Below are positions 1 to 55,747 of a stretch of DNA of 55,747 nucleotides, in pieces. The stretch's first letter is position 1, and each line of letters opens with the position of its first letter. The notes beneath the pieces are model-generated. The model did no database searches, had not been told where the DNA came from, and saw only the letters and a list, made by a program, of their open reading frames with translations. The stretch covers positions 1 to 55,747 of the forward strand of contig CACPJB010000003.1 in assembly GCA_902634135.1 (NCBI GenBank). The letters run 5' to 3'. This DNA comes from an uncultured Marinoscillum sp. (lineage in GTDB: Bacteria > Bacteroidota > Bacteroidia > Cytophagales > MED-G16). The translations under genes were made by a program, and so were the position numbers.

Positions 1-227
1 TCATCAGTAACACCATCTCCGTCCGTATCTACTTGAGAAGCGGAACATCCATTCTCATCAACACTTTCTCCTTCAGTAGTATTGGGACATTGGTCTTTGT
101 CATCGGCTACTCCATCACTATCAGAGTCAAGTTGTGACAATGCACAGCCCTCTGAGTTTACCGTTACTCCTGTTGGAGTATTAGAGCACTTATCAAGAGC
201 ATCCGCTACGCCATCCTTATCAGAATC
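1..227 (-). repeat. 33-aa (99-bp period) TSP3-like repeats DxDxDGVxDxxDxCxNTxxGxxVxxxGC
   Basis: DSDKDGVADALDKCSNTPTGVTVNSEGCALSQL / DSDSDGVADDKDQCPNTTEGESVDENGCSASQV / DTDGDGVTD... Confidence 0.85.
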
Positions 228-515
228 TATTAACTCAAATTCAGCTGTAATTGTAGTATTAGAAATTATCTTAAATGTAAGTGGATTTGCTGTTCCACTT
301 CCTGTACCTGTCCACTGCTTAAAAGAATAATTTTCTGTGGGTGTTGCAGATATCGTAACACTACTCCCCTCATCATATGAGCCAGAGGCAGGATCTACTG
401 TTCCAGCACCTGCTGGAGTAACTTTAGTTGTGAGAGTATAAGTTATTGGAGGAACTTCCTCTTCACAAGAAATCAATAAAAAAGATAATATAAATAAGTA
501 GTATAGATTTTTCAT
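1..515 (-). CDS. Surface lipoprotein with InlB B-repeat-like domain and thrombospondin type-3 (TSP3)-like Ca-binding repeats; 3' end runs off the window
   Basis: Not in the ORF track. My translation from ATG 515: MKNLYYLFILSFLLISCEEEVPPITYTLTTKVTPAGAGTVDPASGSYDEGSSVTISATPTENYSFKQWTG...DSDKDGVADALDKC...; lipobox LISC followed by acidic EEE; open to base 1. Confidence 0.85.
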   Translation of the reverse strand, partial: MKNLYYLFILSFLLISCEEEVPPITYTLTTKVTPAGAGTVDPASGSYDEGSSVTISATPTENYSFKQWTGTGSGTANPLTFKIISNTTITAEFELIDSDKDGVADALDKCSNTPTGVTVNSEGCALSQLDSDSDGVADDKDQCPNTTEGESVDENGCSASQVDTDGDGVTD

Positions 516-538
516 ATATATTTTAACATAATTACCTT

Positions 539-546
539 CAAATATA
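539..546 (-). promoter_or_regulatory. Bacteroidota sigma-70 -7 box (TANNTTTG) for the TSP3 lipoprotein
   Basis: CAAATATA on + is TATATTTG on -, 23 nt upstream of ATG 515. Confidence 0.5.
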
Positions 547-599
547 AACCCATAAAAACTAAAAAGCAGTGATGTAAACCCTATTTTTTTTATCCTTTT

Positions 600-1979
600 C
601 TATCTCTTTAATACCACTACGTCATCCAGAAAGAAACTTGGTAAAAGAGGTTCTGCTTGTGGTTTGTAGAATACTACTCTAGCTTTAGTAACACCTTCAG
701 GCACAGTAAATTCAATATTATTTTCTGTCCATACGTCAGTTTTAGGAACTGCATACTCAACAAACTTCACCTTATTACCGACCTCATCTCTAATTACAGC
801 ATTAAAGGTATTTGTTGGTTGAATTTTCCATCTGTGAAAAAACTTAAACTCATAATTTTCTCCGGGCTCTAGATCAATTAATTGAAATATTGATCCGTCA
901 TGAGGATCTATTCTTGCAAGATAGTTTCCTGTATTCGGTTCTTGTGCAGCAGACGAAATAACTGCATTTTTAAATCCAGCCCAAGGTTCAATTTCTCCAG
1001 TTTCAAATGTTCCGTTTTCAAGTAAATTTCCCTCTACCTCTGTTACAACTTCAACAACCGGGTCAGATCCGGGACCGCTAGATAAATTTGGTTTGTAATT
1101 GGCATAGTATTCACCAAGCTCAGTCAAGTTATCTTCCTCGTCATATAATACAGATGATGCTAACCTCGGATAGTTAGGCGAGTTTTTTGTTCCAGTAAAC
1201 CAAGCGAACCTCTTCACATAATTTCTTTTATAGAGCTCAGGCAATAGTGTTCTCATAGTTCCTAAGACCTCCGATATAGTATATTTATTATCTTCAGCAG
1301 ATTGAGCACCGTCATCAACTACTGACATCTCAGTAATCCAGATAGGTTTATTATATTTTTGAAAAACATTATCTACGACATCAAGAAAAAGATTTGGGTT
1401 GTTACTCCTATAAATATGAAGGCACACAAAATCTACTCTTAAATTCTCCTCTTCAGCTCTTGCCATAAATTCATCCAGCCATCCATTTTCAAAACCCGCA
1501 GGAGCAGGGCTACCTAGAGGAACACCAATCTCTTCTAATTTCGGCCATAAAGCTATTGCCTCGTCAACCGTTAAATTTGATTGAGACTCAAGGTCAGGCT
1601 CATTAAACCCTAAAACATTTTTCACCACACCAGCACTTACTAGCTGCTTAATTTTATTTACTTCAACGTCATTTACACTGCCAGACCCCCAAAACATGGG
1701 AACAAATTCAACGCTATCAGGAATTTCATCTCTAAAATCTCTATTCCATGAGTAATGCCAGAACGGTTTTAATCTACCAATTCGAGTAGACCAGGTCGTC
1801 TCCTTATAGGCCATTCCTATGCCCTTTTTTGTTTCTAAATCCTGATTAGCACCAATATCAGAAGCAGGAGGCGCATTTTTAGATCTTTCTAATCTTGTTA
1901 TATCTAACTCATCTGTACAATTAAACGTAAGGATTGATATTAGCAAGAGTAAAATAAAAGTTAAATATTTTTTTTCCAT
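600..1979 (-). CDS. GH128 beta-1,3-glucanase lipoprotein with C-terminal CBM4/9-like module
   Basis: Lipobox TFNC; WHYSW, EFVPMFWG, LGFNEPD (acid/base Glu), LHIY, PIWITE (nucleophile Glu), YVKRFAWF; C-terminal NLLENGTFE...FFLDDV CBM4/9 pattern. Confidence 0.85.
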   Translation of the reverse strand: MEKKYLTFILLLLISILTFNCTDELDITRLERSKNAPPASDIGANQDLETKKGIGMAYKETTWSTRIGRLKPFWHYSWNRDFRDEIPDSVEFVPMFWGSGSVNDVEVNKIKQLVSAGVVKNVLGFNEPDLESQSNLTVDEAIALWPKLEEIGVPLGSPAPAGFENGWLDEFMARAEEENLRVDFVCLHIYRSNNPNLFLDVVDNVFQKYNKPIWITEMSVVDDGAQSAEDNKYTISEVLGTMRTLLPELYKRNYVKRFAWFTGTKNSPNYPRLASSVLYDEEDNLTELGEYYANYKPNLSSGPGSDPVVEVVTEVEGNLLENGTFETGEIEPWAGFKNAVISSAAQEPNTGNYLARIDPHDGSIFQLIDLEPGENYEFKFFHRWKIQPTNTFNAVIRDEVGNKVKFVEYAVPKTDVWTENNIEFTVPEGVTKARVVFYKPQAEPLLPSFFLDDVVVLKR

Positions 1980-1980
1980 T

Positions 1981-3717
1981 TTAGTATCCTGGGTTTTCGA
2001 TGAGTTTTGGATTATCTGCCAGTCTATTCAAGCCTAATGCATAATAATAATTTCTTTCTGGGTGTAGTCTTACTCCGCCCAAGTCACCATCTGCAATCTC
2101 AATAGTATATGTCTCTGTGTTTGCATTGAAACGATAATGAAGCCTGTGTCTTCTTTTATTATCTAACTCTTGAACAGCAATTCTCCATCTCCTCAAATCC
2201 CAAAACACATGCTCTTCAAATGCAAGCTCACATCTTCTTTCTTGTCTAATTTTCTCTTCCGTTATTTCTCCTAAAGATAGAGATGGCATACCCGCCCTAT
2301 CTCTAATTTGATTCATCACACTTACCATGTCTCCATTCGGATCGCCAAGATAATATGCGGCCTCCACGTAGTTTAATAAAATTTCTCCAAGTCTGAATAT
2401 TATATAATCTGTACTAGATCTCGTAGCATCTGGTGTATCTGGGTTTGTTCTTTTTCTAATTAATAATCCTGTTGCCATACTTCCTGTAAGCTTAGAAAGA
2501 CCACTTCTAGGCCACCCTTCTAAATTGCCTGTCATACTTCTATGAAAGAAAACGGTACCGTTTTTAAAACTAGAACCAGGGTAAAATATTGACGCTTTCA
2601 TTCTAGGATCTCTCATTCCAAAATACCAATTTGGATCGATAGGGGTATTGTCGTCATACATATCACGGTCTACCAAACCAGAGGAACCGTCAATAAAATC
2701 AAATTGTTCCAGGGTTTCCAGGTATACTGGATAATTAGAACTCCAATTAAAACCAAAACCTGCTGGTTGAGCTAGAGCATCCCACTGGTGACTTTTACCT
2801 GCTTCGTAATCGTATTTTTCACTAAATATTACTTCGGGGTTATTAATTTCATCTATAAAAAGATTGCCAAAGTTTTCTACATGATCAGGATATTTTTCAT
2901 AAAGAGAAAATATACCGGATTGCATAATTTCTTTAGATGCATTAAGAGATTCAAGATAGTATGAGGATGCCTCAATTGAAGGAAATCCTAATATTCCATT
3001 TAGTTGTTCACTGCCAAAGTTGGCAATACTTCCTGCGTAAAGCATAGCTCTACTTTTAAGAGCTAGGGCTACCCATTTTGTTATCCTTCCATCTTCAATT
3101 GGAAAAGGAGGAAGAACTTCAGATATCTCATCCATCTCCTTGGATATAAAGTCATATATTTCTTTCTCTGAGTTCCTTTCTCTATAAATTTCATCGTAGC
3201 TTCCTTGTATCGGGATCACATCTGTTATTAAAGGAACACCACCAAACCTCTTTACCATTTCAAAGTATACATGAGCTCTGATAAAACGCGCTTCAGCAAC
3301 TCTTGACTCTATAAAATCCTGTGTCAAACTATTTGATTGGGGAAGTTTTGTTATCATTTGATTACATTCTCTTACTAGTGAGTAATCGTAATAATCTAAA
3401 ATCTTACCCTGAAGGCCACTTTCGTTGTAATCTACATCTATCACTTGCGTATAAGGAATTTGCCACGATACACCATAATTTCTTGACTCTCCCCCATAAG
3501 AACTTATCAACCCCATATTTAAATTCCCATTTCCAGATTTAATATGAAATTGTGCCCTATCATATAAATCAAATAAGAAAGCATCTGCTAGACTAGGGTT
3601 ATCAAAAACTATTTGATCAGATATAATATCATTTCGAGTAAGATCAAAAGGATCATAACATCCTGAAAGGGAAATAATAATCGAAAATATTAACAGTCTG
3701 TTTTTAAAATTTTTCAT
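1981..3717 (-). CDS. susD: RagB/SusD family outer membrane lipoprotein
   Basis: Lipobox LSGC; EARFIRAHVYFEMVKRFGGVPLI, RITKWVALALKSR, FRLGEILLNYVEA, ERRCELAFEEHVFWDLRRW, C-terminal ENPGY. Confidence 0.95.
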   Translation of the reverse strand: MKNFKNRLLIFSIIISLSGCYDPFDLTRNDIISDQIVFDNPSLADAFLFDLYDRAQFHIKSGNGNLNMGLISSYGGESRNYGVSWQIPYTQVIDVDYNESGLQGKILDYYDYSLVRECNQMITKLPQSNSLTQDFIESRVAEARFIRAHVYFEMVKRFGGVPLITDVIPIQGSYDEIYRERNSEKEIYDFISKEMDEISEVLPPFPIEDGRITKWVALALKSRAMLYAGSIANFGSEQLNGILGFPSIEASSYYLESLNASKEIMQSGIFSLYEKYPDHVENFGNLFIDEINNPEVIFSEKYDYEAGKSHQWDALAQPAGFGFNWSSNYPVYLETLEQFDFIDGSSGLVDRDMYDDNTPIDPNWYFGMRDPRMKASIFYPGSSFKNGTVFFHRSMTGNLEGWPRSGLSKLTGSMATGLLIRKRTNPDTPDATRSSTDYIIFRLGEILLNYVEAAYYLGDPNGDMVSVMNQIRDRAGMPSLSLGEITEEKIRQERRCELAFEEHVFWDLRRWRIAVQELDNKRRHRLHYRFNANTETYTIEIADGDLGGVRLHPERNYYYALGLNRLADNPKLIENPGY

Positions 3718-3719
3718 AA

Positions 3720-6700
3720 TTAAAATAATACTCTTAGTCCAATGGTATAAGATCTTGTTATAGGGTATCTTCTCGTCGCTTGTGTTCCTGGATCAAATTC
3801 TGGATCGAATGTGTTTTTATAAATTCCAAGATTCGTCCATGAGATTAGATTCTCTGACGAAAGATAGATCTGAGTTGATTTTAGTCCAATCCTCTTAAAT
3901 GTTTTTTCTGGGACATTATAAGATAGATTTATATTTTTAACTCTTAGGTATCTCACATCCCTTAGCCAGAAGTCAGAAATTTTTGCATTATTACTGTTTG
4001 AAGATAAACTTGCTGCAGGAAGTGTAGCCTCTGGGTTAATATTTACATTTGGATTGTCTGGATGTGGTTGCCATGCGTATCGATAATGGTAAGCTAATGG
4101 TATTGAGCCGTTACTAAACATATTTGCAGCAGGACCATTAATATATATGCTAAATTTAGATGCTCCTTGAAACGCCGTTGATAACTGAAAGTTTTTATAT
4201 TTAATGTTTACACCCATTCCATATGTGATTTCTGGCATATTTGATGCATATCCAATAACGTCTTGATCCCTGAAATTTATTGTGTCATTTTGATCAAGGT
4301 CTTTATACTTAATATCTCCCGGTCTTAATGTTAAGTTTCCATTTCCATCTTGAATTATTGTGTGATTATTTATCTCATCTTGATTCATAAATATACCATC
4401 AGAAAGATATCCAAATCTTCTATTTACCCATTGGCCTTCTCTCCCAAAGATTCTTATATAATCAGGGTCGGTAAATTTTTCTAAATCATTTCTCACAACA
4501 AATTTTTCTTTTCCGATAGCAAAATTTGGTGCTAGATCAATTCTAAAGTCCCCAATATTTTGCTGGAAAACAGCTGATAATTCAACTCCTCTATCATCAC
4601 TAACATTAATATTAGTTAATGGTAAATTAAACCCGCCTTCCTTAGCCACTGATTTCTGATCATTGCTAAGTATATTTTCTCTTTTTCTATAAAAATAATC
4701 TAGTTCAACCTGAAGACGTCCTTGAAGAAAGGATCCTTCAAGCCCTAAATTATACATCGTAATAACTTCCCATGATAAGAATGGGTTTACCTCTCCTAAA
4801 GTTCTAATTGTATTATTTGAGATATTTTGTCCAAATAAATAAATATTTTGTGACTGATAACCTGCTAAATAGTCAAACCCATTAATACCGTTGGCAGTGT
4901 CGTCTCCCATCTGTGAGTATGATGCTCTAAGCTTTAAACTAATATTCTCACTATTTGAAAAAAAGGATTCTTCTGAAGCAATCCACCCTAATGAGAAACT
5001 TGGGAAATACCCCCATCTGTTTTTTGGAGAAAATAACACGTTCCCATCGGCTCTAAAAGTTGATTCAAAAAGATACTTGTTTTTAAACCTATAATTAAGT
5101 CTAGCAACTGCACTTTTTCTTCCTATATCTGAACCAGAAGATCCATCATTTGTCTGTTCATTCTCCGAGCCAATAAAAAGTTCAGGTATTGAGGTGGTAA
5201 ATAAATTTTTTCTGGTGGCAGAAAATCTGCTATAGCTCCTTCTTGTTTGTTCAGCGAGTAAAAGCACCTGAAGGTCATGCGAACCAACACTTTTTTTGTA
5301 CTCAGCTGAAACTAAAGGATATAACATTGTTCTTCTAAACTGTGAGTCGGATATAGAAGATACTCCATTCCCTACACCTTCAAGTGTAAAGGTTTGATCT
5401 GACGGTGAGTATCTATATACATTATAAGGGTTTCTAAAAGACTTTTCAGACCTATCAAGCACCTGAATATTCATATTAGCTCTTAACACAAGACCTTTTA
5501 CTCCAGGAATAGTATAATTAATTCCAATTTTACTTCTAAATGTATTATCAAAGCGATCATAAGTACCAAAAATATTTCTACTAGAACGCGCTAATGGATT
5601 TCTGTTTCCAGTAGTTGAACCTGAGTACGACACAAAAGGCTTTGATGGATCAGGAACAGATACTCCTTCGGGCAGGGAAGTTGGAAAAATAGGTTGAGCT
5701 GTTGAAAGGTCAATCCAAATATCAGACAAAGCATTTTTAGAAGGTCTCTCGCGAATATCTTGACGATAAGACATATCAACACCTAGACGTAAATGTTTAT
5801 TTAAATTAATATCAATATTTGATCTTACGTTATATCTCTTATAATCAAAGTCTCTTGACCTAAAAAAACTTTCCTGGTTAACGTATCCAAATGAACTAAA
5901 ATATTTTACGTTATCTGAACCCCCTGAAACATTTAAATTATATTGTTGCATCGGAGCATTGTTGTTTATAAGAGCCCCAATCCAATCTCCTCCCTCATAA
6001 CCTTCTGCTCCATTTTCATAATTCTGTACATCTTCTTCGGTAAATGTTGCATTAGCATCTGAAAAGTCATTAAGGTTTGCTTCTCTTACCAACTCAACAT
6101 ATTGTGATGGTGTTACGTGCTCAAGAAATGCAGTTGCAGATTGTGATGTATAACTTGAGTTAAATGATATTTTTGGTGCGCCTTCTTCTCCGCGTTTTGT
6201 TGTAACAAGAATAACTCCGTTACCTGCTCTTGCTCCATATACGGCTGCTGACGCATCTTTAAGTACACTTATACTAGCTATATCATTTTGGTCAACTCTT
6301 GAAAAGTCCATTTGAACACCATCTACCAAAACAAGAGGGGCTTCACTAAAACCTCTTATTCTAATTTGAGTGTTTTCTCCACCAGGTAATCCTGAGTTTT
6401 GTCTTGTCATTACTCCTGGTACCTTTCCAGCGATTAGATTAGATGTATTTGCAACGGGAACTGTTGTCAATGCTTCTTGTTTAATGGTAGCAACTGATCC
6501 TGTAATATTTATTTTTTCTTGTGACCCGTAGCCAACCACCACAACTTCCTTAAGTGTTTCAATATCTGGCGTCAATTGAACATTAATTATTGTCTGACCA
6601 TTTATAGGTATTTCTTGTCTTTCATATCCTGAAAATGAAATTACAATTATTGTATCAGAGAAGGCTTCTAAAGAAAATTCACCATTAATATCCGTTATGG

Positions 6701-6848
6701 TACCAGTTGTTGTTCCTTTTATTATAACAGTTGCTCCTGGTAAACCCTCACCGTTTTCATCAATAACACTACCATTTACTATATGATCTTGTGAAAAAGC
6801 AGACCAATGAATAAGAACTAAAATTAAAAAATTTAATATAGTTTTCAT
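3720..6848 (-). CDS. susC: SusC/RagA TonB-dependent receptor
   Basis: EVVVVGYG, ISVLKDASAAVYGARAGNGVILVTTKRG plug signature, PGDIKYKDL, C-terminal F; ATG 6848 (MKTILN signal peptide) preferred over TTG 6866. Confidence 0.96.
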   Translation of the reverse strand: MKTILNFLILVLIHWSAFSQDHIVNGSVIDENGEGLPGATVIIKGTTTGTITDINGEFSLEAFSDTIIVISFSGYERQEIPINGQTIINVQLTPDIETLKEVVVVGYGSQEKINITGSVATIKQEALTTVPVANTSNLIAGKVPGVMTRQNSGLPGGENTQIRIRGFSEAPLVLVDGVQMDFSRVDQNDIASISVLKDASAAVYGARAGNGVILVTTKRGEEGAPKISFNSSYTSQSATAFLEHVTPSQYVELVREANLNDFSDANATFTEEDVQNYENGAEGYEGGDWIGALINNNAPMQQYNLNVSGGSDNVKYFSSFGYVNQESFFRSRDFDYKRYNVRSNIDINLNKHLRLGVDMSYRQDIRERPSKNALSDIWIDLSTAQPIFPTSLPEGVSVPDPSKPFVSYSGSTTGNRNPLARSSRNIFGTYDRFDNTFRSKIGINYTIPGVKGLVLRANMNIQVLDRSEKSFRNPYNVYRYSPSDQTFTLEGVGNGVSSISDSQFRRTMLYPLVSAEYKKSVGSHDLQVLLLAEQTRRSYSRFSATRKNLFTTSIPELFIGSENEQTNDGSSGSDIGRKSAVARLNYRFKNKYLFESTFRADGNVLFSPKNRWGYFPSFSLGWIASEESFFSNSENISLKLRASYSQMGDDTANGINGFDYLAGYQSQNIYLFGQNISNNTIRTLGEVNPFLSWEVITMYNLGLEGSFLQGRLQVELDYFYRKRENILSNDQKSVAKEGGFNLPLTNINVSDDRGVELSAVFQQNIGDFRIDLAPNFAIGKEKFVVRNDLEKFTDPDYIRIFGREGQWVNRRFGYLSDGIFMNQDEINNHTIIQDGNGNLTLRPGDIKYKDLDQNDTINFRDQDVIGYASNMPEITYGMGVNIKYKNFQLSTAFQGASKFSIYINGPAANMFSNGSIPLAYHYRYAWQPHPDNPNVNINPEATLPAASLSSNSNNAKISDFWLRDVRYLRVKNINLSYNVPEKTFKRIGLKSTQIYLSSENLISWTNLGIYKNTFDPEFDPGTQATRRYPITRSYTIGLRVLF

Positions 6849-7028
6849 TACTAAATGATTTATCAAATTATTCGATAGTATAAAGTTTTTAAAAAAACTG
6901 AATCCAAATTAAATTATTTATTAATTATATTTAGATAAATTAAAACAACTATTAAATTTAACACCATTCCATGAAAAATCAAGCAGGGTAATTGTGTATT
7001 TAATTTTATAAAATAATAATCGTATTAA

Positions 7029-7622
7029 ATGTTTTTAGAAAGATCTATAAATCAAGCAAATAATATTGGATGGATAGAGGTGGTATGTGGCTCAATGTTT
7101 TCTGGTAAAACAGAGGAGCTTATCAGAAGGGTAAAAAGAGCAAAACTTGCAAAACAAAAAATCAAGATTTTTAAACCAAAACAAGATATAAGGTATAGCA
7201 AAAAAAAAGTTACTTCTCATGATAATAATTCCATAAAATCTAAACCAATTAAATCTCCATCAAAAATTCTTGAAGTCGCTGAAAAGTTTGATGTAATTGG
7301 AATTGATGAAGCTCAATTTTTTGATGATAGTATTGTTGAGGTTTGTAACAAATTAGCTAACTCAGGAAAAAGAGTTATTGTAGCTGGTTTAGATATGGAT
7401 TATAAGGGGAACCCTTTTGGTCCAATGCCAAATTTGCTTGCAATAGCCGAGTATGTAACTAAAGTTCATGCAATATGTACTAGATCAGGAAAGATGGCTT
7501 CTTATACTCATAGGATTGCAAAAAGTGATGAGCTGATTCTTTTAGGTGATACTAGAAAATATGAAGCTCTAAGTAGAAAAGAATTTATAAAAATGAAAAA
7601 AAAATCTAATGGCAAAGGTTAA
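7029..7622 (+). CDS. tdk: Thymidine kinase (TK1-type)
   Basis: GSMFSGKT Walker [26 protein letters not shown]. Confidence 0.96.
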
Positions 7623-8655
7623 ATCTTATGCGGCATTACAACCAGACAAACCTCTAGATTCTTATAACATAAATAGAAGAGAAATAAATCCTGATGATGT
7701 CAACATTGATATATTATATTGCGGTGTATGTCATTCTGATATTCATATGGCAAGAAACGAATGGAATAATACTTCTATATATCCGATGGTTCCTGGTCAT
7801 GAAATAATTGGTATAGTAAAAGAAGTTGGGAATAGTGTTAAAAAAATTAAAGTTGGAGATACAGTAGGTGTTGGAGTATATGTTGATGCTTGTGAAAAAT
7901 GTAATAATTGTAATTCTGGTAAAGACCATTATTGTGAAAAAGGTATAGTGCTAACATATAACTCTTATGAGTATGGCACTAAAAATATTACTTATGGAGG
8001 GTACTCTAAAAGTATTGTAGTAAAAGAAAATTATGTTATTCAAATACCTTCTGAAATGGATCTAGCTAAAGCAGCTCCTCTCCTTTGTGCTGGTATAACT
8101 ACCTATTCACCATTAAGACATTTTAAAATTAATAATACGCATAAAGTTGGAATTGCTGGCCTAGGTGGGTTAGGTCATATGGGCTTAAAGTTTGCATCAT
8201 CCTTTGGTGCTGATGTTGTTGTTTTTAGTACTTCAGACTCAAAAAAGGAGGAGGCTTTTGAGATGGGAGCAAATCATTTTGTAAATATTAATAATGCCAG
8301 TAACGTAAGAGATCATGTAGATTCATGTGATTATATTTTAGACACTGTATCGGCAAATAGAGACATGGGGAAAGTTTTTTCTTTCTTGAAAACCGATGGG
8401 TTGATTATGTTAGTCGGTCTCCCAATGGAGCCTCTTGCTATTTCGAGTTTTTCTCTTATAGATAAAAGAAAAGGAATTGTTGGTTCTGCAATAGGAAGTA
8501 TTGCCGAAACTCAGGAAATGATTAATTATTGTCACAAAAAAAACATATACCCTGAAGTGGAACTGATACCTATATCAAAGATTAATGAAGCATTTGATAG
8601 AACAATAAATAAGGATGTTCGGTATAGGTTTGTAATAGATATGTCGACTTTATGA
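7609..8655 (+). CDS. Zn-dependent NAD(P) alcohol dehydrogenase (CAD/YahK-like)
   Basis: CGVCHSD, PGHE, CxxCxxCx7C structural Zn site, [21 protein letters not shown]. Confidence 0.93.
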
Positions 8656-10872
8656 TTACCTTCCTCCAGGAGGACAATTCTTTCTAAGAAAATCAGTAAA
8701 CATTAACCTTACATGTGGGTAAGCCCCATCTTCTCTAATGCCATGTGATCTGTTTGGATAGGAGAGCATATAAAATACCTTTTTATGCTTAATAAGTTCA
8801 TTTGCTAACATCTCTGCATTTTGGTAGTGAACATTATCATCTCCAGTTCCATGAATATATAGTAGATTACCTTCTAGGTTTTTAGCATATTTAATTGGAG
8901 ATCCGTCAACATAGTCTTGATAACTTTCTTTAGGGTCCCCCATATATCTTTCTTGGTATATATTATCATAAGTTAACTGATTTGCTACTGCAGCTACGGC
9001 AATGCCTGTATGAAAAATTTCTGGGTATTGGAAAAGGCAGTTTAATGTAGCTGTACCTCCTCCACTCCAACCATGGACTGCTACTCTCGATGTATCTATA
9101 AAATCATATTTGTTGAATACAGCTTTTGCTCCCATGGCCATGTCCCTCACATTGATCCTTCCAATGTTTCTATATATTGCTTTTCTCCAAGCTCTGCCTT
9201 TGGGCGACGGCGTCCCCCTTCCATCAAAAGTAACATATACATACCCATCTTCACCTAAATCTCCATCATATAAACCGTTTCTGCCTGCACCATATCTGTT
9301 AACTCCTGTCTGACCCGCTGGTTCACTGTAAAAATAAAATAAGACGGGGTATTTTTTTTCTGGATCAAGATTTTTTGGCTTTACTATCCAGCCCTCCATT
9401 ATGACGTTATCTATTGTTGTGATCTCAAAAAATTCGAGGGGATGTTCCTCTTTAATTTGTGGATTGTATTTTGTGATCATATTCTGATCCTTATTGATAA
9501 ATTTATGTTCAGGCAATGAGACAATTGCTTGCATAGGTCTCGTGAAATAGTTTGAAAATGAGTGGAAAGCATATTTTGCTTTTGTACTAATTTGATAATT
9601 ATGAGAACCTTCTAAAACAGCAGGACTAATCTTAGTTAGTTCTCCATTTCCTCTAGCCGAGGTTTTATAAAGGTATCTTTCCGTTGGATTTTCAGGAGAT
9701 GCAATAAAATATACGTCCTCATTTTTTTCATCATATGCTAATGGTTTTACTACATCGTATTCCCCTTTTGTAACTAAATATTCTGATTTTTTATTTATAT
9801 CAAATCTATATATGTGCGACCATCCATCTTTTTCTGTTGTATATAAGAACTCCTTACCATGATTAATAAATTTCCACCCAGCTTGAACCTGATAAGGCCA
9901 TGAACTTCTTAGGTCTACCCAAGCTTCATCTTGTTCTTCCATAAGGAGCTCTGTATCTCCATTATCAGTATTTGCTATATAAATTTTACTGTGGTTTTGT
10001 TTCCTGTTTAATTGTTGAATCATTAAATCATCTCTATTTGGCATCCATGTCATTCTTGGCAAGTAAAATTTGTTTTCTTCTCCAGGAACTTTCATCCAGG
10101 TAGTTTTTTTATTTTTCAGATTAATTACACCAATTCTTGCAGGGCTTAGGTCTTCTCCAACTTTTGGGTACTCCACTGGTATTGTATAGGAATAAATTGA
10201 GTCTGTGTTATTGATCATGTAAAAATCTCTAACCTGATTTGCATCAATTTGCCAGAATGCTATTTTTGAACCATCATCATTAAAAATAAAACCATCTCTA
10301 CAGCCAAACTCTTCTTCGTATACCCAATCAAACGTTCCATTTATTAATTTTTTAGTCCCATTTGAGCTGGTTAGTTTTTTTACAGATCTTGATTCTAAAT
10401 CCTCTAAATATATGTTCACACTTGTACTACTATTTCTTATTCCACTTTCAGATTTTTCTTTTGATACATATGCAACAAAATTTTCATTGGGTGAGAATTT
10501 AGCGAACATTAGGCTTGAACTAGACATCTCTCTTCCTAGCTTTTGCATTTCATTTTTATTAAAATCATAAACCCAATAATCACCTTTCGTGTTATATCTC
10601 CACACTTTTACAGATTTTGTGAAAAGAAGAACTTTGTTTTTGGTAGGTGAAAAAGAAAAAGATTCAATCTTAATATTATTTATTTTAGAAGAGGACAAAA
10701 TAATTTTATCTTCTTTCCCTCTGGTACTTACTAAAACAATACTGTTGTCTTTTATTGTGTAGTAGCCTGTTTCGTTTTCATTCCATACTACATCACTGGG
10801 TAAAACTCTACCAAATAGATTAATTGAAATGAAAAATATTATACTAAATATTGTTTGGGTTTGTTTAATCAT
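8656..10872 (-). CDS. S9B dipeptidyl-peptidase IV family peptidase
   Basis: DWVYEEE, GWSGGG (Ser), DDNVH (Asp), C-terminal RSHGI (His); ATG 10872 gives a signal peptide and avoids overlap with the divergent ORF. Confidence 0.92.
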   Translation of the reverse strand: MIKQTQTIFSIIFFISINLFGRVLPSDVVWNENETGYYTIKDNSIVLVSTRGKEDKIILSSSKINNIKIESFSFSPTKNKVLLFTKSVKVWRYNTKGDYWVYDFNKNEMQKLGREMSSSSLMFAKFSPNENFVAYVSKEKSESGIRNSSTSVNIYLEDLESRSVKKLTSSNGTKKLINGTFDWVYEEEFGCRDGFIFNDDGSKIAFWQIDANQVRDFYMINNTDSIYSYTIPVEYPKVGEDLSPARIGVINLKNKKTTWMKVPGEENKFYLPRMTWMPNRDDLMIQQLNRKQNHSKIYIANTDNGDTELLMEEQDEAWVDLRSSWPYQVQAGWKFINHGKEFLYTTEKDGWSHIYRFDINKKSEYLVTKGEYDVVKPLAYDEKNEDVYFIASPENPTERYLYKTSARGNGELTKISPAVLEGSHNYQISTKAKYAFHSFSNYFTRPMQAIVSLPEHKFINKDQNMITKYNPQIKEEHPLEFFEITTIDNVIMEGWIVKPKNLDPEKKYPVLFYFYSEPAGQTGVNRYGAGRNGLYDGDLGEDGYVYVTFDGRGTPSPKGRAWRKAIYRNIGRINVRDMAMGAKAVFNKYDFIDTSRVAVHGWSGGGTATLNCLFQYPEIFHTGIAVAAVANQLTYDNIYQERYMGDPKESYQDYVDGSPIKYAKNLEGNLLYIHGTGDDNVHYQNAEMLANELIKHKKVFYMLSYPNRSHGIREDGAYPHVRLMFTDFLRKNCPPGGR

Positions 10873-10907
10873 GTTATTACAATTTTTTAAAAAATAAAAA
10901 TTATAAT

Positions 10908-10923
10908 AAATTGTTAACAATTT
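10908..10923. promoter_or_regulatory. Perfect 16-bp palindrome in a divergent intergenic region (candidate operator)
   Basis: AAATTGTTAACAATTT is its own reverse complement; lies between ATG 10872 (-) and ATG 10936 (+). Confidence 0.4.
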
Positions 10924-10935
10924 CAATTTTATAAA

Positions 10936-11205
10936 ATGAATAAAATAGGTTTTCAATTTAATGAGTCTGAGGAAGAAGATATTTTTAAGGTTTTTGATGA
11001 TTATGTAGATTCAAGTAAAGAGAAATTAACAAAAGCGGCTGATAATCTTATGAAACTTTATAAGTCTAATGATTTAGATGATAAAAACAGAAAAAAACTT
11101 AGGGAATTTGAAAAGAAATTACGAATGATTTTCAAACAGGTGGATGAAATAGATAAAGAAGTTGAAGATATGGCTAGAAGAAAAAGAATAGCGGATAATA
11201 AGTAG
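10936..11205 (+). CDS. Small highly charged helical/coiled-coil hypothetical protein
   Basis: 89-aa ORF filling the gap, A-rich start context, genome-typical codons; family not recognised. Confidence 0.7.
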   Translation: MNKIGFQFNESEEEDIFKVFDDYVDSSKEKLTKAADNLMKLYKSNDLDDKNRKKLREFEKKLRMIFKQVDEIDKEVEDMARRKRIADNK

Positions 11206-11206
11206 A

Positions 11207-11965
11207 TTAATTGATAAATCTCTCACTATACGTCGTATAACTTGGCCTTAGTGGACTCTTTATCTCAAAAATTCTCGTATCAGAATTGACATAGAGACAT
11301 AAGTTATTACATTCTGAAATTATAATCAGATCACCTTTATTTGCAATTTTATTATTGATTTTAGCTTCTCCTTTTAAAATAAAATAAGAATATGTTGAAT
11401 CGTCTTCTAGTTCTAAATTAAAATTATTTTTATCGGCTATTTCATAAGAATTAATTTCAATTCCTTCTGAACAAATTTTCATTGGTGAACCCATGCCAGC
11501 GATCCTTTTAATTTTAATACCATTACTTTCAACAATTTCAAAATCATCAGATTTATAATCATTGTAAGTAGCTTCTTGTGTAATTGACAACTTTATATTG
11601 GGATCAAACCATATTTGAAAAATTTCGGATTCTTTATTAAGCTCCTCCGCGTGAGATATACCATTGCCAGCTCGAATAATTTGAACATCACCTTTCTTTA
11701 GAGATATCCATTTATTTTGTTTAGTATCAAAGTGGTTAATTGAACCTTTAAGTATAAAGCTGCAAATTTCAAATCCTTGGTGTGGGTGAAGTCCAATAGT
11801 GCTTTTTGCATTTGGAGTCCAAGCATGAGCCCAATAAAATAAATTTGAATATGGTCTATTTTTACCTCCGTCTTGAGGAAATCCAATGGGTTTTTTTTCT
11901 AATATTTCACCATTATTAAAATTTCCGTCTGCTTGATCTTCTTTTTTAATTATTTGAATATTCAT
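11207..11965 (-). CDS. Pirin family bicupin
   Basis: GLHPHQGFEI and AGNGISHAE carry the His-His-His-Glu metal ligands; FQIW. Confidence 0.9.
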   Translation of the reverse strand: MNIQIIKKEDQADGNFNNGEILEKKPIGFPQDGGKNRPYSNLFYWAHAWTPNAKSTIGLHPHQGFEICSFILKGSINHFDTKQNKWISLKKGDVQIIRAGNGISHAEELNKESEIFQIWFDPNIKLSITQEATYNDYKSDDFEIVESNGIKIKRIAGMGSPMKICSEGIEINSYEIADKNNFNLELEDDSTYSYFILKGEAKINNKIANKGDLIIISECNNLCLYVNSDTRIFEIKSPLRPSYTTYSERFIN

Positions 11966-12725
11966 GTTCTATTTGTGAAGAAATATGGCTCCATAGTCTA
12001 ATCCTCATATCAATAGATTTTTTTGATATCTCCTTAACCTCTTCCCATTTTTTTTGATTATTTCCACATAAGTTCTCTATCATTTTTAATGCTATTGGAC
12101 CATGATCGTCTCCATCTAGTTCAATATGTCTTTCTAGATAATAGATGAAATCACTAGCAACATTACTATTTTCTTTGTTTAATCCTTTCACAATTTCAAT
12201 GAACATATCGGGAATTACATTTTCTCTGCCAAATGTAAAAGCAGCCGCAATTTTATGTGTTTCACCAGATTCAATTACATCAAATGTAAAATTTAAAAAT
12301 TCTTTGATTTCTTGATTTATATCATAGTTATTTATAAAATCCCTGTAATTATTTGATGTCTCAATTTTATTAATGAAGTCATTTATTTTTGATGTGCTTG
12401 CTCCTATTTGATCCATTGCCTGAAGGTATAACTCAAAGTGACTAATAACTTTACCGTTCTTTATTTCATCTGTTTCTTCTTCAAGAACTATCTCATTTAT
12501 GAATCTAGCTGCTTGGGTATTTTTTGAGGGAGTCCATGGGTTTTTTGTACATGTAAGATTAACTTGTAGTGCTTTTAATAGAGACATAAAATCCCATACT
12601 GCATATATATGATTTTCCATAAATATTTTTAAATCTTCGATTGTAGAAATTTTAGAATAGATATTATGATTTACTAATTCAGTTTGAGAAGATTCAATGT
12701 AGCTAATTACACTTTGTATTTTCAT
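11946..12725 (-). CDS. DUF3050 heme-oxygenase-like (putative diiron) protein
   Basis: FMENHIYAVWDFMSLLKALQ, RFINEIVLEEETD, SHFELY, FTFGRE, YYLERHIELDGDDHGP. Confidence 0.88.
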   Translation of the reverse strand: MKIQSVISYIESSQTELVNHNIYSKISTIEDLKIFMENHIYAVWDFMSLLKALQVNLTCTKNPWTPSKNTQAARFINEIVLEEETDEIKNGKVISHFELYLQAMDQIGASTSKINDFINKIETSNNYRDFINNYDINQEIKEFLNFTFDVIESGETHKIAAAFTFGRENVIPDMFIEIVKGLNKENSNVASDFIYYLERHIELDGDDHGPIALKMIENLCGNNQKKWEEVKEISKKSIDMRIRLWSHISSQIEHEYSNN

Positions 12726-12774
12726 GACTTTTTTTCTTACATTTATTGAACTATATTGTTAAAAAAAAGCAAAT

Positions 12775-13329
12775 ATGGATTCAAATAATATAAATTACAA
12801 CGAAGAAGTTTTAAAAGGGGGATTAATTGTTGCTGGAGTTTCAATATTAGTAACTATGCTAACTTATATTATTAATGTTGAACTGATGGTAGCATGGTGG
12901 TATGGTCTTATAGCATTAGCTATAAGTATGGGTCTTGTTATTTATATAGGAATATCATTAAGGAATGCTATTGGGGGATACATGTCTTATAAAGAATCAT
13001 TAAAATTTACTTTTTTAGTTCTAACAGTTTCATATTTAGTCGGTGCCATTTTTAATATTCTTCTTTATAACGTAATAGACCCAGGTCTTCCGGAGACTCT
13101 TAAGGAACTTACAGTAGAGAATACCGTTGCTATGATGGAGGGTTTTGGTGCCCCGCAAGAGGCCATTGATGCTTCAATACCTGAAATTGAAAAATCTATT
13201 GATGAAAATACAACTCCTATTGGAATATTAAAAGCTACTCCATGGGGGCTATTATTCATTTTTATTTTTGCTGCTATAGCTTCTATTTTTGTAAAGAAAA
13301 ATGAGGCGGTTTCTGACAGAATCAATTAA
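12775..13329 (+). CDS. DUF4199 family membrane protein
   Basis: Four hydrophobic segments; GGYMSY...F and YNVIDP motifs typical of Bacteroidota DUF4199. Confidence 0.75.
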   Translation: MDSNNINYNEEVLKGGLIVAGVSILVTMLTYIINVELMVAWWYGLIALAISMGLVIYIGISLRNAIGGYMSYKESLKFTFLVLTVSYLVGAIFNILLYNVIDPGLPETLKELTVENTVAMMEGFGAPQEAIDASIPEIEKSIDENTTPIGILKATPWGLLFIFIFAAIASIFVKKNEAVSDRIN

Positions 13330-13888
13330 TTCTTTTGAATATATAGTTTAATTCTTCTGCAATATTACTATTCGTTTTTAAATATTCCTCTTCCATATAT
13401 TTTGTGTTATCATATACTTTTGGATCTTTAAAAAACATGTTAATATTTTTGACAGATCTTGAGTCAATAGGACATGATTTTTCAGCATCAGAACATGTCA
13501 TGATTGCTATAAATTTATTTGCATTTATTTGATCTAATGTCTTTGATTTAAGTTTAATTAAAAGTTTTTTAAATCCTATTTCTTCATTTTCATTTACACT
13601 TACTCCACATTTCTTTAGTACGTTGAATATCTCTTTATGGACACTGGTTCTTATAGTTCCTGCTGAATTTATTAAGATTTCTTTTTTATATATTAAAGAA
13701 AAAATTGATGCCCAAACTTCACATATTTGGCTTCTTCTTGAATTATGTGTACAAAGAAAAACCAGTTCTTTTGTCTCTTTTAATTTTTCATTTAATTCAT
13801 TCACTATAAGCTCTAGTCTTTCCTTCTGTTTTATTTCAGGTGTAAAATTGTTTAATCGATAAAAAAACTCATCAAATTTCTTGTTCAT
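13322..13888 (-). CDS. LMW protein-tyrosine-phosphatase / ArsC-type arsenate reductase
   Basis: FLCTHNSRRSQ (Cx5R), SAGT, MTCSDAEKSCP, DPK; ATG 13888 or 13918. Confidence 0.82.
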   Translation of the reverse strand: MNKKFDEFFYRLNNFTPEIKQKERLELIVNELNEKLKETKELVFLCTHNSRRSQICEVWASIFSLIYKKEILINSAGTIRTSVHKEIFNVLKKCGVSVNENEEIGFKKLLIKLKSKTLDQINANKFIAIMTCSDAEKSCPIDSRSVKNINMFFKDPKVYDNTKYMEEEYLKTNSNIAEELNYIFKRIN

Positions 13889-13950
13889 ATAATTACAAAT
13901 TTTAACAAATTTTAGCATGATTCTAAGTGCTTAAAAGATTATTAAATAAT

Positions 13951-13958
13951 TAAATTTG
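13951..13958 (+). promoter_or_regulatory. -7 box TAAATTTG upstream of moxR
   Basis: TANNTTTG match 15 nt before ATG 13974. Confidence 0.55.
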
Positions 13959-13973
13959 CTAAATTTTTAAAAT

Positions 13974-14936
13974 ATGAGTTCAAATTATAATAAAGTTCAA
14001 AAAGTAGTAGATGAGGTAAGCAAAATTGTTGTAGGACAAGATTATATGATAAAGAGACTACTTATGGGTTTGTTTACCCAGGGTCACATTTTATTAGAGG
14101 GTGTTCCGGGTCTAGCAAAAACTTTAACTGTTAATACATTAGCCAATGTGCTAAAGCTCAATTTTAAAAGAATTCAGTTTACACCTGACTTATTACCTTC
14201 GGATGTTATAGGTACTATGATTTATAATCAAAAGAAATCTATTTTTGAAGTTAAAAAAGGACCTGTTTTTTCTCATATTATATTAGCTGATGAAATTAAT
14301 AGATCTCCTGCAAAAGTGCAGTCTGCTCTTCTTGAGTCTATGCAAGAGAGACAAGTTACCATAGGGGATGAATCATTTAAGTTAGACTTACCGTTCCTTG
14401 TCTTAGCTACTCAAAATCCTATTGATCAAGAAGGTACCTATCCATTACCTGAGGCACAAAGAGATAGGTTTATGATGAAGTTAAATATATCTTATCCCTC
14501 TAAAGATGAAGAGTTAAAGATCATGCAAAGAATGTCAGACCTAAACTTTAAAAATACCATAAAGACTATCCTTACTAAAAAAGATATTAATTCAATTCAA
14601 AATGAAATAAATAAAGTATCTATATCAGAATCGATTGAAAAATATATCATAGAGCTTGTAAGCGCCACAAGGAATCCTAGTTCAATAGATTTAGATGATT
14701 TAGAAAACTATATTTCTTTCGGAGCATCACCAAGAGCGAGTATTAACTTATCACTTTCATCAAGAGCTAATGCTTTTCTTTCCGGTAGAGACTACGTAAT
14801 GCCTGATGATGTAAAGGAGGTTGCTAATGATGTTTTAAATCATAGAATTATCTTGAATTATGAAGCAGAAGCTGAGGGTATTAAATCAGATTATATTATC
14901 AAAAAAATTCTTGAAAAAGTAGAGATAAATTCCTAA
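13974..14936 (+). CDS. moxR: MoxR family AAA+ ATPase
   Basis: LEGVPGLAKT, RIQFTPDLLPSD, LADEINR, ATQNPIDQEGTYPLPEAQRDRF, GASPRA. Confidence 0.95.
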   Translation: MSSNYNKVQKVVDEVSKIVVGQDYMIKRLLMGLFTQGHILLEGVPGLAKTLTVNTLANVLKLNFKRIQFTPDLLPSDVIGTMIYNQKKSIFEVKKGPVFSHIILADEINRSPAKVQSALLESMQERQVTIGDESFKLDLPFLVLATQNPIDQEGTYPLPEAQRDRFMMKLNISYPSKDEELKIMQRMSDLNFKNTIKTILTKKDINSIQNEINKVSISESIEKYIIELVSATRNPSSIDLDDLENYISFGASPRASINLSLSSRANAFLSGRDYVMPDDVKEVANDVLNHRIILNYEAEAEGIKSDYIIKKILEKVEINS

Positions 14937-14937
14937 T

Positions 14938-15579
14938 CTAATTAATAGAATTATACAATAATTTTATATTTTCTAGTTCTTCATAGAGAGTTTCTAATGA
15001 AGACTTTAAACCTATTTTTTTTGACTCATTTTTTTGATAAACCTTATAAAAAAAACCAGAATTCATCATTAAATTATTTGGGTTATTTCTAATTATTTTA
15101 TTTTGTTTTCTATCAATTTTTGAAATGTTTTTTTCTAGTTTAATAATATAATCATTAAGAAATCTCCTCATAAGAACTTTCTTAAATGTTAAAAGTAAAT
15201 TATTAATTGTTGGCTCATTTTCTAAGTCTTTTTCATCAGTAATATAGATGGATGTTTCTTTATTTTTTTTGGTTATAAAAGTTATGAGAGATAATGACTC
15301 CCCTTTTGTTTTAATGGTTGCTTTATAGATTTTCTTTTCTTTTTCTAAATTTCCAATATCTTCATAAAGACTTGCTAATTCTTCAATTATTATCTTTTTT
15401 GGAATTACTGTAGAAAACATGATAGACTTATGTGTCTTATCATTAAATGTTGTTTGTGTTGATTGTATTTCTGTAAAAACATCTTTTGGAATAATTCTAT
15501 CTATATTAATCTGTCCTAAGCTGATAAATGGAAGAGCAATAAAATAAAAATTTATAAAAATTTTAAGTAGTGACATCAT
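14938..15579 (-). CDS. Hypothetical exported protein with C-terminal coiled coil
   Basis: 213-aa ORF, signal-like N-terminus ending SLG-Q; family not recognised. Confidence 0.6.
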   Translation of the reverse strand: MMSLLKIFINFYFIALPFISLGQINIDRIIPKDVFTEIQSTQTTFNDKTHKSIMFSTVIPKKIIIEELASLYEDIGNLEKEKKIYKATIKTKGESLSLITFITKKNKETSIYITDEKDLENEPTINNLLLTFKKVLMRRFLNDYIIKLEKNISKIDRKQNKIIRNNPNNLMMNSGFFYKVYQKNESKKIGLKSSLETLYEELENIKLLYNSIN

Positions 15580-15618
15580 TAATTTAATTAACTACGTATT
15601 ACTTTTAGTTGCAATATT

Positions 15619-16530
15619 ATGAAATCTATTTTAATTACTGGAGGAACTGGATTAATTGGCTCAAGACTTGTTAAAGCTTTAGATAAAACTAGATATAAGA
15701 TTTATATTCTTTCAAGAAGAGATCAATTAGATAGAGATGGGATACATTTTATTAAATGGAATCCTGAAAAATCATTATTAAATATCTCTAAAATAAAAAA
15801 TCTTCATTCAGTTATTAATCTTGCAGGCGCATCAATAGATGGGTCAAGGTGGACTGAGAGTTATAAAAGAAAAATTTTAGAAAGTAGGGTTAACTCAACC
15901 AAATTATTGTATGATAAGATTAAAAAGTTGAAACATACCCCCAAATCTATTGTGTCTGCATCTGCAACAGGATATTACAAAAATAATACGGTTAATCCGC
16001 AAAATGAATCAAGTAACCCTGGTGATAATTTTTTAAGCAAAGTTGTCATGAAATGGGAAAAAGAGATATTGAACTTTAAAAATTTAGGTACTAGAATAAC
16101 AATATTTAGAATTGGGTTGGTACTATCCAAAGATGGTGGAGTACTTAAAAAACTATATCCATTATTTAAACTTTTTCTTGGTGTACCTATAGGATCTGCC
16201 AGACAAGTTATTAGTTGGATTCATGAAAAAGATATGACGGATTTAATTATTTGTGCAATAGAAGATGATAATTTTGATGGAATTTATAATGCAGTAGCGC
16301 CAGAAAGAATAAGTAATAAAGAATTTACAAATTCTTTAACTAAAGTTCTTGGACGTTTTTCATATCCCAGTTTTGTAAAAGCACCATCATTTATAATTAA
16401 AATTATTTTTGGTGAACAAGCAGACCTTGTTCTCAATGGGCTTAATATATCATCTGAAAAGTTGTCTAAATATAAATTTAGATTTACGAAGTTGGGGGAT
16501 GCTCTAAATGATATTTACAGTAAAAAATAG
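15619..16530 (+). CDS. TIGR01777 family NAD-dependent epimerase/oxidoreductase (YfcH-like)
   Basis: ITGGTGLIG, VINLAGA, SRVNST, SASATGYY, RIGLVL, SWIH. Confidence 0.92.
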   Translation: MKSILITGGTGLIGSRLVKALDKTRYKIYILSRRDQLDRDGIHFIKWNPEKSLLNISKIKNLHSVINLAGASIDGSRWTESYKRKILESRVNSTKLLYDKIKKLKHTPKSIVSASATGYYKNNTVNPQNESSNPGDNFLSKVVMKWEKEILNFKNLGTRITIFRIGLVLSKDGGVLKKLYPLFKLFLGVPIGSARQVISWIHEKDMTDLIICAIEDDNFDGIYNAVAPERISNKEFTNSLTKVLGRFSYPSFVKAPSFIIKIIFGEQADLVLNGLNISSEKLSKYKFRFTKLGDALNDIYSKK

Positions 16531-16532
16531 AA

Positions 16533-19346
16533 ATGAGTAAAAAAATCGAAATTTTTGGTGCTAGAGAAAATAACCTCAAGAATATTGATCTTGAGTTCAA
16601 CAAAAATAATCTGGTTGTAATTACTGGAGTTTCTGGAAGTGGTAAAAGCTCATTAGCATTTAATACTATTTATTCAGAGGGACAAAGAAGATATATGGAA
16701 AGTTTTTCTGCATATGCAAGATCTTTTATTGGAAATATAGAAAGACCTGATGTTGATAAAATCAATGGCCTATCACCTGTTATTTCAATTGAACAAAAAA
16801 CAACATCAAAAAATCCAAGATCGACAGTTGGTACATTGACTGAGATATATGATTTTTTAAGATTACTATATGCTAGAGCTTCAGTTGCGTACTCTTATGA
16901 ATCGGGTAAAAAAATGATAAAACAATCTCAAGATCAGATTATCGAAAATATTAAAAAAGATTTTTTTGATAAAAAAGTAATTATTGCAGCACCAATTGTA
17001 AAAGGCAGAAAAGGTCATTATAAAGAATTATTTATTCAGATACGGAAAAAAGGGTTCGTTAATGTTAGGGTCGATGGAGAAATTTTAGAAATAAAAAAAA
17101 ATATGCAGCTTGATAGATATGTTATTCATGACATTGAAATTGTAGTGGATAAGTTATTTGTAAATGAAGATAATCTAAATAGACTATCTAATTCTATAGA
17201 TATTGCCATAAAAAGTGGAGACAAGAAATTATATGTAATAGACGAGTCTAATAATGCGAGATTTTATTCTAAAAGTCTAGTTGATCCTATCTCCGGAATA
17301 TCTTATGAAGAACCTTCACCAAATAGTTTTTCCTTTAATTCTCCATATGGTTGGTGTTCTTCATGTAAAGGCCTGGGTGTCGAAGATAAAATTTTAAAAG
17401 AAAAAATAATTGAGGATGAAAATCTTAGTATTAGTCGTGGTGGTATTGCTCCATTAGGTCAGTACAGAGATATGTGGGTATTTAAGAAAATTGATGCGAT
17501 ACTTAAAAAAAATAATTTAGATATTTCTACTCCAATAAAAAAAATTCCAGATGATATTCTAAATATAATTTTATTTGGTGAAAATATTGAAGTTGCTGTA
17601 GAATCTACAAAATACCCTGGAACATTGTGGCATACCTCATATAATGGAGTTAAGGGGTTTATAAATAAAACAATAAGGTTTAGATCTGGAAAAGCTAAAG
17701 ATTTTATGGATGATTTTATTACTAAATCTATTTGTGAAACTTGTTCAGGGAAAAGATTAAGAAAGGAGTCTTTGTATTTTAAAATTAATGAAGCTTCTAT
17801 TTCAGATCTTAACTCAATGGATATAAAAAAATTAAGAAATTGGATTTTTTCATTAGAGAAAAATTTAGATAAAAATCAGCAAATTATTGCTGAGCCTATA
17901 GTTAAGGAAATTAAGAAAAGGGTTGAATTAATGTGTAATCTAGGGTTAGAATATTTAAGTTTAGATAGACCATTAAGGACACTATCTGGGGGTGAAGCAC
18001 AAAGAATTAGGCTAGCTACTCAAATAGGTACTAAGCTAGTAGGCGTTTTATATATATTAGACGAACCTAGTATTGGTTTGCACCAGAGAGATAATCATAA
18101 ATTAATAGATTCTCTAAAAGAATTAAGAGACTTAGGGAATACTGTAATTGTAGTAGAACATGACAGAGAAATGATGGAAAATGCTGATAATATTATAGAT
18201 ATTGGACCTGGTCCAGGGTCAGATGGGGGATATGTAGTAGCTCAAGGTGACCCTTCTAATTTTTTAAATAGTAAATCATTAACGTCTAATTATTTGTCAA
18301 GGAAATTGGATATTTCAATACCGGAAATAAGAAGAAGTGGAAATGGAAAGTTTTTAAATTTAAATGGTGCAAAAGGAAATAATTTAAGAAATGTTAATCT
18401 GTCTCTTCCCCTTGGATGTTTGATTTGTGTTACTGGGGTTTCTGGAAGTGGCAAATCTTCACTAGTTCACGGAACTTTATCTTCTATTTTAAAAAAAGAA
18501 TTATATCGGTCTAAAAAGGAATGCTTACCATATGAAAAAATTGATGGATTAAAAAATATCAATAAGTTGATTGAAGTAGACCAGTCTCCAATAGGAAGGA
18601 CACCAAGGTCAAACCCTGCTACATACACCGGAGTATTTACGGATATAAGAAATCTTTTCTCGTCATTAAATGAATCAAAAATTAGAGGGTTAAAGCAAGG
18701 GGCTTTTTCATTTAATGTTAAGGGCGGGCGTTGTGAAACATGTAGAGGCGCTGGAGTCAGGTTAGTTGAAATGGACTTTTTACCAAATGTTTTTGTTAAT
18801 TGTGAATCTTGTTATGGTAAAAGATACAATAGAGATACTCTAGAAGTGCGTTATAAAGGAAAGTCTATATCAGATGTATTAGATATGACAGTTTCTGATG
18901 CGGTTGATTTTTTTAGTAAGCAGCCAAAAATTTCTAATAAACTTAGAGCATTAGATGAGGTTGGGTTAGGATATATAAAATTAGGTCAACCCTCAACAAT
19001 GCTTTCCGGAGGAGAGGCTCAGCGCGTAAAACTTGCATCTGAATTATATAAGAAAGACACAGGCAACACTCTTTTCATTCTTGATGAGCCAACTACTGGT
19101 TTACATTTCTATGATATTCAAAATTTAATGGTTGTAATAAATAGTCTTGTTGATCGTGGGAATACAGTAGTTATAATTGAACACAATATGGATGTTATTA
19201 AATGTGCTGATTATATAATTGACCTTGGTCCTGAGGGTGGTGACAAAGGTGGACAAATTATAGCACAGGGAAAGCCAGAAAAAATTATTAATAACAAGAA
19301 AAGCTATACTGGAAATTACCTTAAAAATGAATTGTTTAATACATGA
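16533..19346 (+). CDS. uvrA: Excinuclease ABC subunit A
   Basis: Two GVSGSGKS Walker A, two LSGGEAQR signatures, EGQRRY, IGRTPRSNPATY. Confidence 0.98.
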   Translation: MSKKIEIFGARENNLKNIDLEFNKNNLVVITGVSGSGKSSLAFNTIYSEGQRRYMESFSAYARSFIGNIERPDVDKINGLSPVISIEQKTTSKNPRSTVGTLTEIYDFLRLLYARASVAYSYESGKKMIKQSQDQIIENIKKDFFDKKVIIAAPIVKGRKGHYKELFIQIRKKGFVNVRVDGEILEIKKNMQLDRYVIHDIEIVVDKLFVNEDNLNRLSNSIDIAIKSGDKKLYVIDESNNARFYSKSLVDPISGISYEEPSPNSFSFNSPYGWCSSCKGLGVEDKILKEKIIEDENLSISRGGIAPLGQYRDMWVFKKIDAILKKNNLDISTPIKKIPDDILNIILFGENIEVAVESTKYPGTLWHTSYNGVKGFINKTIRFRSGKAKDFMDDFITKSICETCSGKRLRKESLYFKINEASISDLNSMDIKKLRNWIFSLEKNLDKNQQIIAEPIVKEIKKRVELMCNLGLEYLSLDRPLRTLSGGEAQRIRLATQIGTKLVGVLYILDEPSIGLHQRDNHKLIDSLKELRDLGNTVIVVEHDREMMENADNIIDIGPGPGSDGGYVVAQGDPSNFLNSKSLTSNYLSRKLDISIPEIRRSGNGKFLNLNGAKGNNLRNVNLSLPLGCLICVTGVSGSGKSSLVHGTLSSILKKELYRSKKECLPYEKIDGLKNINKLIEVDQSPIGRTPRSNPATYTGVFTDIRNLFSSLNESKIRGLKQGAFSFNVKGGRCETCRGAGVRLVEMDFLPNVFVNCESCYGKRYNRDTLEVRYKGKSISDVLDMTVSDAVDFFSKQPKISNKLRALDEVGLGYIKLGQPSTMLSGGEAQRVKLASELYKKDTGNTLFILDEPTTGLHFYDIQNLMVVINSLVDRGNTVVIIEHNMDVIKCADYIIDLGPEGGDKGGQIIAQGKPEKIINNKKSYTGNYLKNELFNT

Positions 19347-20454
19347 TCTTTTCAGTTATATAGTCAGATATTTTTTTCCCTTTATTAGTTAAGTTTAAGC
19401 TAAGTTTATCTTTTGTAATTAAATTCTCATTTAACAACATTAATATTTCTGAACTTTTCTCTTTGAAGAACTGAACATTATATTTTTTCTTTAGTTCATA
19501 ATTATTAATTCCTTTATTAGTTCTTATTCTTGTTAGAATGTATTCGTTAATTTTTTGTTTTAATGTTAACTTTTCTTTTTCGTAATAAATTTCCTTTTTA
19601 TTAATTAAATCTATATAAGCCTTGTTTTTATTTATATTCCAATATCTGTATTTTTTATCATATGAATGTGCGCTTGGGCCAAATCCAATATATTGTTCAT
19701 CATTCCAATAATTTGAGTTATGTTTTGAATAAAATCCCTTTTTTGAAAAGTTAGATATTTCATAATTTTCATAACCATACCTCTCTAATTTTTTAAGAAT
19801 TATATCATATTGTTTTAGTATCTCGTCTTCTTTTGGCAGTATCAATTTTTTATTTTCTAGTTGTTTTTGAAAGACAGTTTTATTTTCAATGGTCATGTTA
19901 TATATTGATATATGAGGAGGATCAAATGATTTTAGAGTTTTTAAATCACTATTTACTGTTTTAACGGATGATAAGGGTGTCCCAAACATTAGGTCAATAG
20001 AAAAATTCTCAAAGTATTTTTTTAATAATTTAATGGATTTTTTAGCTTGATCACCACTATGGACTCTGTTAAGTTTTTTAAGAATAGATTCATTGAATGA
20101 CTGTACTCCAAGACTTAATCTATTTACACCTATTTTTTTCCAATTTTTCAGCTTTTCTTCTGAAATATCATCGGGATTAGCCTCTAGAGTTATTTCACAT
20201 TTTTTTGACACATTGTATTTCTGAAAAATCTTTCTAAGAATAATTTCTAAAAAGTTTTCATCAACTATAGAGGGTGTGCCCCCTCCAAAATAAATTGTGG
20301 ATATATTTTTTATTTTGAATTTTTTTTGATTGATTTCAATTTCTTGGATAATTGTATTTAATATTTCATCATGCTTATTTAAAGTGCTAAAATGAAAATT
20401 ACAATAATGACAAGCTTTCTTACAGAAGGGAATATGGATATAGACACCAGCCAT
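19336..20454 (-). CDS. hemW: Radical-SAM heme chaperone HemW
   Basis: YIHIPFCKKACHYCNF (CxxxCxxC), YFGGGTPS, YEISNF, HNSNYW. Confidence 0.9.
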   Translation of the reverse strand: MAGVYIHIPFCKKACHYCNFHFSTLNKHDEILNTIIQEIEINQKKFKIKNISTIYFGGGTPSIVDENFLEIILRKIFQKYNVSKKCEITLEANPDDISEEKLKNWKKIGVNRLSLGVQSFNESILKKLNRVHSGDQAKKSIKLLKKYFENFSIDLMFGTPLSSVKTVNSDLKTLKSFDPPHISIYNMTIENKTVFQKQLENKKLILPKEDEILKQYDIILKKLERYGYENYEISNFSKKGFYSKHNSNYWNDEQYIGFGPSAHSYDKKYRYWNINKNKAYIDLINKKEIYYEKEKLTLKQKINEYILTRIRTNKGINNYELKKKYNVQFFKEKSSEILMLLNENLITKDKLSLNLTNKGKKISDYITEKIMY

Positions 20455-20457
20455 TTT

Positions 20458-21180
20458 ATGTTTTTTTTAATACAGATACAAAAAAAATCATTTTATGATT
20501 ATAACTCCATATTATTATCTTTTTTTATTATAACCCTAATTTTCACCTATTATAAGATTAATTATTCCTTATTTTTTAAAAAATATTTTCATTTAAAAAA
20601 TATTATTTATTTAGGAAATCAAGAGGATTTTTTTTTCAGAAGTCAGGTATTTTCATTTGGAAATACAATCCCAATTCTTTTGTACTCAATAATTATTTCT
20701 TTTTTTTCAGTATTTGTTTTTGAGGATGCTAATTATATTGTTTTTGAAACAAATATAGATCTTAGTCTATTTCAAAAGTGGATATTATTCTCTTTACCTC
20801 TTCTTTTATTTATTTTCTTGAGATTAATCATAATATTTATTACTCTTCGATTCATTCAATTAACTATAAAAATTAAAAAAATATTCATATTAAACTTCTT
20901 GAGATTAACCATTATCCTTAGTTTATTAAACGTTTTCTCTTCCTACATAATCTATGAGTTATCTTCTTTTGATTTTGCTTTTGCCTACTTAAATTTTATT
21001 AAACTTATAATAATATTTGCTAGGCCAATCATTTTATATTCTTATTTTAAAAGAATTTCTTATGATAATATTTCTAAAATATTATTAGTTATACTAATAG
21101 CTGATTTGATACCATCAATCATATTATATGATAATTTATTATTTATAGATTTCTTTAAATATTTAATTAGCTTATTTTAA
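20458..21180 (+). CDS. Polytopic membrane protein, probably a divergent DUF4271
   Basis: Very hydrophobic ORF in the hemW<>DUF4271-hemD-porP position; ATG 20458 avoids overlap with hemW; call rests mainly on synteny. Confidence 0.55.
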   Translation: MFFLIQIQKKSFYDYNSILLSFFIITLIFTYYKINYSLFFKKYFHLKNIIYLGNQEDFFFRSQVFSFGNTIPILLYSIIISFFSVFVFEDANYIVFETNIDLSLFQKWILFSLPLLLFIFLRLIIIFITLRFIQLTIKIKKIFILNFLRLTIILSLLNVFSSYIIYELSSFDFAFAYLNFIKLIIIFARPIILYSYFKRISYDNISKILLVILIADLIPSIILYDNLLFIDFFKYLISLF

Positions 21181-21191
21181 ATTCAATTATT

Positions 21192-21199
21192 TAACTTTG
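21192..21199 (+). promoter_or_regulatory. -7 box TAACTTTG upstream of hemD
   Basis: TANNTTTG match 19 nt before ATG 21219. Confidence 0.55.
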
Positions 21200-21218
21200 T
21201 CACCAAAAAACATCTAAA

Positions 21219-22016
21219 ATGAGTGAAATCAAATACGATAAAAAAAGATTAAATCCTGTCAAATCAATATTGGTTTCACAGCCTGAACCTAAAGATGATA
21301 ATTCACCTTTTCATAGATTAGCTAAAAAATATGATCTAAAACTTGATTTTAAACCATTTATTAAAATTGATCCTGTTTCAATTAAAGACTTTAGAAAACA
21401 AAAAATTAATATATTAAATCATACTGCTATAATTTTTACAAGTAGAAATGCCGTAGATCATTTTTTTAGAATAGCTGATGGTATGAACGTAACAGTTCCT
21501 ACTGATATGAAATATTTTTGTATATCTGAACAAACAGCAAACTATTTACAGAAATATATAGTAATTAGAAAAAGAAAGATATTTACTGGAGAAAGAACAA
21601 TAGCTGAGCTTTTACAGGTTATGAAGGATTCTATGGTAAAATTTCCTGATGAGAAGTATCTATTTCCTTGTTCTAATATAACTAGAGATACAATATCTGA
21701 ATTTTTAAAAGAAAATAATTGTACTTATTCTGAAGCAATTATTTACAATACCGTCCCGAGTGACTTAAAAAAATTAAAAAAAGTATTTTACGATGTTTTA
21801 GTTTTTTATACACCATACGGAATAGATTCTTTAGTTAAAAACTTTCCTGATTTTGAACAAAACAACACAAGAATTGCTGGATTTGGTAAAAATACAGCTA
21901 AAGCCATAAAAGAAAATAATTTAAAATTAGATATTAAAGCTCCAATGAAAGACGTTCCTTCAATGACAAGAGCAATTGAGCTTTATATTAAGCAGGCAAA
22001 TAATATAACTAAATGA
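21219..22016 (+). CDS. hemD: Uroporphyrinogen-III synthase (Bacteroidota type)
   Basis: VKSILVSQP, FTSRNAVDHFF, MKYFCISE, YLQKYIVIRKRKIF. Confidence 0.88.
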   Translation: MSEIKYDKKRLNPVKSILVSQPEPKDDNSPFHRLAKKYDLKLDFKPFIKIDPVSIKDFRKQKINILNHTAIIFTSRNAVDHFFRIADGMNVTVPTDMKYFCISEQTANYLQKYIVIRKRKIFTGERTIAELLQVMKDSMVKFPDEKYLFPCSNITRDTISEFLKENNCTYSEAIIYNTVPSDLKKLKKVFYDVLVFYTPYGIDSLVKNFPDFEQNNTRIAGFGKNTAKAIKENNLKLDIKAPMKDVPSMTRAIELYIKQANNITK

Positions 22017-22963
22017 AGAAATTTTTAATATTATTTTTTTCTTTATTATGGGCTAATGTTAGTTTAAAAGCTCAGCAAGACCCTTATTTTAGCACTTACT
22101 TAGTAAATCCATCTATTGTAAATTCTAGTTTATCTTCACTATATAACAATAATAATGTGGTTCTAGTGTATAGAAATCAGTGGGCTAATTATAATCCAAC
22201 GAATTTGTCTGTTTCTTCAGAATCTCCTAGTACAGGAATTTTATCTTTGAATTTAAAAAATAGAGATAAATCAGTTTCATTTGGAATGAATATAATTACT
22301 GATAATCTTGGGCCAAAAGAAGTCTTTAATTTATCGCCTTATTTAAGTATATCAAAAAAAATTAATAATTCTTATTTCAGTTTTGGTGTCTCCCCTTCAT
22401 TTAAAAGTACTACTTTAAATTTTAGTTCCTTAATATTTGTAAATCCATCTGATCCTTTTAATATTGAGAGGAAGCAAACACAGTCTAAACCTGATTTGGG
22501 GTTTGGTATTTCATTCTATAATGATAAAATCTTATTAAGTCTTGCTGCTAAAAATTTAACTCAACCCTCATTTGATTTTGGTATAAATGACTTACAAAAC
22601 ACTGAAAACATAAATTTATCCTTTCTTGGTAAATATTTAATTGAGATTGATAGAGATTTGAACGTTGAGCCCTATCTTTTATTTAGATCTGATTTGAAGT
22701 CTTTTACCTTTGATCTTAGCGCTTTAGCTACTTATAAAGAAAATATGAGTATTGGCGCATCATATAGGTATGATGAAGCTATTGTTGGATTTTTAGGATA
22801 TCACTTCTTAAAAAAGAACAAATTATTTGTTGGATATTCTTTTGATTATATTGTTCATAATGTTAAGGCAAAAGCTCCAATATCTCATGAATTGATTGTA
22901 AAATATGATCTTCCTACCCCTCAATTAAAAAAACCAATAAGAACTCCTAGGTTTTTTTACTAA
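22013..22963 (+). CDS. porP: PorP/SprF family T9SS beta-barrel
   Basis: AQQDPYFS, YRNQW, GASYR, VGYSFD, SHEL, C-terminal IRTPRF; directly upstream of gldK. Confidence 0.9.
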   Translation: MKKFLILFFSLLWANVSLKAQQDPYFSTYLVNPSIVNSSLSSLYNNNNVVLVYRNQWANYNPTNLSVSSESPSTGILSLNLKNRDKSVSFGMNIITDNLGPKEVFNLSPYLSISKKINNSYFSFGVSPSFKSTTLNFSSLIFVNPSDPFNIERKQTQSKPDLGFGISFYNDKILLSLAAKNLTQPSFDFGINDLQNTENINLSFLGKYLIEIDRDLNVEPYLLFRSDLKSFTFDLSALATYKENMSIGASYRYDEAIVGFLGYHFLKKNKLFVGYSFDYIVHNVKAKAPISHELIVKYDLPTPQLKKPIRTPRFFY

Positions 22964-23089
22964 TTTTTTAAGACTTCATTAAGACATTCAAATTTAGCAT
23001 TCATAGATAGTTTCATTATATTTGTTTAAATTTCTAACTAAATATTTATCGTTCAAAAACAATAATTTAGATATTTTAAAGTTAAGTTT

Positions 23090-23097
23090 TAACTTTG
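23090..23097 (+). promoter_or_regulatory. -7 box TAACTTTG upstream of gldK (second match TATATTTG at 23019-23026)
   Basis: TANNTTTG overlaps the track's TTG start at 23095, favouring ATG 23107. Confidence 0.5.
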
Positions 23098-23106
23098 CGT
23101 TTAATT

Positions 23107-24144
23107 ATGTTTAAAACCAATACAAATATTTCTCTAGTTTTATACTGCTTAATGGCACTAGTCATATGTGGTTGTGGTTTGCTCGGAGGTGGGTCAAGTA
23201 AGAAAAATCCAAGAGGACAATTAGTAGGTACATTAGATAGAGATGGCTTTGAAATGTCAGCTCAATATGGTATGGTATATATTCCCACGGGAAGATTTTA
23301 TATGGGTCAAGCTGATGAAAATATTCAAGCAGATCAAAGTAATTTTAATAGGCAAGTTACTATAAGTGCTTTTTATATGGATGATACTGAAATTACTAAC
23401 GATGAATACAGACAATTTATTCAATATATTGAAGAGAATCCAGACTTCGAGCTATCAGAGGGAACCACTATTGAATCATTAAAGCCTGACACAACTGTAT
23501 GGTCAAGCGATTTTACTAATCATTATGGAGATCCTTTATTGGCATATTATTGGTCACACCCAGCTTTTGATGATTATCCAGTTGTTGGAGTATCATGGGA
23601 ATCTGCAAGAGAGTTTGCTAAATGGAGAACAGGTTTTTTAAACAGCTATAGAGAAGAACAGGGTCTTTTACCTTTTCCATCATTCAGGTTACCAACAGAA
23701 GCTGAATGGGAATATGCAGCTAGGGGCGGTAGAGATAACGTTAAATATCCATGGGGTAACCCATATACAAGAAATTCTAGAGGGTGTGTTTTAGCAAATT
23801 TTAAACCAGGAAGAGGAAACTATGTAGATGATGGTTATGCTTATACATCTCCCGTTGGTGTGTTTTTCCCTAATGATTTTGGCCTTTATGACATGTCTGG
23901 TAATGTAGCTGAGTGGTGTGAGGATGCATACATTGACTCCTATAATCCTCTTGTATGGGATTTAAACCCGATTTATAGAGATGATTCTAATGATAAAAAA
24001 GTTATCAGAGGAGGATCATGGAAAGATATAGCTTTCTTTATTGAAGTAGCTACTAGAACCTTTGAATATAAAGACTCCACAAGAGCATTCATTGGATTTA
24101 GAACAGCTATGCCTCATTTAGGTAGAAATTTAGAAGGTTTATAG
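23107..24144 (+). CDS. gldK: Gliding motility/T9SS lipoprotein GldK (PorK)
   Basis: Lipobox ICGC; FGE-sulfatase-like motifs FYMDDTEITNDEY, YPVVGVSW, RLPTEAEWEYAARGG, LANFKPGRGNY; precedes gldLMN. Confidence 0.92.
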   Translation: MFKTNTNISLVLYCLMALVICGCGLLGGGSSKKNPRGQLVGTLDRDGFEMSAQYGMVYIPTGRFYMGQADENIQADQSNFNRQVTISAFYMDDTEITNDEYRQFIQYIEENPDFELSEGTTIESLKPDTTVWSSDFTNHYGDPLLAYYWSHPAFDDYPVVGVSWESAREFAKWRTGFLNSYREEQGLLPFPSFRLPTEAEWEYAARGGRDNVKYPWGNPYTRNSRGCVLANFKPGRGNYVDDGYAYTSPVGVFFPNDFGLYDMSGNVAEWCEDAYIDSYNPLVWDLNPIYRDDSNDKKVIRGGSWKDIAFFIEVATRTFEYKDSTRAFIGFRTAMPHLGRNLEGL

Positions 24145-24192
24145 AAAAAACATTAATTTTAAAAAAAGAAAAACAATTAAATTTTATAAAAA

Positions 24193-24942
24193 ATGATTAC
24201 TAAAAAAAGATCGAATAATTTTATTCTAAGATGGATTCAAAATGAAGACAACATGAATCTTCTTTATGGCCTAGGTGCAGCTGTTGTGATTCTAGGTGCT
24301 TTATTTAAGTTACAAGGATGGCCTTTTGCTAACGAAATGCTAATAATTGGGCTTTTAGCTGAAGCATTTATCTTTGCTGTAAGTGCTTTTGATCCACCAA
24401 CATCTCACGAGTGGGATTGGAGCAAAGTTTATCCCCAGTTAATGCCTGAAGGAAAAGGCTCAAATGCTACTCAATTTAAAGATATGATGAAAGAAGCTCA
24501 ATTAGATTCTTCTGTATTGAAAAGTGTTGGAGATGGAATGAAAAAAATGGCAACTCAAGCTAGTAATATTAATGAATTAGCTGGATCATCAGTTGCTGCA
24601 AAAGAATACTCAGATAGTATTAAAAGCGCTACAAATTCTTTAAAATCTGTAAATGAATCTTATAATACTATTTCGTCTACTGCTCAAGATCTTGCGGCTT
24701 CATCAACTAGTGTGAAGGAGGCTGTAAATCTAACACAAGAATATAAAGAGAATTTAAAGAATGCCTCGAGTTCTTTAGGTGCAATTGTTGATGCTTCAGG
24801 TCAGATTACAGAAACTGCAAAAAGTATGACAAACGCTCAAAATGATGCGGTTAGATTACAGAAAGAACTTCAAGATCTTACTGAAAATTTAAGTAAACTA
24901 AATAAAATTTATGTTGGCATGTATGATGCTATGCATAAATAA
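24193..24942 (+). CDS. gldL: T9SS/gliding motor subunit GldL (PorL)
   Basis: YGLGAAVVILGALFK, GLLAEAFIF (conserved TM Glu), WSKVYPQL, LNKIYVGM. Confidence 0.95.
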   Translation: MITKKRSNNFILRWIQNEDNMNLLYGLGAAVVILGALFKLQGWPFANEMLIIGLLAEAFIFAVSAFDPPTSHEWDWSKVYPQLMPEGKGSNATQFKDMMKEAQLDSSVLKSVGDGMKKMATQASNINELAGSSVAAKEYSDSIKSATNSLKSVNESYNTISSTAQDLAASSTSVKEAVNLTQEYKENLKNASSSLGAIVDASGQITETAKSMTNAQNDAVRLQKELQDLTENLSKLNKIYVGMYDAMHK

Positions 24943-24976
24943 AATTTGATAAAATAATTTTATAAAAATATAAATT

Positions 24977-26584
24977 ATGGCTGCTGGTAGTAATCCTAGA
25001 CAGAAAATGATTAACCTAATGTATTTAGTGTTAATTGCTATGTTAGCTTTAAATGTTGATACTAAAGTTCTGAAAAAGTTTATACTTATAAATGAAAGCT
25101 TTGAATCAACTAACTCTGAAAAAGTAGTAGATAATTCTAATAAAATAGAAGCAATAAGGTCTGCAGTTAATGACTCAGGAAATAGGAAAGAAGACACAGA
25201 TGTTCTTTCATTATCAGAGTCAGTTAGAGAAAAGTCAGATGCTGTTATTAACTATATGGCAGAAATTAAAAATACTATTATAGTAGAAACAGGAGGAAAA
25301 GATGCTAAGACCGGTATTAAAGGTTATAAAGACATAGACTTTGTATATAGTTTTATGCAAAAAGATGAAGATAAAAACGGCTTAAGTAATGGAGATGAGT
25401 TACAAAATTTTATTAATGAATTTTCAACTTTTATTCAAGATTCAGTTTATAATGGGGATGAAAATTCTGGTATTCATGATTTGGCTAGAAACGCTGATCA
25501 GATCCCAATGTATGCAGATGATCCACCAACAGATCCTTCATTTACTAAATTAAATTTTGGCTTTGGTACTTCTGCGGGGGCTGGACTTGCCACCTTAAGT
25601 CAATTACAGGCAGATGTTATCAATCTTGAAATCAAGGCATTAGATAAATTGGCAGCTTCAGTTGGAGCAGCTGACTTAAAGTTTGATGTAGTAACTCTTA
25701 CAACATTACCTGAACAAAAAGTGGTTGCTGCTGGGGCTAAGTACAGAACTCAACTGTTTTTATCTGCTGCATCTTCTGCAATAGTTCCAACAATGACAGC
25801 TGATGGCGATACATTAGAAGTTACTAATGGAAGAGGATATTATGAATTTACTGCTAAGGGTGCTCAATATGATAGAGAGGGATTATCAAAGCAAAGTTAT
25901 ATTGGTACAATAAGTGTTACACTTCCTGGTGGTAGAGATACAACTTTTATTGATACTGTTGAGTATTTTGTTGCTAGACCTGTAATTCAGATTCAGTCTG
26001 CTTCTGTTCAGGCATTATATCTAAATTGTGGTAATGAAATTACTGTTAATGTTCCAGCATTAGGTTCTGAGTATAATCCTACCTTCTCAGCGAGAGGCGG
26101 GGATGTTGTCAGAGGTTCAAAAGCTGGTCAGGTAACTATTATTCCAAAATCAAAAAAAGTTGATTTAAATGTTAGTAATGCTGGGAACTTTATTGGTTCA
26201 CAATCATTTGGAGTAAGGCAAATACCTGCTCCGGAAATTAAAGCTAGAATTAGAGGGAAGGAGATTGATGCAAAAACCGGAATCCCAGTCAGTACGCCAA
26301 GCTTCAGTCTAGACGCAATTGCTGACGCAAGTTTTGCAGAGTTTTTACCAAAAGATGCTCGTTTCCAGGTTAGGGAGGCTGAAGTAAATTTGGTAAGAGC
26401 TGGTAGAGGTGTTTCTAGACAAAGAGTAAACAGTAAAGATGTAAATCTGAATAAATTAGCTGGTAAAAGAAAAGGGGATAATATTGTGATTGAAATAAAG
26501 CGAGTGGCTAGAGCAAATTTTAGAGGAGAAGTTGAGGAATTCAAAAATTTTGCTCCTAGATATATAACAATACCATTAAAATAA
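24977..26584 (+). CDS. gldM: T9SS/gliding motor subunit GldM (PorM)
   Basis: PRQKMINLMYLVLIAMLALNV N-terminal TM motif; ALYLNCGN. Confidence 0.95.
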   Translation: MAAGSNPRQKMINLMYLVLIAMLALNVDTKVLKKFILINESFESTNSEKVVDNSNKIEAIRSAVNDSGNRKEDTDVLSLSESVREKSDAVINYMAEIKNTIIVETGGKDAKTGIKGYKDIDFVYSFMQKDEDKNGLSNGDELQNFINEFSTFIQDSVYNGDENSGIHDLARNADQIPMYADDPPTDPSFTKLNFGFGTSAGAGLATLSQLQADVINLEIKALDKLAASVGAADLKFDVVTLTTLPEQKVVAAGAKYRTQLFLSAASSAIVPTMTADGDTLEVTNGRGYYEFTAKGAQYDREGLSKQSYIGTISVTLPGGRDTTFIDTVEYFVARPVIQIQSASVQALYLNCGNEITVNVPALGSEYNPTFSARGGDVVRGSKAGQVTIIPKSKKVDLNVSNAGNFIGSQSFGVRQIPAPEIKARIRGKEIDAKTGIPVSTPSFSLDAIADASFAEFLPKDARFQVREAEVNLVRAGRGVSRQRVNSKDVNLNKLAGKRKGDNIVIEIKRVARANFRGEVEEFKNFAPRYITIPLK

Positions 26585-26587
26585 ATT

Positions 26588-27469
26588 ATGAAAAAGTTAA
26601 ATAAGATTCTTGTACTTTTTGTTCTACTGACCTTGCTGCCAGTAGAGGATTCATATTCTCAATCTACTGCTGAGTCAAATGGGTATAATCCTTTATCATT
26701 AAGACAAGTACATGAATCTTATTTAATGTGGAAAAAAACATTGTGGAGAAGAGTTGATTTGAAGGAGAAACAAAATAAGCCATTTTTTGCCAGAAATAGA
26801 GAGATGTCTAAGATCATAATTGAAGCTGTAGAGAGAGGTGTTTTAATACCATATAATAGTGATTCTGTTAATGACAGTAATGTTATGTCTAGAGAGGAAT
26901 TTATTGAAAACATTCAACAAGTTGATGAAGAGATAGAAGAGGAAGAAGAATTTGGCTTTGATTTAGATGATCCTTTTGCAGGATTTGAGGAGGGGGGGGA
27001 TGATCCTTTTGCTGAGGAAGTTGAAGAGATAGAAACAGGACCAATTTTTATTCCTAAAAGAGAATTTTCAATCTTTGAAATAAAAGAAGATCTATATTTT
27101 GATAGAATTCACTCAAGGATCTATTTTGACATACAGGCAATAACAATGTATCTTCCAGGAGATAGTTTTTATAATCCTGCTGGATTTGAGAAGCCAATTG
27201 CTTCATTTAGATTTATAGACCTTTATAACCTCTTCAAGTCTATGTCAAGAGACGCAATATGGTACAATGAGAATAATATTGCTCAGCATAAGAATTTGGG
27301 AGATGCTTTTTTACTTAGACTATTTAAAGGCATAATTGTCAAAATAGCTAATGCTGATGACATTAGAGTTTCTGAGCTTTATGCTAGATCTCGAAAAGAA
27401 GGAATTATGGCCAGCTTTAAAGTAGAGCAAGATCTAATGGAGTGGGAAGCTAATCTTTGGGAATACTAG
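26588..27469 (+). CDS. gldN: Gliding motility/T9SS protein GldN (PorN)
   Basis: MWKKTLWRRVDLKEKQN, IKEDLYFD, C-terminal EANLWEY. Confidence 0.93.
   Translation: MKKLNKILVLFVLLTLLPVEDSYSQSTAESNGYNPLSLRQVHESYLMWKKTLWRRVDLKEKQNKPFFARNREMSKIIIEAVERGVLIPYNSDSVNDSNVMSREEFIENIQQVDEEIEEEEEFGFDLDDPFAGFEEGGDDPFAEEVEEIETGPIFIPKREFSIFEIKEDLYFDRIHSRIYFDIQAITMYLPGDSFYNPAGFEKPIASFRFIDLYNLFKSMSRDAIWYNENNIAQHKNLGDAFLLRLFKGIIVKIANADDIRVSELYARSRKEGIMASFKVEQDLMEWEANLWEY
26926..27034 (+). repeat. Nested in-frame direct repeats and a G8 tract in the gldN acidic loop
   Basis: TGAAGAGATAGAA at 26926-26938 and 27022-27034; GATGATCCTTTTGC at 26966-26979 and 26999-27012; GGGGGGGG at 26992-26999. Confidence 0.8.
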
Positions 27470-29264
27470 TAAAGTAATTAATTATTTTTTCTGCTTTTTC
27501 TTTTCCTATAGTTCTAAATAGTTCTTTTTTGCTAGCTTTTTTAATATTTTCAATTGAACCAAAATACTTTATCAATTTAGTTCTTGTAACTTCTCCTATT
27601 CCGAATATTTCTTCTAATTCGGATTGGATAAATGTTTTACTTCTAAGTTGTTTATGGTATGTAATTGCAAATCTGTGAGCTTCATTCCTAATATTCTGTA
27701 TAAACTTTAACTCTTGTGTATTTTTGCCTAATAATATTGGAATAGAATCATTAGGAAAATAAATTTCTTCAAGTTTTTTTGCTATTCCGATTACATTTAT
27801 TTTATTATAAATTTTTAAATCTTTCATTACTTGACATGCTGAACTAAGTTGACCCTTTCCTCCATCTATAATTATTAAGTCTGGGAGCAAATTATTCTCT
27901 TTTATTATTTTTGAATATCTTCTGAAAACAACCTCCCTCATTGATTCAAAGTCATCCGGTTTTGTTACTGATCTTATTTTATATTTCCTGTATTCTCTTT
28001 TGTTTGGATATCCATCCTTAAAAAGTACCATTGATGCTACAGTATTTTTTCCTTGAATATTGGATATATCAAAAGATTCTATGTGAAAAGGTATTTTTTT
28101 TAGATTTAATTTATTCTTTAGATCAAGAAGTATCGATAATTTTTTTGTTTTTCTTTCTTTTTTCTCATTATATAAATTTTTCTTAAAGAAAAGTATATTT
28201 TTTAAACTCATATCCAATAATTTCTTTTTATCACCGGCTTTTGGGATATATGATTTAAGATTATTAGATACTATTTTATTTAAGTTAATATTTGAAATTA
28301 TATTATTATTAACGCTATTATATTTGAATTTTAAGTCCATAATTATTTGTCTTAATTCTTTTTTTTCGAGACTTAATTTTTTCTTTATTTTTAGAGATTC
28401 TGAACCCATGATCATCCCATTATTTATTTTTAAATAATTAATAAAATATGATTTACTATCTTCAATTATTCCTATAACATCAAGTGCATTATATTTATCA
28501 TTTACAATTATAGATTTAGACTGATATGTATCTAGAAGTTTTAATTTTTCTTTAATATTTTGAGATTTTTCAAACTCCAGTAATTCAGAAAACTCCTTCA
28601 TTTTATTTATGAGATGTTCTTTTACATTTTTAAAATTTCCCTTTAAGATTTCCCTTACATATTTTATATTTTCATTATAAGCTTTTTCAGATAATAATTT
28701 TTTGTTGTTTTTAGTATATTTTGCAAATCCGAGAATTAATGTGTTTCCATTTTTAGAATGAACATTTAATCCAATATTATTTTTTGGATCATTTATTTTT
28801 TTTTGAGAAAAATTATAATTGCTAACTCTAATTGGATAGATATTATTAATAATATTTAATAGGGAATTTATTCCTTTCACATTAGTAAAAGGTCCAAAAT
28901 ATTCTGATCCATCTTTTATATATTTCCTTGTTAAAAAAACCCTAGGAAACCTTTCTTTTTTGATAGAAACCCATGGGTATGTTTTATCATCTCTTAGTAA
29001 TATATTATACTTTGGTTTATATTCTTTTATAAGATTATTTTCAAGAAGTAAAGCATCATGTTCTGATTCTGAAATTACAAAATCAATTTTTGTAATTTCT
29101 TTTATCATTTTTAAGATTTTATTATTGTGTTGTTTTTGAAAATAACTTTTTACTCTCTTATTTAACCTTTTTGATTTTCCAACATATATTATATTAGACT
29201 CCTTATTTATAAATTTGTATACACCTGGTGAACTGGGAAGTTCAACTTTTTTAATATCTATCAT
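27450..29264 (-). CDS. uvrC: Excinuclease ABC subunit C
   Basis: GIY-YIG PGVY...IIYVGK, ALLLENNLIK, FDISN, LIIIDGGKGQ, RNEAHRFAI, HhH GIG. Confidence 0.96.
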   Translation of the reverse strand: MIDIKKVELPSSPGVYKFINKESNIIYVGKSKRLNKRVKSYFQKQHNNKILKMIKEITKIDFVISESEHDALLLENNLIKEYKPKYNILLRDDKTYPWVSIKKERFPRVFLTRKYIKDGSEYFGPFTNVKGINSLLNIINNIYPIRVSNYNFSQKKINDPKNNIGLNVHSKNGNTLILGFAKYTKNNKKLLSEKAYNENIKYVREILKGNFKNVKEHLINKMKEFSELLEFEKSQNIKEKLKLLDTYQSKSIIVNDKYNALDVIGIIEDSKSYFINYLKINNGMIMGSESLKIKKKLSLEKKELRQIIMDLKFKYNSVNNNIISNINLNKIVSNNLKSYIPKAGDKKKLLDMSLKNILFFKKNLYNEKKERKTKKLSILLDLKNKLNLKKIPFHIESFDISNIQGKNTVASMVLFKDGYPNKREYRKYKIRSVTKPDDFESMREVVFRRYSKIIKENNLLPDLIIIDGGKGQLSSACQVMKDLKIYNKINVIGIAKKLEEIYFPNDSIPILLGKNTQELKFIQNIRNEAHRFAITYHKQLRSKTFIQSELEEIFGIGEVTRTKLIKYFGSIENIKKASKKELFRTIGKEKAEKIINYFTSIPKD

Positions 29265-29267
29265 TAT

Positions 29268-31559
29268 TTAGAAAATATCAGATGCATCAATTTTATCAAG
29301 AATTGTATCTAAAGAATCAGACTTAATATCATTATTATAGATTGAACAATCTATTTCAACGTTTATTATTTTTGTTGGTTTATCAAATTTTCCTTTTTTA
29401 ATGCCAAGTTCGGAATCGCTGTAGATGTCTAACATATATTGTTGCCAAATAGGCATTGCTGTTCTGGCGCCTTGACCAAATACCCAGTCTCTAAAGTGGA
29501 TACTCCTATCATCTCCACCTACCCAAGCTCCTGAAACGAGATTATGGGTAACTCCAACAAACCAACCGTCAGATGCGTTTTGAGTAGTTCCAGTTTTTGC
29601 TCCTACATCATTATTTAATGTCAGCTCTGGATTTAACCCTCTCGCAGTACCACCTTCTTCTTCTTTTGATCCTTTAAGCATGTGAAGCATTAGATATGCT
29701 GTTTCTTCACTCAAGGCTTCTTGTTTTGTAGGTATAAACTCTTGAATTAAGTTTCCATACTTGTCTTCAATTCTTGATATAAAAAAAGGTTCTGTCCAGA
29801 TTCCTTTATTAATAAAAGTACTATATGCTCCGACTAAATCAAAAAGAGATACATCGCCACCCGCTCCAAGACATACTGCTGGAACAGGGTCAAGTTTACT
29901 TTGTATCCCTAATTTTTTTGCATAATCTACTACTGTATTAGGGGACAATTTTTTAGTCATAAAAGCAGTAATTGAATTTACTGATTTTGCCATTGCTCTT
30001 CTAAGGGTCATTGTTTCACCAGTCCATTTACTATTATGATTATCAGGCCTCCAGTATGGAGGATCTTGTCCTGGTAGTTCAAAAACAACGGGGGCATCAA
30101 CAACAGGGTAACAAGGAGAATACCCATTATCAATTGCTGCAGCATAAACAATTGGTTTAAATGTTGATCCTGGCTGTCTTTTACCTTGTTTAACATGATC
30201 ATACTTGAAAAATTTGTGATTTATTCCTCCAACCCAAGCTCTTATATATCCACTTTTAGGTTCTATAGAGACAAAACCAGCCTGTAAAAAATTTTTATAA
30301 TATTTTAGTGAATCCATTAGGCTAAAAACAGTATCAATTTCACCCTCCCAGCTAAAAACTCTCATTTTTTTCTTTTCATTTAATTTCTTAAAAACAGCGA
30401 CGGTATCATTCTCCTTTTCTTTTAAGAGATCTTTAAAATATCGGGTCCTTTTAATTGTATTTTCTAAAAAATTTTCAATTTCAAATCCTTTTTCATCAAT
30501 CCATGGATTTCTTCCTTTCCAGTGTTCGCTAAAAATGCCTTGTAATCTTTTCATCTGTTCTTTTACAGAATTTTCTGCATATTCTTGCATTCGACTATCG
30601 ATAGTTGTATAAATTTTTAATCCATCTGAAAATAGATCATAATCATTTTCTTTTGCCCAGGCTATTAAATAATTTCTTACTACTGTTCTAAAATATGTTG
30701 CTTGTCCAACGTTTTGATTTTCAACTTTATAATTTAATTCAAGACCCATGGACTTTAGTGAATCGTATAGTTCTCTATCAACAATTTCATATTTATATAG
30801 ATTATAAAATATTTCAGCTCTTTTTTCAATTGCATTATCTGGATTAAAGTAAGGATTATATTTTGTTGGCTTATTTAATAATCCAACTATTATAGATGAT
30901 TCATTATAATTTAATTCTGATGGAAGTTTATTGAAATAAGTTTTAGCTGCTACTTTTATACCATAAGAATTACTTCCATATTCAGCTGTATTTAAATACA
31001 TAGAAAGAATTTCTTTTTTAGTATAGAATCCCTCTAGCTTTACAGCTACAATCCATTCTTTTACTTTTGAAATTATTAATCCTAGAAAAGGAACTCTACT
31101 TAAGGTTCCTCTCTTCTCTTGTCTGATTTTAAATAAATTTTTAGCTAATTGTTGAGTTATAGTACTACCTCCACCTTCTAATCCACTAGCTCCAAATGTC
31201 AAAATATTTTTTCCAACCCCGTAACTTGCTCTAACTAACCCTTTCAAATCTATTCCAGAATGTTCGTAAAATCTAATGTCCTCGGTAACCAAAAGTGTTG
31301 TTACTAGTTCTTTAGATAGTTCATCAAATTTAACCGGTGATCTATTATACCTAAAATATTTTCCTAATAACTTATTATCACTAGAGTATAATTCTGATGA
31401 CAATTCTGATTCAGGCTTCTCTAAATCTTGTAAACTTGGCATCCCACCAAATAAATTAAAAAAATTATAGTTTACTGAGACTATAAATAGTATAAGGAAA
31501 ATAATTCCGCCAATTAATGAGAACCATATCTTATTAATTATACTTTTTGATTTTTTCAT
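29268..31559 (-). CDS. mrcA: Class A penicillin-binding protein 1A
   Basis: EDIRFYEHSGID, GGSTITQQLAKNL (transglycosylase); GSTFK, SVN, KTGT (transpeptidase). Confidence 0.93.
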   Translation of the reverse strand: MKKSKSIINKIWFSLIGGIIFLILFIVSVNYNFFNLFGGMPSLQDLEKPESELSSELYSSDNKLLGKYFRYNRSPVKFDELSKELVTTLLVTEDIRFYEHSGIDLKGLVRASYGVGKNILTFGASGLEGGGSTITQQLAKNLFKIRQEKRGTLSRVPFLGLIISKVKEWIVAVKLEGFYTKKEILSMYLNTAEYGSNSYGIKVAAKTYFNKLPSELNYNESSIIVGLLNKPTKYNPYFNPDNAIEKRAEIFYNLYKYEIVDRELYDSLKSMGLELNYKVENQNVGQATYFRTVVRNYLIAWAKENDYDLFSDGLKIYTTIDSRMQEYAENSVKEQMKRLQGIFSEHWKGRNPWIDEKGFEIENFLENTIKRTRYFKDLLKEKENDTVAVFKKLNEKKKMRVFSWEGEIDTVFSLMDSLKYYKNFLQAGFVSIEPKSGYIRAWVGGINHKFFKYDHVKQGKRQPGSTFKPIVYAAAIDNGYSPCYPVVDAPVVFELPGQDPPYWRPDNHNSKWTGETMTLRRAMAKSVNSITAFMTKKLSPNTVVDYAKKLGIQSKLDPVPAVCLGAGGDVSLFDLVGAYSTFINKGIWTEPFFISRIEDKYGNLIQEFIPTKQEALSEETAYLMLHMLKGSKEEEGGTARGLNPELTLNNDVGAKTGTTQNASDGWFVGVTHNLVSGAWVGGDDRSIHFRDWVFGQGARTAMPIWQQYMLDIYSDSELGIKKGKFDKPTKIINVEIDCSIYNNDIKSDSLDTILDKIDASDIF

Positions 31560-34015
31560 TACATGTAAAATTTACTAAATTCTTCATAGTTTTTAGACTT
31601 AAAAATCAAATTCATATTCTTTTCTCCAATAACAAAATTAGTATTTCCATTTATTTCCTCATTATTTAACTTTGATTTGAAATCTTTTTCTATTTGTTTC
31701 AAAATCTTATAATCCTTATAAGTAAATGCTTCAAAATGTATATTATCATCTAGTATAAATGAATATATATTAACAGTAATGTTTGCTTTATTTAAACACT
31801 CATTCAAAATTGATATTACTTTTTCTTTATTAATATTGGTTGTTGTGAAGAAGTAGTATTTGGAATCATTATTATTATTAAATTTTGGTAAACCACTATA
31901 AATAAATCTATTATGAACCTCTTTTGCTGATTGAAGAAGTGTTGATGCATATTTAATTGATGACTCATTTTTTGATTTTTCTAAAAAACTTTTTAATTCA
32001 AATTGTAAAGAAAAATTACCAGCTTGATTTCCTCTCCCTATAGCTTTTAGAAGAGACAAATTCTCAAAAAATGGATTTTTATTATAATATTTTTCTAATG
32101 AATCAACCTTTGAAATTACAACATTACTATTACCTTGAATTAAATTTTCATACAGAGTATTATATGTCTTTTTTAAAAAGTTAAGCTCTTTAAATTCATC
32201 AATTTTATAGTTAGGATTAATTATTAGTTTATAATATTCTGTGTCTTTGAAGTTGCTTAATATTATATCTTTATATTTAGCATTATCTTTTTCAATTAAA
32301 TAAAGTTGATAATAAATCTCTGGTAAATGTTTAGAGAAATTGAACCTATTAATAAAATTATTAAACACTTCAATACCTCTTTCAATTTCATTTAGCTTTT
32401 GAATGTAAATTTTTCCAACAGCATAATATGCCTCTTCAATTTCTTTTAATAGAGCTTCTTTTTGATTTTTTTCAAACGGTAAAGATGATTTTATTTTGTC
32501 TACAGTTTGAACATCATCAATAATCTCTTCATTTTCGTTAATTTTAGAGTCTTCCTTTTGAGTTATTAAGTCATTTACTTCATTATTAAAGCTTGATTTA
32601 GAAATTAATCTCCAATTATCTTTTAACTCTCTATTTCCCCAAACTCTTTTAAAATCATTAATCCCAATACTAATAATTGATGAGTTATTAAAATACCATT
32701 CACCTTCATTATTGTTTAATATTATTTTTGATTCATTTAGTGAAAAATTTTGTTGACTTGTCGATCCTACCTTACGTTTTTCATTTTTTTTATTCAACTT
32801 TATTTTCTTTTTAAGAATTTCATCAAGTTCAAAGTCTGGAATTGTAGTTAAATAAATTAAACTGTCATTTAATTGAATAATATCTAAGTTCTTAACAAGA
32901 TCATTTAAGATATCACTCTTAGATTTTAATATATCATAGTCTTTATATTCTCTACTTATATAAGTAAGAGCACTGTCATAATAGAGTTTTGCTGATCTGT
33001 AATTATATATTTTATCATAATATATGTCGGCTATATTTTTATAAGTATAAAACAGTAATTCGTTTTTATTTTGATTTTTTTTTGTAGAAATATTAAAATT
33101 TTTAATAGCATCATTATATTTTTCCTTTTTATAATTAGATAAACCAATTTCAAAATATATTCTGTCAAGGTTATCTATATTTTTTTTGTCTCTAATTAGC
33201 TTATTAAAAAACTTATCAACTTCATTTTTTTCATTATTTATTAATGCTTTTGAATAAAAAATTTTTGCATTAAATTCCATCTCAAAAGAAGGGTTGTTTT
33301 TAATGCATTTTTTAAAATAATCTTGTGCTAATTCGTATTCTTGATTGATTAAGTATACTTGTCCAATAGCAAAATAGACTTTGTTAATTAAACTTTTTTT
33401 CTTAGCAATTGATTCTATAGATATAAGTTCTTTAAATAATTTTTCTATATCATTGATTTTTTTAAAAAGAGCATGGGCAAATAGATGATATTCTAGAATT
33501 AATTCCTTGTCTAATGTTTTTTTTTGTAAAAAATTGTATACCTCTATTGCTGAATTATAATCTTCTTTTTCAGTATATGCTCTCATTAAATAAATTAATG
33601 ACATTTGTTTTGCATATTCGTTATTAGATTTAGAATTAACATATTTAAGAGTTGTTATTGCTTGATTAATTTCTAAGGCTAAAAGCCTGGTTTTCCCTAT
33701 AAGAGCATAACTTGGATAAATATATTTCGAGCCTTCATGCCTTTGAATTAATATAGAAAGTTTTTTGATAATATCTTCTTTTTTATCAGATAAGCCAGAT
33801 ATTTGGTTTGTATCAATTTCATATGATAGATTAATCAGACTATCATAATTACTATTATTTATTTTATATAAATCATTTTCAATTTCATTTATTGACTCAG
33901 TTGCTAAAAAATACCCATTATATTTTGCTGCTGTGTCATTATAAGCTCTATTAATTATAGAGTTACATGAGACATTAATAAAAAACAGAATTAAAGATGG
34001 AATATATAATCTCAT
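31559..34015 (-). CDS. sprE: T9SS TPR lipoprotein SprE/PorW
   Basis: Lipobox NVSC; AYNDTAAKYNGYF, TPR-like helices, YYDSAL, WYFNN...FKRVWGNRELKDNWR; position divergent from M23-bactofilin-atp. Confidence 0.8.
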   Translation of the reverse strand: MRLYIPSLILFFINVSCNSIINRAYNDTAAKYNGYFLATESINEIENDLYKINNSNYDSLINLSYEIDTNQISGLSDKKEDIIKKLSILIQRHEGSKYIYPSYALIGKTRLLALEINQAITTLKYVNSKSNNEYAKQMSLIYLMRAYTEKEDYNSAIEVYNFLQKKTLDKELILEYHLFAHALFKKINDIEKLFKELISIESIAKKKSLINKVYFAIGQVYLINQEYELAQDYFKKCIKNNPSFEMEFNAKIFYSKALINNEKNEVDKFFNKLIRDKKNIDNLDRIYFEIGLSNYKKEKYNDAIKNFNISTKKNQNKNELLFYTYKNIADIYYDKIYNYRSAKLYYDSALTYISREYKDYDILKSKSDILNDLVKNLDIIQLNDSLIYLTTIPDFELDEILKKKIKLNKKNEKRKVGSTSQQNFSLNESKIILNNNEGEWYFNNSSIISIGINDFKRVWGNRELKDNWRLISKSSFNNEVNDLITQKEDSKINENEEIIDDVQTVDKIKSSLPFEKNQKEALLKEIEEAYYAVGKIYIQKLNEIERGIEVFNNFINRFNFSKHLPEIYYQLYLIEKDNAKYKDIILSNFKDTEYYKLIINPNYKIDEFKELNFLKKTYNTLYENLIQGNSNVVISKVDSLEKYYNKNPFFENLSLLKAIGRGNQAGNFSLQFELKSFLEKSKNESSIKYASTLLQSAKEVHNRFIYSGLPKFNNNNDSKYYFFTTTNINKEKVISILNECLNKANITVNIYSFILDDNIHFEAFTYKDYKILKQIEKDFKSKLNNEEINGNTNFVIGEKNMNLIFKSKNYEEFSKFYM

Positions 34016-34029
34016 ATTTTTAATTAAGC

Positions 34030-34050
34030 AATAGCTAAAACGTAGCTATT
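34030..34050. promoter_or_regulatory. 8-bp inverted repeat AATAGCTA-N5-TAGCTATT in a divergent intergenic region
   Basis: Perfect arms 34030-34037 and 34043-34050 between the sprE and M23 starts. Confidence 0.4.
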
Positions 34051-34096
34051 AAATATTTATTTTTACATATAATATAAAATAATAATTTATTATACC

Positions 34097-34942
34097 ATGA
34101 GAAACAAAGTTATCAAATGGTTTAGAAATAGGCTTCAAATTATCTTTAGAAATAAAAGAGATTTTAAAGATATTTCTTTATACGAATTTACTAACCTGAG
34201 TCTATTGGTATATTCTCTAATTTTTTCACTTATAATTTTTTCAATATCTTTTTTATTATCTACTACTATTCTTAGTCAATGGTTTGATCCTCGGTATGTA
34301 GAAAAAAAAGCAAATGAGGAACTTATTAAACTTTCAAATTCAATAGACTCATTAATTGTTGAGTCAAAAATTAAAGATAAATACATAGAAAATATTATGA
34401 TTATTCTTTCAGGTGGGGAGAACCAATCCCTCGAAGATGAATCAGATGAAAATAAATTAGAGCTTAAAGATCTATCTAATGATTTTTCGGCCATTGACTC
34501 ATTTTTCAGGCAAGAATTTGAAAGTAACCTAACTTTTTCTGAAATAATAAGATCTTCAGACACTGATCAAAATATATTATTAATGTCCCCGGTATCTTCT
34601 GGAGTAATATTGTCAACTTATGATCCATCTAATGAACACTTTGGTATTGATTTTGTTTGTAAAAAAGAGGAGCCAATTAAATCAGTTTTTGAGGGTACAG
34701 TTTTGATGGCTTCCTGGACTAAAGACAGTGGCTATGTTATCAGTATCGTTCATCCAAATAATTTAATTTCTGTTTATAAACACAATTCTAAAGTTTTTGT
34801 AGAACCAGGGCAAATTGTGAAAACCGGTGAAGTCATATCTATTATTGGAGATACTGGTGAATTATCATCAGGTCCTCACTTGCATTTTGAACTATGGTTA
34901 AATGGTAAATCTGTAAATCCTTCGGAATTTATATCATTATAA
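34097..34942 (+). CDS. Membrane-anchored M23 metallopeptidase
   Basis: N-terminal TM, coiled coil, HFGID (HxxxD), YKHN, GPHLHFE (HxH). Confidence 0.93.
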   Translation: MRNKVIKWFRNRLQIIFRNKRDFKDISLYEFTNLSLLVYSLIFSLIIFSISFLLSTTILSQWFDPRYVEKKANEELIKLSNSIDSLIVESKIKDKYIENIMIILSGGENQSLEDESDENKLELKDLSNDFSAIDSFFRQEFESNLTFSEIIRSSDTDQNILLMSPVSSGVILSTYDPSNEHFGIDFVCKKEEPIKSVFEGTVLMASWTKDSGYVISIVHPNNLISVYKHNSKVFVEPGQIVKTGEVISIIGDTGELSSGPHLHFELWLNGKSVNPSEFISL

Positions 34943-34943
34943 T

Positions 34944-34951
34944 TAGATTTG
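34944..34951 (+). promoter_or_regulatory. -7 box TAGATTTG upstream of bactofilin-atp genes
   Basis: TANNTTTG match 26 nt before TTG 34978. Confidence 0.5.
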
Positions 34952-34977
34952 TGGAACTTTAATTTAAAATATAGGTT

Positions 34978-35346
34978 TTGGATAATATAAATGGATCAAA
35001 TAATATTATTGGTGAAGGAAGTGTTTTAAAAGGAAATTTAAAAACATCAGGTAATGTAAGGCTAGAAGGTAAGGTTACAGGCGATATATCTTCAACATCA
35101 AAAGTTGCATGTGGAGAGACTTCAATTGTTGATGGAAATGTAGTTGCTGAAAATGCTGAGATAGCAGGAAAAGTTACAGGAAAAGTTACAGTGTCAGAAT
35201 TATTAATTCTTAAATCATCTGCCTCTATCCATGGTGATATTTCTACTGCTAACTTAATTATTGAGTCGGGAGCTAATTTTAATGGAGCATGTTCAATGGG
35301 AAAAGAAGAGATTGAAGAAGAGGATTCTATCAATGAAAAAGAATAA
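34978..35346 (+). CDS. Bactofilin (polymer-forming cytoskeletal protein)
   Basis: IIGEGSVLKGNL...VRLEGKVTGDI...IESGANFNGACSM beta-helix repeats. Confidence 0.93.
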   Translation: MDNINGSNNIIGEGSVLKGNLKTSGNVRLEGKVTGDISSTSKVACGETSIVDGNVVAENAEIAGKVTGKVTVSELLILKSSASIHGDISTANLIIESGANFNGACSMGKEEIEEEDSINEKE

Positions 35347-35521
35347 TTATCTTAAATACATCAATCTAGGTTTTCAGTTTTTTGTTATTATATTTATTTC
35401 TGGGGTTTTTGGCTATTTTATTGATAATTATCTAAATATTGGGTTTTTTATTTTCACATTTATTTTTCCTATTCTAGGTTTTTTTTATTCATTATATCAT
35501 GTATATAAAAGTATTAAGTAG
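35333..35521 (+). CDS. AtpZ/AtpI family small membrane protein
   Basis: ATG 35333; YLKYINLGFQ...GYFIDNY with two TM segments; first gene of the atp cluster. Confidence 0.75.
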   Translation: MKKNNYLKYINLGFQFFVIIFISGVFGYFIDNYLNIGFFIFTFIFPILGFFYSLYHVYKSIK

Positions 35522-35523
35522 TG

Positions 35524-35886
35524 ATGATTTTTAATAAAAAGAGTTTTTATTTTTATGCTTTACTTATAATTATATATTCATTAACTGTATTATTTAAGCC
35601 AGACTATATTCACAAATATTTTTTTTTTATTTTCTTTTATAATATTTTTTTAGATCTAGGGTTTAAATTTTTAAATAAAAATGCTTTTCAAAAAAAAAAT
35701 CACACCGTAATAATTGTTATTCTATCTACCTTTTTAAGGTTTGTTTTATCTATAGTTTTTGTGTTTTTATTTGGTCTAATTGCAACAGAAAATTTTATGT
35801 TATTTACAATTAATTTTTTGATTGTCTTTTTATTATTCATATTATTTGAAATAACAATTCTATTATTTAATTTGCATCGTGAATAG
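35524..35886 (+). CDS. AtpI-position four-TM membrane protein
   Basis: Hydrophobic, STFLRF and LFE motifs, directly upstream of atpB. Confidence 0.55.
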   Translation: MIFNKKSFYFYALLIIIYSLTVLFKPDYIHKYFFFIFFYNIFLDLGFKFLNKNAFQKKNHTVIIVILSTFLRFVLSIVFVFLFGLIATENFMLFTINFLIVFLLFILFEITILLFNLHRE

Positions 35887-35893
35887 CTAAATA

Positions 35894-36907
35894 ATGAATC
35901 CCTTTAGACCTTTTTTCCTGTATATAATTTTCTTTATTTTTTTGTTTACCTCAAGTATTTATGCGTCTGAAGATGCAGCTAAGAGTGAAGAAGGAAAAAT
36001 AGATATAGGCGGTATGATAATGCATCATATTCTAGACGACTATCAATACGAAATTACACATGGCGTTGTGATTCCTCTACCTGTAATATTATATGTTAAA
36101 AACGAGGGTTTAACTTTATTTTCTTCATCTAATTTATTCGATGAAAATCATGAGCCACTAAAAGAAGGATATAATGGTTTTTATTATTATCACGGCAAAA
36201 TATATCCATTGGATAAGTCTGCTTCTTATATCGATTTATCTATAACAAAAAATGTTTTTTCCCTGTTTATAACTGCTATACTTATGCTAGTGATTTTTCT
36301 TTTAGTTGCGTCTAAATATAAAAATAAGATGGAGACACCAAAAGGGATACAATCTCTTTTTGAGCCATTAATTATTTTTATTAAAGATGATATAGTTAAA
36401 CCTAATATAGGACCAAAATATGAGAAATATCTTCCTTATATGCTCACATTATTTTTCTTTATATTCTTTGGAAATGTTTTAGGTCTTCTCCCAGCTGGAG
36501 CTAATTTAACAGGAAATATTGCAATAACTATGGTATTAGCTTTAATCACATTTTTTATGACAAATCTTTCTGGAAACAGGAATTATTGGAAACATATTTT
36601 TTGGACACCAGACGTGCCTCATGTGATGAGAATAATTATTTTGCCAATTGAAATTATTGGTCTTTTTACAAAACCATTTTCTCTGATGTTAAGACTTTTT
36701 GTTGCAATCACTGCCGGTCATATTGTGTTGCTGAGCTTTATTGGAATGACTTTTATCTTTGGTAGTTATACAGTTGGAATTATGAGTTCCTTATTTGCCG
36801 TTGCTCTTAATATAATTGAATTACTTGTTGCAGGTATTCAAGCTTACGTGTTTACAATGTTTTCTTGTGTTTATATAGGATTGGCAGTTGAAGAAGGACA
36901 CCATTAA
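35894..36907 (+). CDS. atpB: F0F1 ATP synthase subunit a
   Basis: IMHHILD, DLSITKNV, KPFSLMLRLF (essential Arg), QAYVFTM. Confidence 0.96.
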   Translation: MNPFRPFFLYIIFFIFLFTSSIYASEDAAKSEEGKIDIGGMIMHHILDDYQYEITHGVVIPLPVILYVKNEGLTLFSSSNLFDENHEPLKEGYNGFYYYHGKIYPLDKSASYIDLSITKNVFSLFITAILMLVIFLLVASKYKNKMETPKGIQSLFEPLIIFIKDDIVKPNIGPKYEKYLPYMLTLFFFIFFGNVLGLLPAGANLTGNIAITMVLALITFFMTNLSGNRNYWKHIFWTPDVPHVMRIIILPIEIIGLFTKPFSLMLRLFVAITAGHIVLLSFIGMTFIFGSYTVGIMSSLFAVALNIIELLVAGIQAYVFTMFSCVYIGLAVEEGHH

Positions 36908-36931
36908 AGATATTTTTATGTTAAATTTTAA

Positions 36932-37207
<276 letters not shown>

Positions 37208-37226
37208 TTTTTAAAAAAAATTAATT

Positions 37227-37724
37227 ATGGATTTGCTTACACCAGGTACTGGTTTAATTTTCTGGCAACTTCTCGTTTTTTCTACACTTTTTTTGGTGTT
37301 AACCAAATATGCTTGGAAGCCAATAACACAGTCACTTAAAGAAAGAGAGAAATTTATTGACGAATCTTTAGAGTCTGCAAAAAAAGCAGAGGAAGAACTA
37401 GTGAATTTGCAAAAGAAAAACGAAGAATTACTGTCTGTGGCTAGAAAGGAAAGGGAAAAGATTTTATCTGACGCAAAAAAAGTTTCAAATTCAATGAAGG
37501 ATGAAGCAAAAGATAAAGCAAAGGAAATGGCTGATAAGATTATTACTGAAGCAAAATCAGTTATTGAATCAGAGAAAAATAAAGCTATGAAGGATGTTAA
37601 AAACACTTTAGCTGAACTTTCTTTAGATATTGCAGAAAAAATAATTAAAAAGGATTTAAGTAAAGACCAATCACAGAAAAAATATGTTGAGGATTTAATT
37701 AAAGAAATAAATAAATCAAAATAA
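37227..37724 (+). CDS. atpF: F0F1 ATP synthase subunit b
   Basis: PGTGLIFWQ...KYAWKPI...ERE, long coiled coil. Confidence 0.95.
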   Translation: MDLLTPGTGLIFWQLLVFSTLFLVLTKYAWKPITQSLKEREKFIDESLESAKKAEEELVNLQKKNEELLSVARKEREKILSDAKKVSNSMKDEAKDKAKEMADKIITEAKSVIESEKNKAMKDVKNTLAELSLDIAEKIIKKDLSKDQSQKKYVEDLIKEINKSK

Positions 37725-38263
37725 TGAAAAACGTAAGGGCTTCTGAAAGGTATGCTAAATCTTTACTTCAATTATCTATAGAGAAGAAGATATTAAAAGA
37801 GGTAAAGTTAGATATAGACATGCTAATTAAAGTTTTTACAGAATCTCGAGAGATTTCTAACTTATATACGAGTCCTATTATTCCAATTAAACATAAAGTA
37901 AAGATAACTAAGAAGATATTTTTAAATAAAATAAATGAAAATACACTAAATCTATTGCTTAATGTAATATATAGGAAAAGGGATAATTTACTTCGGTCAA
38001 TTTTCTCAAAGTTTAATGAGTTATATAATGTGCACAATAACATTGAAGAATCCTACATAACCACCACTTATGATTTAGATAATGATATATTGAATGATAT
38101 TAAAATGTTTGCTGAAAAAGTTTCTAAGAAAAAAATTTCATTATCACATAGTATAAACAATAAAATTATAGGTGGATTTAACCTAAAAATTGGAGACAGA
38201 ATGCTAGACTGTACTGTCTCTAGTAAATTGAAAAATTTAAGAAAAAAATTAATTAAAAACTAA
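37724..38263 (+). CDS. atpH: F0F1 ATP synthase subunit delta
   Basis: [17 protein letters not shown]. Confidence 0.93.
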
Positions 38264-38273
38264 AACTAAAATA

Positions 38274-39851
38274 ATGTCAAATATCAGACCAGATGAGGTT
38301 TCTTCTATTATAAGAGACCAATTGTCAAATTTTAAATCAGATTCAGAACTAGAGGAAGTAGGCACCATCCTACAGGTTGGAGATGGGGTAGCAAGAATTT
38401 ATGGTTTATCTAATGCTAAAGCAGGGGAGCTCTTAGAATTCGATGGCGGGGTAAAAGGATTAGTGCTGAATTTAGAAGAAGATAATGTTGGAGCTGTATT
38501 AATGGGTGATTCAAGTAATATTAAAGAAGGAGATACTGTTAAAAGATCTGGAGAAATTGCTTCTATTGATGTGGGTGAAGGAGTATGTGGTAGAGTTCTT
38601 GATACTCTTGGACATCCAATTGATGGAAAAGGGCCAATTAAAGGCAAAGTTTATTCCATGCCTTTAGAAAGAAAAGCTCCAGGTGTAGTGTATAGACAGC
38701 CTGTAAATGAGCCACTTCAAACTGGAATTAAAGCAATTGATTCTATGATTCCTATAGGTAGAGGTCAAAGAGAGCTAATTATTGGAGATAGACAAACTGG
38801 TAAAACAGCTGTTGCAATAGATACAATATTAAATCAAAAAGAATTTTATGATAAAGGAGAACCTGTTTACTGTATATATGTAGCTTGCGGTCAAAAAGCT
38901 TCTACTGTTGCACAAGTAACAAATATATTAGAAAAAAATGGTGCCCTTCCTTATACAACTGTTGTATCTGCACCATCTTCTGCACCAGCTCCAATGCAAT
39001 TTTTTGCCCCTTTTACTGGAGCATCAATCGGAGAATATTTTAGAGATACAGGTAGACCTGCACTTGTTATTTTTGATGATCTATCAAAACAAGCAGTATC
39101 TTATAGAGAGGTTTCTCTATTACTTAGAAGACCACCTGGTAGAGAAGCATACCCAGGTGATGTGTTTTATCTACACTCAAGGTTATTAGAAAGATCGGCA
39201 AAAGTAATTAATGATGATAAACTTGCTGCAGATATGAATGACTTACCAGATTCTCTAAAAGGTTTGGTAAAAGGAGGAGGTTCTTTAACTGCTTTGCCTA
39301 TTATTGAAACCCAAGAAGGGGATGTGTCGGCTTATATTCCTACAAATGTTATTTCTATAACTGATGGACAGATATTTCTTGAGTCTAATTTATTTAACTC
39401 TGGAATTAGACCAGCAATTAATGTTGGTATTTCTGTATCTAGGGTTGGAGGATCTGCTCAGATTAAGTCGATGAAAAAAATTGCAGGTACCCTTAAATTA
39501 GATCAAGCTGCTTTTAGAGAGTTAGAAGCTTTTTCTAAATTTGGTTCTGATCTTGATGCCGCTACCCAATTAATTATTGATAGAGGACAAATCAATCAGG
39601 AAATATTAAAACAACCTCAATATTCACCTCTTAGAGTTGAAGAACAAGTAGCTCTTATATATTGTTCTTCTAATGGTTTTTTTGATGGAATTGAATTAAG
39701 AAAAATTTCAAAACTTGAAGAAGAATTTTTACAACATATTAACTCTAAATGTAAAAAAGTATTAAATGAATTAGCAGATGGAGTTTTGAATGATCAGAGT
39801 CTTAAAATCTTAGAAGATACCGCAAAAAATATTGCTAATAATTATAAATAA
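38274..39851 (+). CDS. atpA: F0F1 ATP synthase subunit alpha
   Basis: [44 protein letters not shown]. Confidence 0.98.
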
Positions 39852-39856
39852 AATCA

Positions 39857-40714
39857 ATGCCTAGCATAAAGGAAGTTAAAAATAGAATAGGATCAGTTAA
39901 GTCTACTCAGCAGTTGACTAAAGCCATGAAAATGGTTGCTGCTGCTAAACTGAAAAAAGCTCAAGACAAAGTTTTGCAATTACGACCCTATTCTAAAAAG
40001 CTTAATGAAATTTTGGCAAATCTATCAGACTCAGTTAACAATGATTTGTTTTCTCAAAGAGATGATATAAAAAACGTTCTTATTGTAATAATTAGTTCTG
40101 ATAAAGGATTATGCGGTAGTTTTAATAGTAGTTTAATTAAAGAGTTTAATTCAGTTTGTTCTGAAAATAGTAATCCCAGAAATACAACTGTCCTTCCAAT
40201 TGGGAAGAAAGCTTTTGATTTTTTTAAAAAATCTAATTTTGAAAAAATAGTTGACTATTGGGATACGCTTAATGTTTTTAACTATGAGAAATCTTCTGAA
40301 ATTTGTGATTTTATAATATCATCTTTTATTGAACACAAATTTGATAAAGTTTCTATAATTTATAATGAATTTAAGAATGTAGCTGTACAAAAAACAGTCT
40401 CTGAAAATTTTCTTCCCGTTATTCAAGGTAATCAAATTGAAAATACTGTTAATAATAATTATATTTTTGAACCTGATAAAAATAAAATAATTTCAGATTT
40501 AATTCCCCAGACTTTAAAAACTCAATTTTTGAAAGCAGTATTAGAGTCTAATGCATCTGAGCAAGGTTCCAGAATGACCGCTATGAGTCAGGCTACAGAT
40601 AATGCAGGAGAACTATTAAAAGAACTGAAATTAACTTATAATAGAACTCGACAAGCAGCAATAACTAAAGAAATATTAGAAATTGTTGGAGGTGCAGAAG
40701 CACTAAATAATTAA
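39857..40714 (+). CDS. atpG: F0F1 ATP synthase subunit gamma
   Basis: TKAMKMVAAAK, DKGLCG, RQAAITKEILEIVGGA. Confidence 0.98.
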   Translation: MPSIKEVKNRIGSVKSTQQLTKAMKMVAAAKLKKAQDKVLQLRPYSKKLNEILANLSDSVNNDLFSQRDDIKNVLIVIISSDKGLCGSFNSSLIKEFNSVCSENSNPRNTTVLPIGKKAFDFFKKSNFEKIVDYWDTLNVFNYEKSSEICDFIISSFIEHKFDKVSIIYNEFKNVAVQKTVSENFLPVIQGNQIENTVNNNYIFEPDKNKIISDLIPQTLKTQFLKAVLESNASEQGSRMTAMSQATDNAGELLKELKLTYNRTRQAAITKEILEIVGGAEALNN

Positions 40715-41872
40715 TTATTTTTTTACAACTCTTTCAACAGGAATAGATCTATCAAAATTATATCTATAAGTGTGATGAACCTTTCCAAGTTTTACTTGAA
40801 CTTGTTCAGCAACTCTAATCATGCTTTTATTAAAGTCAGGTATCCAATTTAATTCTAGATCTTCATAGCCAAGTTTTTCTTGAATTGTCTCTCTGCTTGC
40901 CATTATTAATGCTCCGTCAACACCCTTACCTTGATGTTTTGGTACTATTCCAAATACTAATCCAACCATTTTTTTACATGATTTTTTGATTTTAAGATGG
41001 TAAAATGTTTTTAATTTTCCGATTAAATCTAGTTTACCATTTACATGTTTAAATATTTGATTCATTTCAGGAATACTTATAAAAAAACCAACGGGATCAG
41101 CATTATGATAGGCAAACCATAAGATTTTTTCATCAAGAATAGGTTTCAATTGGGCAAAAAGAAGTTTTGCTTGCGATAATTCTAATTTAGATACACCAGG
41201 ATATTTTGACCATGCATCATTATATATTTTGGCAAAGTCATGTATATACTTATCAATATTCTTTTTGTCTAGAGTTTTAAAATTATAATTTGGGTCTTTT
41301 AAAGCTCTTTCAGCTTTAAAGCTTAATTTTTCAGATAGTGGTGTCCGGACCTTTTTTAAAAATGTTAGTTGTTTAAAAAGTAATTGAAACCCATATTCTT
41401 CAAAAAGCTTTTGGTAATATGGTTTCCCATAGTTCTGGAGATAATTTGGGTCAATATTAAAACCTTCAACTAAACAGCCCCACCATTTATCCCTTTCTCC
41501 AAAGTTTACAGGACCATCCATCGAATTATAGCCTCTTTTCTCTAACCAATTTTTTGCAGTATCAAATAAAATTTTTGATGCTTTTGTATTATTTACACAT
41601 TCAAAGAAACCACATCCCCCAACTTTTAGAGTCTCTTTTTCATTTTTTTTTGAAAAAAATGCAGCTATTCTGCCAATAGTTTTATTATTTTCTTTTAAAA
41701 TCCATCTTTCAACATCTCCTTTTCTAAATGCTTTATTAGTTTTAGGATCAAAAACAGAATTTATATCTTTGTCTAATGGCCTAATCCAGTTTTTATCTTC
41801 TTCATAAATGGAGCATGCTACACTTATGAACTCTTTTTTATCTTTTTTTGAGTTAACTTTTATAATATTCAT
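40715..41872 (-). CDS. YghO-like double-GNAT acyltransferase (bacterial ceramide synthase-like)
   Basis: IYEEDKNWIRPL, GRIAAF, GFFEC, GPVNFGERDKWWG...EGF, FGIVPKHQGKGVD (acyl-CoA-binding Q-x-x-G), ELNWI. Confidence 0.7.
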   Translation of the reverse strand: MNIIKVNSKKDKKEFISVACSIYEEDKNWIRPLDKDINSVFDPKTNKAFRKGDVERWILKENNKTIGRIAAFFSKKNEKETLKVGGCGFFECVNNTKASKILFDTAKNWLEKRGYNSMDGPVNFGERDKWWGCLVEGFNIDPNYLQNYGKPYYQKLFEEYGFQLLFKQLTFLKKVRTPLSEKLSFKAERALKDPNYNFKTLDKKNIDKYIHDFAKIYNDAWSKYPGVSKLELSQAKLLFAQLKPILDEKILWFAYHNADPVGFFISIPEMNQIFKHVNGKLDLIGKLKTFYHLKIKKSCKKMVGLVFGIVPKHQGKGVDGALIMASRETIQEKLGYEDLELNWIPDFNKSMIRVAEQVQVKLGKVHHTYRYNFDRSIPVERVVKK

Positions 41873-41921
41873 TTATTAAAAAATTATCTTTTATTAATTA
41901 AAGTTTCAATAATTTAGTTCA

Positions 41922-41929
41922 TATTTTTG
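41922..41929 (+). promoter_or_regulatory. -7 box TATTTTTG upstream of oadGAB
   Basis: TANNTTTG match 33 nt before ATG 41963. Confidence 0.45.
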
Positions 41930-41962
41930 CTAACTAACACTAACCACAAAAATATTTTTTAA

Positions 41963-42208
41963 ATGGAAAGCGTTTCCAATTTATCTGTTTTATTTAATAT
42001 CCTTTTTAATGGAATGGCAACAGTTTTTATTGTTTTATTCCTAGTTTATTTGCTTGGAAAAATAATTATTTATTTTTTTGATTCGAATTCAAATACTATA
42101 ATAGATAATAATTACAATAATTCTAACCTTGAAAATACAATCTCCCAAAAGATTAAGGAAGTTGCTGGAGATGATGCTAAAATTATCAGTTTCAGAAAAC
42201 TAGATTAA
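41963..42208 (+). CDS. oadG: Na+-translocating decarboxylase gamma subunit
   Basis: Single TM GMATVFIVLFLVYLLGK; small gene directly before the alpha and beta subunits. Confidence 0.8.
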   Translation: MESVSNLSVLFNILFNGMATVFIVLFLVYLLGKIIIYFFDSNSNTIIDNNYNNSNLENTISQKIKEVAGDDAKIISFRKLD

Positions 42209-42209
42209 A

Positions 42210-44030
42210 ATGCCTAAAGAGATTAAGCTTTGTTTAGTATACAGAGATATGTGGCAATCTTCGGGTAAGTATATGCCAAATGCTAATCAACTTATTAAAG
42301 TTGCTGATCCTATTATAAATATGGGTTGCTGGGATAGAATTGAAACTAATGGTGGTGGATTTGAACAAATTCAATTATTGGCGGGAGAAAATCCTAATGA
42401 GGTATTAAGGAAATGGACCAAACCTTTTAATGAAGTTGGTATTCAAACTCAAATGCTTGAAAGAGGATTAAATGCTTTAAGTATGTTTCCAGTTTCGAGG
42501 GATGTTAGAGAATTAATGTTTTCTGTAAAAAAGAAACAAGGCACTGATATTTCAAGGTCTTTCGATGGTCTTAATGATATAAGAAACTTAAAATTATCAA
42601 TTGAATATGCAAAGAAGGCTGGTATGGTTTCTCAATCATGCCTTTGTATAACTCATTCTAAAATACACACGGTCGATTATTATGTTAATCTAGCAAAACA
42701 ACTTATTGAGTTAGGAACAGATGAAATTGCAATTAAAGATATGGCTGGCATAGGGAGGCCTTCATCTCTAGGAAAAATTGTTAAAGGAATTAAAAAACAT
42801 GATCCTAATATTTTAGTTCAGTATCATGGTCATTCCGGCCCAGGTTTCTCTGTAGCTTCTTCTTTAGAAGTTGCTCGATGTGGTGCAGATATTATAGATG
42901 TTTCTATGGAACCGTTATCATGGGGTACAACACACGCAGATTTGTTAACGATTCATGAAATATTAAAGGATGACGGCTTTACTGTTAAAGACTTTGATAG
43001 AAAATCTTATATGGAAGTTAAAAGTTTGACACAAGAATTTATTGATAATTATTTAGGTCTTTATATAAATTCTAAAAATAGACTTATGAATTCTCTTTTA
43101 ATTGAATCTGGATTACCTGGAGGAATGATGGGAAGTTTAATGAGTGACCTAGAAAAAAGTCATATAAGTATAAATAAATGGTTAAAAAGGAATAATAAAT
43201 CAGAAATAAGTATAGATAATTTATTTTCATCTCTTCTTGATGAGGTAAAATATATTTGGCCAATTATGGGTTATCCACCTTTAGTTACTCCTTATAGTCA
43301 ATATGTAAAAAATGTAGCAATAGTCAATGTAATAAATAGAATTAAGGGAAAAGAAAGGTGGAGTTTGATAGATGATAGTACATGGGATATGCTTCTGGGT
43401 AAATCAGGGAAACTACCTGGCAATTTAGGAGATGAAATAATTAAATTATCTGATGATCTTGGCAAAGAGTTTTATGAGGGGGATCCACAAGATCTTGTTG
43501 AAGATGTTTTAGAAAAAAACAGAAAAGAGATGAAGAAAAATAATTGGGATTGTGGCAAAGATGATGAAGAGTTATTAGAATTTTCTTTACACAAAACTCA
43601 ATATATTGACTATAAATCTGGTAAGGCAAAGAAAAAATTAATTGATGATATAAATTTTCAAAAACAATTAAAAGTATCAGAAAAGGAACCTGTTTCAGAA
43701 AATAAAAAAGAAATTATTAAAGTTGATGACGTAATATATGAAGTTGAATATTCCATAAATAATGGAAGTGATGTTTCTTCTCAAGATAATTATGTTAAGG
43801 GCAATAAAGTTTTATCACCAATTGAGGGCAGGGTTTTTCTTGCAAAAGACCCAAAAGAAAAACGTATAAAGGTTGGAGATAGTGTTAAAAAAGGAGATGT
43901 AATTTGTTATATTGAATCAATGAAAGTGATTAACGCTATAAAATCAGATTTTTCTGGTGATGTAATTAAGATATGTTTCAAAGATGGAGATGACATCTAT
44001 GATGATGATGTTTTATTTATAATAAATTAA
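42210..44030 (+). CDS. oadA: Oxaloacetate decarboxylase alpha (carboxyltransferase plus biotin carrier), Bacteroidales-like
   Basis: YRDMWQS, IKDMAG, YHGH, PGGMMG, GYPPLVTPYSQ, biotinyl motif IESMKV. Confidence 0.88.
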   Translation: MPKEIKLCLVYRDMWQSSGKYMPNANQLIKVADPIINMGCWDRIETNGGGFEQIQLLAGENPNEVLRKWTKPFNEVGIQTQMLERGLNALSMFPVSRDVRELMFSVKKKQGTDISRSFDGLNDIRNLKLSIEYAKKAGMVSQSCLCITHSKIHTVDYYVNLAKQLIELGTDEIAIKDMAGIGRPSSLGKIVKGIKKHDPNILVQYHGHSGPGFSVASSLEVARCGADIIDVSMEPLSWGTTHADLLTIHEILKDDGFTVKDFDRKSYMEVKSLTQEFIDNYLGLYINSKNRLMNSLLIESGLPGGMMGSLMSDLEKSHISINKWLKRNNKSEISIDNLFSSLLDEVKYIWPIMGYPPLVTPYSQYVKNVAIVNVINRIKGKERWSLIDDSTWDMLLGKSGKLPGNLGDEIIKLSDDLGKEFYEGDPQDLVEDVLEKNRKEMKKNNWDCGKDDEELLEFSLHKTQYIDYKSGKAKKKLIDDINFQKQLKVSEKEPVSENKKEIIKVDDVIYEVEYSINNGSDVSSQDNYVKGNKVLSPIEGRVFLAKDPKEKRIKVGDSVKKGDVICYIESMKVINAIKSDFSGDVIKICFKDGDDIYDDDVLFIIN

Positions 44031-44034
44031 TAAG

Positions 44035-45225
44035 ATGAACTTTTTTCAAAAAATTATAGAAATGACTAGTTTAAATGAGTTGATGATTGAGCCTTACTAT
44101 TTATTAATGATATTAATATCTATTTTTCTTTTATATCTTGGAATAGCAAAAAAATACGAGCCATTGCTTCTTGTTCCAATTGGATTTGGTATTTTGATTT
44201 CAAACATTCCCGGATCAAATCTTGGAGTTGTTAAAATTGATGAGAGTTTAGGATTAATTCAAATTGCTCAAAATCATGGCATTATTAATTTTTTATATTA
44301 TGCCTTAATAAAAACTGGGTTTTTACCTCCTCTTATATTTATGGGGGTTGGTGCTTTAACTGATTTTGGTCCAATGTTAAAAAATTTAAGGTTAGTGTTT
44401 TTTGGAGCTGCTGCTCAAATTGGAATTTTTACTGTTTTAATTATTGCTAGTTTAATTGGTTTTACAAATCAAGAAGCAGCTTCTTTAGCTATTATTGGTG
44501 GTGCAGATGGTCCAACAGCCATATATACATCAATTGTTCTTGCACCTCATCTACTAGGGCCAATAGCTATAGCAGCCTATTCTTATATGGCATTAGTTCC
44601 TGTAATTATTCCTTTTATTGTAAAATATACTATAACAAAGAAAGAGATATTAATAAATATGAAAGAACAGGATGAAAAATTTCCTAGCTCTGATGAAATT
44701 AAAAATTTGTCAACAATTAAAATTATTTTTCCAATTATGATGACAATTATTGTTTCGCTGATAGTTCCCTCTTCTACCCCTTTAATTGGTTTTTTAATGT
44801 TTGGAAACCTTATAAAAGAAATTGGGTCAACAACTAATAGGCTCTCAAAAGCAGCATCTAATAATATATTAAATACTAGTACAATATTTCTTGGATTATC
44901 TATTGGTGCAACTATGACTCCAGATTCTTTCTTAAATGCACAAACGATTGGAATTATTGTTGGAGGGTTATTTGCATTTATGATATCAATAATAGGTGGT
45001 ATTCTAGCAGTTAAGATATTTAATCTTACAACTAAGAAAAAAATTAATCCATTGATTGGCGCAACAGGACTAAGTGCTGTTCCTATGGCTAGTAGAGTCG
45101 CAAATGATATAGCTATTAAGAATGACCCACAAAATCACATTCTACATTATGCAATGGCTAGTAATATATCTGGTGTAATTGGTTCTGCAGTTGCTGCAGG
45201 AGTTCTAATTTCTTTTTTAAGTTAA
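44035..45225 (+). CDS. oadB: Na+-translocating decarboxylase beta subunit
   Basis: YEPLLLVPIGFG, FMGVGALTDFGP, IIGGADGPT, SAVPMASRV, NISGVIGSA. Confidence 0.95.
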   Translation: MNFFQKIIEMTSLNELMIEPYYLLMILISIFLLYLGIAKKYEPLLLVPIGFGILISNIPGSNLGVVKIDESLGLIQIAQNHGIINFLYYALIKTGFLPPLIFMGVGALTDFGPMLKNLRLVFFGAAAQIGIFTVLIIASLIGFTNQEAASLAIIGGADGPTAIYTSIVLAPHLLGPIAIAAYSYMALVPVIIPFIVKYTITKKEILINMKEQDEKFPSSDEIKNLSTIKIIFPIMMTIIVSLIVPSSTPLIGFLMFGNLIKEIGSTTNRLSKAASNNILNTSTIFLGLSIGATMTPDSFLNAQTIGIIVGGLFAFMISIIGGILAVKIFNLTTKKKINPLIGATGLSAVPMASRVANDIAIKNDPQNHILHYAMASNISGVIGSAVAAGVLISFLS

Positions 45226-45227
45226 TT

Positions 45228-45764
45228 TTATATTAGGGGTTCTAAATCAGAAATATTTTTAATTATTGAAATTTCTTTAAATATATCAGAATATAAGAAG
45301 TTATTATTCTCCATAACCTTGAACTGTTGAAATAAATGATCATAATATCCATTTAAATTTAAAAGAAATATTGGTTTTGATTTGATACCTAAAATTTTCC
45401 AAGTTGTTATTTCAGAAAATTCCTCTAATGTTCCAATTCCACCTGGAAGAACTATAAATGCATCAGAAATATCATACATTTTTTTTTTTCTATCATGCAT
45501 GTTATCTACAATTATAAGTTCTGAAACATCTTTATTAATTATTTCTTTTTTTGATAAAATTTTTGGTATGATACCAGTCACATGACCTCCTTTTTTTAAA
45601 ATAGTATTTGCAATTATTCCCATAAGACCAATTTTTGCTCCTCCGTAAACTAAATTTTTGTTTTTTTTAAACAGAAGCTCCCCAAGCCTTCTAACTTCAT
45701 CTTCTATTTCATGACTTTTATTTGGTTTACTTGATCCGCAAAAAACACATATATTCTTAATCAT
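45228..45764 (-). CDS. LOG family (TIGR00730) nucleotide phosphoribohydrolase
   Basis: ICVFCGSS, LVYGGAKIGLMG, MHDRK, PGGIGTLEE. Confidence 0.93.
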   Translation of the reverse strand: MIKNICVFCGSSKPNKSHEIEDEVRRLGELLFKKNKNLVYGGAKIGLMGIIANTILKKGGHVTGIIPKILSKKEIINKDVSELIIVDNMHDRKKKMYDISDAFIVLPGGIGTLEEFSEITTWKILGIKSKPIFLLNLNGYYDHLFQQFKVMENNNFLYSDIFKEISIIKNISDLEPLI

Positions 45765-45784
45765 TATAATATTATCTTATTTTG

Positions 45785-45792
45785 TAACTTTG
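45785..45792 (+). promoter_or_regulatory. -7 box TAACTTTG upstream of the antiporter
   Basis: TANNTTTG match 19 nt before TTG 45812. Confidence 0.5.
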
Positions 45793-45811
45793 TATCTGAA
45801 GTTGTAATCTA

Positions 45812-47755
45812 TTGGAATTTTTTTATAATTTTTCTTTTGACTCAATAATATTCCTCTCAACATATTTAATTATATGTATATCTTCATTTTACCTTAGCTC
45901 ACGACTCAAAAAATTAGGATTACCTCTTGTAACATGTTTTATTATTGTGGGTTTAATAATAGGGCCAAGTCTTTTAAATATTATTAGTAATAATATTATA
46001 AAAGAAATTGAATTTGTATTTGACATATCTTTAGGTTTTATAGCATTTGCTGCTGGTTCTGAGCTTTTTTTTAAAGAAATAAAAGGAACACTTAATAGTA
46101 TTAAATGGAATACAATAAGCAGTATACTAGTTACATTTATTATTAGTTTTATTCTTGTTTTTTTAGCATTAAATTCATTAGAATTTTTTGATAAAGTTCA
46201 GTTTGATATTAAAATATATTTATCATTATTATGCGCATCAATTTTTGTTGCGAGGTCTCCAGCATCTGCTCTAGCAGTAATAAATGAATTAAGAGCTAAA
46301 GGTAAATTTACATCAACATCAATGGGTGTTTTATGCCTTTCAGATTTTGGTGTTATCTTATTATTTGCAATTATATTTTCTTTAATAAAGTCTATAGATT
46401 ATGGTTCCCTTCAATTTTTAAATATATTAATTATAATCTTTGAAATAATTGTTTCAATTGTTGCTGGTTTTATTTATGGAATTATTTTAAATCTTTTTCT
46501 GAATATCAGTATTAATAAATATATAAAGTATTTTTTATTAGTAATTATTGGATTCTCAGCTTTTATTTTTTCAGACTATATAAGGGATATATCATTATTG
46601 TCATTAAATAAAGAAATAATTTTTGAGCCACTTTTAATATGTATGGTTTCCGGAATATATGTAATTAATAGAACTGATAAAAGACTTGAGTTTTTAGATT
46701 TCGTCGATGTTTCAGGAAAATATATTTATGTTGTTTTCTTTACTCTTATAGGAGCATCGTTAGATATTTTTCTTGTATTTCAGATTTTTCAATATGCTAT
46801 ACTATTTTTTATTATAAGAATTATCTCACTTTTTTTTGCTTCTTACTTGGGGGGTCATCTAGCTAAAGATCATTTTCATTATAAACTATTAGGTTGGACT
46901 CCTCATATTACTCAAGCTGGAGTTTCATTGGGTTTAATTCAACTTATTCAAAATGAATTTAATTATTGGGAGCATGAAATTATTGGGCAAGTATCAATTA
47001 TATTAATTTCTTCAATTATTATTAGTCAGTTTGTAGGTCCACCTATATTTAAATGGGCTTTAAACTTTTTAAAAGAAACTAATAGAAGAAAAAAAATATC
47101 TTTATCTAAAAAAAAGAGGGTCATAATATTTGGACTTGAGCCACAGTCTTTATCTGTTGCATCTCTTCTAAAATCCAGAGATTGGATTGTTGATATTGTA
47201 ACCTTTGAAACAGACAAGTCACTTAAGGTGCCAGAAGGAATTGAAAATATAAAGATTGAAAATATTGATAAATATAATTTTGATAAAATTGAATATACAA
47301 AAGCCGACTCAGTTATATGCTTCTGTTCAGATAAAATAAATCAAGAAATATGTAATTTGTCTCATTCAACTTATGGAAATAAAAACCTAATTGTTAGAAT
47401 AAATGAACACCTAAATGCTGATTCATTTTCTGAGTTTAATATCAAACTTATTCATCCCTCAGATGCAATTATTAATTTAATTGATCAATACGTTAGATCT
47501 CCTTTAGGCACATCAATATTTTTGGGAAAGGAAAAAGATAAGGAGGTTAGAGATATTAGATTAGTTAATGAAAAAATATCTGGATCTCTTTTACGTGATT
47601 TAAAGCTCCCTCGAGATGTGTTAATGTTATCTATTAAAAGAAATGATGAAATAATTCTTAGTCATGGCTACACAAGACTCTTAAAAGAAGATATAATAAC
47701 CTTTTTGGGGTCTAGAAATAGTTTGGATAAGTTAACATTAAGATTTGATAGTTAG
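45812..47755 (+). CDS. CPA2 cation:proton antiporter with C-terminal RCK (TrkA-N/TrkA-C) domains
   Basis: Many TM segments, FAAGSEL, RSPASALAVINE, QAGVSLGL, VGPP; C-terminal LRDLKLPRDVLMLSIKR...HGYTRL. Confidence 0.85.
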   Translation: MEFFYNFSFDSIIFLSTYLIICISSFYLSSRLKKLGLPLVTCFIIVGLIIGPSLLNIISNNIIKEIEFVFDISLGFIAFAAGSELFFKEIKGTLNSIKWNTISSILVTFIISFILVFLALNSLEFFDKVQFDIKIYLSLLCASIFVARSPASALAVINELRAKGKFTSTSMGVLCLSDFGVILLFAIIFSLIKSIDYGSLQFLNILIIIFEIIVSIVAGFIYGIILNLFLNISINKYIKYFLLVIIGFSAFIFSDYIRDISLLSLNKEIIFEPLLICMVSGIYVINRTDKRLEFLDFVDVSGKYIYVVFFTLIGASLDIFLVFQIFQYAILFFIIRIISLFFASYLGGHLAKDHFHYKLLGWTPHITQAGVSLGLIQLIQNEFNYWEHEIIGQVSIILISSIIISQFVGPPIFKWALNFLKETNRRKKISLSKKKRVIIFGLEPQSLSVASLLKSRDWIVDIVTFETDKSLKVPEGIENIKIENIDKYNFDKIEYTKADSVICFCSDKINQEICNLSHSTYGNKNLIVRINEHLNADSFSEFNIKLIHPSDAIINLIDQYVRSPLGTSIFLGKEKDKEVRDIRLVNEKISGSLLRDLKLPRDVLMLSIKRNDEIILSHGYTRLLKEDIITFLGSRNSLDKLTLRFDS

Positions 47756-47775
47756 TTTTAAAAAGATTGTAAAGT

Positions 47776-47783
47776 TATATTTG
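47776..47783 (+). promoter_or_regulatory. -7 box TATATTTG abutting the glyS start
   Basis: TANNTTTG ends 4 nt before ATG 47788. Confidence 0.5.
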
Positions 47784-47787
47784 TCGA

Positions 47788-49326
47788 ATGGATAACAATG
47801 ATATACTAAAGAAAGTGATTTCTCACTCAAAGGCTAATGGCTTTATTTATCAATCAAGTGAAATTTATGATGGCCTAAGTGCAGTCTATGATTATGGACC
47901 ATATGGTTCAGAACTTAAAAATAATTTGAAAGAGTTTTGGTGGAAGTCGATGACTCAAATGAATGATAATATTGTAGGAATTGACTCCTCAGTGTTTATG
48001 GATCCTATGACATGGAAAGCTTCGGGACACATTGATGCATTTAATGATCCATTAATTGATAATAAAGATTCAAAGAAAAGATACAGGGCGGACGTCTTAA
48101 TAGAAGATTATATTTCTAAAGTAAACTCCAAAATTGAAAAGGAAGTAAAGAAAGCAAGTAAAAGGTTTGGAGATAAATTTGAAGAAAAAGTTTTTAGAGA
48201 AACGAATGAAAGAGTACTAAAATATTCTCGACATATTGAAGAAATTTCAACTAAAATGAATTCTTCTCTTAAATCAAATGATCTAAAAACTTTAAAAAAT
48301 TTAATTGATTCTTTAAATATTAACGACCCTATATCCGGTACGTCTAATTGGACTGACGTAAAGCAATTTAATTTAATGTTTTCTACTGATATTGGATCTT
48401 CTTCAGAGTCTTCAAAAAAAATATATTTAAGACCCGAAACAGCTCAAGGAATATTTCTTAATTTTTTGAATGTTGTAAACTCAACTAGAGTAAAAATACC
48501 ATTTGGAATTGCTCAGATTGGAAAAGCATTCAGAAATGAAATTATTGCAAGACAATTTATATTTAGAATGAGAGAGTTTGAGCAAATGGAAATGCAATTT
48601 TTTGTTGAACCAGGGTCGGAGATGGAATGGTATGAAAAATGGAAAGAGAAAAGAATGAAATGGCATTATGCCTTAGGTCTTGGAAAAAATTCATATAAAT
48701 TTCATGATCATGAAAATTTAGCTCATTATGCTAACGCAGCATGTGATATTGAATTTAATTTTCCTATGGGGTTCAAAGAGCTTGAAGGTATACATTCAAG
48801 AACAGATTTTGACTTAAAAAATCATCAAGAACATTCAGGTAGGAAGCTAAATTATTTCGATCAAAAATCAGGATCGAGCTATATTCCATATGTTGTCGAG
48901 ACTTCAATAGGGCTAGATAGATTATTTTTATCAGTAATTTCCTCTGCTCTTGAGAATGAAAAGTTAGATGATGGGTCAGAAAGAATATTATTAAAGTTAC
49001 CTTTTGAGTTATCACCTATAAAGGTTGCAGTTATGCCTTTAAATGATAAAGATGGATTATCCGAAAAAGCTATAAAAATATATGATGACCTAAAATTAAA
49101 TTTTAATGCTCAATATGATTATAAAGATTCCATTGGCAAAAGATATAGAAGACAAGATGCTATTGGAACCCCTTTTTGTGTTACTGTTGACTATGATTCT
49201 TTAAAAGATGATTCAGTAACAATTAGAAATAGGGATTCAATGAATCAGGAAAGAATTCCTATCAAAAATTTAGAAGCTCATATCTCAAAATTCACTTCTA
49301 TTAATAATTTATTAAGGAAAATTTAA
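47788..49326 (+). CDS. glyS: Glycine--tRNA ligase, alpha2 (eukaryote-like) type
   Basis: YDYGPYG, WKASGH, YLRPETAQGIF, FRNEI, REFEQME, SIGKRYRRQDAIGTP. Confidence 0.96.
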   Translation: MDNNDILKKVISHSKANGFIYQSSEIYDGLSAVYDYGPYGSELKNNLKEFWWKSMTQMNDNIVGIDSSVFMDPMTWKASGHIDAFNDPLIDNKDSKKRYRADVLIEDYISKVNSKIEKEVKKASKRFGDKFEEKVFRETNERVLKYSRHIEEISTKMNSSLKSNDLKTLKNLIDSLNINDPISGTSNWTDVKQFNLMFSTDIGSSSESSKKIYLRPETAQGIFLNFLNVVNSTRVKIPFGIAQIGKAFRNEIIARQFIFRMREFEQMEMQFFVEPGSEMEWYEKWKEKRMKWHYALGLGKNSYKFHDHENLAHYANAACDIEFNFPMGFKELEGIHSRTDFDLKNHQEHSGRKLNYFDQKSGSSYIPYVVETSIGLDRLFLSVISSALENEKLDDGSERILLKLPFELSPIKVAVMPLNDKDGLSEKAIKIYDDLKLNFNAQYDYKDSIGKRYRRQDAIGTPFCVTVDYDSLKDDSVTIRNRDSMNQERIPIKNLEAHISKFTSINNLLRKI

Positions 49327-51623
49327 TGGCAGAAAAATTTTCACACTTTGTTTTAAATAACAGAAAACTCTTCATTTTCTTAATTCTTATTTATACTATG
49401 TTCATGGGATATAAAGGGCTAGATGTAGAATATAATTATGATTTTTCTCAGACAGTGCCAGATACTGATGAGGAAATGATATATTATAATTCATTTAAAA
49501 ACACATTTGGTGAAGATGGGAACGTATTTGCTATTGGGTTGAAAGATTCTTCAATATTTAATATTGAAAACTTCAGGTTATATAACGATTACGTTGGTGA
49601 GGTAGAAAATATATATGGAGTAAAAGGAGCCTTAGGCTTACCAAGGTTACAAGCTCTTAAAAAAAATAATGAAAAGAAAAATTTTAATTTCATTAATATA
49701 TTTGATCCTCTTCCGAATTCTCAATTAGAGTACGACAGTTTATTAAGTCAGATAAAAAACGAAAAATTTTATGAAGGAAAAATTTTGAATGATGTTGGTG
49801 CACTCACGTTACTAGTCACAATAGATAAAAATGTTTTAAATTCTGAAAGTAGAAATAAATTAATGAATGATTTAATTTCTACAAGTGAGAGATTTAGTCT
49901 AGAATCTGGCATAAAGCTTCATTATGCTGGTCTACCTTACTCTAGGTATATTCTTGCAGAGAGTGTAAAAAAAGAATTGACAATGTTACTTATAGTATCT
50001 GTAGTGGTATTAGGAATAATTCTTTTTATTTTCTTCAGATCTATTGATACAGTTTTTGTCCCATTAATTATAATTGGAATAGTTGTCACATGGGTTTTTG
50101 GAACATTAGCTTTATTTGGTTTTAAAATTACTTTATTAACAGGGTTACTTCCTCCTATAATTGTTGTAATTGGAATTCCAAATTGTGTTTACATGTTAAA
50201 TTATTATCATTTTTCAATTCAGAAATTAAAAGATAAAAAAAAGGTGATAGTAAATGTAATAAAGACAATAGGATTAATTACTTTAATTACTAACTTAACA
50301 ACAGCTGTTGGTTTTTTTGTTCTTTCTACTACCGATATAAAAATTTTAACTGAATTTGGAATTGTAGCTGGGGTTAATGTATTAGCTACTTTCTTTGTAA
50401 GTATTTTTTTATTGCCATCTATTTATTTAGCTCTGCCAAAACCTAAAAGTAATCAGGTTAATTATTTAAACTATGAGTTTATAAATTATTTAATTAATGC
50501 TTTTAGAGAGATTTCATTCTCTCACAAGAAAAGAGTTTTTATAGTCTTTTCTATTATATTGATTTTTTCTTTTTATGGATTGTCAAAAATAAAATCAGTT
50601 TCTTTTTTGGTTGATGATGTTCCTGCAGAAAGTTCTTTAATGAAAGATTTAAAGTTTTTTGAATCAAATTTTTCAGGTGTAATGCCTCTTGAAATAGTAG
50701 TTGACTCTAAAATGAAAAAAGGAATTCAGAATCTTAACTTGCTTAAACGGGTTGATAGATTAGAACAATTTTTAGAGCAAAAAGATTATGTGTCATCTCC
50801 AATATCATTGGTCACTTTTATTAAAGCCTCAAGACAAGCATATTATAATAACAATCCCTCATTTTATACCCTTCCAAATAATAGAGATAAAAATTTTATT
50901 TTCCGATATATTTCAGATGGTTATGAAAATAATGTATCAAATGACAATTTGTCAAAATCATTTGTTGATTCAATAGGTCAGAAAATGAGAATATCATTAA
51001 ATGTAGCAGATTTGGGTTCTATGAAGTTAGATTCTGTAGTAAAAAATGTATTTAGGCCTGAGATTGATAAAATATTTTCAAAATCAAAAGCCGAAGTCGC
51101 AATGACAGGTACTACATTGATTTTTATAAAGGGCATTAATTTTTTAGTAGAAAACCTGTTGCAGAGTATGCTTTTAGCCTTTTTTATTATAAGTATAATT
51201 ATGTCTATGCTATTCAAGAATTTTAAAATGGTTATAATATCATTAATTCCAAATATTATACCACTCATTATTGCAGGAGGAATTATGGGATATTTCAATA
51301 TACCCTTAAAGCCTAGTTCAGCATTAGTTTTTAGCATAGTTTTTGGGATATCAGTAGATTATTCAATTCATTTTCTTGCAAAATTTAAGAATGAACTTCT
51401 AAGTAAAAAATTAGAGGATTCTATAATTAATACTATAAATCAAACTGGTAGATCTATGATTTTTACATCATTTATTCTCTTTTTCGGATTTATAATATTT
51501 GCATTTTCTAATTTTGGAGGAACAATTGTGTTAGGTGTGCTAACCTCAATAATTTTATTTGTAGCTATGATTACCAATTTAACTTTATTGCCAAGTATAA
51601 TTTTATATTTCTATAAAAAATAA
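49326..51623 (+). CDS. MMPL/RND family transporter
   Basis: Two membrane repeats with periplasmic loops; TNLTTAVGF, GISVDYSIH, TLLPS. Confidence 0.88.
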   Translation: MAEKFSHFVLNNRKLFIFLILIYTMFMGYKGLDVEYNYDFSQTVPDTDEEMIYYNSFKNTFGEDGNVFAIGLKDSSIFNIENFRLYNDYVGEVENIYGVKGALGLPRLQALKKNNEKKNFNFINIFDPLPNSQLEYDSLLSQIKNEKFYEGKILNDVGALTLLVTIDKNVLNSESRNKLMNDLISTSERFSLESGIKLHYAGLPYSRYILAESVKKELTMLLIVSVVVLGIILFIFFRSIDTVFVPLIIIGIVVTWVFGTLALFGFKITLLTGLLPPIIVVIGIPNCVYMLNYYHFSIQKLKDKKKVIVNVIKTIGLITLITNLTTAVGFFVLSTTDIKILTEFGIVAGVNVLATFFVSIFLLPSIYLALPKPKSNQVNYLNYEFINYLINAFREISFSHKKRVFIVFSIILIFSFYGLSKIKSVSFLVDDVPAESSLMKDLKFFESNFSGVMPLEIVVDSKMKKGIQNLNLLKRVDRLEQFLEQKDYVSSPISLVTFIKASRQAYYNNNPSFYTLPNNRDKNFIFRYISDGYENNVSNDNLSKSFVDSIGQKMRISLNVADLGSMKLDSVVKNVFRPEIDKIFSKSKAEVAMTGTTLIFIKGINFLVENLLQSMLLAFFIISIIMSMLFKNFKMVIISLIPNIIPLIIAGGIMGYFNIPLKPSSALVFSIVFGISVDYSIHFLAKFKNELLSKKLEDSIINTINQTGRSMIFTSFILFFGFIIFAFSNFGGTIVLGVLTSIILFVAMITNLTLLPSIILYFYKK

Positions 51624-51628
51624 TTTAG

Positions 51629-54600
51629 ATGGGAAAACGAAAGTTTAATGAACAAACTTCAATTGATTATTATAAAATAAGTAAGGAAATAATTTCTTAT
51701 TGGAATTCGAATAACATTTTTGAGAAGTCAATTAACAGCAGATCTAAAGATAAAATTTTTCCATTTTATGAGGGACCTCCATCAGCCAACGGTATGCCTG
51801 GAATCCATCATGTTATGGCCAGAACAATAAAAGATATTTTTTGTAGATATAAGACACTCAAAGGTTATAGAGTTTATAGGAAAGGTGGTTGGGACACACA
51901 CGGGCTTCCTGTTGAACTTCAAGTTGAAAAAAATTTAGGTATTACAAAAGATGATATAGGAAATAAAATTTCTGTTGCAAAATATAATGAAGAGTGTAAA
52001 GTAGCTGTCATGCAATTCAAAGAGACATGGGAAGAACTTACAGAAAGTATTGGATATTGGCTTGATATTGATGACGCATATATAACTTTTGAAAATAATT
52101 ATATTGAATCTATATGGTGGTCATTAAAGGAACTTTACAAAAAAGATCTCTTATATAAAGGATATACCATTCAACCTTATTCTCCTGCTGCAGGAACTGG
52201 ATTAAGCTCTCATGAACTTAATATGCCTGGAGCATATAAGAATATTAAAGACACTTCGCTAACAGCTCAATTTAAAATAGAGAAAAATAAAAAATCCAAT
52301 GATCTAATTGGTGATAATGATTGTTATTTTCTTGCTTGGACAACTACACCTTGGACCTTGCCCGCTAATAATGGCTTAGCTATAGGTGAAAAAATTAATT
52401 ATGTTTTAATTGAAACTTTTAATAAGTATACTGAGTCAAAAATTAATGTAATAATTGCTGAAAAATGTATTGAAAAGTTTTTTGATTCTAGTAACTTAAA
52501 AACATCTGAAAAATTAGTTTATGATAAACAAAAAATACCTTATAAAATTTTAAATACTTTTAAAGGTAAAGACTTAATTGGATTTGATTATGAACAGTTA
52601 TTACCTTATGTAAAAGCAGAAAAGCCAGCCTTTACTGTTGTATCAGGTGATTTTGTAACTACTGAGGAAGGAACGGGAATAGTTCATATAAGTTTAACTT
52701 TTGGATCTGATGACTTTTATGTTTCAAAGAAAAATAATTTACCTGGAATTTTTGTTAAAAATGAAAAAAATGAAAACGTTCCAATAGTTGACAAGTCTGG
52801 CAATTTTGTAAAAGAAATAGTAGATTTTGCTGGCCTACAAGTTAAATCATTTTCTGATGTTGAAGGGCTTACAACTGATGAGCAAATTTCAATCAAATTA
52901 AAGAAAGAAAATAAGGCATTTGATGTTAAAAAATATGAGCATAGTTATCCGCATTGCTGGAGAACAGATAAGCCTATATTATACTATCCACTTGAATCTT
53001 GGTTTATAAATTCAACAAGACTTAAAGATGATCTTATAAATAAAAATAAAGAAATTAATTGGCAGCCTGAGTCAACAGGAACTGGTCGATTTGGTAACTG
53101 GCTAGAAAATCTTGTTGATTGGAATTTAAGTAGATCTCGATTTTGGGGAACACCACTCCCTATATGGAGAACTAAAGATGGTAAAGAAGAAATTTGTATA
53201 GGAAGTGTTAAAGAATTACAAACAGAAATTAATAAGTCAGTTGAATTAGGCTTAATGAAAAAAAATACTTCAAGTAATATTGATTTACATAGACCATATG
53301 TTGATAAAATTATCTTATCCTCTAAGGATGGGTCACCAATGTATAGAGAAAAAGATATAATTGACGTTTGGTATGATTCTGGATCAATGCCATTCGCACA
53401 ATACCACTATCCATTTGATAACAAAGACCTTTTTGAAAAAATGTTTCCTGCAAAGTTTATTGCTGAGGGAGTGGATCAAACTAGAGGATGGTTTTTTACT
53501 CTCCACGCAATCTCAATAATGTTATTTGGAAAAGTAAGTTATGAAAATGTAATTTCTAATGGTTTAGTATTAGATAAAGATGGAAATAAGATGTCAAAAA
53601 GATTAGGAAATGCTGTTGACCCTTTCAATGTAATTAAAAAGTTCGGTCCTGATGCCACCAGATTGTATATGGTAATTAATTCTAATCCATGGGATAATCT
53701 AAGATTTGATATTGATGGTATATCTGAGATACTTAGAAAGTTTTTTGGAACATTGAATAATGTGTATAATTTTTTCGCTCTATACGCAAATATTGATGGG
53801 TTTACTGGAAAAGAAAAGTTAATTCCTTACGAGAAAAGAAGTCTTGAAGATAAGTGGATTATAAGTAAGTTAAATTCACTTATTAAGATTGTTGAGAATA
53901 AACTTGATAATTATGATCCAACGAAATCATCAAGAGAAATTAATAAGTTTATAAATGATGATTTGAGTAATTGGTATATTAGATTAAATAGAAAAAGATT
54001 TTGGAAAGGAGATCTGACAGATGATAAACTTATGGCATATCAGACTTTATATGAATGCCTTTATAAAGTTTCTATAATTTCTTCTCCTTTTATCCCATTT
54101 TATTCTGAAAAACTATTCAAGAATTTAAATGCATTTAATATTTCTGATTCTGAATCAGTTCATCTTTTAAAATTTCCTGAGATAGATAACAAAAGAATTT
54201 CAGATGTATTAGAAAGAAAAATGTTATATGCTCAAAATATTTCTTCATTAGTTCATTCAATTAGAAAAAAAGAAAAAATTAGAGTAAGGCAACCTCTATC
54301 AAAGATTTCTATACCAATGAAATCAAAAGAAATGGAATATGAAATTAAGGATGTCCAAAATATTATTTTATCTGAGGTAAATGTAAAAGAGATTGAATAT
54401 GTATATGACAACTCTAAAGTTTTTATCAAAAAAATTAAACCAAACTATAAAGAGTTAGGCTCAATTCATGGAAGGAATATGAAGTTGGTAGCAGATAGAA
54501 TATCTTTAATGACACAAGATGAAATTACTTATTTGGAAAATAACAAATCAATAAGTTTAGAGTTAGATAATAATTCGATCATCGAACTATTAGTTAATCA

Positions 54601-54979
54601 TGTTGAAATATTATTTGGAGAAATTGAAGGAAAGCAAGTTGCAAGTAATGATGTGTTTACTATAGCACTTGATATATCTATTGATGATAATCTTCTTTCC
54701 GAGGGGGTGTCAAGAGAGTTTATTAATAAGATTCAAAATGAAAGAAAAGACACAAAACTTGAGGTAACAGATAAAATTGAAATTCATATTGATAATTTAT
54801 CTCAAAAAATTGTTTCATTTTTATTAAAACACAAAGAGTTTATATGTAATGAGACACAAGCACTGGATCTTTTTATTCAAGATAATATTGTTGATTCAAA
54901 ACTTATGGATATTGATCTAGCCTCATCCAAGATTAATTCAACTGAGCTTAAGTTTAAAATTAAAAAGGTTAAAAAATAA
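51629..54979 (+). CDS. ileS: Isoleucine--tRNA ligase, type 2
   Basis: EGPPSANGMPGIHH, GWDTHGLPVE, WTTTPWTLP, EGVDQTRGWF, KMSKR; long C-terminus without a Zn finger. Confidence 0.97.
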   Translation: MGKRKFNEQTSIDYYKISKEIISYWNSNNIFEKSINSRSKDKIFPFYEGPPSANGMPGIHHVMARTIKDIFCRYKTLKGYRVYRKGGWDTHGLPVELQVEKNLGITKDDIGNKISVAKYNEECKVAVMQFKETWEELTESIGYWLDIDDAYITFENNYIESIWWSLKELYKKDLLYKGYTIQPYSPAAGTGLSSHELNMPGAYKNIKDTSLTAQFKIEKNKKSNDLIGDNDCYFLAWTTTPWTLPANNGLAIGEKINYVLIETFNKYTESKINVIIAEKCIEKFFDSSNLKTSEKLVYDKQKIPYKILNTFKGKDLIGFDYEQLLPYVKAEKPAFTVVSGDFVTTEEGTGIVHISLTFGSDDFYVSKKNNLPGIFVKNEKNENVPIVDKSGNFVKEIVDFAGLQVKSFSDVEGLTTDEQISIKLKKENKAFDVKKYEHSYPHCWRTDKPILYYPLESWFINSTRLKDDLINKNKEINWQPESTGTGRFGNWLENLVDWNLSRSRFWGTPLPIWRTKDGKEEICIGSVKELQTEINKSVELGLMKKNTSSNIDLHRPYVDKIILSSKDGSPMYREKDIIDVWYDSGSMPFAQYHYPFDNKDLFEKMFPAKFIAEGVDQTRGWFFTLHAISIMLFGKVSYENVISNGLVLDKDGNKMSKRLGNAVDPFNVIKKFGPDATRLYMVINSNPWDNLRFDIDGISEILRKFFGTLNNVYNFFALYANIDGFTGKEKLIPYEKRSLEDKWIISKLNSLIKIVENKLDNYDPTKSSREINKFINDDLSNWYIRLNRKRFWKGDLTDDKLMAYQTLYECLYKVSIISSPFIPFYSEKLFKNLNAFNISDSESVHLLKFPEIDNKRISDVLERKMLYAQNISSLVHSIRKKEKIRVRQPLSKISIPMKSKEMEYEIKDVQNIILSEVNVKEIEYVYDNSKVFIKKIKPNYKELGSIHGRNMKLVADRISLMTQDEITYLENNKSISLELDNNSIIELLVNHVEILFGEIEGKQVASNDVFTIALDISIDDNLLSEGVSREFINKIQNERKDTKLEVTDKIEIHIDNLSQKIVSFLLKHKEFICNETQALDLFIQDNIVDSKLMDIDLASSKINSTELKFKIKKVKK

Positions 54980-55548
54980 TGAAATCAAAATATTTTATAT
55001 TAATAGGCAGCTTAATATTTTTAGATCAATTTGTAAAATATATTGTTCATGTAAACATGCCACTCCACTCAGAAATTTCAATCATTGGAGATTTTATAAA
55101 GCTATATCATATTGAAAACCCTGGAATGGCTTTTGGTATAAATTTTGATTTTAAATACACTAAACTGCTTCTTTCACTTTTTAGATTAGTTGCCTCATTT
55201 GTTATTGGATATTATTTGTTTGGGCTCCTCAAAAAAAAATCAGATCCAATTTTATTATTATGTGTTTCTTTAATTCTTTCAGGCGCTATTGGTAATGTAA
55301 TAGATAGTATTTTTTATGGTATTATATATGATAATGCTCCAATGAATGCTCCATTTACTCTGTTTCATGGTCAAGTGATAGACATGTTTTACATAGACAT
55401 TTGGGAAGGATATTTGTCTGATAATATACCTTTAATAGGAGGAACATATTTGTCATTATGGCCCGTTTTTAATCTTGCTGATTCCTATATTTTTGTTGGG
55501 GTAGCATTACTTTTAATTTTTCAAAATAAAGTTCTTTTAGATAACTAG
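54979..55548 (+). CDS. lspA: Lipoprotein signal peptidase
   Basis: LDQ, ENPGMAFG, GAIGNVIDS, VIDM, PVFNLAD. Confidence 0.95.
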   Translation: MKSKYFILIGSLIFLDQFVKYIVHVNMPLHSEISIIGDFIKLYHIENPGMAFGINFDFKYTKLLLSLFRLVASFVIGYYLFGLLKKKSDPILLLCVSLILSGAIGNVIDSIFYGIIYDNAPMNAPFTLFHGQVIDMFYIDIWEGYLSDNIPLIGGTYLSLWPVFNLADSYIFVGVALLLIFQNKVLLDN

Positions 55549-55747
55549 ATAAAATATATGTCTTCAATTGAGGTGTGTTCTTTTTGAATTTTAATTAAAA
55601 TGTTTTTTTTATGATTTGTAAGTTCATTCCTTAACGGGGATGAACTTATTTGTATATAAAGTTTATTTTCTTTTATAAAGATTTTTTTTGTTCTTATTTG
55701 TGTATTATGGTTAGTTATTTTGTTCCAAGTTTCAATTATTTCAACTT
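55545..55747 (-). CDS. DUF721/DciA family protein, C-terminal part (5' end outside window)
   Basis: Not in the ORF track. My translation: ...VEIIETWNKITNHNTQIRTKKIFIKENKLYIQISSSPLRNEL...IYFI*; W...LYI..SS.LRNEL pattern. Confidence 0.75.
   Translation of the reverse strand, partial: VEIIETWNKITNHNTQIRTKKIFIKENKLYIQISSSPLRNELTNHKKNILIKIQKEHTSIEDIYFI

Follow-up and report, generated by a model that had tools for sequence, protein, structure and literature searches.

The uvrC gene in the 55,747-nucleotide stretch of DNA analysed here (the window) probably encodes a working UvrC, the dual-incision nuclease in UvrABC nucleotide excision repair, in which a metal-free module of separate ancestry, spread as a recombining cassette, stands in place of the central Fe-S module. 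The features concerned are as follows.

16533..19343, plus strand: uvrA, the partner in the same repair system, ~8 kb from uvrC (TIGR00630 match at 16542-19289, over cut-off; Pfam UvrA domains)
27450..29264, minus strand: uvrC, 604 aa plus stop (ORF and translation; TIGR00194 match)
29004..29228, minus strand: GIY-YIG 3'-incision nuclease domain, aa 13-87 (PF01541, E 1.8e-10)
28677..28979, minus strand: core of the putative imported tract, aa 96-196 (sliding-window identity, consensus matches, informative sites, trees and AU tests)
28677..28838, minus strand: remodelled segment, aa 143-196, in place of CX6-14CX3H/QX3CX3C (alignment with 29 canonical relatives)
28719..28775, minus strand: predicted beta-hairpin, aa 164-171 and 174-182 (AlphaFold2 model m01747af56e11)
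28512..28688, minus strand: three predicted bundle helices, among them those presumed to bind UvrB (UVR-like), aa 193-251 (AlphaFold2)
28194..28484, minus strand: inactive RNase H1-like platform domain, aa 261-357 (PF22920, E 1.4e-07)
27663..28115, minus strand: RNase H-like 5'-incision endonuclease domain, aa 384-534 (PF08459, E 2.1e-56)
27468..27620, minus strand: (HhH)2 DNA-binding domain, aa 549-599 (PF14520 and PF12826)

The curated equivalog model TIGR00194 identified the protein as UvrC, matching aa 7-581 with 475.4 bits against a cut-off of 285.45. This ORF is the sole uvrC match in the window's own genome (55% complete), and a uvrB was found over the profile cut-off at G000:C5:17556-19538. 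The initial annotation, made by a model from the sequence alone, had described both nuclease domains and the HhH as intact, and Pfam detected the GIY-YIG domain, both RNase H-like domains and the HhH. Specifically, the invariant columns of the GIY-YIG domain (G14, Y16, Y27, G29, K30, R37, Y41, F42, E75, P84 and N87) are all kept, invariant D399, D438, D467 and H530 are all present in the RNase H-like 5'-incision domain, and this domain matches solved C-terminal UvrC structures, e.g. PDB 2nrt, 3c65 and 8b0q. The platform domain is named as in PMC10085695. In the helix region of aa 193-251, for which AlphaFold2 predicted H193-207, H211-227 and H231-251, the near-invariant E232 is kept; the UVR domain PF02151 had no Pfam match in the window UvrC at E <= 0.01, but is listed for Flavobacteriaceae holders of Cys-free UvrC.

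The segment to which attention had been drawn, positions 28677-28838, corresponds on the minus strand to codons 143-196 of 27450..29264, and the peptide quoted for it agrees with the translation. We found that the 604-aa protein has a single cysteine, C477, and none in aa 1-476. Alignment with the 29 canonical relatives bore out the loss of all four Fe-S cysteines: the positions equivalent to C148, C165, C173 and C177 of G011, the canonical congener used as the reference for cysteine numbering, are all non-Cys, with residues of the S, G, K/N and I/L types, and conservation of the four cluster columns across an alignment of 85 sequences is 90% or more. The motif CX6-14CX3H/QX3CX3C, given as the canonical Cys-rich motif in PMC10085695, is absent after the GIY-YIG domain of the window UvrC, and so are all of the second-to-fourth motif cysteines that are found in the three-Cys [3Fe-4S] type. 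The segment was correctly called remodelled, with an in-frame insertion of 11-12 residues relative to the canonical relatives. Because the same in-frame segment is present in 10 genomes and 120 database proteins, a frameshift, already argued against in the initial annotation, is ruled out, as is an assembly artefact. The loss is selective, as had been suggested: in the same window, UvrA retains five CxxC pairs, including the zinc-module pairs, a radical-SAM ORF (Pfam hit; putative HemW) retains CxxxCxxC, and a Zn-ADH retains its Cys clusters. Among the best 150 representatives of clusters formed at 50% identity, 138 have four cysteines, six have three, five have none or one, and one is a fragment.

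Within the genus, 10 of the 19 genomes carry a Cys-free UvrC, eight carry a canonical one with all four cysteines, and one has an unreadable fragment; in other genera and families, every readable UvrC is canonical (21/21). The database proteins closest to the window UvrC all lack the motif (120/120 of the best 120 listed), and 85 of the 120 matches listed for P0122 are Cys-free, some of them being named Flavobacteriaceae MAGs or coming from Tara. In addition, insert-type UvrC was found in seven of 80 named genome loci, and three uncultured marine Flavobacteriaceae lineages also have the Cys-free module. The congener genomes, the nearest listed proteins and the Flavobacteriaceae lineages together uphold the earlier proposal of a UvrC class rather than a one-off. 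A full-text literature search found no report of a UvrC in which every cluster cysteine is missing, a mention in Silva et al. 2020 or in the supplementary alignment of PMC10085695 being possible.

Other routes to a Cys-less UvrC were observed in a Weeksellaceae MAG, P0142 and P0270. P0142, which has a different Cys-less form, is a singleton; its 119 listed relatives are canonical without exception.

Holders of the Cys-free form are marine MAGs, single-cell genomes or Tara sequences, an origin that makes iron-poor, oxic, high-UV surface water a candidate explanation. Eight congeners retain all four cysteines, so that habitat alone does not decide the Cys state and any advantage of the Cys-free form is not universal. 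It is quite possible, if short of probable, that the module arose once and circulates in marine Bacteroidota as a recombining cassette, overwriting the Fe-S module and crossing orders from Flavobacteriales to Cytophagales; if so, another structure could stand in for the UvrC Fe-S cluster, excision repair could do without it, and the sunlit, iron-poor ocean would select for the cofactor-free allele. We regard as possible, if on the doubtful side, that the loss simply came with streamlining and low cysteine usage, as a neutral change and not as an adaptation to scarce iron, oxygen or UV, and that the cassette spread by ordinary recombination without selection. Cysteine makes up 0.66% of the residues encoded by 43 window ORFs, a low usage that leaves room for this explanation, Nth is Cys-less too throughout the genus, and both uvrC alleles occur within one genus. 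However, MutY, UvrA and the radical-SAM enzyme retain their Cys ligands, and at least six backbone lineages, from two orders, carry the same cassette, which is a hint of advantage but not proof.

The initial annotation had assumed that the segment was remodelled in place, whereas the trees, AU tests and a mosaic gene in G004 favour a cassette that was already formed when it was imported and that spread by recombination. The central tract (aa ~96 to ~196-250) has a history different from that of the rest of uvrC and is itself Flavobacteriaceae-like; recombination seems to have carried the exchanged piece from one species to another. The core of the tract includes the remodelled segment and has a Flavobacteriaceae-like upstream flank; its downstream edge may extend to aa ~250 (window position 28515). 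Across the cassette (aa 96-250), the Cys-free proteins of the genus are 35-46% identical to their canonical congeners, while their backbones are 63-81% identical; with the Flavobacteriaceae holders, the cassette shares 49-58% identity and the backbone 42-49%. At aa 96-146, consensus matches number 35/38 for Cys-free Flavobacteriaceae, 33/41 for canonical Flavobacteriaceae and 24/38 for canonical family members; at aa 197-250 they are ambiguous, and so is the downstream boundary. Flavobacteriaceae-type informative sites cluster at aa 98-120 (8/10 inside vs 2/66 outside, with breakpoints chosen on the data), and only this upstream part is clearly located by the informative-site breakpoints. The GC content of the cassette (0.226) against that of the rest of uvrC (0.229) gave no signal.

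In the cassette tree, all holders formed one clade (100/98), and monophyly of the genus (p-AU 0.0002) and of the family (p-AU 0.001) was rejected. In the uvrC backbone, uniting the two holder groups was rejected (p-AU 5e-74), and the holders did not form one clade (p-AU 0.021; 0/200 bootstrap trees), nor did those of the Flavobacteriaceae by themselves (p-AU 0.017); the holders were also not one clade in the tree of rpoB, a single-gene proxy for the species tree (p-AU 5.6e-05). Some of the AU-tested groups were named only after inspection of a tree. A first tree, from which only aa 140-200 had been dropped, placed the holders of the genus in one clade (SH-aLRT 94); this grouping, which is contradicted by the backbone-only and rpoB trees, arose because the cassette flanks were still in the alignment. 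The uvrC of G004 is a clear DNA mosaic, being 0.80-0.94 identical to canonical G011 at aa 344-597 and 0.28-0.64 identical at aa 90-340, with the reverse pattern relative to the holder G017. The module is found in three Flavobacteriaceae lineages and three backbone lineages of the genus.

These data bear on the improbable alternative that the segment is convergent in the Cytophagales genus and the Flavobacteriaceae and was inherited vertically, the odd flanks reflecting faster evolution in canonical family members. When the trait columns were removed, the flanks alone rejected monophyly of the genus (p-AU 1.4e-08), which the first flank set of 67 rows had not rejected (p-AU 0.096), but did not reject monophyly of the whole family (p-AU 0.42 and 0.43); the latter result favours convergence, as do the long branch of the canonical family members in this region (0.45-0.69) and the modest cassette identity between the two holder groups. 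Nevertheless, the insertions of both groups are alike in length (11-12 residues, the tails differing by a further 1-2), both groups share a hairpin of the form KNG-x2-(I/L)LGF and many non-Cys positions, e.g. NNIYPIR and NYN-x-S/T-x-K-x-IN, and convergence is also opposed by the rejection of genus monophyly on flanks alone, the scattering of the holders on the rpoB and backbone trees, the failure of the Flavobacteriaceae holders to form a single backbone clade, and the mosaic in G004. On recombination, the preferred reading, the module did not form in situ: the tract of about 100-150 codons that bears it differs in ancestry from the rest of the gene, and the module would act as an allelic cassette, replacing the Fe-S version through homologous recombination. 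The cassette and its Flavobacteriaceae counterparts share no more than 49-58% identity, so either the true donor has not been sampled or the transfer is an old one, and the identity of the donor is less secure than mosaic ancestry itself.

Modelling of the replaced segment, which had been recommended as a check, predicted a confident beta-hairpin where the canonical congener has its Cys knuckle. In model m01747af56e11 of the window UvrC, strands E164-171 and E174-182 lie in a block with pLDDT 78-88, whereas model m6b7c6994b882 of the canonical congener has only a short helix, 166-169, and loops at the Cys165/173/177 knuckle; cofactors are not modelled by AlphaFold2. In canonical UvrC, a loop that joins two helices of the central bundle bears the four cysteines by which the Fe-S cluster is held; in the Cys-free UvrC, the same loop would be a self-folding beta-hairpin with a short Cys-less linker. 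If the hairpin assumes the scaffolding role of the cluster, as we suppose, the protein would need neither iron nor Fe-S assembly machinery and could not be inactivated through cluster oxidation, and the GIY-YIG 3' cut, the RNase H-like 5' cut, UvrB docking and DNA binding would proceed as in other UvrCs. It is very unlikely that the segment still binds metal, whether zinc or an Fe-S cluster with non-Cys ligands, via His, Asp or Glu. A His is found at aa 169 in 12 of 17 holders, often with a second His after the NG turn, and D. radiodurans UvrC works with three cysteines and a [3Fe-4S] cluster, according to PMC10085695, suggesting that the ligand set of the cluster is not rigid. However, a search of aa 143-192 (before E193) for alternative metal ligands revealed no column with C, H, D or E conserved in all 17 holders, the window UvrC has Asn at the second His position, a single His is insufficient to hold a cluster, and the predicted hairpin would be a closed, hydrogen-bonded element.

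The Cys-free UvrC is full-length and, as far as its sequence can tell, looks functional. The missing ligands, the conservation, the intact repair system and the mosaic ancestry are seen directly; we infer its activity, its lack of bound metal, the part that the hairpin plays in the structure and any benefit under selection. In six pairs, dN/dS was 0.04-0.31 for the remodelled segment and 0.08-0.16 for the rest of the gene, the pattern of a segment that is under purifying selection. The partner genes uvrB and uvrA are present in 18/19 and 19/19 genomes of the genus, respectively. A second, canonical uvrC, a possibility raised in the initial annotation, was not found: each genome of the genus gave a single match, including congeners 90-94% complete, on which this absence rests, the window's own genome being 55% complete. 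Cho was likewise not found in the genus, GIY-YIG-only matches being confined to four larger genomes of other families. Decay to a non-functional protein, with the cluster loop lost as excision repair is abandoned in a streamlined genome, is a very unlikely explanation, for although the genomes, of about 1.6-1.7 Mb at 93-95% completeness, are small, the Nth homologue of the genus also lacks its cluster cysteines and Pfam finds no UVR domain in the window UvrC, the reading frame is intact in 10/10 genomes and the 120 database proteins, dN/dS is low within and outside the segment, the invariant catalytic residues, uvrA and uvrB are all kept, and the segment is predicted to be an ordered hairpin.

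According to PMC10085695, the role of the UvrC cluster has yet to be established; a function in DNA charge transfer or in the structure is suggested there. A conserved cluster-free UvrC occurs beside cluster-bearing versions in the same genus, and G004 and G011, 81% identical outside the cassette, offer natural matched pairs with which to ask whether incision, coupling to UvrB, the search for damage or oxidative regulation depends on the cluster. Should the cassette spread by recombination, cofactor dependence would be exchanged as a module within an essential housekeeping gene, which would bear on how marine bacteria lower their iron demand.

The UvrC of E. coli is said, in work of Silva, Grodick and Barton (2020, J Am Chem Soc) to which PMC10085695 and PMC9426483 refer, to have an O2-sensitive [4Fe4S] cluster. 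The window UvrC belongs to the same family and has the same domain order (GIY-YIG, central region, presumed UvrB-binding helices, RNase H-like and (HhH)2), but differs in lacking the four cluster cysteines and in having a loop that is 11-12 residues longer and predicted to form a beta-hairpin. Cho shares the GIY-YIG domain but comprises the N-terminal half alone, with neither the C-terminal nuclease nor the HhH; Cho is ruled out as the identity of the window protein, which is full length with both nuclease domains and scores just 50.9 bits against NF007833, far below the cut-off of 367. Class II Cho, according to PMC10085695, retains the Cys-rich motif, unlike the window UvrC. The UvrC of D. 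radiodurans (Seck et al. 2023, PMC10085695) is also a natural departure from the four-Cys rule and has the same predicted central architecture of beta-sheet motif, helical bundle and RNase H1 platform; it lacks only the first cysteine and still holds an oxygen-stable [3Fe-4S] cluster, whereas the window UvrC has none of the four cysteines and no plausible ligand set. Five such DrUvrC-like three-Cys forms, P0219, P0225, P0241, P0253 and P0264, were found among the best 150 representatives. The canonical congener G011 (locus L011) is close as well: outside the cassette it is 73% identical to the window UvrC and 81% to that of G004, and it shares the genomic setting and the uvrA/uvrB partners, but it has C148, C165, C173 and C177, has no insertion, and is only 35-46% identical to its Cys-free congeners across aa 96-250.

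The uvrC gene lies between gldL-gldM-gldN (gliding, type IX secretion) on one side and a PBP1a gene on the other. The features of the window referred to here are:

1-6866: SusC/SusD pair, glycosyl hydrolase with CBM4/9, and a fragment carrying InlB B-repeat and thrombospondin repeats; apparently a small polysaccharide-utilisation locus
16542-19289: uvrA
26588-27469, plus strand: gldN, convergent with uvrC
27450-29264, minus strand: uvrC ORF, 604 residues
27450-27469: 20-base overlap of the gldN and uvrC 3' ends
28677-28838: remodelled segment, exactly codons 143-196 of uvrC

The assignment to UvrC was based on TIGR00194 (475.4 bits; cut-off, 285.45), and the Pfam domains found were GIY-YIG, RNase H1-like, RNase H endonuclease and HhH. 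PF27096.1 is present in the precomputed domain lists of the query entry (P0001) and all its relatives, that is, in every UvrC, Cys-free and canonical alike. We aligned the protein with the UvrCs of 38 related genomes, among which the canonical pattern is R-x-C-N-(15)-K-V-C-L-E-Y-H-x-G-N-C-K-G-P-C, and found Cys at none of its four cluster positions; across an 85-row UvrC alignment, conservation of these columns is 90% or more. This confirmed the initial annotation, which had reported a UvrC without Fe-S cysteines: the peptide it gave for residues 143-196 was correct, C477 is the sole Cys among the 604 residues, and the segment is not frameshifted, being 11-12 residues longer and in frame on both sides. 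The loss is also selective, as it had claimed, since the CxxC pairs of UvrA, the CxxxCxxC of a radical-SAM ORF and the Cys clusters of a Zn-ADH are retained in the window. The protein belongs to the UvrC family and lacks the feature by which the Fe-S subclass is defined.

Among 19 species-representative genomes, the genus is divided by UvrC state: ten are Cys-free (G000, the window's own genome, and G002, G004, G005, G006, G008, G010, G012, G015 and G017), eight are canonical (G001, G003, G007, G009, G011, G013, G014 and G016) and G018 has only a fragment. Beyond the genus, all 21 readable genomes from the family's two other genera and the order's 16 other families carry canonical UvrC, and G019 yielded fragments only. 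The motif is absent from all 120 nearest database proteins listed (64-100% identity, query counted), some of which come from Cytophagales or Cytophagia MAGs and some from Tara. All four cysteines are present in 138 of the 150 nearest 50%-identity cluster representatives, three in six of them and none or one in five; one more is a fragment. Two representatives with 49% identity to the query, P0122 and P0123, share a recognisably similar insertion, whose hairpin reads KNG-H-x-(I/L)ILGF. Among the matches listed for P0122, 85 Cys-free proteins, some from named Flavobacteriaceae MAGs and some from Tara, come first, followed by 35 canonical ones; where these carry a name, it mostly points to cultured Flavobacteriaceae. 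Of the 80 named genome loci closest to P0122, 70 have the motif, seven encode insert-type Cys-free UvrCs in three sublineages (L065/L078, L101/L118/L134 and L099/L106), and the other three are a deletion type (L076), one with Ser for the second Cys (L066) and one fragment.

UvrC has also become Cys-poor by other, independent routes. The loop is deleted in L076, from a Weeksellaceae MAG, and in P0132 (about 580 aa); P0142, a singleton of 558 aa without HhH, represents a third Cys-less route, by substitution, its relatives being canonical in 119 of 119 listed; and P0270 retains one Cys.

Beyond the initial annotation, we found that the Cys-free variant appears to be carried on a recombining cassette, the tract of aa 96-250 that holds the remodelled segment. 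At aa ~96-160, the Cys-free UvrCs of the genus are nearer to Flavobacteriaceae than to canonical members of their own family (e.g. 0.69 versus 0.50), whereas outside this tract they are nearer to their own family.

Identity of the genus's Cys-free UvrCs in the cassette (aa 96-250) and in the rest of the gene (backbone)
Own canonical congeners: cassette 35-46%; backbone 63-81%
Flavobacteriaceae holders: cassette 49-58%; backbone 42-49%

Consensus matches of the genus's Cys-free UvrCs to Cys-free Flavobacteriaceae, canonical Flavobacteriaceae and canonical members of the family, respectively
aa 96-146: 35/38; 33/41; 24/38
aa 197-250 (ambiguous): 17/22; 17/28; 17/24
aa 251-300 (native): 13/21; 16/32; 27/32

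The uvrC of G004 is a mosaic at the DNA level. Specifically, its identity to canonical G011 is 0.80-0.94 at aa 344-597 and 0.28-0.64 at aa 90-340, and that to the Cys-free G017 is 0.76-0.88 at aa 16-340, falling to 0.50-0.80 at the 3' end.

In the cassette tree (aa 96-250, all 155 columns), a single clade (100/98) unites the holders of both orders, and keeping the genus (p-AU 0.0002) or the family (p-AU 0.001) together was rejected. With the trait core removed (105 flanking columns), the two holder groups were still joined in the best tree (92/73) and genus monophyly was rejected (p-AU 1.4e-08); family monophyly was not (p 0.43). With an earlier set of 67 rows, p was 0.096 when the genus was held together and 0.42 when the family was. 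In the backbone tree, the Cytophagales family forms one clade and Flavobacteriaceae another (support 100 each), and both the union of the two holder groups (p-AU 5e-74) and a single clade of Flavobacteriaceae holders (p-AU 0.017) were rejected. The genus's holders fall into three backbone groups with canonical species in between (p-AU 0.021; 0/200 bootstrap trees), and again do not form a single clade in an rpoB tree of 21 genomes (p-AU 5.6e-05), where G004 groups with canonical G011, G003 and G014 (100/99). A change of ancestry along uvrC is well supported by the identity profiles, the trees and the DNA pattern of G004 taken together. The ultimate source of the cassette was likely Flavobacteriaceae-like, a placement that depends in part on the trait's own columns.

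Several signs of function were observed. As the initial annotation had noted, the nuclease domains are intact, with the GIY-YIG invariant residues and the C-terminal nuclease residues D399, D438, D467 and H530 all kept, and the protein matches all columns that are invariant in a 96-row alignment. One uvrC match was obtained per genome of the genus, including Cys-free G004, G015 and G017 (90-94% complete; the window's genome is 55% complete), and the partners uvrB and uvrA are present in 18 and 19 of the 19 genomes, respectively. Nei-Gojobori dN/dS, from six pairs with unsaturated dS, was 0.04-0.31 in the remodelled segment versus 0.08-0.16 in the remaining gene.

The AlphaFold2 model (mean pLDDT 87.3) predicts a helix at 129-142, a short helix at 154-158, a beta-hairpin at 164-171/174-182 (block pLDDT 78-88) and a helix at 193-207. 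In the model of canonical G011 (mean pLDDT 90.5), the flanking helices are alike, but the cysteines are surrounded by loops and a helix of just four residues. A sequence search of solved structures found none spanning the central region of any UvrC. A substitute metal site in the remodelled segment appears unlikely, because none of the columns of aa 143-192 is occupied by C, H, D or E throughout the 17 holders examined, the best candidate ligand being a His in 12 of 17. Judging from models and conservation, this UvrC would operate like any other, minus the cluster, with the hairpin standing in for the metal knuckle and stabilising the fold of the loop between the bundle helices.

Other repair genes of the genus were also inspected. 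The Nth (endonuclease III) homologue, located outside the window (G000:C35:4738-5298; congener loci L145-L158), is without the C-x6-C-x2-C-x5-C Fe-S tail at each of the 14 loci read, regardless of uvrC type, with 0-2 Cys in the six ORFs printed. In the order's other families, the motif is present in 24 of 29 loci read, and the remaining five end in a different three-Cys tail (GREYCPARGH..CPIC) that looks like the precursor. MutY-like proteins keep four Cys in 9/9 loci. In several genomes, nth lies within about 8 kb of a mutY-like gene and a second uvrA paralogue, the three forming a small DNA-repair neighbourhood (G015:C5:8279-16566, with the same arrangement in G004, G011, G003, G017, G010, G007 and G002); in G000, uvrA2 lies at C35:1057-3738.

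The interpretation in the initial annotation, of a cofactor-free UvrC suited to iron-poor, oxic, high-UV surface water, is partly supported. A putative advantage in sunlit water, through saved iron and freedom from an oxygen-labile cofactor, would fit the holders being marine planktonic sequences and at least six backbone lineages holding the cassette; both alleles, however, are present in one genus, and overall cysteine usage is low (0.66%).

Among the full texts searched, none described a UvrC lacking every cluster Cys. In PMC10085695, the cluster motif is given as CX6-14CX3H/QX3CX3C. In E. coli, UvrC holds a [4Fe4S] cluster that is sensitive to oxygen (as cited in PMC10085695 and PMC9426483), whereas the window's UvrC is without the cluster cysteines; and the D. 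radiodurans UvrC, as described in PMC10085695, retains three of the four cysteines and carries a [3Fe-4S] cluster that is stable to oxygen, in contrast to the window's UvrC, which has none of the four.
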